Source of the DNA: Scyliorhinus canicula
Taxonomy: Eukaryota
Assembly (NCBI RefSeq): GCF_902713615.1
Contig: NC_052165.1
Span: 38,690,897 to 38,754,896, forward strand
Length of the DNA: 64,000 nt
Direction of reading: 5' to 3'
Part shown: positions 1 to 64,000 of the stretch, one piece after another
Layout: every line of letters begins with the position of its first letter
Numbering within the stretch: the stretch's first letter is position 1
The notes under the pieces: model-generated
Told to the model about the DNA's origin: nothing
What the model saw: the letters and a program-made list of their open reading frames with translations, nothing else
The model's database searches: none
Made by a program: the position numbers and the translations under genes

Positions 1-12858: not shown

Positions 12859-13829
12859 CTCCCTATCCCTTTGACCAGCTCCTCCAGCTCAATCGGCGTC
12901 CCCAGTCCCTCCACCTGTCCCTCGTCCACCCTCGGGAATCTCAGCCGGTCCAAGAAGCGCCCCATTCCCCCCCCCCCCACCCCTCCGCTGGGGGTTCAGA
13001 CTGATACAATTCCTCATAAAAGTCCCTGAAGACCCCATTGATATCTACCCCCTTTTGCACCACATTCCCTCCCCTATCCTTAACTCCACCAACTCGCAAA
13101 CCTCCAAGGATCCACCCCTCCCATCTGGTCCATGAACCCCCTCAACGCCTTAGCCGCTGCTGGCCTCCTACCCATCTTGGACCTGGATCGATCCAGTGGC
13201 GGATCCAGCACTGTATTGAAGTCCACCCCCCCCCCCCCCCCCCCCCCCCCCCATTATCAGGCCCTCCGTCTCCAGATCTGGAATGCGGCCCAACATGCGC
13301 CGCATAAAACCCGCATCGTCCCAGTTCAGGGTGTATACGTTCACCAGCACCACCCGCTCCCCCTGCAGCTTGCTGCCCACCATCACATACCTCCCGCCGC
13401 TGTCCGCCACCACATTTGACGCCTCAAACGACACCCTCTTTCCCACCAGGATCGCCACCCCCCGATTTTTTGCATCCAGCCCTGAATGAAACACTTGGCC
13501 TACCCATCCCTTCCTCAATCTAACCTGGTCCGCCACCTTCAGGTGCGTCTCCTGAAACATGGCCACGTCCGCCTTCAGCCCCTTCAGGTGCGTAAAGACG
13601 CGGGCCCGTTTGACCGGCCCATTCAGTCCCCTCACATTCCAGGTTATCAGCCGGATCAGGGGGCTCCCTGCCCCCCTGCCCCCCCTCCCCCGCCGACTAG
13701 CCATAACCCTTCCTCTGCCCACCACTTGCCCGCGCCCCCCGCTCGGCCCGTTCCCCACGGCGGCAAACCCCCGTCTCGATCCCCCTGCATACCCCAGCTC
13801 CTTCCTGGCTATTCCAGCAGCAACACGGT

Positions 13830-13875
<46 letters not shown>

Positions 13876-15399
13876 CAAACCCCAGCTAGGACCCTCTCCA
13901 GCCGCGTTACTCCCTCCATAGTACTCCCATAAGCCAGCTGACCCCGGCAACTCCCGCCACTCCTCCGACCCCTCCCAGCGTGGGGCTACCCTTCCTCCCC
14001 AGTGCCCACCAGCAGGCTCTGCTCCTCCCCCTCCCGTTCTCACCCAGAAAAAAAGCCCGCGCTTCCCATCTCCGACCTCGCCCCATCAACCCTCAACGTG
14101 GGAAAAAGCCCGCGCTTTCCACCTGCCCAACCCCGCCTCCTCTAAAGTAGCTCCCATTGTCGGCCCAATCCCCTCGCGGAGCCCCAGCCCCCCTTACCAC
14201 CATCAGCTCCCCACACTGCAAGTCTACCCCCCTCCTCGAGCCCATCCACCGAACCCACACAAAAAGACAGTGCCCCACCCTTCCTGAAAACGACACAGAA
14301 CCAGCAGTAAACAGAAACCCCCCTTCAGAAAATAACAGTTGCATACAGACCCCCGCACCCAACCCTCAGTTTAAATCCAACATCTCGGCCTTCACAAAGG
14401 CCCACGCCTCCTCCGTGAACTCGAAGTAAAAGTGTCGGTCCTTGTAGGTGACCCACAAACGCGCCGGCTGCAACATGCCGAACGTCACTCCTTTTCTGTG
14501 CAGCACCAGCTTCGTCCGGTTGTACCCGGCCCTCCGCTTAGCCACCTCTGCACTCCAGTCCTGGTAGATCCGTACCACCGCGTTCTCCCACCTGCTACTC
14601 CGCTCCTTCTTGGCCTACCTGAGCACACACTCCCGGTCAGCGAACCTTGGAACCGCACCAGCACCGCCCGTGGCGGGTCATTCGGCTTAGGCCTTCTTGC
14701 CAATATTCTGTGGGCCCCCTCCAGCTCCAGGGGCCCTGGAAGGACCCAGCTCCCATCAGCGAATTCATCAGGACGACCACGTAGGCTCCCATGTCTGACC
14801 CCTCCAGCCCTTCCGGAAGGCCCATGATCCGCAAATTTTTCCGCCTCGATCGGTTCTCCATCTCCTCGAACCGCTCCTGCCATTTTTTACGGAGCGCCTC
14901 ATGCATCTCCACCTTTACCGCGAGGGCTGAGGCCTCATCCTCTCTTTCAGAGGCCTGTTGTCAGATCTCCCGGATTGCCACCCCCTGTGCTGTCTGGGTC
15001 TCCAGCAGCTTGTCGATGGAAGCCTTCAACGGCTCTAGTAGCTGCGCTTTGAGCTCCCGGAAGCAGCGCTGGAGAGTCTCCTGCTGCTCCTGCGCCCACT
15101 GCTTCCATGCCTCTTGCTCTCTGCCGGCCGCCATCTTGTGCTTCTTCCCTCGCTTTTGCTTTGGTGCTGCGACCGCAATCTTGCTCGCCCCACTCCTGGT
15201 CCAGGCCATATACTGCTGGGGAAATGCTGCTGACTCCTTCCCACGTCGGGAACCGTCAAAAAAGTACCGCTGGGGGCCATAAAAAGAACCCAAAAGTCCG
15301 TTCCTGGCGGGAGCTGCCGAACGTGCGGCTTAGCTCCGCATAACCGCAACCAGAAGTCCCACACGCCATGTTCTTGACACCTCACCAGGCTCATGTTTT

Positions 15400-15730
15400 G
15401 GGGCAGCATGGTAGCACAGTGGTTAGCACAGTTGCTTCACAGCTCCAGGGTCCCAGGTTCGATTCCCGCTTGGGTCACTGTCTGTATGGAGTCTGCACGG
15501 TCTCCCTGTGTCTGCATGGGTTTCGTCCGGGTGCTCCGGTTTCCTGCCACAGTCCAAAGATGTGCAGGTTAGGTGGATTGGCCATGATAAATTGCCCTTA
15601 GTGTCCAAAAAGGTTAGGTGGGGTTACTAGGATAGAGATGCGTGGGCTTAAGTGTGGTGCTCTATCCAAGGGCCGGTGCAGACTCCATGGGCCAGATGGC
15701 CTCCCTCTGCACCGTAAATTCTATGATTCC
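15400..15730 (+). mobile_element. HE1-type SINE
   Basis: Full head, core and ctatgatt tail. Confidence 0.85.
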
Positions 15731-16473
15731 AAGTATTTCCAGCCTGACACCCAGGAGTCTCCTGATTATCACCTCAGTGCTCGTACTCCACCCCTTCCAA
15801 GATTCTAAGTTCTACTGCAGGTTAATCTCCCACCCCCACCATTGGTCCAATGCACCAGTTCCAGTCTTGGTCGATCCCCTTGTGCGCTGCACACTATTGT
15901 TTCCAATACCCATTCGGAACATTTCCCCCGATTTGACTGTTTTATTTGCAGCCCCAAACATTCAGAACTCTTAGTCAATAGACCCTTGTCCTCCAAAGTG
16001 CTGCCGTAACCTCACAGCTCTCCGAGAGATCCCATACTCCACATCATAGAATGTAAGAATACATAGAACAGCCATGGAGAGGAGGCAAGATGGAAGAAGA
16101 AAATAAATAACGAGAATATTTAATGTGGATAAAAAATAACTGGAACAAATATCCAAAGTGCCAAAGGATCTGATGAACCTCAAGAATGATTCAGAGCAAA
16201 TGCAATCAGTCTCTAAAGCCTGGGTGAACGCAATAAGAATGTGACACTATCAACTGTCTTTAATGAGCAGATAATACTGTCTTTCTGTACATACCAGAGG
16301 ACCACTTCTTTTCAAATGATTAGAGGAAGACTGCTTGAGGACATGATCGTGGAGGAAAACTATATGCAGCAGTATCATCCCACCTAAAGGCAAGTGAAGA
16401 TGAAAAGGCTTGTGCGCAAAAGCAGTTAAAATGGAAGTATATTAATAAATTAGTTTTAATAATAGATACTTAC

Positions 16474-16520
16474 TCATCAGGGCGAGGACCATATGCATCG
16501 CTGGAAAATATCCTCCAGCC
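16474..16520 (-). CDS. CAPS2: CAPS2 coding exon 2 (GWRIFSSDAYGPRPD)
   Basis: aaacag| acceptor, |gtaagt donor, 47 nt, phase 0-2. Joins both flanking exons in frame to give RPDDVPALDL. Confidence 0.8.
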
Positions 16521-17267
16521 CTGTTTACAAGATATAATTTATAAAACTATTATTACTAAACCATGAATTAAGCTGTGGTGATTGTATAAAGTAACTAGTA
16601 ACAAGGAAGTATCCCAGTATCCACCCTATCAAGTCCCCTCAAGATCCTAGATGTTTCAATAAGGTCACCTTCTCATTCTTCTAAATTCCAATGAGTATAG
16701 ACCATGCTCAACGTTTCCTCATAAAATAAGGCCTCCATTTTACCGAGCTGTTGGTGATAGCAGTTAGCAAAATAAACTATCAGCGAGCACGACAAATTAA
16801 CAGTCAGATTAATTAGCTAGCAGTGAGTGTAATAGCCTTATAAACAGCACAAGCAGATGAACTGAAAGTAAACTTAATAACCGGCAGTTTGTATCAGTGT
16901 TGGGAACAAAATTAAAGCGGCAGCAATGTAATGAATTAGCTGGAGGCACAATGATTAAAAAGATAAGCAATGTTAATAATTTATTTTTTAAAAATCCACA
17001 TTCCAGCTTTCTGCATTCTTGCCAATGTTAAGACAAATTGCATTTGGAGTTTTAAGACTCTTTTCAAAGATCATAGTTCAGACTGCTACTTCAAGGCTAG
17101 CGACAGAAAATTGCACTGTGAGTTATCAGTTAATCATTGTTATTCATTAATTAATTATTATGTTTATTTTGGGTTACAGAGGTTTAGAAACATAACTCGA
17201 AGTTGGTCCTTTGTGATTCTATCTTTTTATTCATAAAGCCCTGCCTCTCCTCCATACCCCTGAACCT

Positions 17268-17605
17268 GGGCAACACGGTAGCATAGTGGTTAGCACAATT
17301 GCTTCACAGCTCCAGGGTCCCTGGTTCGATTCCCGGCTTGGGTCACTGTCTGTGCGGAGTCTGCACATCCTCCCCGTGTGTGGGTGGGTTTCCTCCGGGT
17401 GCTTTGATTTCCTCCCACAGTCCAAAGGTGTGCAGGTTAGGTGGATTGGCCATGATAAATTGTTCTTCGTGCCCAAAATTGCCCTTTGTGTTGGGTGGGG
17501 TTATGGGGATAGGGTGGAGGTTTGCGCTTTGGTAGGGTGCTCTTTCCAAGAGCTGGTGCAGACTCGATGGGCCAAATGGCCTCCTTCTGCACTGTGAATT
17601 CTATG
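17268..17605 (+). mobile_element. HE1-type SINE
   Basis: Full head, core and tail. Confidence 0.85.
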
Positions 17606-19004
17606 AAAATACAAATTATCTATCTCCCTTTTTAACCTCGTTTTCTTTGAATCTTTGAATCCTTGGCCTCCTGGCACAGATTTCTAAAAAACTACATAGC
17701 TTTTCACAATCTCATTTTACAACCCATTTACACCATAGTCACTATTCTAACGTGGGGAAACATAACACCAATTTGTGAGCTCCCACAAATAGCAACAAAA
17801 TAATGACCGGGTAATCTGTTTTTATCATTAGTTTAGAGATAACCGATGGCATAATCCCGATTTCTCTTACTCCATCATGAATGGCCATGCTGCGACCCTA
17901 AATTCTGGAATTCCCTTCTGAAATCTAACACTCTCTCCTTTCAGATAATCCTTAAAATCTACTTTTTTGACCAGGTTTTGATCACCTGTCCTATTGTCAC
18001 CTTATGTGGTTTGGCGATGCCTGATAATCCTCCTGCGGAAATCCTGGGGTGCTTTGCTTAGGTAAATGCGCGATGTAAATGCAAGTTATATAGAAGGAGC
18101 TAATTTAACCAGGCTTTCTTGAGTTAAGATAAAGCACATTCTCTCTCTGCAGATGCTGCTCGACCTGCTGAGTGTTTTCCAGCAGCTACTGTTCTCATTT
18201 AACAACTGCAGTCACTGATGTTTAAAAGTGGGGTAAGAAGCAGTGTAAGCTTGATTTAAATAAATACCTAAAAAAAAAACTCTTGTGGGGCTGCAATTTG
18301 AATGTGAAAATATTTTATTTGGAAAGTCATAGGAACATAGGAATTAGGAGGTGTAGGCCATTCGGCCCTTTGAGCCTGTTCCTCCATTGGATAAGATCAT
18401 GGCTGATCGGACTGTGCTTTCAACTCCACTTTCCTGCCTGCCCCCCATAAGCCTCGACCCCCTTGTCTATCAAAAATCTGTCTAAGTCGGCCTTGAATAC
18501 ATTCAATGACCCGGCCTCCACTGCTCTTTGGGGAATGGAATTCCACACACTCATGACCATCAGAGAAAATATATTGCCCAATCTACGTCTTAAAAGAGAG
18601 GCCTCTTATTCTTAAAATGTTTTTTGCTAATTTTAGTCGTTCCCACAGGAGGAAATATCCTTCCAATATCCACCCTATTAAGTCCCCTCAGAATCTTATA
18701 TGTTTAAATAAGTTTACCTCCCATTTGTCTAAATCCCAATGGATATCGGCCCAATCTACTTATCTTACAATCTTTCTTTGTAAGATAAATCCTCCATCCC
18801 AGGAATGAGTTAAGTGAACATTCTCTGAACTGCAATTCGAGATGTAGTCTCACTAAAGCCCTGTACAGCTGCAACAAAACTTCCTTTTATATTTCATTCC
18901 CCTCACAATAAATGACAACATTCCAATTGCCTTCCTAATCCCTTGCTGCACCTGCATACTAAATATTTGCGATTCATGTACCAAGACACCCACACCCAGG
19001 TTTC

Positions 19005-20123
19005 TGTTATGATGTTGGCAGAAAAAAAACATGGAATATATACACTGAGATATAGGACTTTAAAAAGTCCCAAATTTTATATTTTAAAATGGACACAAAC
19101 CCCAAAGATGGCTGAGAATGTGCCACTGACAGGAATGACTGCAAGGTGTGTCGCTCAGGAACAATGGAATCCCTCGCTGTGTTTCCAGACAAGATGCATC
19201 TAAAAACATCCAAAGACTGATGAGCATCCCATGTAAAGTCAAAGGAATGTAATGGCTAACTCATCTAAAAGACTCTGGGTCTTTTGCCTCCCCAGACCGG
19301 CTTGTATATTCCAGGTTGGAATGTATAAAGGGGGTTAAAAGCTAGCTGAGGGAGCTGCCCAAGGATGTCTGTTTGTGTATGCTGTTGGGAAAAGCAAGGA
19401 ATATGTAAAATTCTCTCTCGACTGTGGAAGTCAACCAGCCTGCAAAAATGGATTGCAGCTGGTAAAACGAACTGAAATACCTCTGCCCAATGATGAAATA
19501 TCTGAACTGAAGAATCTACTACTTGCATGCAGGAGCCAACTATACTGGAATCAATCTGCAACGGCTGCAACACTTCATCACCCACTGCTTGCAAGTCAAA
19601 GACTGTTCTGTATAACTTTTTATTTATATTTACTTACTGTAAATTTTTACTTCTCATCCATATGAATGTAGATGCATGGGTTTTACATTTCGCCTTAACA
19701 TTTGGGTGTAAATAAACTTACTTTATCTTAACTCAAGAAAGCCTGGTTAAATTGGCTCCTTCTTAAACATAACTATTGGGTCTGGAAAAGGTATCCAATG
19801 GAAAGGGAACCTGGTTGGATTAAACCTTTGACAAAGAGTCATCGGACTCGAAACGTTAGCTCTTTTCTCTCCCTACAGATGCTGTCAGACTTGCTGAGAT
19901 TTTCCAGCATTTTCCCTTTCGTTTCATATTCCAGCATCCGTAGTAATTTGTTTTCATATAGATTAAACCTTTGTTGCTACCAGCAACAGGTGGGCTAAAT
20001 AAAGACAGAACCAATCACCTCTCCTCACAGGTGTTTGTAACAATTTGGGAAATCCCAGTTGGATGGTGACAAATTGAAGGGTCTCACCCAGATCAACAAT
20101 TTCACCTGGGGTCGGGCATAACA
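19005..20123 (+). mobile_element. Solo LTR containing a Penelope-type insertion
   Basis: TGTTATG...CATAACA termini, TATAAA near 19325, AATAAA near 19711, degenerate 4-bp TSD (tttc/tccc). Confidence 0.7.
19831..19960 (+). mobile_element. Penelope-type 3' fragment with degenerate hammerhead motif
   Basis: gagtc-atcg-gactc-GAAACGTT; 13-bp TSD GATTAAACCTTTG (19818-19830, 19961-19973); related pieces near 5365-5480, 18140-18190, 43410-43450. Confidence 0.65.
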
Positions 20124-20192
20124 TCCCTCTGTACTACCAAGTTCGGCCATCTCCATTTATTGATCTCTACTTAAAAATATACTGTAAGCAGT

Positions 20193-20345
20193 CTTACAAC
20201 ACCAGGTTAAAGTCCAATAGGTTTGTTTCCTCAGGAGCAGTGCTCCGAAAGCTGGTGTTTGAAACAAACCTGTTGGACTTTAACCGGGTGTTGTAAGATT
20301 TCTTACTGTGCTCACCCCAGTCCAACGCCGGCATCTCCACATCAT
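20193..20345 (+). mobile_element. Penelope-type pLTR fragment with inverted 5' segment
   Basis: About 37-bp inverted repeat (cttacaacacc...gtttgtttc and gaaacaaac...gttgtaag) around ggagc-agt-gctcc-GAAAGCT. Confidence 0.7.
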
Positions 20346-20424
20346 AAAAATATACTGCCTTTCCATTCTTCCTGCTAAAATGAACAAGCCAGAAAGAGGT
20401 ATCCTTGATCTGTTGAACTTTTAC

Positions 20425-20490
20425 CTGTGCAGATTTCTGCCGTTTTAAATTCTTTGATGCTGTGCCAAAGCCTTTAACTTCCAGATCCAT
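20425..20490 (-). CDS. CAPS2: CAPS2 (calcyphosine-2) first coding exon (MDLEVKGFGTASKNLKRQKSAQ)
   Basis: MDLEVKG matches the recalled CAPS2 N-terminus. Acceptor tttcag| at 20497 with 6 nt of UTR (in-frame TAA just before the ATG), donor |gtaaaa. CAPS2-GLIPR1 linkage is known from human 12q21. Confidence 0.88.
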
Positions 20491-20686
20491 TTAAAGCTGA
20501 AAAATTAAGTCAAATGTCAACAGGAATTTTTTTTAAAAAGAGAGAATATTTTTTAAAAGTTCAATCGTAGACCAGAAAACTATTGGCTAACTCGGGAAGT
20601 GAGTGAGCGTCACTACAAAGGTGATGTGACACCTTACTTATGCCTGGAAAGGCTCCTTGTACCAGACCGGGCCTGGTGTCACTCAC

Positions 20687-20830
20687 CTATTGCCGACCAA
20701 ACGCTCACCTGGCTGCTGTTCCCCGTCAATCAACCGCGTTGTCATGACCACCGCTCGCGCGCGTCAGTCTACACTTCCGGGACCAGCGGGCGCATGCGCA
20801 GCAGTGTCTGCAGCGAATCTAGGGCGTGGC
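20687..20830 (-). promoter_or_regulatory. CAPS2 CpG-rich promoter and non-coding first exon
   Basis: NRF1-type GCGCATGCGC (20790-20799), ETS CACTTCCGG (20772-20780), X-box-like GTTGTCATGACCAC (20738-20751), and two minus-strand donors (ag|gtgagc at 20709, ag|gtgagt at 20687). Confidence 0.65.
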
Positions 20831-21177
20831 AATAGCTGGACCACTGGAGTCAGGATTTCACAGAATCACATTTACAACAAATAAAAATCACATTCAATGG
20901 TGTTGGATTTGCTGTTTGCCTAATGCACAGTTGAGGCAGGCATTATATAGAGAACAAGCTCTGGTTAGACTGGAGTAACAGGCTTTAAATAAAGTGGTTC
21001 CTGGACTTGCAATGCTTCAAATCGAAAATTCTCATTCTTGTTATTAAATACCTCCATGGCCTTCCACCCCATCCCACCTACTGATCTCTGTATACTTCCT
21101 CCAGCCCTATAGCCCTCCAAGATGGTCTACCAATCAGGCCTCAGTATTTTACTTGACTATTGGCAGCGATACCCTCA

Positions 21178-21275
21178 GACCTGAGGAAGGAGTAGTGAGT
21201 AGTGCTCCGAAAGCTAGCGTTTCAAACAAACATGTTGGACTTTAACATGATGTTGTAAGACTTCTTACTGTGCTC
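21178..21275 (+). mobile_element. Penelope-type pLTR fragment with hammerhead-like core
   Basis: CTGAGGA..ggag..ctcc-GAAAGCTA followed by the same tail as 20193-20345. Confidence 0.65.
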
Positions 21276-21280
21276 TAGAT

Positions 21281-23346
21281 CAGTGCTTCTCAAAGTGTGG
21301 TACGCGTACCGGTGCCGGTACGCGAGCCATCGTCTGCCGGTACGAGGAGTGTTTCCAGAAAAGAAAGAGGCAGTAGTGATATTCAACGCCACGGGAGACT
21401 GCCGGGATATCTGACTCGGGTTTTTTTTTAATATTTTCATTTTAGTTTTATATTTATTATGGCTACATTTTTCATTTACTCACTCATGTTAAAAGTCATT
21501 GCTATACAACTAACGAATGCGATATAATGAACAGCAAAACAGTGAACTGAAAAACGCATGAAACGGTATGGCAACACCATCATGATGATGTGACGTGTAA
21601 CCTTGACAACCCTGATTTACACGTGTGGAGCAGCAGGTCAGTCAGTTAGTTACCATCAAGAAGTGGAACTGAGAGCATCATACGGATATCTGCGTGTTTG
21701 TCATTTGGGACCCCGTCCCAACCCATTGATCTGAAAATGTAAGTACTAATAATCTTAAAGGCCGGTTCACATTATCTATTCCTGTGTAAATTCGAACAAC
21801 AACAAAACGGAAACCACTGTGGTCGAGATAAAACATTTTTCTCCTTTCCGTCATCAATTGCCACGTTGAGCGGCGGCCAAACAGAGGTCCAGTTTGTCCC
21901 GGTTTTTATTGTTTTCAGACGGGGGACTGGGAGGCAGAAGTAAAATCGACCAGATGGCTTGGTCGATTCAATTCGTTCCAAGCTATTTAATGATCATTAC
22001 ATTAAACCCTGGTCAAATGAATAATTTATGGTGAAACTTTTAACTAAGTCTTTTTAAATGTTTTTATAAATTCACTGTTTTTAATATAACTATTGTATGA
22101 TGTATTTGTATTAGTATCAATTGTATTTCTCCACATAAAATTAATTAAAACAAATACATAAATAAATATTTCTCAGTAAAAGCATTCCCACTGCATTTAT
22201 TCGGCTTTCATCCTAATATCATAAATTAAGTATATACCCGGGTTATGGAATTTATATTCATTATTTTTATCCCAAATTTACAGATGGCAAAGCGAGGCCC
22301 AATGGACATGTTTATCAAACCAAGACATCCGGTTGCTGAACACACAAATAATTCTGAAGCAGATGACAACGATGTAATTGAAACCGAAGTGTTGCCAGCA
22401 AAAATAGTTCGTACTAGCTTTACTCGGAAATATGAATCCTCATACATTCAATTCGGTTTTGTAGCCACGAATGATGGGGGACTGCCAAAACCGCAGTGTG
22501 TTATTTGTGGAGATGTATACAAATACATCGTACAATAATTATATTAAAAACAGTGAATTTATAAAAACATTTAAAAAGACTTAGTTAAAAGTTTCACCAT
22601 AAATTATTCATTTGACCAGGGTTTAATGTAATGATCATTAAATAGCTTGGAACGAATTGTATCGACCAAGCCATCTGATCGATTTTACTTCTGCCTCCCA
22701 GTCCCCCGTCTGAAAACAATAAAAACCGGGACAAACTGGACCTCTGTTTGGCCGCCGCTCAACGTGGCAATTGATGACGGAAAGGAGAAAAATGTTTTAT
22801 CTCGACCACAGTGGTTTCCGTTTTGTTGTTGTTCGAATTTACACAGGAATAGATAATATGAACCGGCCTTTAAGATTATTAGTACTTACATTTTCAGATC
22901 AATGGGTTGGGACCGGGTCCCAAATGACAAACACGCAGATATCCGTATGATGCTCTCAGTTCCACTTCTTGATGGTAACTAACTGACTGACCTGCTGCTC
23001 CACACGTGTAAATCAGGGTTGTCAAGGTCACACGTCACATCATCATGATGGTGTTGCCATACCATTTCATGCGTTTTTCAGTTCACTGTTTTGCTGTTCA
23101 TTATATCGCATTCGTTAGTTGTATAGCAATGACTTTTAACATGAGTGAGTAAATGAAAAATGTTGCCATAATAAATATAAAACTAAAATGAAAATATTTT
23201 TAAAAACCCGAGTCAGATATCCCGGCAGTCTCCCGTGGCGTTGAATATCACTACTGTCTCTTTCTTTTCTGGAAACACTCCACGTACCGGCAGACGATGG
23301 CCCGCGTACCGGCACCGGTACACGTACCACACTTTGAGAAGCACTG
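21281..23346. mobile_element. Fold-back non-autonomous hAT (Buster/Charlie-type) element made of two inverted left ends
   Basis: Termini CAGTGCTTCTCAAAGTGTGG...CCACACTTTGAGAAGCACTG; 8-bp TSD CTCTAGAT (21273-21280, 23347-23354); arms 21281-22111 and 22517-23346; spacer encodes a Buster transposase N-terminus. Confidence 0.93.
22284..22538 (+). pseudogene. Truncated Buster/ZBED5-like transposase N-terminus (partial BED finger)
   Basis: RKYESSYIQFGF...PKPQCVICG is a Buster zf-BED signature. Preceded by the acceptor tttacag|ATG and cut off at the arm junction. Confidence 0.85.
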
Positions 23347-23817
23347 CTCTAGATCATAAGCTTTAGAATTCCCATGTAGGCTCTGCATCTCTCCTTTTAA
23401 GAAAGTCCTTAAAAAGGAACTTTGATGTTGACCACCCGTCTGAATATCTGCTTGTATTGGTACCAGATTTGTTTGATAAAAGTCCATCAAATCTGCCTTA
23501 CGATGTTAAAAGCAATAAATAAATGCAAGTTTTTGGCCTCAAATTTGGAAAAAAATTACACTAGAAATTTGTATGATCACAGTAAAATGTTCACGTTTTG
23601 TCAGTCCTTGCAATCGACAGGGAGCACATAGAGGGTGATCCATTTTGGACTGAGACGAGGAAAAATTTCTTCAAAGTGTCTCCTCCAGAGTTATGGTTGC
23701 TCAGTCATTAGTGTATTCAAGACATTGGTCAATAGATTTTTGCATACTAAGGGAATTAAAGAATATATGATAGTGCAGGAAGGCAGAGTTGAAGTAGATG
23801 ATTAGTCATGATTTTGC

Positions 23818-24090
23818 TGGGTGGCACAGTGGTTAGCACAGTGCCCAGGATCTGGGTCCGATTCCGACCTTCGGCGACTGTGTGTGGTGTTTGCACATTC
23901 TTTGTGTCTGCATGGGTTTTCTCCGGGTGTTCTGGTTTCCTTCCATAGTCCAAAGATGTGCAGGTTAGGTGGATTGAATATGCTAAATTGTCCCGTGGGG
24001 TTATTGGGCCTAGGTTAGGGTTCTCTTTCGGAGAGTCGGTGCAGACTTGATGAGTCGTAAGGCCTCCTTCTGGACTGTAGGGATTCTATG
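23818..24090 (+). mobile_element. HE1-type SINE
   Basis: Head, core and tail similar to other copies. Confidence 0.8.
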
Positions 24091-24439
24091 ATAAGAGGCT
24101 CCTATTCCAACTATTTCTTGCACTCCCATTCTTTTAGCTATTAGTTTTTTCACTTGTTCTCTGCTCTGATGAAGAATCAAATTCAAATCACTAATCTGAC
24201 CTTCCTCTTTGCAGGTAATCATCAATCTCCTGTGTACTTCCAGCAATTTTTCAAATGGAATATGAAGCTAGACTGCATGAGAAACTAACTGTGTCTGGAA
24301 GGTGGGCAGATTGGGACTGTAAGATCACCACTGAAATGAATAATTTTGTGGTCTGTGCAATTTCCTTCTGGTGACTTTTAATTTGGGTATGGTTTACTCA
24401 AATATTATGCAAGAAATGTTACGTTCTTAAGTAAATTAC

Positions 24440-25258
24440 TACCTAATCTGGTTCGGATTCAACCCGTCCTGCTTGTACAAGTCCCACCTTCCCCAGAATG
24501 CGCTCCAATTATCCAAATACCTGAAGCCCTCCCTCCTACACCATTCCTGCAGTCACATATTCAGCTGCACTCTCTCCCTATTCCTAGCCTCGCTATCACA
24601 TGGCACTGGCAGCAAACCAGAGATGACAACTCTGTCTGTCCTGGCTTTTAACTTCCAGCCTAACTCCCTAAACTTGTTTATTACATCCACACCCCTTTTA
24701 TAGTGTTCAATTCTGGTTGCCACACTACCAGAAGGATGTGGAGGCTTTAGAGAGGGTGCAGAAGAGATTTACCAGGATGTTGACTGGTATGGAGGGCATT
24801 AGCTATGAGGAGAGGTTGAATAAATTTGGTTTGTTCTCACTGGAACGATGGAGGTAGAGGGCTGACCTGATAGAGGTCTACAAAATTATGAGGGGCATAG
24901 ACAGAGTGGATAGTCAGAGGCTTCCCAGGGTGGAGGGGTCAATTACTAGGGGGCATAGGTTTAAAGTGCGAGGGGCAAGGTTTAGAGGAGATGTATGAGG
25001 CAAGTTTTTTTTTTTTTTTTTTTTTTTTACACAGAGGGTAGTGGGTGCCTGAAACTCGCTGCCAGAGGAGGTGGTGGAAGCAGGGACGATAGTGACATTT
25101 AAGGGGCATCTTGACAAATACATGAATAGGATGGGAATAGAGGGATACGGACCCAGGAAGTGTAGAAGATTGTAGTTTAGTCGGGCAGCATGGTCGGCCC
25201 GGGCTTGGAGGGCCGAAGGGCCTGTTACTGTGCTGTACTTTTCTTTGTTCTTTGTTCT
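24440..25258 (+). mobile_element. CR1 fragments: inverted internal piece (about 24440-24700) joined to a plus-strand 3' end
   Basis: QFWxPHYQKDVEALERVQKRFTRML-type sequence and (ctttgtt)n tail. Confidence 0.75.
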
Positions 25259-25683
25259 AATACACCAAACATGCCTCACTGAAAAAGCAAGACAATATCC
25301 CTGGGTTTTGAGTCCAGCATTTGGTAAAAAGGAAAGTTCTGTGCATATATAGTAATTTAAAGTGTTCAGTTTACTAATTGACCCAAATAATGCAATGCTA
25401 CATATTTTCTTCAGAGTTTTTAATATAAAAACAATCAAGATCCATATCATACCATAGAACAAATAAATAATGATGTTAACTACAGCATATTTGTATGGTA
25501 CTTCCGTGTATATTTGGGAAAAAGTTTAAAATTATCTGCTACTGGACTGTGCTTTTAAATAATAAATCACCAGCAACAGATTAATTATTCTGCAAAACCA
25601 CACAACAATAAGCAAAATGGATCAATGTGATGCACAAAGTACGACCAAACAAAGTCCTTCACCAATTCATTTCCCAAGCTCAA

Positions 25684-25958
25684 CTACTTTATCCGTCTTC
25701 TCAACTTCATGGGTTCCTGGGTTTCTGACAAAACTGCAACAGTTTCCGAATCGCCTTCAGTGTCCTCTGTGGAAATGCTGCTCCCAGACTCAATCTCATC
25801 AAAAAATGATGATGCACGCGGGTTGCCAGTTATTGGATCAATATTGTCTAGCGAGTCTTGCTCACTATCTGTGGAGGCCTGGTCTTCAGACACCTGTGCC
25901 TTTATCTCAATGCCCTGGACACATTCTTTGAGATTCTCAGAGACAAGAGTCAATTCTT
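25684..25958 (-). CDS. CCDC107: CCDC107 exon 6 (last): acidic tail ending KLRRRIK*
   Basis: tccag| acceptor, phase 1, TAG at 25684-25686. Total CDS 873 nt = 290 aa. A basic LRRR end is typical of the RIC3/CCDC107 family. Confidence 0.83.
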
Positions 25959-26457
25959 CTGGATTTGGGGAAAAAAATACAATCAGATCACAATTCTATG
26001 TTTTTAAAATTATATTAAAATATATTTCACTGGGATGAAAACAGCACTGTCATAAGAAGAATTGATTTCTTTTTCATATAATATTTTCTCCTAATCTCCC
26101 CTTTAATTCCTACAATACTATCTTTTAAAAAAGAATATTTTAAGCTTTTGCATATATGTACATTTAAAAATATACAGATTGTTCTGGGAACAACAACTTG
26201 AATTTATACAGGGCCTTTAACATAGTAAAATGTCCCAAGGTGCTTCACAGGTGCAATATCTGACAAAAGGTGACACTGAGTAACAGAGATAGGACATGTG
26301 GCCATATATTTGGTCAAAGATGTGTGCTAAAGAAGAGCTTCAAAGAGAAAAGCTATAAACGTACGTGGAGCTCTCTGACAGGAACTGCTAAGATGTACTT
26401 TAGATTAATTTTAATTATAAAATCAATGCTTTACTGCTTAATCACCAATCAATTTAC

Positions 26458-26555
26458 CATCAATAGTAGGGGCCTGTCTCTCTTTCACCAGCTGTCTTAA
26501 TTGTAGAAGCTGTGTCATAATTTCATTCTTCTGCTCAGAAGCGACGGCGTCGACA
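26458..26555 (-). CDS. CCDC107: CCDC107 exon 5 (CVDAVASEQKNEIMTQLLQLRQLVKERQAPTID)
   Basis: ctgtag| and |gtaaat, 98 nt, phase 2-1, continues the coiled coil. Confidence 0.85.
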
Positions 26556-26631
26556 CTACAGTGAATGCAAAGCAACAAGTCTGAGATGTTAAAGTTAAGC
26601 AGGGTTCAAGATATTGTGTGGTACAGCTGTT

Positions 26632-26994
26632 TAGAATCATAGAATTTACAGTGCAGGAGGCCATTCGGCCCATCAAGACTGCACCGGCTCTTGGAAAGAG
26701 CACCCTACCCAAGCCCACATCTTCACTCTATTCTATTCCCATAACCCAGTAACCCCGATCAACACTAAGGGCAATTTTGGACACGAAGGGCAATTTAGCA
26801 TAGCCAATCCACCTAACCTGCACATCTTTGGACTGAGGGAGGAAACCGGAGCACCCGGAGAAAAACCCACGCACACACGGGGGAGAACGTGCAAACGTGC
26901 AGACTCCGCACAGACAGTGTCCCAAGCCGGGAATTGAACCTGGGACCCTGGATCTGTGAAGCAATTGTGCTAACCACTATGCTACCGTGTTGCC
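26632..26994 (-). mobile_element. HE1-type SINE
   Basis: Full copy about 77 bp from the CCDC107 exon 5 acceptor. Confidence 0.85.
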
Positions 26995-27559
26995 GAGAAA
27001 ATTTTGACTTGCAAACTAAGCGTCATATTATATATTTGCAACTATTAGAAAACTCAAGGCTGCTAGGAATTGGGGTGTTAATTTAAATATTCTAATCTTT
27101 TTATCTTTTTGAAAACAACAGTTGGATACTTCGTTGGCACAAATTAATACTTAACTGTGAACAAGTTTCACTCCAGGCAGTTATTAATTTTTGTTTCCGG
27201 TGCTTCTTTCTTGGTTCAAACAAAATTTTGTAACTCTGTTATATCTTGTCCAATTTAACAAGTTATTAATGCAGTTAATTGTTTAAAAAAGGCATTCGTT
27301 GATTACTCCTAAAAACAACTTAGCGGAAGATAAATACATCAAGTAGCCACAAATAGTTCAAGATAATTGAGGGCTAGCTGCTAGCTTAATACTACCGTGT
27401 GGGCATCACAAATAAACAGAATATATCCTCATTTCGAATTCCACTGAACCTGGCCCTGGGTGGAAACAGAAAAAGTTTTGTACTTCAGCTGAATCAATTT
27501 TTAACAACTAGCTGCTTAACTGTGAAATGTCACCCATCTTATCTCAAAGGGCCTGGAAT

Positions 27560-27846
27560 AATAATCTTTATTAGTGTCACATGTAGACTTACATTACACT
27601 GCAATGAAGTTACTGTGAAAATCCCGTAGTCGCCACACGCCTGTTCGGGTACACTGAGGGAGAATTCAGAATGCCCAATTCACCTAACAAGCAGGTCTTT
27701 CGGGACTTGTGGGAGGAAATCGGTGCACCCGGAGGAAACACGGGAAGAACGTGCAGACTCCACACGGACAATAACCCAAGTCGGGAATCGAACCGGAGTT
27801 CCTGGTGCTGTGAAGCAACAGTGCTAACCACTGTGCTACCGTGCCG
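27560..27846 (-). mobile_element. HE1-head SINE with aataaagattatt tail
   Basis: Same head with a different 3' half; related pieces at 35762-35831 plus 38721-38785, and 58451-58662. Confidence 0.8.
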
Positions 27847-28170
27847 TCAAGCTATAGTGAAAGACAGTCCTGATCTATAGTAACTTTCCAGGACGTAATT
27901 CTACCCCAGTTGAAATGTGTTACCTCTCACCTCCACCCAACAGCCAAACTATTGCTTTTCTCCTCCTCTGTGCAACTCCTGTAGCTTTCTCTCTCCTTCT
28001 GTTCAACCAGTCTCTGTCCCCCGCCTACTAATCCCAACTCATGACTTTCTTCCTCTGCATGCCCCAACATGTTTTTCTCCCCAGCTGCTCCAACACTTGC
28101 GTTTCTCAGCCTGCCCAACCAAACATTACTCTCTGTATAATGTACAGGAAAAAGTAAATAATTTAATGTA

Positions 28171-28480
28171 CATAGAATGATAGAATCTACAGTGCAGAAG
28201 GAGGCCATTCGGTCCATCGAGTCTGCACCAGCCCCTGAAAAAAGAACCCTACCTAAGCCGACACCTCCACCCCACCCCTTTTTGGACACGAAGGGAAATT
28301 GAATATGGCCAATCCATCTAACTTGCACATCTTTGGACTGTGGGAGGAAACTGGAGCACCCGGAGGAAACCCACGCAGGCATGAGGAGAACATGCAGACT
28401 CTGCACAGACAGTGACCCAAGCCGTGAATCAAACCTGGGACCCTGGAGCTGTGAAGTAACTGTGCTAACCATTGTGCTAC
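28171..28480 (-). mobile_element. HE1-type SINE
   Basis: Core and tail similarity. Confidence 0.8.
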
Positions 28481-30650
28481 AAATCAGTTCCTGTATCAGC
28501 TGTGTATTAAACAAAGGAAGGATCAGCGTGATTTGCATGTGTTACAATATTGCAAATGTCTGTTCACTCCATATCCTGGGCACTGTTTACATTCCACTGA
28601 CACAGAATAGATTTATACACAGATTCACACACTGATTTCAGTTCATAGAGTAAAAGTTACTCAGATTCATAGAATGATTATAGCACATTCAGCCTGTGGT
28701 GCCTGTGCTGATCATCAGAAGGTACAATTCACCTAGTGCCACTTCCCTCCCTTTTACCCACAGCCCTACAATTTCCATTCACAGTGAAAGCCTACAACTC
28801 CCACTTGCTCTCACCTGCCACACTCTCTTGGTTCACCTCGTTTGAGCTCATAGCATAGAGTTGCAACAGCAATTAAGTTTGAGCTAATAAGTACTAATTC
28901 ATTCAGGAGGTAACCTTTACATGTATCTCAGTGTTCTGGCATTGAGGTCAAATTGGAAGTTATGTTATATCTTCAGATATTTTCTTTGTTGGATAGGATA
29001 GGTTAAAGCTGTTATCCTCGCTGTTCATGCTAAGCGGTTACTGATAGCAGACAGAAGGAGCTGCCATAAAAAGGATATCCATGCATGGAATTATAGCTTC
29101 ACATCAACCGGAGGTGGATAGCTTACCATTTGCTCGCTTACAATAGTTTTAGTACTAAGATTTTCCTACCTAATAACTATCTGTGGGACCTGCCAGGTGG
29201 ACTGTAGAGTCTTTTCCGATCCTGTACAGTCCTATGTTTCCAATAACTAGGGCACAATGCAGAGTATAAAATGTAACTTTAATAACCAGAGCAATCTTTA
29301 CTAAACACACAACTTGTTAAGTATTGAGCTTTAGGAAAATGGCAGGGGTTAGGACTTGAAGAGCAATAGTGGACCCAATTAGGCTTCAATTAATCTTGAT
29401 GGTTAATGAACTGGACTGAGCAAATGGTAGAGGACCTCTCCCCATTCCCCACACTGAACAAATTCCATTTAAATTGCTGATGTGGCAAGCTATAGCCCTT
29501 TTAACTTCATGGGGAGGTTATAGATGCAGAATACAGTACAGCAAATATATGAATGAAATTGTAAGTAAGAACAAAGATTTTCATTTAAATGCACCGAGAG
29601 ATGTGAGAGATGTGGGAGCCAAAAGATGTTGCTGTGGACAAGTGTGATGGCAACCAGGACCAGGAGGGTTGCATACAGTTTTGGGTGAATTGGGATTTCT
29701 TCAGGGAAAGCTTGGGGCCAGTGAATGGGCCATTGGTCAGGCAGAAAACATTGCAAAGATAGCCAAGGCAATCTTGGCGATTGACTGTGTATGAGATTTT
29801 TAGTTTAGGTTTGGGACTAAAATTACGTACTGTCAAGGGTAGCCTGAAAAAACAATTAGGAAGTTGGTTCAAAATAGGGCCTGTAATGTGGAAGTTATGG
29901 TGAGAACCAAACAAGATTGTCTTGTCAAAATTTAAGTCACTCTAACTCATCAACAATTGTCACCACATAGCAACAATCATGATGGCAGAGAAACAAAGCT
30001 GCTCATCAATGAACACATATGGAATGGCTTCAGTGTGTATAAACTGATAAAGCGGGGAGCCAACAAATTAACCTTATGGCACACTGGTGATAACTTGTGG
30101 ACACATGAAGAGGGCATTTTTAAAATTCATTCAAGGGATTTGTGCATCGTTAGCTGGGTCAGCATTTATTTGCCCATCTCTAATTGCCTTTGGACCGAAC
30201 TGTGGTTTGCTAGGTTATTTCAGAGAGCATTTAGGAGTCAACCACATTGCTGGACATTAGTGAACCAGATGGGTTTTCATTACAATGAACAATAGTTTCA
30301 TGGTCGTTACTAGACTTTAAGTTCCAGATTTTCATTGAATTCAAATTTCACCATCTGCCATGGTGGGATTTGAACACTGGTCCCCAAAGCATTACTCTGG
30401 GTCGCTGGATCACTAGTCTAGTGACAATAACACTATGCCGCCATCTTTGTGGGAAGTCAGGAAGATAGGAATAGAAACTAAAAGGGAACCATGGAAGAAG
30501 ATGCCACGGAGATGAATCACAGAAGAGAAGAGGAACAGTCAGTCGAATTAAAGTCACCGCGAGGCTAGAGAGGGATAACGTGCTATTTGGCCAATAAGGA
30601 TGTTTAATACAAAACAAACAAATCTCAGCAGAAGAGCAATAATCACTTAC

Positions 30651-30741
30651 CAGCTGGTGAGTGGATCTAATTCTTTGACTAATGAGTCCAGCATTCTCTC
30701 TGTCTGTGCCAAACGTGTCTCCAGTTCAGAAAGCTGAGTTT
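30651..30741 (-). CDS. CCDC107: CCDC107 exon 4, coiled coil (ETQLSELETRLAQTERMLDSLVKELDPLTS)
   Basis: tactag| and |gtaagt, 91 nt, phase 1-2. The LAQTE.ML.SL...LDPL motif is characteristic of CCDC107. Confidence 0.88.
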
Positions 30742-31987
30742 CTAGTACAAAAGTTTCAAAAATTACTAAAAGGTTACCTGGAGCCTCTTGCAGTCCAAGC
30801 CATAATATTATCCGTGGCTCAGTTGGAGAGTTAAGTGCACTATGTTGGGTGACATTTCAGTGCAGAATAACAGAATTATTCGGATACATTAGACCCATTG
30901 TGTCTGCACCGACTCTCCATATAAGCGTTATGGTTCAGTGTCAACCCCAGCCGTTGCACATTGTTTGAATAGGAACAATCATCCAAAGCCCTCTGGAATG
31001 CCTTGATTGAACATGCCTGGATTGTGGTCAGTCCAAATGGGTTGGGCTGGGGGATTAATAGTTGAGTGTGGTAGTGGGGAGTCCTGTGGGCATTTGGGGG
31101 TGGTGAGGAGTCCTGTGGGTGTCTGGGGGAAGTTGGGGAGTCCTGTGGAGGGTTGGGGGAGAGAGAGTCCTGGGTGGGGTTTGGAGAGGGGGGGTAGTCT
31201 GGAGTGTGAGGAAAGTCCCGCAACATATTGGGGTGGTAAGTAGGGTGCAGGAAAGTTGGGGCATGCAGGGAGTCTCATGCTAGTGGTCATAGAAGTTCCC
31301 TGGGGGGGGGGGTCGGGGCAGAGTTGAGGTGGATAGTGGGGAACTGGTAAGAGTCCTTGGACAGGCTGAGGTATGGTTGAGTGGGGGGTTCTGTGGGGTG
31401 TGGCTGACAGGAAGGAGTGCATGTGGGATGGATCAGTACTATTGTTACCCATAAGCTAGAAGCGGTTTTAATTCTTTAACATTTTCTGGATAATTATTGC
31501 TGGATGACAGTCAGGGCCATCGGGACTTTACGATTTAAGTCACATTATCAAGTGGCTCCGAGTGCAGCACAATTGCCCAAAAGAAATTTGAACTTCCCAT
31601 GCAATTTTTGTGCAATCCTTATCTGGAATCTCCTGGGAGGGGGATTCCCCAGTATATCTTTGGGGTAGCCCTGATACACTGCCATGGAGCTCAGGGGTTG
31701 TGGGCCACTGTTACTAACGCATGTGACATTGAAATCACAGAATCCCTACAGTGCAGGAAGCCGTTCAACCCATCGAGTGCACATCGACCCTCTGAAAGAG
31801 CACTCCACCCAGGCCCAATTCCTATAACCCCGTCTAACCCTTGGACACTAAGGGACAATTTAGCATGGCCAATCTACCTAACCTTGGTACTGATTTCTGC
31901 AACATCAAAATTGTACCACAAACATCATCAACTGTCAAATGTAGAAATACTGCATTTTCCACACAATTACCTTTGTTAAATGTATAC

Positions 31988-32060
31988 CTGTATTTTTCCT
32001 TTTTTTGTCAACCTCCTTATTTTTCTCATCGCTTCTTCTTTCATTTTCATTAAATTTTAC
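31988..32060 (-). CDS. CCDC107: CCDC107 exon 3 (VKFNENERRSDEKNKEVDKKRKNT)
   Basis: Strong pyrimidine tract + cag| and |gtatac, 73 nt, phase 0-1, open frame. Confidence 0.82.
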
Positions 32061-32997
32061 CTGAAAAGCCAGAAAAGAAATTTAAAACTATTATTGATAT
32101 CACAGTGAGCTCTATATAACCCTCATAATATGGGGTAAGCTATTTTTCCCTCCTATAGGTTGCCTAGATGATTGATTTTTGGAAGCAGTAAATTCTAGAC
32201 TGCTTTCTAAAACGAAGCAAGCTTTCCACAAGAGCTCATTTTCTAAACTGACGATTCAGTGCAGCCCTCTGCTGAATGAGGTGCTTGCTCGGGTGGGTGT
32301 AAAAGCACCCATGGCATTATTTTAAGACAGCCCTCAATTAATAACACCAAAATTGGTCATTCATGTCATTGTTGTTTGTGGGACCTTGCTGTGCACAAAT
32401 TGGCATCCTTGCGTCGCTTCCGGAAATAATTTACTGGCTATAAAAGACTTTGGAAAGATAAATGTAGGACCTTTTCACCCTATGGTGATGTGGGTTGCCT
32501 TACTCAAGTGACAATATTTAAGAATCTTGACACCATCCAGGACAAAGCAGCCCGTTTGATTGGTACCTCAAACCCCACTTTCATCATTCACTCCCTCCAC
32601 AACTGAGGCACAGTGGAAAGAAAGGGTGTGTACCATCGACAAGTTGCTGGAAAGGCTCCTCTTCCAAACTTGTGACCTCTACCACCTAGAAGGACAAGAG
32701 CAGCAGATACATGGGAAACCATCACCTACAAGTTCCCCTCCAAGCCATTCATCAACCTCACTTCGAACTTTATTACTGTTCCTTCATCATCGCTGAGACA
32801 AAATCTTGGAACTCCCTTCCTAACAGCACTGTGGATGCCCGTACACCACATGGACTGCAACGGTTCAAGGTGGCAGCTCAACACCACCTTCTCAAGAAAT
32901 TTGGGATGGGCAACAAATGCTGGTCCAGCCTGTGTAATTATAAATATTAAATTGCCAAATCACTCATACATTATGTTATACTGGAAAAAAAATTACC

Positions 32998-33335
32998 GAC
33001 AGCACGGTAGCCTTGTGGATAGCACAATTGCTTCACAGCTCCAGGTTCGATTCCGGCTTGGGTCACTGTCTGTGTGGAGTCTGCACATCCACCCAGTGTG
33101 TTCATGGGTTTCCTCCGGGTGCTCCGGTTTCCTCCCAAAGATGTGCAGGTTAGGTGGATTGGCCAAGATAAATTGCCCTTAGTGTCCAAAATTGCCCTGT
33201 TGTTGGGCGGGGTTACTGGGTTATGGGGATAAGGTGGAGGTGTTGACCTTGTGTAGGGTGCTCTTTCCAAGACCCGGTGCAGACTCGATGGGCCAAATGG
33301 CCTCCTTCTGCACTCGAAATTCTATGATATCTATG
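32998..33335 (+). mobile_element. HE1-type SINE
   Basis: Full copy. Confidence 0.85.
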
Positions 33336-33526
33336 ATGACTGAAAAGCAAAAAAATGCCCTATACACACAGATCAACATTCTACAATATATTATCATATT
33401 GGCAAACAAAACAAATTAGAAAGAGGGAAAATGTCAACACTTTATCAGTGTCAAAGGTGAGCAGCATTCACAAGCATTCTTATAGTATTATTTTATTTAT
33501 AAAGTGTACTACAGTGAAGTGCTTAC

Positions 33527-33726
33527 CTGCACAAGTTTGTAAACTGCATATATACTTATTCCTATAGCATAAAGTGGCATTAACTGGAAAGCAAATCCTT
33601 TGTTTCTGTCTGGAGTCTTCTCGCCAGACATTTCTTTTTGATTTATACTTCTCATCCTGAGATTGGGTGGACCTTTGGGACTATTTGATTGGGTGTGTCT
33701 AAGCAAATGCTGGCCTCTTCCAGGAA
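33527..33726 (-). CDS. CCDC107: CCDC107 exon 2 with second TM segment (KGFAFQLMPLYAIGISIYAVYKLVQ)
   Basis: tacag| and |gtaagc, 200 nt, phase 1-0. PLYAIG corresponds to the RIC3 PIYGFG motif. Confidence 0.88.
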
Positions 33727-34834
33727 CTGTAATATACCAAATGAAAAGATTTTTTAAAAAGCCATTTAACATGACATGCTGCTCCATATATCTGATTATC
33801 CAGCGATAAGATGCACTGACAGAGTCAAGTTCAGCCATACAAAATGATGCATTAGATGAGAATGGTCCAATGTCTAGTAACTGCTCAGAATAAATGTTTC
33901 ATCAAAATGCATATCTGTTAACAGTGCTGGTGCCTTTCACTATTGCTATATTTCACTTTTTCTGTCATCTTAGAGGCCTATTGGCTTCAGCAGTTAACAG
34001 TTACAAAGTGGTGAAAGTTGACAAGGGTAAAAGGAGAAACAAGACAATTTAAAGAGCAGTAATAAGTTACCTGGCTAATTTTATGTTAAAAACAGAAGTG
34101 AACTAGGACAGCAATGAAAGGCAGCCGTGTTCCCAGGGGAACCAAGCATAGGTGGGCAACCTTATCAACTGGAAATTTATCAAGGACACCAAATCTCTTT
34201 AGTGTGGAGGCATGTTACAACAGCTGCATGAAGCACATAGGATGAAACAGTATACAGCACAGAAACAGGCCATTCGGCCCAACCAGTCCATGCCAGTGTT
34301 TATGCTCCACTCAGGCCAAAAGGTATATACAGGACTCCAGACCAGGAGGTAAAACCCACAACATAACTGATGTCAGGAATGGAGAAGGTCAAAACTTAAG
34401 AAAAGAAGGCACCTGTATACAAGGCATTTCTTTAATTTGAAAAATAAGACGTGGAGTGTAGCCAATGACTGATTTAGTAAAGCTCAGTAGTTCTGAATTA
34501 TAGAAAAGGGTACAAGAAGATGTTTAAATGGGAAGTATGAAGACTTGAAATATAATTCAGGAGTATCCCAGAGGAGGAGCCAGAGGCAACAATTACATAT
34601 AATTAATTCTGACGGCTACTCAGGCATAAACGGGGTAAAAAGAACTCACAATTTACTGTCATTAAACCTATTAACATTATGCAATAAATATATAACCATA
34701 CAATGTTAATAAAGCAGAAATTCAGACACTGCGAAAATGACAGTAAATCAAAAGTAGGCTTCTAAAACTTTACTGTAAAAAGAAACTAAAGAAGTTGAAG
34801 CTCTTTTCATTAGGCAGTATACGAGGCGCTCTAA

Positions 34835-35135
34835 TCATAGAATAGAATCATAGAATCTCTACAATGCAGAAGGAGGGCATTTGGCCCATCGAGTCTGCAC
34901 CAACCCTCTGAAAGATCACCCTACCTAGACTCACTCCCCCTGCCCTATCCCTGTAACCCCCCATGATCTGTACATCCCTGGACACCAAGGGTAATTTTAG
35001 CATGGCCAATTCACCTAACTAGCACATCTTTGGACAGTGGGAGAAAACTGGAGCACCAGGAGGAAACTCACACAGACATGGGGAGAAAGTGCAAACTCCA
35101 AGGCACCCAAGGCCAGAATTGAACCCAGGTCCCTA
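34835..35135 (-). mobile_element. HE1-type SINE
   Basis: Core and tail similarity. Confidence 0.75.
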
Positions 35136-35831
35136 TGGAAGGTTTTGTGAGAGTAAATTGGGAGAAGAACTATTTCTACTGGATGGCTAGTTAGTTAACA
35201 TAGGCTTAAACTTTACAACAATTGCCACATGGAAAGCGGAGAAGCTGGGAACATTTTTTTTAAATTCAGAAGGTTTTTTTGGAAAACAAAATGCAAAAAC
35301 AGGGCTGATAGCGGAATAAAAGTTTTGAGAAGGTGAGCACTAATCAAAGAGTACCCAGTAATCCCAAATCCTGGGGAGGGCATTATTTGCATTTCAGAGC
35401 AGGCATGTCACATTACCAGTATATATCAGTGGCACCCTTCAGCATCTATTCAGATGTCTTAATGGAATTTATACCAGCTCTCAGCACTTCTCATTAGGCC
35501 AAGAAAGTAGTCCAGTCTGTCATTCAATTTATTCCACGCAGAGTTAGACAGATTACTGATTGACACACGTGATGGTGGTGGCGGGGATTGGGGCGACGAC
35601 AGGAAAGTGGAGGTGAAACCCCAACCAGATCAGTCACGATCTCATTGAATGATGGAGCAGGACTGAAGGAATGAATGGCCTACTCCTGTGCCTATGTAGC
35701 CTACGGGGGACATAATGAGTAAAATTTCAAAGAGAAACCTGGTGCCCCCTCAGATAATACCAATCTTTATTAGTGCCACAAATAGGCTTACATTAACACT
35801 GCAACGAAGTTAGTTTAAAAATCCCCTAGTC

Positions 35832-38720
35832 AGTGAAGGATGGGGATGGAAATGTAGTGCAGAAGGGGACAGAAGTAAACGGGGTCTTTAGGGACTTTTA
35901 CGAGGGATTGTACCGGTCGGAACCTCCGAGGGGGAGAGAAAGGATGGAGAGCTTCATGAACAGGCTATGTTTCCCAAGGGTTCAAGAGAGGCTGGTAAAG
36001 GGGCTGGGGGCGCCGATAGAGTTGGAGGAGCTAGTCAGGGGGATCGGGCAAATGCAGTCAGGTAAGGCCCCGGGGCCGGACAGGTTCCCGGCAGAATTTT
36101 ACAAAAAATATGCGGACCTGGTGGGTCCCCTGCTGGTGCGAACTTTCAATGAGGCGTGGGAGGGGGGAGGGGGGCTTTGCCCCCGACGATGTCGCGGGCA
36201 CTGATCTCTTTGATCCTAAAACGGGATAAGGACCCCTTGCAGTGCGGATCATATAGGCCTATCTCACTCCTTAACGTAGACGCTAAGTTGCTGGCGAAGA
36301 TCCTGGCTACCAGGATAGAGGATTGTGTGCCAGAGGTAATTCATGAAGATCAGACAGGATTTGTCAAGGGGCGGCAGCTCAACACGAATGTGCGGAGACT
36401 GCTCAATGTTATCATGATGCCGGCAGTGGAGGGGGAGGCGGAGATAGTGGTGGCGCTGGACGAAGAGAAAGCGTTTGATAGAGTTGAGTGGGGGTACCTG
36501 TGGGAGGTACTGGAGAGGTTTGGATTTGGGGAGGGATTCATCAAATGGGTGAGGCTGCTTTACGCAGCGCCGATGGCGAGTGTAGTCACAAATGGAAGGA
36601 GATCGGAGTATTTTAGGCTTTATCGTGGGACCAGGCAGGGGTGTCCCCTGTCCCCCCCTGCTCTTTGCACTGGCGATTGAACCGCTGGCCATGGCGTTGA
36701 GGGAGTCAGGGAGGTGGAGGGGTCTGGTGCGGGGTGGGGAGGAGCACCGGGTATCGCTGTATGCGGACGACCTGCTGTTATATGTGACGGACCCAGAGGG
36801 GGGAATGCCGGGGGTGATGGAGCTGTTAGCGGAATTTGGGAGCTTCTCAGGCTATAAGCTGAACTTAGGAAAGAGCGAGGTATTTGTAGTGCACCCGGGA
36901 GATCAGGAGGAGTGAATTGGGAGGCTCCCCTTCAGGAGGGCAGTGAAGAGTTTCAGGTACCTGGGGGTGCAGGTGGCCAGGAGTTGGGGGGCTCTTCATA
37001 AGCTTAACTTCACCAGACTAGTAGAACAGATGGAGGAGGAATTTAAAAGGTGGGACATGGTGCCGCTATCGCTGGCAGGCAGAATGCAATCCGTGAAAAT
37101 GACGGTTCTCCCGAGGTTCATGTTCCTCTTCCAGTGCTTGCCCATCTTTATCCCTAGGGCCTTTTTTAAAAGGGTGACCAGCAGCATCATGGGATTTGTT
37201 TGGGCGCATGGCACCCCGAGGGTGAAGAGGGTCTTCTTGGAGCGGAGTAGAGATGAGGGGGGGCTGGCGGTGCCCAACCTCTCGGGGTACTACTGGGCGG
37301 CCAACGTGTCGATGGTACGTAAGTGGGTGATGGAGGGGGAGGGGGCAGCATGGAAACGGATGGAGAGAGCGTCCTGTGGGGGATACAAGCCTGGGGTCCC
37401 TGGAAACGGCGCCGTGGCCGCTCCCTCCCACGAGGTATACCACGAGTCCGATGGTGGCGGCTACCCTCAAGATTTGGGGGCAGTGGAGGCGACATAGGGG
37501 AGAAGTGGGGGGCTCAATGGAGGCTCCGTTAAGGGGGAACCATAGGTTCGTCCCGGGGAACATGGATGGGGGATTTTGGGGATGGTATAGAGCAGACATT
37601 AGACAGCTGAGGGACCTGTTTATCGACGGAAGGTTTGCGAGCTTGGGGGAGTTGGAGGAGAAATTTGGGCTCCCGCCGGGAAACATGTTTAGATATCTGC
37701 AGGTAAGGCATTTGCTAGACGGCAGGTGGAGGGATTCCCTGCGCTCCCCGCGAGGGGGGTGAGTGACAGGGTGCTCTCGGGGGTCTGGGTCGGGGAGGGG
37801 AAGATATCCGATATCTACAAGCTTATGCAGGAGGTGGAAGAGGCGTCAGTAGAGGAGCTGAAAACGAAGTGGGAGGGGGAACTGGGGGAACAGATCAAAG
37901 ACGGGACACGGGCTGATGCCCTGGAGAGGGTAAATTCTTCCTCCTCGTGTGCGCGGCTTAGCCTCATCCAATTCAAGGTGCTGCATAGGGCCCACATGAC
38001 TGGGACGAGGATGAGTAGGTTCTTTGGGGGTGAAGATAGGTGTGTCAGGTGCTCGGGGAGTCCAGCGAACCATGCCCATATGTTCTGGGCATGCCCGGCA
38101 TTGGAGGAGTTCTGGAAGGGGGTGGCGAGGACAGTGTCAAGGGTGGTGGGATCCAGGGTCAAGCCAGGATGGGGACTCGCGATCTTTGGGGTTGGGGTAG
38201 AGCCGGGAGTGCAGGAGGCGAAAGAGGCCGGTGTGCTGGCCTTTGCGTCCCTAGTAGCCCGGCGAAGGATTTTGCTACAGTGGAAGGACGCGAGGCCCCC
38301 AAGCGTGGAGACCTGGATCAATGACATGGCGGGCTTCATTAAGCTTGAGAAGGTTAAATTCGCCCTGAGAGGATCGGTGCAAGGGTTCTTTAAACGGTGG
38401 CAACCTTTCCTCGACTTTCTGGCTCAACGATAGGGTACTGGGACAGTAGCAGCAGCATCCCGGGGGGGGGAGAAACGTTGATTATGTTTGCTTATTTTAT
38501 TTAAATTTGATTTATTTAATTTTAATTTATGGTTAAGTTCACTTGTTGGGGGGGGGGGGGGGGGGTGGGGGGGGGGAGTGTGATACATGTGATGTTACGG
38601 TATGGGGGGAATTGTGGGTGTTATGGGGCTGTTAGTTGCATATTACTGCTTGTTGCTATACTTGTTATATTTTTATATTTTCTGTAAAAAATTTCAATAA
38701 AAATTATTTATAAAAAAAAA
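35832..38720 (+). mobile_element. 5'-truncated L1 (RT to 3' end) inserted in a SINE, in CCDC107 intron 1
   Basis: RT motifs, FLDFLAQR*, AATAAA and poly-A, TSD-like aaaatcccctagtc and aaaatccccaaagtc. Confidence 0.92.
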
Positions 38721-40050
38721 ATCCCCAAAGTCGTCACAATCTGGCACCTGTTCAAGTACACTGAAGGAGAATTCAGAATGCCCAATACACTTTGGTTAAG
38801 ATCTGTCCATGGTCCACTCTATCTGAATTTAAAGGACCAGTCTAAACTGGATGCAAGCCTGGCAGAACCCCAAATTCCAGGTTGTCATGAGTGGGAAAAT
38901 AGCCTTCCTGTACCGTCCAACCCTAGAATTTCTTACGAACATACAATTTAATAAGAGCAGGAGTAGGCCATTTTGAACCCAGAGGCTGGGTCGTTAAGTG
39001 TGTTCAAGGCTGAGATGGGACAGATTTTTAATCAGTAAGGGAATAAGGCAGGGAAGTGGAGTTTAGGATTATCATATCAGATCAGTCATGATCTCATTGA
39101 ATGGTGAAGGAGACTCACTGGGCCAAATGACCTACTTCTGCTCGTCTGTGTTATGGTCTCTGGGGGGTTAACCCTACAACTTCATGTGCACATTTATTTG
39201 AATTAAATTTTCACACATCAAACACTAGGTGCTTACACTTTAGCCAGATAAAATAAAAACTAAAAAGGTCACAAAATGAATCTTTAGACTTGGACAGGAG
39301 TTAGCCAGTTGAACAAAGACAAATGATAAATTAAAATGTATTGCGAGAAAGAAAACAAATTGAATTGGTTGGGACATATATTGACGATCACAGTGAAGCA
39401 GCCTGTAATAGGGTGATTTTCTGCTTTTATCACTGCAACTAGGGACTAAATTGTTGCTAGCTAATTATCTGGAAACCCTATCTATAACATATTTACAAAG
39501 ATAGTCAAAGCTCAAGGGAGCAATGATGCCAGGTGTTCCTGAGAGAGAGAACTTTACCCATCCCTACATTAGGCTGTTATAACACAAACACCTATCTGGC
39601 AGGCATAGCTCAGTTGATAACACTCTACTCATTTGAGTTAGAAGGTTTTGGGTTCAGTACGCAGTCCACACTGGGGACAAAATCTAGGCTGACACTCAAC
39701 AAATGCAGTGCGAAGGGAAAGCTACAACGGCTGTCTTTCCAACGAGAAACGTCCCCATCTAGTAATCTCTCAGGTGGATGTAAAATATTCCTTGGACCAA
39801 TTCGAAGAGCAGCAAGGAAGTTTTCCCGTGTCCCCTCTGGCCTCACAGCTGGTGAGGCCTCCCCCTGCCTGACACCCAGTGTCTGGGACTTCAATGGGTG
39901 CTCCCACCCAACTTGCCGATCAGTGCATGTACCCTTTGGTCAGTCACTGTCTATAGTGAGCAGTTAGTGTCCGTACTCGGGTCTGCTGCTCAGTGTCCGT
40001 GACCCCCCCCCCACCCCACCCCACCACAAAACAACACCTTCCCTTCCTAC

Positions 40051-40186
40051 CTGCCGGGCGGTGAGCCGCTGACCGTGCCGCGGCCTCCCTCTCGCCGCCT
40101 GCTCCCCATGGGAAGAGCTTTGGAACGAGCACAAAGACACAGAGGAAGAGGCCGAGAGCCAGGGCTGCCTGCTGACCCAGCGACAT
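40051..40186 (-). CDS. CCDC107: CCDC107 (RIC3-domain protein) exon 1, N-terminal hydrophobic segment
   Basis: MSLGQQAALALGLFLCVFVLVPKLF is a RIC3-family N-terminus. cag|gtagg donor, 136 nt, phase 1. GC-rich 5' UTR with a (GCC)n tract. Confidence 0.85.
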
Positions 40187-43100
40187 AGTCAGTGTGCCCG
40201 CTCCTGCAGCCGCCGCCGCCGCCGCTTCCCCTCCCCCTCCTACGGATCACCACCCGCGGCCGCCGCACCAACTGTTTCGAAATTCAATCGCTTTCCCACC
40301 ACAACCGAGAGTGTATCCAGAGTGTCACAGTTTCTTCACAATCTGCAGCAGTGTGAAAGGCATTAATCAACATCTACGTTTGCAGTGCAAGGTCGGTGCA
40401 GATGATGCTATTTAAGTTGATAGGTTTTTTTCCCCCAATTATTCTGATTCTGCCTCTAAATGTAGTTCAGACTTTGGGACAGGCTAGCTTCTCCTTAAAT
40501 TGTACGTGGCAGCTAAATCACGGCGATCTTAACCTGGTCAAAACTCTTACAACGTCAGCTGGCAACATCACAGCACAAACGGGAGCACCTTCTCTACATG
40601 GTATATAGAGATTGGAGAAAAGGACCAACCGTTTTCTCAAGTACACACTCAGGATGGTAAATAAATGACAGCCTTTTAGTGGTTCCCAAACCTCAAGAAC
40701 CCTGGACAGGAGAGGTGACCAGATTTTCAAAATGGTAAACCAGGACTCCCTGAGGTAAGGCTCCCTCACAACAGGAACCCTAGCAAAACTGGAGTCAATG
40801 GGAATCCGAGGGGGAGGAGGGGGGGGGAAGGCGGGGTGGCTCCGCTTTTGGAGTGATAGTTGGCACCAAGGAAGATGGTTGTGGTGGTTGGAGGTCAATG
40901 ATCCCAGCTCCAGGACATTACTGCAGGAGTTCCTCAGAACAGGGTCCTAGACCCAATCATCTTCACCTGTTTCATCCATGACCTTCCTCCCACTATACTG
41001 TCAGAAATGGAAATGTCGGCTGATGATTGGCCACAGTTCAGCACCATTCATCATTCCTCAGATACTGAAACAGTTCATGTCCAAATTCAGCGTGACCTGG
41101 AAAATATCCAGGAGTGGGCTGACAGGTGACAAGTAACATTCGCACCACACAAGTGCCAGGCAATAACATTCAATGGCATTGCTATAGCTGAATATCCCAC
41201 TATCAACGTCCTGAGGGTTACCTTGAACAGAAGCTGTACTGCAGTAGCCGCTACAAGAGCACGTCAGAGGCTAGAAATCCTGTGACAGGTAACTGACCTC
41301 CTGACTTCCCATAGCCTGTAAGTGATACCCAACCCTCAAGAACCTTGGGCAGGTGAGGCAACCAGATTTTCAAACTCATCCTTACCTGGATGAGTGTGTT
41401 CCAACAACACTCAAGAAGCTTCACACCATCAAGGACAAAGCAGCCTGATTGATTGGCACCCCATTCACAAACATTCACTCCCTCCATCATCAACACACAG
41501 TGGCAGCAGTATGTACCATCTACAAATGCACTGCAGAACTCGCCAAGGCTCCTTCACAGCACCTTCCTAAACTACAACCACTACCCTCTGGAAGGGCAAG
41601 GACAGCAGACACATGGGAACACCACAACCTGCAATGTCCCATCCAAGCTATAAGATTTTGATAATTCTACTAATTATTAGGGCTTTCTGTTGGTTTGCAA
41701 CATCTGTCGATTTTATTCCAACCACATTTTAAATGGATTAGTTGTGAATTTCTGTCAGCATAACTATGGGAGTCAAGATAGTTAGGATTCTTTACAGGAA
41801 GGCTGCTGTATTTGTGAGAAACTATGTTGAATTGTTTTACAACTTTAAATTCCTGAGAGTCTTGAGTTGGAGCAGTTGTCTTAATTGCTCAGAATACAAT
41901 TAGGTTCAAGAACTGGCTAAAAATAATTTGTTCCTGGAATGACACATTATGTGTAAATAAACCATACATTACTTTGATTGATCTGTACCTGAAGGAAACA
42001 TTTATTTTCTATTTTCATGATAGGAAGTGGTTTTAACATTTGTTCTTGATGGTTTTAGTATTTGTGAAATTTCCAAATTTCCAAGTAAATCAGGAGGAAT
42101 AATGAGAAGTGGGCATAACAGTATAAAAATCATAGTCTTTGTTGGCACAGTATTACCATGGCTTCTGGGGTATGATACTTCTGGACACGGTTCACCGGCA
42201 CTTCAAAGACAGAGAAAGAAAAGACATTGTGTTGAAAATGCTCAAGGACTCCTAGGAAGGTAAGGGATAATGAATTTCTATGTTGTCTTCACTGCGTTAA
42301 GTATTATGTTACATCTTGCTTAATAAATTCTGCTTGATTTGTGCATACTAGTTATTTGTACCTTGTTCGGTCAAGCACAACAGAGGACCCCAGTGTTAGA
42401 CGTTAAGAATTTGAACCTTAGAATTTTTAATTTAGAAGGGTTTATCAGCATCCTGACTTGGAAAAATATCACCATTCCTTCACTGTCACTGGATCACAAT
42501 CCAGAAACTCCCTCCTCAACAGCACTGTGAATATGCTACAATAGACGGACTGCAAGAAGGCAGCTCACCACCACCTTGTGAAGGGCAATTATGAATAGGC
42601 AATAAGTGCTGGTCTAACAGTGATGCCCACATTCCAAGACTGAATTTTTAAAAACAGGAACAGATTTCCCTGTGCAGTTCCTCAGGTTCAGCACCTTCTC
42701 TGTTTTTATCATTGTAGAAGCAAACAATCATAAATTATGGTTTCTTTCTTTGATTCTTTGCCAAATCCTGAGGAACTCACGCTCTGTGAAAGTAAACAAC
42801 TTGGACAAGCACCTCCCGCACAAGTTCTGCCCACCTCACCCAGAAGTGCTTTCCATGCGTTATCTGCAAATGTGATGCCATGCTTCGGGGCAAAGCGGAC
42901 AGACTGCACTGACTGTAGGACAAGCTGGCAGATCTAGGACGCAGACACAGACCTAAATTCAATTTTAACTCATTTTGCTCCTGTAGAACATCCTACATGC
43001 TGGTAATGGAGAATAGCTGAAACTGTGAGATTCTCTGGGAGTGCAGAGGATGCAGGTAGGTGCCTGGTTTGGGGTTTCTCAATCAGTCCATGAACGGTGA

Positions 43101-43454
43101 GGTGGTCGATGTCCCTGGGGCTCACCTTCCATCACATTTCCAGGCTATTGGAACCTTTTATCGTCAACAGAATGGCTGAGTTAATGGCAGTCATAGGTAA
43201 TGGGGGGAGAGGCAGGAAAGTGGATTTAAAGCGACAATTAGATCAGTTGTGATCTTATTGAATGGGAAAACAAACTAGAGAAACCAAATGGTCTACTATT
43301 TTGTTTTGATGTTCCAGATTTACCAAGTCCCCTCCACTTCTGCAATACCATGGTAGCCATTCACACCTTTTTTTGACCTATTTCCCCCCCCCCCCCCCCC
43401 CCCCCCTTTGCAGGTCTGTCAGCATTTGTGCAGAGAAACAGAGTTAACATAAAA

Positions 43455-43780
43455 CATTTACAGCGCAGGAGGAGGCCATTCGGCCCATCGAGTCTGCACC
43501 AGCCCTTAGAAAGGGCATCCCACTTAAGCCCACACCTCCACCCTGTCCCCGTAACCCAGCATCCCCACCTAACCTTTTTGGACACTAAGTCAATTTAGCA
43601 TGGCCAAACCACCTAACAAGCAAATCTTTGGACTGTGGGAGAAAATGGAGTACCCGGAGGAAACCCACGCAGACAAGAGGAGAACGTGCAGACTCCGCAC
43701 TGACAGTGACCCAAGCCGGGAATCGAGCCTAGGACCCTGGAACTGTGAAGCAACCATGCTAACCAACGTGCTACCATGCC
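43455..43780 (-). mobile_element. HE1-type SINE
   Basis: Full copy. Confidence 0.8.
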
Positions 43781-43862
43781 ACACACCCAATCTATCTAAC
43801 CCAGACAGTCTTAGTCTTTTCAGTCTGTGCCCTGAAGTTTCATTCTTTTAGGGATGGAGGTA

Positions 43863-44122
43863 TGTAACGATCCTTCCTGTTTATTCCCTTATTTCCCCAT
43901 TCTTTTATTTTGCTGTTATTTTGACCCATGGATGATTACTGGACATATGTCTTTAAGGCAAGCATAAAAATTCAGACGTTACAGGAGTGATCACTTTGCA
44001 AGTCTATGCTGGTTTAAACAGAAGGTGCAGACTTAAAGAGAAGCACCAGAGAAAGAGATGGGGTGGGATTCAGTTTGATTGATTGGCTGGTGACCAATAT
44101 TTGGCCAGACTAGTCCACCCCT
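43863..44122 (+). mobile_element. Partial LTR related to the adjacent solo LTR
   Basis: Starts tgtaacgatccttcctgttt, similar to the minus-strand start of 44127-44862. Confidence 0.5.
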
Positions 44123-44126
44123 CCAG

Positions 44127-44862
44127 TGTTACGACACCCTGGGCTAGTGCCCGGTCAATTCCAGCCCTACAGATCCCGGAGTAGCAACACAAGTGAATTA
44201 ACCAATAATTTGTAAAACGTTTCTGAGATATTTGACCCTTGTCTGCTCCAATGACTTACAGGCACCAGATTTTTAAGTGAAACCAACTACTGCCTATTTA
44301 GAACAAAAATAGAGATAAGACATGCAATACTTAGAAGAGCGGTCAGCTAATCTCCTATATTCCCCCCCCACCCCCCCGCCCACTTTACCATCCTACTCTC
44401 TACCCAAACACACAAGACGCACACACAGAGGAAGGGGGAGGGGTAAAAATAAGCGCTGGATAGATCCCGGAAGAGGGATATCCCGGAAGAGGGATATCCC
44501 GGCATCTACCGTTTGCGTTGCGTCATGCTGCCTTTCGGGCATAACGCGGCCGGTAGATTGCGCCAATTATCTCACAGAGTAAGGAACATTCCAGAGAAAA
44601 ACCTGACCAATCAGCACGATCCATTAATAAGGAACGTCAATCTGAAACTGTCTATTGGCCGACAGCCAAGTCCATCAAAATGTGTCGTGATTGAGTCAGA
44701 ACAGCCCAACTGCTGGAGGCTGTTGTTTTTTAATTAAAGGTGAAGTCCCTGTTAAAGGCATAGGAAAATTTTTGTTCAGGTACAAAAATTATCAATGGCA
44801 AAACAAAAGAAATAAAGGGAATAAGCCAGGAAAAACAGGGTTCAAACAGGAGGATCCTCACA
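44127..44862 (-). mobile_element. Solo LTR (736 bp)
   Basis: TG...CA termini, 4-bp TSD CCAG (44123-44126, 44863-44866), CCAAT boxes. Confidence 0.75.
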
Positions 44863-44939
44863 CCAGTCAGACTTCCCGCACTGCCGCCCCCCCCCCCCCC
44901 GCCCCGCCCCGCCCGCCTGCTGCAAACAACCCCCCAGTT

Positions 44940-45962
44940 TGAATCCTCCGGCCTCCTCCGACACCCCCCTCCTCTCCAGTCTGAGACCTCCTAATTTCCG
45001 AACCCCTCCTCCAGTCTGAGCGCCACTTTCTTCCGACCCAGTCCCAACCCCTCCGATTCCCTCCCCTCCCCTCTGACCCAGTCCCAACCCCAACCCCTCC
45101 GATTCCCCTCCCCTCCGAACTCCCTCCCCTCCGAACTCCCTCCCCTCCATCCTTCCAAAGCTCCTCCCTTCCAGTGTGACCTCTCCCTCCCCTCCAGTGA
45201 CCCCCTTCCCTCTGACAACCCATCCACTCCGACACCTTCATTCCCCTCCACTTCAACCTGACTACCCCCTCCCCTCTCTCCAACCACCGATTCCCACTCC
45301 CCATCCCTCCGATTCCCCTCCCCTCCGAACTCCCTCCCCCTCCACCCTTCCAAAGCTCCTCCCTTCCAGTGTGACCTCTCCCTCCCCTCCAGTCCGACCC
45401 CCATCCACTCCGACACCTTCATCCACCTCCCCTTCAACCTGACTACCCCCTCCCCACAATCCCCGCTTCTCCCTCCCCATCCCTCCGATTCCCCTCCAAA
45501 CTCCCTCCCCCTCCATCCTTCCAAAGCTCCTCCCTTCCAGTGTGACCTCTCCCTCCCCTCCAACCCCCTTCCCTCCGACAACCCATCCACTCCAACACCT
45601 TCATTCACCTCCCTTTCAACCTGACTACCCCCTCCCCTCCCCTCAAACCCCTTCCGATTCACCTTCCCCATCCCTCCACCCTCCTCTCCAACCCCCTACC
45701 CTCCTCTCCAACCCCCTACCCTCCTCTCCAACCCTTCTCCCATCCCTCCCCAATACTCCTCCCCCTCCCACTTCCCCCATCTCCACCCCCCACTTCCCCC
45801 ATCTCCACCCCCCACTTCCCCCATCTCCACCCCCCACTTCCCCCATCTCCACCCCCCACTTCCCCCATCTCCACCCCCCACACCCTCTCCCCGGCTCCCA
45901 TCCTCCTCCTCCCCATCTCCACCCCCCATCCTACTCCTCCCCACCCCTCCCCCCATCCTACT
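44940..45962. repeat. C-rich compound tandem repeat upstream of GLIPR1
   Basis: Three degenerate ~170-195-bp units, about three 20-bp units (45678-45735) and five 22-bp units (45769-45878). Confidence 0.9.
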
Positions 45963-46076
45963 CATGGTATTAAACGTGCAAATTTCGCCATAGACCTTGC
46001 AACAGCTTGAGGCGTCAAATACGAAGCTTCCGTTAAGAAACGTTTTCAGAGTTGCGGAAGTAACAAGTTAATCAGA

Positions 46077-46247
46077 ATGTGGAGACCGTGGTTCTGCGAA
46101 GTTTCGCTTTATTTAATTTTTAACTTTGCTGTTCTTGGCGCCGTATTTTCTAATGACATTAATGAAGATTTCATTAGGGAGTCCATCCGTGCTCATAACT
46201 TCTATCGTTCGAAAGTCGATCCTCCTGCAAGCAACATGCTGTATATG
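46077..46247 (+). CDS. GLIPR1: GLIPR1-like CAP/SCP protein exon 1 (signal peptide to HNFYRSKVDPPASNMLYM)
   Basis: Signal-peptide-like N-terminus, HNxxRSxVxPPASNMLYM motif, ATG|gtatgg donor, 171 nt, phase 0. Confidence 0.9.
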
Positions 46248-46439
46248 GTATGGAAACATTGCACAGTTAACCTTTAAAGTGTTTTTACAATGTTATAATG
46301 CAGTCGAAATGATTGCTGCAGGGACAGGGCAAGCGTGATATTACCTGTGAAACAAGTCTGTTCTCGTTCCGTTCTGCCGTGGTGTTTTAGAGTAACTGTT
46401 GAAACAGTTCCCTAAAATTGTGCACATTTCAGAGAGCGC

Positions 46440-47570
46440 CCAAGCCGATTTGTTAAGAGTTGTTATCTCAATGATCAGTAAATTCCCAGATGACACAAAA
46501 ATTGATGGTGTGGGAATAGCGAGGAGTAAAGCCTTAGATTACAGTTGATGTAGAGGGGCTGGTCAGGTGGGCAGAACTGTGGCAAATGGAATGTAACTCT
46601 GAAAAGTGTGAGGTGATGCATTTTCGGGACCTTTATAAAACACAGGGGGCGCCTAGGAAGTACTGAGGAGCAGAGGGACCTTGGGTGCATAGAGAACAGT
46701 CCAAATAATTCTAAAGGCAGCAGGACAGGTAGATGAGGTGGTTACAGGCGTATAGATTCACAGATTCCCGACAGTGCAGAAGGAGGCCATTCGGCCCATC
46801 GTGTCTGCACTGACGCCTCTGAACAAGCACGCTACTCAGGCCCATGCCCCACCCCTGTAACCCGGTAACCCCAGCTAGATTTGGACACCAAGAGGTAATT
46901 TAGCATGGCAATCCACCTAACCTTTACAGCTTTGGACTTTGGATATCTTTGCATATATGGGATACTTGCCTTTATTAGCCGAGGTATAGGATATAATAAG
47001 AGCAGGGAGGCTCTGATGGAGCTGTATAAAATGCTTGTTAGACCACAGCTCAAGAGCTCAGTCACCACATTACAGGAAGGCTGTGATTTCACAAGAGGTG
47101 GTGTAGAGGACATTCATCAAAACAGGCCTGGGCTGGAGCATTTCAAATATGAAGAGAGGCTGGCTAGGGTGTTTTTTTCCCCTTAGAGCAGGGCGGAGGG
47201 GAGGGGGGAAAACTCATTGAGGTGTGTAAAATTATGAGGGGCATAGATAGGGTAGATGGGATGAAACCTTTCCCCTCGGTAGAGGAGTCAATAACCAGGG
47301 GGCATACAGTTAAGGAAAGGAGCAAGAGATTTAGAGGCAATTTGGGGAAAACCTTTTCACCCAGAGGGTAGTAGGAATCTGAAACTCACTGCCTGAAAGG
47401 GTGGTAGAGACAGGAGCCCTCACAACATTTGAGAAGGCTTTAGATGAGCACTTGAAATGCCATAGCATACAAAGCTATGGACAATGTGCTGGAAAATGGG
47501 ATTAGAATAGATAGGTGCTTGATGGCCGGCGCAGACCCGATGGGTTAAAGGGCCTCTTTCTGTGCTGTAA
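46440..47570 (+). mobile_element. CR1 3' fragment with an internal partial SINE
   Basis: YGILAFISRGI, LVRPQL and CR1 tail. Confidence 0.75.
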
Positions 47571-47679
47571 AACCCTTGTCTGTAAGGCAAAATCATGGCC
47601 AGGTATTTCCGGCTGCTGACTGAATCCAATTACTAGCACTTGGCTAGAGTGCAACCCGTTCAGAATTAGGTGTTATGGA

Positions 47680-47986
47680 ATAGAGTTCATAGAATCCCTA
47701 CAGTGCAGAAGGAGGCCATTCGGCCTATCAAGACTGCACCAATCCTCCAAAAGAGCACACTACCGAGGCCCACTCCCCCTTAACCCCACCTAACCTTTGG
47801 ACACTAAGGGGCAATTTACCATGGCAAATCCACCTAACCCGCACATCTTTGAACTGTGGGAGGAAACCAGGTCAAACCCACGCAGACATGGGGAGAACAT
47901 GCAAACTCCACACAGTCACCCAAGGACAGAATTGAACCCGGTTCCCTGGTGCTGTGAGTCAGCAGTGCTAACCACTGTGCCGCCCA
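47680..47986 (-). mobile_element. HE1-type SINE
   Basis: Full copy. Confidence 0.8.
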
Positions 47987-48475
47987 TATGATAATGCCAG
48001 AAAGGATCATGGAAGCAAATTCAGTGGTAACACTCAAGAGGGAAGTGGTTAAAAAATTGCAGGTTTTGGGGGAGAAGCGGGTATTAATTGAACAGCTCTT
48101 AACAAGGAGCCAGCATGAGTACAATGGATTGAAGGGGCTCCTTCTGGACTGCAACATTCCATTTTTCTTCAGTGCTCAAATACTCTCCCAATTACCAGAA
48201 CCAGATGCGAGTGCCATTAGTTAAAACAAGTATGGGAAAGGAAGTAATTATTACCTGGCGTCCTTTCTCCCCTGGATTTCCTAGTTCATCCTTTTATCTT
48301 GCAATGTTTAAAATTTAAAGATCCACAGGTGACCCAAAAAGGACATCAAATCATAGGTGATTTTAAAGCAGCTCATTAAGAAGCAATGTTTTGGATATGA
48401 CACGTAAGCCAAATATACAAGAGAGACATCAGGCCCATAACAGATGAAAATGGTTTTCTGGCCCCAAATTGGATG

Positions 48476-48782
48476 GGCGGGTGGCACAGTGGTTAGCCCT
48501 GCTGCCTCGCAGCCCCAGGGACCTGGGTTCAATTCAAACCTTGGGTGAATGTGTGAAGTTTGCACTTCCCCTACATTTGCGTGGATTTCCTCTGGGTGCT
48601 CTGGTTTCCTTCTACGGTCCAAAGATGTGAAGGTGGATTGCCCCTCAGTGACCAACAGTTAGGTGGGGATATAGGGTTACAGGGATAGAGTGGCTCAGGT
48701 AGGGTGCTCTTTCGGTGGGTCGGTGCAGACTCGATGGGCAAAATGGCCTCCTTCCGCACTGTAGGGATCCTATGATTCTATG
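48476..48782 (+). mobile_element. HE1-type SINE
   Basis: Full copy. Confidence 0.8.
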
Positions 48783-50523
48783 GATGACGCTGATCTCCAT
48801 GGCTGGAGGTGACAGTCTCTTCTGTTCTCTGTCCACGAATTAACCAAAGTGTTAGGTCAAAGACAGCTTTAGTCCACCACAAGAAGTTCTTTCCTATCTG
48901 AAGTAATTGTTCCTTCATGAGAGACTGTTTCTGGATCACTTAGTCAATTGTCCATTAGTAGTGGCAGATTTGAAGGCATTAGAGAAGGCCAAGGAATCCA
49001 GTAACAGGTTTTTTACCTCTCCTTTCAGGCTTCCTGTGTCTTGAATTGTAACATGCATCCAAAATTCAAGACAAACTCAGGTACTCAGTCCCCAACAGAA
49101 TCCTATTTCTTCAAAAACAGAAAATAAGGACACCAAACCCTATGATTGCTTCAGATATGGGAAGCATATTTTACTTCTCCCAGCTTGTTTACTTAGCTTG
49201 TTTACTTTTCACGCTGTAACCTCCTCTAAGCTCGGTAGAAGCACAGTTTGAACAGACCAAACCCCACACATACAAACACCTTTGTCTAGCAAGAATCTAA
49301 CCAGAGTTTTACTCCTCTTACACAGAACCACTAAATTAAACCCACTTAAATGTAAACCTTATTTATAATATTTAACAATGCAAACTTAAAATTACCTCTG
49401 TTTTCCTGACACAGGGTATTGTTGGTCCTAATAAATGCATCTGTGACCTTGATGGAACTTTAACAGGTCAAACTTAGGTCTCAGTGCCATTGTGCCAACT
49501 TATCAATAATAATTTGGTAATGTGGTAACAACAACCAGGTGCACACCACTCTATACTCACAAAATTGCTGCTGTCTTAGCAACCCATGGATAGTGCAGGA
49601 TTTCTTTATAATGTCAACACTAATTTCCAGACTTGCAGTTTATGCTAAGGCTACATTTTTCTTATTCATGTACTTGTTCACTGATATCACTAACATCATT
49701 TAGCATTAAAACTGAAATTATAGGCAGTTCCCATCTTCTCAGGGCAACTTGAAATGCATGAACATACGAGAGTTCCCACTTGTGAAAGGATGCAGAACAA
49801 GAGAGTAGAAATTACAGATCCTCCATCAAATTTTTGTTTCAAGTCATATTTCATTCTGTTTAGGAACATAGAAACCAAAGTTGATCACTTCATGTCCAGA
49901 GCCAGTTCAGCTATTCAGTTAGGCTTGTCTGTATCTTAGCTCGCTCCACTGCGGCACGGTAGCACAGTGATGTCATGCGAGAGTGCCTTTAAGAAATTGG
50001 TGTTTATAACTGTAGTGATATCAGAGAGTGGTGGAGCTGGGCTGTCTGTCAGCTTTTTACTTTCGTTTTGCTGCAGGGTGTGTTTTAGTTTCATTTTCAG
50101 AGCTGGATAGCTGCAGTCACAGCCAAGTGTATGAATCTCTCTCTGTAATCTAAAGACTGTAAATCGATCCTGGTGAATTAAAATTAATAACAGTAGTGAC
50201 TTTAAGCTGATGTGCTTCTGGTAAACGGTGTTCTAAGTCGTATGGATGTTAAAAGGAAAGCTTAAAGGATGTCTTACTGTGTAGTCTTTGCAGGTTGTAT
50301 TTGAATTAATGGTTGCTAAGATGTTCACTGTATGTTTTAAAAAGGTTAACTTGAGTTCATAGAATAAACATTGTTTTGCTTTAAAAAGTACTTTTCCATT
50401 TCTGCTCTATCACACCTGTAGAGTGGGCCGTGTGCTCCCCATACCACAATCTATTAAAAGTTGTGGGTCAGGTGAACTCCATGATACACTTTGGGGTTCT
50501 CTAAACCCTGGCCCATAACAAAT

Positions 50524-50541
50524 TGGGGACTCGTCCGGGAT
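50524..50541 (+). promoter_or_regulatory. Primer binding site, tRNA-Pro type
   Basis: TGGGGACTCGTCCGGGAT, 17/18 to the canonical tRNA-Pro PBS TGGGGGCTCGTCCGGGAT, 3 nt after the LTR. Confidence 0.85.
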
Positions 50542-50614
50542 AAAAGTTTATCTTTTGGATTGGCTTAATGAACTTAAAGCCAGTGAGGGGTGAGCATATT
50601 GTGGGTGCTTTTCA

Positions 50615-53600
50615 AAGAACAAATAAAATTACAGCACAGGAACAGGCCCTTCAGCCCTCCCAGCTTGCGCTGATCCAGATCCTTTATCTAAACCTGTTGC
50701 CTATTTTCCAAGGATCTACTTCTCTCTGTTTCCCGCCCGTTCATATATCTGTCCAGATGCATCTTAAATGATGCTATCGTGCCCGCCTCTACCACCTCCG
50801 CTGACAAAGCGTTCCAGGCACCCACCACCCTCTGCGTAAAAAACTTTCCACGCACATCTCCCTTAAACTTTCCCCCCTCACCCCTTGAAATCGTGACCCC
50901 TTGTAATTGACACCCCCACTCTTGGAAAAAGCTTGTCGCTATCCACCCTGTCCATACCTCTCATAATTTTGTAGACCTCAATCAGGTCCCCTCTCAACCT
51001 CCGTCTTTCCAAAGAAAACAATCCTAATCTACTCAACCTTTCTTCATAGCTAGCACCCTCCATACCAGGCAACATCCTGGTGAACCTCCTCTGCACCCTC
51101 TCTAAAGCATCCACATCCTTCTGGTAATGTGGCGACCAGAACTGCACGCAGTATTCCAAATGTGGCCTAACCAAAGTCCTATACAACTGTAACATGACCT
51201 GCTGACTCTTGTACTCAATACGCTGTCCGATGAAGGCAAGCATGCTGTATGCCTTCTTGACCACTCTATCGACCTGCGTTGCCACCTTCAGGGTACAATA
51301 CACTTGAATTCCCAGATCTCTCTGTACATCAATTTTCCCCAGGAATCTTCCATTAACCATATAGTCCGCTCTTGAATTAGATCTTCCAAAATGCATCACC
51401 TCGCATTTGCCTAGATTGAACTCCATCTGCCATTTCTCTGCCCAACTCTCCAATCTATCTATATTTTGCTGTATTCTCTGACAGTCCTCCTCGCTATCTG
51501 CAACTTCACCAATCTTAGTGTCATCTGCAAACTTGCTAATCAGACCACCTATACCTTCCTCCAGATCATTTATGTATATCACAAACACCAGTGATCCGAG
51601 CACAGATCCCTGTGGAACACCACTAGTCACCTTTCTCCATTTTGAGACACTCCCTTCCACCACTACTCTCTGTCTCCTGTTGCCGAGCCAGTTCTTTATC
51701 CATCTAGCTAGTACACCCTGAACCCCATACGACTTCACTTTTTCCATCAACCTGCCATGGGAAACTTTATCAAATGCCTTACTGAAGTCCATGTATATGA
51801 CATCTACAGCCCTTCCCTCATCAATTAACTTTGTCACTTCCTCAAAGAATTCTATTAAGTTTGTAAGACATGACCTTCCTTGCACAAAACCATGCTGCTT
51901 ATCACTGATAAGTCTATTTATTCCAAATGTGAATAGATCCTATCCCTCAGTATCTTCTCCAACAGTTTGCCTACCACTGACGTCAAGCTCACAGGTCTAT
52001 AATTCCCTGGATTATCCCTGCTACCCTTCTTAAACAAAGGAACAACATTAGCAATTCTCCAGTCCTCTGGGACCTCACCCATGCTCAAGGATGCTGCAAA
52101 GATATCTGTTAAGGCCCCTGCTATTTCGTCCCTCGCTTCCCTCAGTAACCTGGGATAGATCCCATCCGGTCCTGGGGACTTGTCCACCTTAATGCCTTTT
52201 AGAATACCCAAAACCTCCCCTTTCCTTATGCCGACAAGACCTAGAGTATTTAAACATCCATCCCTAGCCTCAACCTCCGTCATGTCCCTCTCCTTGGTGA
52301 ATACCGATGCAAAGTACTCATTAAGAATCTCACTAATTTCCTCTGATTCCACGCATAAATTCCCTATTTAGTCTTTGAATGGGCCAATCCTTTCTCTAGT
52401 TACCCTCTTGCTCCTTATATATGAATAAAAGGCTTTGGGATTTTCCTTAACCCTGTTAGCCAAAGATATTTCATGACCCCTTTTAGCCCTCTTTATTGCG
52501 CGTTTGAGATTTGTCCTACTTTCCAGATATTCCTCCAAAGCTTCATCAGTTTTGAGTCGCCTCGATCCTATGTATGCTTCCTTTTTTATCTTAGCTAGTC
52601 TCACAATTCCACCCGTCATCCATGGATCCCTAATCTTGCCATTTCTATCTCTCATTTTCACAGGGACATGTCTGTCCTGCACTCTAATCAACCTTTCCTT
52701 AAAAGACTCCCACATTTCAAATGTGGATTTACCCTTAAACAGCTGCTCCCAATCCACATTCCCGAGCTCCTGCCAAATTATGTTATACTTGGCCTTTCCC
52801 CAATTTAGCACTCTTCCTTTAGGACCACTCTCGTCTTTGTCCATGCGTATTCTAAAACTTACGGAATTGTGATCGCTATTCCCAAAGTAATCACTGACTG
52901 AAACTTCAACCACCTGGCCGGGATCATTCCCCAATACCAGGTCCAGTATGGCCCCTTCCCGAGTTGGACTATTTACATACTGCTCTAAAAAACTCTCCTG
53001 GATGCTCCTTACAAATTCTGCTCCATCTACGTCTCCAACACTACATGAGTCCCATTCAATGTTGGGGAAGTTAAAATCTCCCATCACAACCACCCTATTG
53101 CTCCTACATTGTTCTATAATCTGTCTACATACTTGTACCTCTACTTCACGCTCACTTTGGGAGGCCTATAGTAAAGTCCCAAGAATGTTACTGCACCCTT
53201 CCTATTTCTTAGCTCTATCCATATTACCTCAGTGCTCGAATCCTCCATCGTGCCCTCCTTAATCACAGCTGTGATATCATCTCTAACCAATAATGCAACT
53301 CCTCCGCCCCTTTTACCTCCCTCTCTATCCCCCCTGAAGCATCTATACCCTGGGATATTTAGTTGCCAGTCTTGCCCATCCCTCAACCAAGTCTCAGTAA
53401 TACCAATAACATCATTTTCCCAGGTACTAATCCAAGCCCTAAGTTCATCTGCCTTGCCTGCTACACTTCTCGCATTAAAACAAATGCACTTCAGACCACC
53501 TGTCCCTTTGCGATCATCATCTCTTCCCTGTCTACTCTTCCCCTTAGTCACATTGAGTTTATTTTCTAGTACCTTACTGGCTTTAGTTGCTCCATCTTTA

Positions 53601-54311
53601 CTGACCTCTAACTTCCTAATCTGGTTCCCATCCCCCTGCCACATTAGTTTAAAACCTCCCCAACAGTGTTAGCAAAAGCACCCCCTCAGATATTGGTTCC
53701 AGTCCTGCCCAGGTGTAGACCATCCGATTTGTAATGGTCCCACCACCCCCAGAACCGGTTCCAATGTCCCAAAAATCTGAACCCCCCTCCCTCCTGCACC
53801 ATCTCTCAAGCCACGTATTCATTCTGACTATTCTTGAATTTCTACTCTGACTGTCTCGTTGCACTGGTAGCAATCCTAAGATTACTACCTTTGAGGTCCT
53901 ACTTTTTAACTTATCTCCTAAATCCCTCAATTCTGATTATAGGATCTCATCCCATTTTTTACCTATATCATTGGTGCCTTTTTGCACCACGACAACTGGC
54001 TGTATGGTGTCCAGCAGCTGATCTGAGACATCCCTGACCCGTGCACCCTGGAGGCAACATACCATTCGGGAGTATCGTTTTCGACCACAGAAACGCCTGT
54101 CTACTCCCCTTATGACTGAATCCCCTATGACTATAGCCCTGCCAGTCTTTTTCCCACCCTTCTGTACAGCAGAACCAGCCACGGTGCCATGAGCCTGGCT
54201 GCTACTGCCTTCCCCTGGTGAGTCATCTCCCCCAACAGCATCCAAACGGTATACCTGTTTTGGAGGGAGATGACCGCAGGGGACACCTGCACTGCCTTCC
54301 TGCTCTTTCAC
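50615..54311 (-). mobile_element. Near-full-length CR1 (HER1-like) LINE with SGNH-esterase ORF1 and EN-RT ORF2, nested in the Gypsy leader
   Basis: GDSVIRG (ORF1), GITETW/GDFNFP/ILDLVL (EN), SKFADDTK (RT); imperfect TSD tgcttttca and tgcctttca. Confidence 0.92.
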
Positions 54312-57300
54312 TGCCTTTCAGGTGTGGTATTTTAGTTAAGTAGGCAGTGTGTTGCGGACAATGGATCTTTCAGAGGCTCTGAAGTTTTTGGGGGTGGAGA
54401 TGGTCACACAGACAGAGACTAAAAGCAAGACTGTTAGATTAGGCAAAAACACTGCAGTTACCATTACCTGACAAAATGCGAACAAATGAGGTCATTATGG
54501 CAGTGGCTGAGCATTTAAAATGACCTGAGATGCAGTTTGACTGATTGGAAATGGCAAAAATCCAGTTACAAATTAAACAAATGGAACATGAGAAAGAATT
54601 AAAGCAACTTGAATACAAAAGAGAGAGGAAAGAGAAAGAGAGAGACAGAGAAAAAGGAGAGAGAAGAAAGGAGAAAAGAAAAAATAGCCCTAGCAGAACA
54701 AAAAGTGAAAGGGAGATACAGATCAGGGGAAAAGATGAAGAGAGAGAGTTTGAACTTCAGAAAATGGCCATGAAACATGACAGTCAGTTAAAATTGGCAG
54801 ACGTAAAGGGAAACGTACAGTTGGTGGATAGTGACGAGGATAGTGAGAAAGAGCGTCATAGTCGAAGGCTTGGTGGGAATCTATTTAAATATGTCCAAGC
54901 ATTGCCAAGATTTGACGAGAAGGAGGTGGAAGCCTTTATCATTTCATTTGAGAAGGTGGCTAAACAAATGAAATGGCCACAGGACATGTGGGTATTACTG
55001 ATTCAAACAAAGCTGGTAGGTAGGGCTAGTGAAGTGTTTGCATCACTACCGGAGGAGGTTTCAGGGACGTATGAGGAGATGAAAAAATCCATCTTAGGTG
55101 CACATGAGCTGGTGCCTGAAGCCAACAGACAACGGTTTAGAAATTTGAGGAAAGAATTTGGTCAAACATACATGGAGTTTGAAAGGATCAGAGTAATTTT
55201 GATAAGTGGATAAGGGCTTTGAAAATAGACCAAACGTATGAAGCTCTCAGAGAAATTATACTTTTGGAGGAGTTTAAAAACTCAATTCCTGATGTAGTGA
55301 GAACTCATGTGTAAGAACAGAGGATTAAAGCTGCAAGATTAGCAGCAGAAATGGCAGATGATTATGAATTAGTTCATAAATCAAAGCTTGGTTTCCGACA
55401 TCAGTTTCAGCCTGTGAGGGATTGAAACTGGGGACATGAGAAATACTCAAGTGGTAAAGGTGATCTTAAAATTGGAGATAATAAGGAGAGTATACCTAAG
55501 GTTAAAAAATAAATCCAGGGGGCTGGAAGAGAAATGAAAAGTTTCAAATGTTTTCACTGTCATAAACTAGGCCATGTAAAGTCACAGTGTTGGTGGTTGA
55601 AGAAAAGCACTGGGAAGGCTGATGTGGTAAAAAAGGATTAGACAGTGGGGTATGTTAAAGTGGTAAAGGAAAGCCCAAGTGAAGCGAAGGAGGTGCAAAA
55701 CATTGTACAGCCTGATCAAGAGGTGATTGATAAGAAGGTGCTAGAACTCTTTGAAGAATTTACTTGTGTGAGTAAAGTTTACTCATGTGTATCAGGAGGA
55801 GCAGGTAAAGAAGTCACAATTTTAAGAGATACGGGAGCTAGTCAATCTTTAATGGTAAGAGATGAGGAGTTATGTAGTTTGGGAAGAATGTTGCCAGAAA
55901 AGGTGGTAGTATGTGAAATTCAGGGTGAGAGGAGTAGCGTTCCATTATATAAGGTGAGATTGGAAAGTCAAATGAAGAGTGGTGAAGTGGTAGTAGGAGT
56001 AAGAGAGAAACTATCTTGTCCAGAATACAGTTTATCATGGGTAATGATACAGCTAGATCGCAGGTGGGAGTGATGCCTACTGTGGTTGATAAGCCAGGGG
56101 AAAATCAGACAACTGAATTGTTGAAGAATGAATATCCTGGGATTTTTCCGTATTGTGTAGTAACAAGGTCGCAAAGTCACAGGTTAAGACAAGAGGAGGA
56201 ATCAAAGAGTGAAGTTGAAGTGCAATTATCAGAAACGATTTTTGATCAGATAGTTGAAAAAGAACAGGTGAAGGATGAGGCGGATATTTTTAGTTCAGGA
56301 AAATTGGCAGAGTTACAACAAAAAGATATTGAAATAAAACGGATGTATCAGAAAACATACACGGAAGAGGAATCTGTGTGTATACCAGAGTGTTATTAAC
56401 GTAAAAGTGATGTACTGATGAGAAAATGGAAACCTTTACATATGCGGGCAGAAGTTTATCAAGTAGTATTGCCGGTAGGGTATAGAAAGGTGTTGAGAGT
56501 TGCACATGAGGTACCAGTGGGAGGTCATTTGGGGATAAGGAAAACTCAAGCTAAAATCCAGAAACATTTTTATTGGTCTGGACTACATAAAGATGTAGTT
56601 AAATTTTGTTAATCATGTCACACATGTCAAGTGATAGGGAAACCAAAAGCAGTGATTAAAACCAGTGCCCTCAATACCCATTCCAGCATTTGAGGAACCT
56701 TTTACAAGGGTCCTAATTGATTGCGTAGGACCGCTTCCTAAAACAAAAAGTGTGAATCAATATCTTCTGACAATAATGGATGTGTCTACTAGGTTTCCAG
56801 AGGCCATTCCAGTACTTCATATTACAGCTAAAAAGATTGTGGAGGAGTTACTTCAATTATTTACTAGATATGGACTACCCACAGAAATACAATCGGAACA
56901 AGGATCGAATTTTACCTCAAGGTTATTCAAAGAAGTTATGGATGGTTTAGGAATAAAAAAATTTAAATCAACTGCATACCATCTAGAATTGCAGGGAGCA
57001 ATAGAAAGGTGGCATCAGATATTAAAGACAATGTTAAGGGCTTATTGTCAAGATTATCTAGAGGATTGGGATAAAGGAATTCCATTCGTACTGTTTGCAA
57101 TTAGGGATGCACCTAATGAGTCAACCAAATTTAGTCCTTTTTGAACTAATTTTTGGTCATGAGGTAAGAGGACCACTTAAATTGATTAAGGAAAAATTGG
57201 TGAGTGAGAAATCGGAAATTACATTATTGGATTAAGTGTCAAATGTTAGGGAACAATTAAATAGAGCAGGTGAATTGGCTAGACAACATTTAAAAGTTGC

Positions 57301-59669
57301 ACAAAATGTGATGAAACGGGAAGCGGACAAGAAATCCAAAGTTTGCAGTTTTGCCAGTGGAGATAAAGTTTTAGTGTTGTTACCAGTGGTAGGTGAACCT
57401 TTAAAAGCTAGGTTTTGTGGACCGTATCAGATTGAAAGGAAATTAAGTGAAGTGAATTATGTGATAAAAACGCCAGATAGAATGAAAACTCACCGAGTGT
57501 GTCATGTGAATATGCTTAAAAGGTACTTTGAAAGGGAAGGAGAGGTTTTAATGATTCTAACTCAAAATGACGAACCAAATCCAGATGACTGTGAATTTGA
57601 CATACCTCAAATTAAATTGGAAAACGAGGATGTTAATAAAAATTGGGATAAATTGTTGAGAAACCTTCCAGAGGAAAAACAAATTGACCTGAAAGAGTTA
57701 TTGAAATCGTGGGCAAGTTTGTAGAGATAAATTGGGAAGTACTAAAATGGCTATACATGATGTAGATGTGGGAAATGCTGCTCCAATCAAACAACATCCA
57801 TAAATCCTTTACATCCAACAACCCTTTAAAATTGGCACAGGTTAACAAAGAGATTAAGAGTATGCTTAAAAATGGCATAATTGAAGTGGGTTGCAGCCAA
57901 TGGAGCTCACCCACAGTGATGGTACCTAAACCAGACGTTACCCAACGGTTGTGTGTGGACTATAGAAAGGTTAATACAGTTACAAGAACGGACTCTTATC
58001 CTATCCCATGTTTGGAGGGTTGCTTTGAGAAAGTGGGACAATCAACTTTTATTTCCAAATTGGATTTACTTAGCTACCTTTTCCCGAAAGGGTGAAGGAG
58101 ACTTCAGCTTTTGTGACTCCAGGTGGTATATACCAATTCAAAGTTATGCCATTTGGCATGAAAAACGCCCCAGCCACGTTTTAACGGTTAACTAACAATT
58201 GTTTCAGGATTACCCAATTGTGCGGTATACATCGACGATCTGGTAATTTTCAGCCAGACATGGACAGAACATTTGAAACATCTGATGGAATTATTCGATC
58301 GACTTCAGGAGGCAGGTTTGGTGATAAACCTAGCCAAAAGTGAATTTAGAAAAGCCCACGCCACTTTCCTTGGCCATACAAATGGACAGGGTTGAATGGT
58401 CACACGGGATGTGAAGACATCAGTTATTAGGGAGTTTCCGATTCCCTCAATGTGTGGAATCTGCATGTTCTCCCCGTGTCTCCGTGGGTTTCCTCTGGGT
58501 GCTCCGGTTTCCTCCCACAAGTCCCAAAAGATATGCTTGTTAGGTGAATTGAGCATTCTGAATTCTCCCTCACTGTACCGAATAGGCGCCCAAGTGCAGC
58601 AACTAGTGGATTTTCATTGCAGTGTTAATGTAAGCCTACCTGTGACACTAATAAAGATTATAACCATCTTAGTTCTATAACTCAATACCAGTGTTTAATT
58701 TCTATTAATCTGTTTTTAAATTTTCAAATTAAATGGCTTTAATAATAACTTGTGTTTGTATAGTAACTTTAACGTAACAAAATATCCCAAGTCTCTTCAA
58801 AAGAGAATTTTACACAAGCCACAAAAAGAAGATATTAGGGAAGATGACCAACAAGTTGGTTTTAACTAGGGATTAAAAGGAGAATAGAGAATCTGAGGGT
58901 TCTGGGGCACCAGAATATTACACAGATACAGAATGGGCAAGGTCATGGAAGGATGAGAATTTTAAAATCGGCCCACTGCTTAACTGAGAGCCAATGTAGG
59001 TCGGTGAGCACAGGAATAGTCAAGAGGTAATAAAGGTATGAATCAGAAATTCAGCAGCAGATGAATTAAAGCAGGGGCAGAGCTGAGATGTGTTGTGGAA
59101 GTGGAAATAAGCTATCTCGGTGATTGTGTAGTTATATGGTAGGTAGTTCATTGAGGTCAAGTTTATCTTTAACATTGCATCAGACCATTGCCAAAGTAGA
59201 TGGATGGATCAGTGCCAGGTGAACAGAGTTTGTGGTGGGGTTGAAGACAAAGTGGGGGATCCTCTGTCCCGGCAGCCAGCCAATGGGGTTTCCCATTGTG
59301 GACACCCCCCAAGCCATCAGGAAATCCATGGGCGTGAGTGCGCTGCCAGCGAATCAGAGGATCCTGCCGATGGAGAATCCCGTCCATTGTGTTACAGAAA
59401 GGAGGGTGATTGATTTAAACAGTGCTGCCTTCTCGTCTCACTATTTGTCTGCAGACAGAAAGGTCTTTTTGATTTCTGATTCCCCCTTTAGAAGTAATGG
59501 TGTATTTTCCCCAACCCTACGATAGGATAAAGCTAGAACCTGGCAATTGCAGTTCCACCCAGTTGGATGATGATGGAGAAGCATAGGAAGAGGAGGAGAT
59601 AGTTACGTGCATTAAAGGCAGCAAACAGGTTGAGGAGGATGGGAAAGGATAGCTAATCTTTGGCACAGT

Positions 59670-60485
59670 GGGCAGAATCTTCTCATATTTTTTTTCAAAG
59701 TGTCAGGTTCAGACTGATAACCGGCGTGAAGCTCTCCAGCTGCACAGACCAGTTTTCTCTCCAGATCTTGAGGCTCTCTGGGTAAGAAAAAAAGAGTGGG
59801 CGGGATTTACGCCATCACTCTGGTGGGGTGACCTGGCAAGGTCAGTTCACTTACTTCAACATACTCCGCAGCCATCGGGGCACCATCTTTAAAGCACTGA
59901 AGTGGAACCCGGCTCTCTTTCCCCCCCCCCCCCCAACCTCAGACAATCATCAGCGCCCCTCCCCACCACTGCGGAATTATTGCCAGTGTGTTCCCCCCCC
60001 CCACTGCCCCCTCTCCCGTGGCTGCACGTTCCCCCCTCACTATCCACTCTTCCCCCCCCCCCCCCCTCTTCCTCACATATAACTGGAACCCCCTCCCACT
60101 CCTGGAGCTCACCCCTGGCACTGCCTCACACGGATTCACATTGACAAATTGGCAGGGTGCCAACCTGGCAGTTCTAACTTGTGCCGGGGCAGTGTCTGGA
60201 CATGTTTCTCCCGCCGCCGCCTCCCCCCTGGGCCTATAATTACCTTTGCCCCCACCGAGGATCCTTTCGCCTGATTTGCGACTTTCAAAACCTGTTGTAA
60301 ACCTCGTCGGCAAGGTTTGAGTACTCAATGAACGGGGTGATGTGGGGTGGGTGCTGGCTACTGATATTAAAATTTATTGAAATCCATTGAAATGAGGTTC
60401 TCGCGTTTCCCAATTCGCTCTGGGTTTTTCTCCACATCGCCATTCTCTCTAACGATTAATGCAGGCTGAAAAGCCCCCCCCCCCC
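59670..60485. mobile_element. Possible non-autonomous DNA element (Harbinger-like ends)
   Basis: gggcagaat...aaaagccc ends and a GC-rich non-coding interior; family call by resemblance only. Confidence 0.35.
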
Positions 60486-61008
60486 AGTGACTTAGAGTGT
60501 ATACCTTTAAGATGTGCGCCATTTCAGTATTATGGCATGGGTATAAACCACAGTGGAGAAATTCAAGCATGACGTTTCAACAATGATGGGAACGGATTTG
60601 GGATGTAATAGAAAGCTTAATAACTTTGTAGAGAAAAGGAGATGGTCGATGGCACGGAGATTTGTAACAAATGTTGGGATAAAGGTTTTTTGTTTTGTAA
60701 AGGAATGATGATGGCAGATTTTAAGGAGAGGGACAATACCTGAAGAAAGGGAACTGTTGAACAATATCAGCTAACTTGGAAAGTAAAAAGTTAAATCTGG
60801 TCAGCAGTTGCCAAGGAAGTAAAAGGTGAATCTGATGCACAAAATGAGCTTGGAGAGGACGTGAGGGGAGATGAAACATGAGAAAACAATGCAAGTTCAG
60901 GGTTAGGCAGTATAGAGCTTTAGAGGAGGTTTGGCCCAGTGGAAGTGGGGGGCAAGCTGAGCAAAGGATCTCGGTGTTACTCGCAAAGAAGACCATGATC
61001 TCTCCACA

Positions 61009-62916
61009 TTTTTTTTCCAAGTATTTTTATTCAAATTTTAACATTTATACATTTAACATGCATAATATTACAAAGGAAAATAAATGCAACACCAGCCCTG
61101 AACCCAGTTCCCCTCCCCCCTTAGCAGTTGACAGTAACCAGCTCCCTGAAATGTAGTATAAACAAGCCCCATCTTTTATGAAACCCCTAACACATCCCTC
61201 TTAAAGTGAACTTCACCTTTTCTAAGTGCAAGAACTCAATTAAATCTCCCAGCCACACCGAGGCGCAGAGTGGAGAAGCTGACCTCCACCCCAACAGAAC
61301 CCGCCTGTGAGCGATCAGCGAGGCGAAGGCTAAAACATCTGCCCCCGCTTCCGCCTGCAACTCTTGACACCCCGAATATGGCCCCTAGGGGATTGGACTC
61401 TTAAGTCCGCATGCAAGATCGCTGACATGGTGCTGAAGAACGATCTCCAAAATTTCTCCAACTTCGGGCAGGACGAGAACATGTGTGCGTGATTTGCTGG
61501 ACCCTCCCACGCCGCTCACAAACATCCTCCACTCCCTCAAACAGCCGGCTCATCCTCGACTTTGTCAGGTGCGCTCTGTGTACTATCTTTAGCTGTATCA
61601 ACCCCAGCCTCGCACACGAGGTTGAGACATTCACCCTTTGCAGCACCTCACACAACCCCTCCTCCAATACCATCCACAGCTCCTCCTCCCACTTATTCTT
61701 CACCCCCTCCAGAGACGCTTTTTCCTCCTCCAAAATCCTCCCATAGATCGCCGAAATGACTCCCTCTCCAGCCCCATCACCAACAAAACCTCCCCCTCCA
61801 GCAATGAGGAGGGCGGTGTCACCAGAAAGGTCGGAAAAACCTTATTCGAAAAATCCGCATATATATCTGAAACTCTCCCCACGTGGGACCTCAAACATCT
61901 CCCCCAACTCCTCCAAACTTGCAAACCGCCCTTCTAAAAATAAGTTCTTCATCTCCATCACCCCTCGCTCCTCCCGAGGTCCTCCCAAAACCTTGCATCA
62001 ATCCTCCCTGGTTCAAACCTGTGGTTCCCTCAGATCAGAATCAACTTCGACTCCACTCCCAATCTAAAGTGCTGCCGAAATTGCCTGTATATTTTCAGCG
62101 TCACCACCACCACAGGACTCCCCAAGAACATTCCCTGGGAACGGGAGCGGCACCATTGCCAGCGCCTGCAAACCCGACCCTTTGCAAGAGCCTGTCTCCA
62201 TCCTCACCTACAAAGCTGCCGTCTCGCTGTTTTAAACTTCATTTTCTCCACGTTCGATGCCCAAGAATAGTACATAAGGTTGGGAAGGGTCAAGCCCCCT
62301 GACTGTCGCCCTCTCTGAAGTACCGACCTCCTATTCCTTGCCACCTTACATGCACACACAATCGACAAAATCAACCTATCCACCCCATAAAAGACGGATT
62401 TCGGCAAAAACACTGGCAAGCACAGAAATAAGAATTTTTAAAAGTGCCAAAATATCCATCTTAACCGTCTCCACCCAACCTGCCAATGATAGGGAAAGAC
62501 TGCCCTACCTCGACAGACTCTGTCCACCACACTAATAAAGTTAAACTTACAGAGCCGGGCCCAATCCCGAGCCACCTGCACTCCAAAATACCTAAAGTGG
62601 GTTGTTGTAACCCAAAATGGCAACCTCCCCACCCTGACCCGCCCATGGAGAAGACACTTTTCACAATTTTTCACTCAATTTTTCCCAAATTTAATTTATA
62701 GCCTGAAAACGCCTCAAATCTCCTAAACAATTCTATTATATCCCCCACTGAAGAGCCCGCGTTAGAGATAAACAGCAACAAATCATCAGCAAACAGGGAC
62801 ACCCTTTGCTACACCTCCGCCCCCGCATCCCCCTTCACTATCTCCCTCCATTTATCAGAGCACCTCAGCACTATAGCCAAGAGCTCTAAAACCAGCGCAA
62901 ACAGAAGGGGGGGGGA
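61009..62916 (-). mobile_element. Older, decayed L1 3' part
   Basis: STSCARLGLIQLKIVHRAH, GGLTLPNLMYYSWA, poly-T tail at left. Confidence 0.85.
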
Positions 62917-63024
62917 ATCTCCACATTTGTTGATTGAACCACGGAGAAGGTTTTAACATCGTTTGCAGCAAATATTCAATAAAGAAATTACATTTTTAAA
63001 AATCTGAGACACATCTCTGCCATC

Positions 63025-63595
63025 AGCATGGTGGCACAGTGGTTAGCAAGCATGGTGGCACAGTGGTTAGCATTGCTGCCTACGGCGCTGAGGACCCGGG
63101 TTCGAATCCCGGCCCTGGGTCACTGTCCGTGTGGAGTTTACACATTCTCCCCGTGTCTGTGTGGGTTTCACCCCCACAACCCAAAGGTGTGCAGGATAGG
63201 TAGTTTGGCCACTCTAAATTGCCCCTTAATTGGAAAAAATAATTGGGTACTCTAAATTTAAAGGGGCAACACGGTAGCATGGTGGTTAGCATAAATGCTT
63301 CACAGCTACAGGGTCCCAGGTTCGATTCCCGGCTGGGTCACTGTCTGTGTGGAGTCTGCACGTCCTCCCCGTGTGTGCGTGGGTTTCCTCCGGGTGCTCC
63401 GGTTTCCTCCCACAGTCCAAAGATGTGCGGGTTAGGTGGATTGGCCATGCTAAATTGCCCGCAGTGTCCTAAAAAGTAAGGTTAGGGGGGGGTTGGGTTA
63501 TGGGTATAGGGTGGATACGTGGGATTGAGTAGGGTGATCATTGCTCGGCACAACATCGAGGGCCGAAGGGCCTGTTCTGTGCTGTACTGTTCTAT
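63025..63595 (+). mobile_element. Two tandem HE1-head SINEs (63025-63260 with A-rich tail; 63263-63595 with CR1-type tail)
   Basis: Duplicated 24-bp head in the first copy; second copy full length. Confidence 0.85.
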
Positions 63596-63629
63596 CTCTC
63601 TTATTTACTTCATCTTTTTTGAATTTTAG

Positions 63630-63875
63630 TCTTGGGATCGGATCCTTGCTAACGTAGCCTTAGGATGGAGTAAGAACTGCAGATTTGAACATAACAAAGA
63701 CCTGAAAGTGCGAGGAAAACTTCATCCAGTATTCCCCGTTGTCGGAGAAAACATCTACGTTACAGAAGGCTCCTCTTTAAATGTCTCCAGGGCAATACAA
63801 AATTGGCACGGTGAAGTTAAAGATTATGATTATGTTTCACGACGTTGCACAAATGTATGTGGCCATTACACCCAG
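63630..63875 (+). CDS. GLIPR1: GLIPR1-like exon 2 (SWDRILA...GENIY...CGHYTQ); gene continues right of window
   Basis: ttttag| and |gtaatg, 246 nt, phase 0-0. CAP motifs GENI and CGHYTQ. Confidence 0.92.
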
Positions 63876-64000
63876 GTAATGTATTTTGTACAAATAATTT
63901 CATCGGTCAAAATGATACCCCAAAATAGCATTTCTATTACGGCTACTGTGAAAAGGTCCTTACTGATTTTATTCTTTTACAAATAAATATGATAAGAGCT

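What the first reader, a model, noticed from the sequence alone, without database searches (positions are those of the whole stretch)
21273..23354. Giant fold-back hAT element built from two left ends that appears to have transposed as a unit
Seen: 21281-22111 and 22517-23346 are ~830-bp inverted copies with about 17 differences counted by eye (~2%). The 405-bp spacer carries the start of a Buster/ZBED5-type transposase and stops mid BED finger exactly where the right arm begins. Both outer ends are flanked by the same 8-bp TSD CTCTAGAT. Established: Buster/Charlie hATs make 8-bp TSDs with a central TA, have short TIRs, and generally have asymmetric left and right ends. Inference: a template switch replaced the rest of the element with an inverted copy of the 5' end. 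A local in-situ duplication would have left an inverted flank rather than a direct TSD, so this left-left element was probably inserted by transposase. It is a candidate intermediate in the birth of palindromic MITE/fold-back families.
Basis: partly seen in the sequence, partly recalled or inferred. Interest (0 to 1): 0.85.

Follow-up and report, generated by a model that had tools for sequence, protein, structure and literature searches.

The report
Dead shark transposon with two left ends
This is a real 2.1-kb broken copy of a cut-and-paste (hAT/Buster) transposon in a catshark-like genome whose right half was replaced by an inverted copy of its left end; such rearranged copies are already known from other transposons, and nothing here shows that this one ever moved in its present shape.

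Summary
Arms 21281-22111 and 22517-23346 are inverted copies with 17 differing alignment columns. The 405-bp spacer carries the first 77 codons of a Buster-type transposase, cut between the CxxC and HxxxH halves of the BED finger. CTCTAGAT flanks both ends.

Related copies fetched from a sea turtle genome, two sequencing-run assemblies and a metagenome contig are 85-93% identical. They read straight through both arm boundaries. The one complete relative has different left and right ends that share only a 14-16 bp terminal repeat. So the family is natively asymmetric, and this copy has two left ends, of 1,236 and 830 bp, joined head to head at a blunt junction.

The claim that it transposed as a unit is not compelled:
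- Repair after an excision attempt leaves the flanks and the duplication in place, and the shared 14-bp terminal repeat gives homology for a switch between ends.
- Maize Ac, also a hAT element, is reported to make insertions holding two inverted 5' fragments, with 8-bp duplications reported at their borders.
- Six of the eight duplicated bases are palindromic.

Copy number in this genome could not be tested. This is a new member of a known kind, of modest interest. It could make a roughly 510-bp hairpin RNA, like maize Mu killer; that is untested.

The parts
21273..21280 (.). Left copy of the 8-bp target-site duplication CTCTAGAT
   Evidence: It is identical to 23347-23354. The relatives are flanked by CTCTAGAG (turtle) and CTCTACAG (L004).
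21281..21294 (+). 14-bp terminal inverted repeat CAGTGCTTCTCAAA, the only stretch that left-type and right-type ends of the family share
21281..22111 (+). Left arm, the native left end of the parent: terminal repeat, subterminal CCGGTAC/GTACCGG motifs at 21306-21312, 21315-21321 and 21337-21343, non-coding 5' region, and a donor-like GTAAGT at 21739
   Evidence: Homologous to the left end of the complete relative L004 (85% over 21273-21366, 80% over 21649-21760) and to L003 (85-93%). L002 reads through 22111/22112 without a break. The splice sites are inferred from sequence only.
22112..22516 (+). Spacer: the uninterrupted continuation of the parent's 5' region (intron-like tail ending in ttacag) and the start of the coding region
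   Evidence: Colinear with L001, L002, L003, L004 and L005 at 85-93%.
22284..22516 (+). Truncated transposase ORF: 77 codons plus 2 bases, ending CVICGDV. The CxxC half of the BED finger is kept and the HxxxH half is lost
22516..22517 (.). Head-to-head junction. The parent reads GGAGATGT then GTTGGC; here GGAGATGT is followed by ATACAAATAC, the reverse complement of the sequence ending at 22111. It is blunt, with no microhomology
22517..23346 (-). Right arm: an inverted second copy of left-end positions 1-831. It carries the same three subterminal motifs at 23284-23290, 23306-23312 and 23315-23321
   Evidence: It shows no similarity to the family's right end beyond the 14-bp terminal repeat.
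23347..23354 (.). Right copy of the 8-bp target-site duplication CTCTAGAT

Best explanation
This is a dead, non-autonomous derivative of a Buster-family hAT transposon, made of two left-end fragments joined head to head: 1,236 bp on the + strand and 830 bp inverted. That much is shown. The most likely history is inferred. An ordinary left-right copy inserted at CTCTAGAT and made the 8-bp duplication. After a later excision attempt or break, repair copying from the sister copy went wrong. The strand primed from the right flank copied the 14-bp terminal repeat and then continued on the left end, which carries the same 14 bp. It stopped after 830 bp and was joined bluntly to the strand coming from the left flank, which had reached codon 77. 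The flanks and the duplication never changed. The product cannot make transposase. Each arm carries the element's presumed 5' leader region, and the two arms face each other, so transcription would give a hairpin or double-stranded RNA with a stem of about 510 bp. That is a possible, untested trigger for small-RNA silencing of the family. Otherwise it is a neutral relic.
For: Structure. Both termini are of the left-end type and the family is asymmetric: in the complete relative L004 the left end matches the shark arm, the right end matches the turtle right end, and the two ends share only 14-16 bp. Relatives read through both arm boundaries, so the extent of the right arm was set by the same event that cut the ORF. 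The junction is blunt, as expected when two broken or aborted ends are joined. An in-situ origin needs no left-left mobilisation. It is one step shorter than 'formed elsewhere, then moved', and it preserves the direct duplication automatically. Published Buster elements have 14-16 bp terminal repeats, 8-bp duplications and need distinct subterminal regions at each end (PMC12637253). Hairpin potential: predicted RNA fold of 21600-23027 at -1010 kcal/mol.
Against: No full-length copy or empty site at this locus was seen in any other individual or species. A switch through only 14 bp of homology is plausible but is not demonstrated for this family. All three left-end CCGGTAC-type motifs are present at both termini, and the turtle right end carries the same motif. 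Transposase might therefore accept a left-left substrate, which would make the 'moved as a unit' rival viable. The sequence of this single locus cannot tell the rival histories apart. There are no RNA or small-RNA data.
Confidence: 0.45

Rival explanations
1. The left-left fold-back formed at another locus and was then excised and integrated here by the family's transposase using two left ends, which made the CTCTAGAT duplication.
For: There is a perfect direct 8-bp duplication of the family's preferred target. Both termini carry an intact terminal repeat and three subterminal CCGGTAC/GTACCGG motifs. Six of the eight such motifs in the 64-kb window lie within 63 bp of the two termini, and the motif also occurs in the turtle right end. 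From my own knowledge, palindromic non-autonomous hAT families exist.
Against: It needs one more step than the in-situ model. No second copy of the junction was found anywhere I could search, although this genome itself was not searchable. Published Buster work shows that end-specific subterminal regions matter (PMC12637253). From memory, and not checked here, Ac elements with two identical ends do not transpose.
Confidence: 0.3
2. Aberrant (alternative) transposition. Transposase engaged ends that were still attached to chromatid DNA. After insertion at CTCTAGAT, re-replication or breakage left two left-end fragments of unequal length, and these were fused. The composite insertion was therefore born at this site.
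For: Maize Ac, also a hAT element, is reported to produce this kind of product: two fractured Ac fragments, both from the 5' terminus, inverted and of unequal size, with perfect 8-bp duplications reported at the borders of the composite insertions, and dsRNA and siRNAs that silence Ac (bioRxiv 10.1101/2020.01.07.897926). The blunt junction fits a fusion of broken ends.
Against: The maize cases arise from two closely linked elements and come with large flanking duplications or deletions. No flank duplication is seen within 20500-24200, and the right flank is unique in the window. The model requires a complex chromosome repair.
Confidence: 0.15
3. The family, or a shark subfamily of it, natively has terminal inverted repeats of about 830 bp, and this copy is a simple internal deletion.
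For: None found. It cannot be fully excluded, because no full-length copy from this genome was available.
Against: The complete relative L004 has no long inverted repeat between its ends. The turtle right end is unrelated to the arm beyond 14 bp. The right arm starts inside codon 78, so a deletion would have to end exactly at the inner edge of a long repeat. L002 and L003 run straight through the junction into the rest of the transposase.
Confidence: 0.03
4. Assembly artefact: a palindromic chimeric read or a collapsed repeat.
For: Long palindromes are a known failure mode of long-read assemblies (my own knowledge).
Against: The arms differ at 17 columns, with derived states in both arms relative to outgroups. 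The unit is embedded in unique flanks with a precise 8-bp duplication of the family's preferred target.
Confidence: 0.03

Closest known systems
Composite insertions of maize Ac (hAT) made by alternative transposition (Wang et al., bioRxiv 10.1101/2020.01.07.897926)
   Same: Same superfamily. Two fragments, both from the 5' (left) terminus, inverted relative to each other and of unequal length, with 8-bp target duplications reported at the borders. They can be transcribed into dsRNA.
   Different: The maize products are 6-8 kb, arise from two closely linked elements and come with megabase-scale duplications. Their fusion points could not be sequenced. Here the unit is 2.07 kb, the junction is read to the base, and no flank rearrangement is visible. 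Silencing was shown in maize and is only conjecture here.
Mu killer of maize (PMC3440606)
   Same: [quoted passage not shown]
   Different: It belongs to a different superfamily (Mutator), is in a plant, and acts through a plant-specific RNA-directed methylation pathway. Its hairpin is driven by read-through from a flanking gene. No functional evidence exists here.
Autonomous Buster hAT elements (TcBuster, AnBuster and others; PMC12637253)
   Same: 8-bp duplication with a central TA, a 14-16 bp terminal repeat beginning CAG, and a transposase with an N-terminal BED finger. Subterminal regions are needed for activity and differ between the two ends.
   Different: This copy keeps only 77 codons, has no right end, and carries 830-bp inverted arms.
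Palindromic MITEs and microhomology-mediated miniaturisation of DNA transposons (e.g. PMC3814204)
   Same: A non-autonomous derivative made by faulty repair, with symmetric ends.
   Different: It is 2.07 kb rather than under about 800 bp. No evidence of amplification was obtained. The junction shows no microhomology.
Foldback (FB) elements and Galileo-type long-repeat elements (PMC4168063)
   Same: Long inverted arms around a short centre.
   Different: From my own knowledge, FB arms are built of tandem subrepeats; no tandem repeat lies in 21273-23354. Galileo belongs to the P superfamily and has long repeats natively. Here the long arms are secondary.

Membership tests
hAT superfamily, Buster family | 8-bp target-site duplication, with a central TA in Buster (nnnTAnnn) | tested here: met
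   CTCTAGAT lies on both sides. Relatives have CTCTAGAG and CTCTACAG. The 8-bp duplication is stated in PMC12637253. The nnnTAnnn consensus is from memory.
hAT superfamily, Buster family | Short terminal inverted repeats (about 14-16 bp) with distinct subterminal regions at the two ends | tested here: met
   Met for the family: in L004 the left and right ends share only 14-16 bp. This copy departs from it secondarily, since both of its ends are left ends.
hAT superfamily, Buster family | Transposase with an N-terminal BED finger, an RNase-H-like catalytic core and a C-terminal hAT dimerisation region | tested here: inconclusive
   The window keeps only 77 residues, and Pfam finds nothing in them. 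In colinear relatives the downstream ORFs hit zf-BED, DUF4371, FAM200-ZBED5_RNase-like and FAM200-GTF2IRD2-like. The N-terminus aligns at 49% identity to a 1,325-residue protein whose N-terminal part I read as SCAN plus integrase and which I take to be SCAND3/ZBED9-like; that identification is from memory. No catalytic residues could be examined in this copy.
Foldback (FB) elements | Long inverted arms composed of tandem subrepeats | tested here: not met
   No tandem repeat lies within 21273-23354. The arms are the unique 5' region of a hAT element.
MITE | Small size (under about 800 bp) and many copies | tested here: not met
   The size criterion fails at 2,066 bp. Copy number in this genome could not be measured. 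There is no second copy in the window or in the collections I could search.
Mu killer / Ac composite-insertion type silencer locus | Inverted duplication of the 5' terminal region and of part of the transposase gene of an otherwise active family | tested here: met
   Searches show the structure. Whether the family is or was active in this genome is unknown.
Mu killer / Ac composite-insertion type silencer locus | Transcribed into hairpin or double-stranded RNA that yields small RNAs and represses the family | not testable with these tools
   Only the thermodynamic potential was computed. No expression or small-RNA data were available.

The most novel reading that the evidence does not exclude
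The left-left unit is more than a relic. Either it was mobilised by transposase acting on two left ends and is the founder of a fold-back family in sharks, or its two facing 5' regions make a roughly 510-bp hairpin RNA that feeds small-RNA silencing of a horizontally acquired Buster family. The second case would be a vertebrate counterpart of maize Mu killer and of the Ac composite insertions.
Probability: 0.2. Interest if true: 0.6.

Novelty: new member of a known kind. Interest (0 to 1): 0.3.

Why it matters
It gives a base-resolved example in a cartilaginous fish of how a cut-and-paste transposon with unlike ends can become a symmetric element with long inverted arms. If further copies with the same junction exist, it would show that a Buster transposase accepts two left ends, and it would catch a fold-back family at birth. 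If it is transcribed, it is a candidate natural hairpin trigger for transposon silencing in a vertebrate. As a single locus with no copy-number or RNA evidence, it is an instructive but ordinary product of faulty transposon repair.

Tried and rejected
- Pfam on the 77-residue N-terminus gave no hit. A first attempt used the wrong reading frame.
- Looking for other copies of the junction: the 97-aa ORF that crosses it has no identical or near-identical protein in the 5.8-billion-protein collection and no encoding contig. An exact 22-mer across the junction found nothing in the metagenome contigs.
- These blanks say little, because the shark genome itself is not in any searchable collection. The best hits, at 79-90%, come from other hosts.
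- Viral contigs: the coding pattern gave 0 hits. The 17-mer terminus gave 3 hits, which blastn extended to 18-20 bp. Two of them are the same phage sequence. I rejected all three as chance.
- The scan's own notes searched by sequence or by words gave no other left-left hAT in this genome.
- The representative-protein search found mostly short ORF fragments and no full-length transposase of this family, so a full-length parent from this genome could not be recovered.
- Rfam found nothing in 19000-25000. The bacterial promoter and terminator scan is not meaningful for a vertebrate.
- I looked for microhomology or a priming hairpin at the junction. The GATGTAT/ATACATC mini-palindrome there is just a by-product of GATGT occurring both at the end of the ORF stub and near the inner end of the arm. 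The junction itself is blunt.
- A literature search for hAT transposition with two left ends returned nothing relevant.

Full report
**What is there**

The window is vertebrate DNA rich in LINE fragments. Earlier notes of this scan call the genome a catshark.

Between 21273 and 23354 lies a 2,066-bp unit flanked on both sides by CTCTAGAT. Its outer parts, 21281-22111 and 22517-23346, are inverted copies of 831 and 830 bp. They differ in 17 alignment columns: 13 isolated substitutions, plus 3 mismatches and 1 gap in one T/A tract. The 20-bp terminus occurs nowhere else in the 64 kb.

The 405-bp centre ends in an ORF that starts at 22284 and reads 77 codons up to CVICGDV.

**What family it belongs to**

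The N-terminal peptide finds short ORF products at 58-90% identity. They come from a sea turtle genome (Natator depressus), from assemblies of public sequencing runs, from metagenomes, from a microsporidian and from an octopus.

These relatives continue after GDV with LAN..KPS.LKRHLNTKH. In L002 that stretch scores as the second half of Pfam zf-BED. ORFs further downstream in the related loci hit DUF4371, FAM200-ZBED5_RNase-like and FAM200-GTF2IRD2-like.

- the 8-bp duplication with a central TA;
- the CAG-initial 14-bp terminal repeat;
- the published properties of Buster elements: 14-16 bp terminal repeats, 8-bp duplications and required subterminal regions (PMC12637253).

The copy in the window keeps the CxxC half of the BED finger and loses the HxxxH half.

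**Is the long inverted repeat native?**

No. I fetched DNA for five related loci.
- L002, L003 and L005 (run assemblies and a metagenome assembly) are colinear at 85-93% with the parts of the arm and spacer they overlap.
- L002 runs without interruption across the left arm/spacer boundary at 22111/22112, and L001, L002 and L003 run across 22516 into the rest of the transposase.
- L004, a 25-kb metagenome contig, holds a complete decayed relative of 3.57 kb. Its left end matches the shark arm (85% over the first 94 bp including the duplication; 80% and 85% further in). Its right end matches the right end of the turtle copy at 79-91%.
- Within L004 the two ends share only a terminal repeat of about 14-16 bp, and no long inverted repeat links them.
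- The turtle right end is likewise unrelated to the shark arm beyond CAGTGCTTCTCAAA.

Both termini in the window are therefore of the left-end type. In addition, the right arm begins inside codon 78, so its inner edge was set by the same event that cut the gene.

The unit is best described as two left-end fragments, 1,236 bp and 830 bp, fused head to head.

**The junction**

The parent sequence reads GGAGATGT followed by GTTGGC. The window reads GGAGATGT followed by the reverse complement of the sequence ending at 22111. Extending either partner by one base gives a mismatch, so the joint is blunt with no microhomology. That fits end joining of two broken or aborted strands at least as well as a homology-guided template switch.

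**Is it real?**

Where outgroup copies allow the differences to be polarised, derived states lie in both arms. The unit is embedded in unique flanks, with a duplication that matches the family's target preference: CTCTAGAG in the turtle and CTCTACAG in L004. An assembly artefact is unlikely.

**Did it transpose as a unit?**

That is true only for a fold-back that copies out through the end into the flank. At least two other routes keep the direct duplication.

1. *Gap repair in place.* After an ordinary resident copy excises, both flanks with their duplications stay put and are extended by copying from the sister copy.
   - The strand primed from the right flank first copies the 14-bp terminal repeat.
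   - The left end carries the same 14 bp, so the strand can re-anneal there and continue into left-end sequence.
   - Joining it to the strand coming from the left flank gives exactly this structure.
2. *Aberrant transposition.* In maize Ac, also a hAT element, alternative transposition followed by re-replication, fork abortion and fusion is reported to give composite insertions. They contain two fractured Ac fragments, both from the 5' terminus, inverted and of unequal length, with perfect 8-bp duplications reported at the insertions' borders (bioRxiv 10.1101/2020.01.07.897926).

The core TCTAGA is also palindromic, so a direct and an inverted flank differ only at positions 1 and 8.

The sequence of this locus cannot separate the three histories. 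Only copy number can, or the state of the same site in relatives, and I could not search this genome (and the scan's notes).

My odds are:
- in-situ repair 0.45, the shortest route;
- moved as a preformed unit 0.30;
- Ac-like composite insertion 0.15;
- native long repeat or artefact about 0.03 each;
- the remaining 0.04 is unassigned.

In favour of possible left-left mobility: each terminus carries three CCGGTAC/GTACCGG motifs within 63 bp. That is six of the eight such motifs in the whole window. The same motif occurs twice in the turtle right end. It is probably the subterminal binding motif common to both ends. That is an inference.

**What it does**

It cannot encode a transposase.

The left end contains a donor-like GTAAGT at 21739. 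An acceptor-like ttacag lies immediately before the ATG, in the spacer, and is conserved in the relatives' ORF read-through (NLQMAKRG). This suggests a non-coding first exon and an intron. That is inferred, with no RNA evidence.

If the left end carries the element's promoter, the two arms drive convergent transcription, and a read-through transcript folds into a stem of about 510 bp (-1010 kcal/mol over 21600-23027). This is the architecture of maize Mu killer (PMC3440606) and of the Ac composite insertions that generate siRNAs. A silencing role in a shark is possible but wholly untested. The default reading is a neutral relic.

**Novelty**

Inverted-duplication derivatives of DNA transposons, and symmetric non-autonomous elements, are well known. 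This is a new, cleanly resolved member of that kind in a cartilaginous fish. Interest is modest unless further copies or small RNAs are found.

**Side observations**

- The family is about 90% identical at the DNA level between this shark-like genome and a sea turtle. The non-coding part (92%) is as similar as the coding part (89%). That points to horizontal transfer.
- CpG observed/expected is about 1.0 in the element against about 0.3 in its flanks.

Noticed in passing
window 22166-22516 versus L001 9921-10272 (Natator depressus), L002, L003, L005 and L004: The element is 85-93% identical at the DNA level to copies in a sea turtle genome, two sequencing-run assemblies and two metagenome assemblies. 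Between shark and turtle the intron-like part (92.4%) is as conserved as the coding part (89.3%). N-terminal peptides at 64-75% identity are also annotated in a microsporidian (Dictyocoela muelleri) and in Octopus vulgaris. This pattern suggests horizontal transfer of this Buster family among distant, partly marine hosts.
   Followed up: partly
window 21281-23346 versus flanks 19000-20500 and 23355-25000: CpG observed/expected is 1.05 in the arms and 0.90 in the spacer, against 0.28-0.31 in the flanking DNA. Only 2 of the 13 isolated substitutions between the arms are CpG transitions. The element looks young, recently arrived, or unmethylated in the germ line.
   Followed up: no
window 20660-20830: A CpG-island-like stretch (63% G+C, CpG observed/expected 1.01) lies about 450 bp upstream of the insertion. 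Another first-stage note on this stretch proposes a host promoter here (CAPS2). I did not test the gene assignment.
   Followed up: no
window 20180-20345 and 21203-21275: There are copies of an abundant shark interspersed repeat (..gtgctccgaaagct..gttggactttaac..cttactgtgctc..). The hAT unit sits at the point where the 21203-21275 copy stops matching the 20235-20345 copy, so no empty-site sequence could be inferred from it.
   Followed up: partly
L001 11169-12420: The turtle copy is truncated at its 5' end, lacking about 600 bp of the left end. It carries a roughly 1.25-kb insertion that encodes a reverse transcriptase domain.
   Followed up: no
L004 8959-8966 and 12534-12541: The duplication of the complete relative reads CTCTACAG on the left and CTACAGCA on the right. 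This fits a 2-bp CT slippage deletion in the right copy.
   Followed up: no
window 8463-15400 and 50878-53100: These are LINE-type ORFs (RVT_1, endonuclease/exonuclease/phosphatase domains) in G+C-rich blocks with long poly-G and poly-C runs.
   Followed up: no
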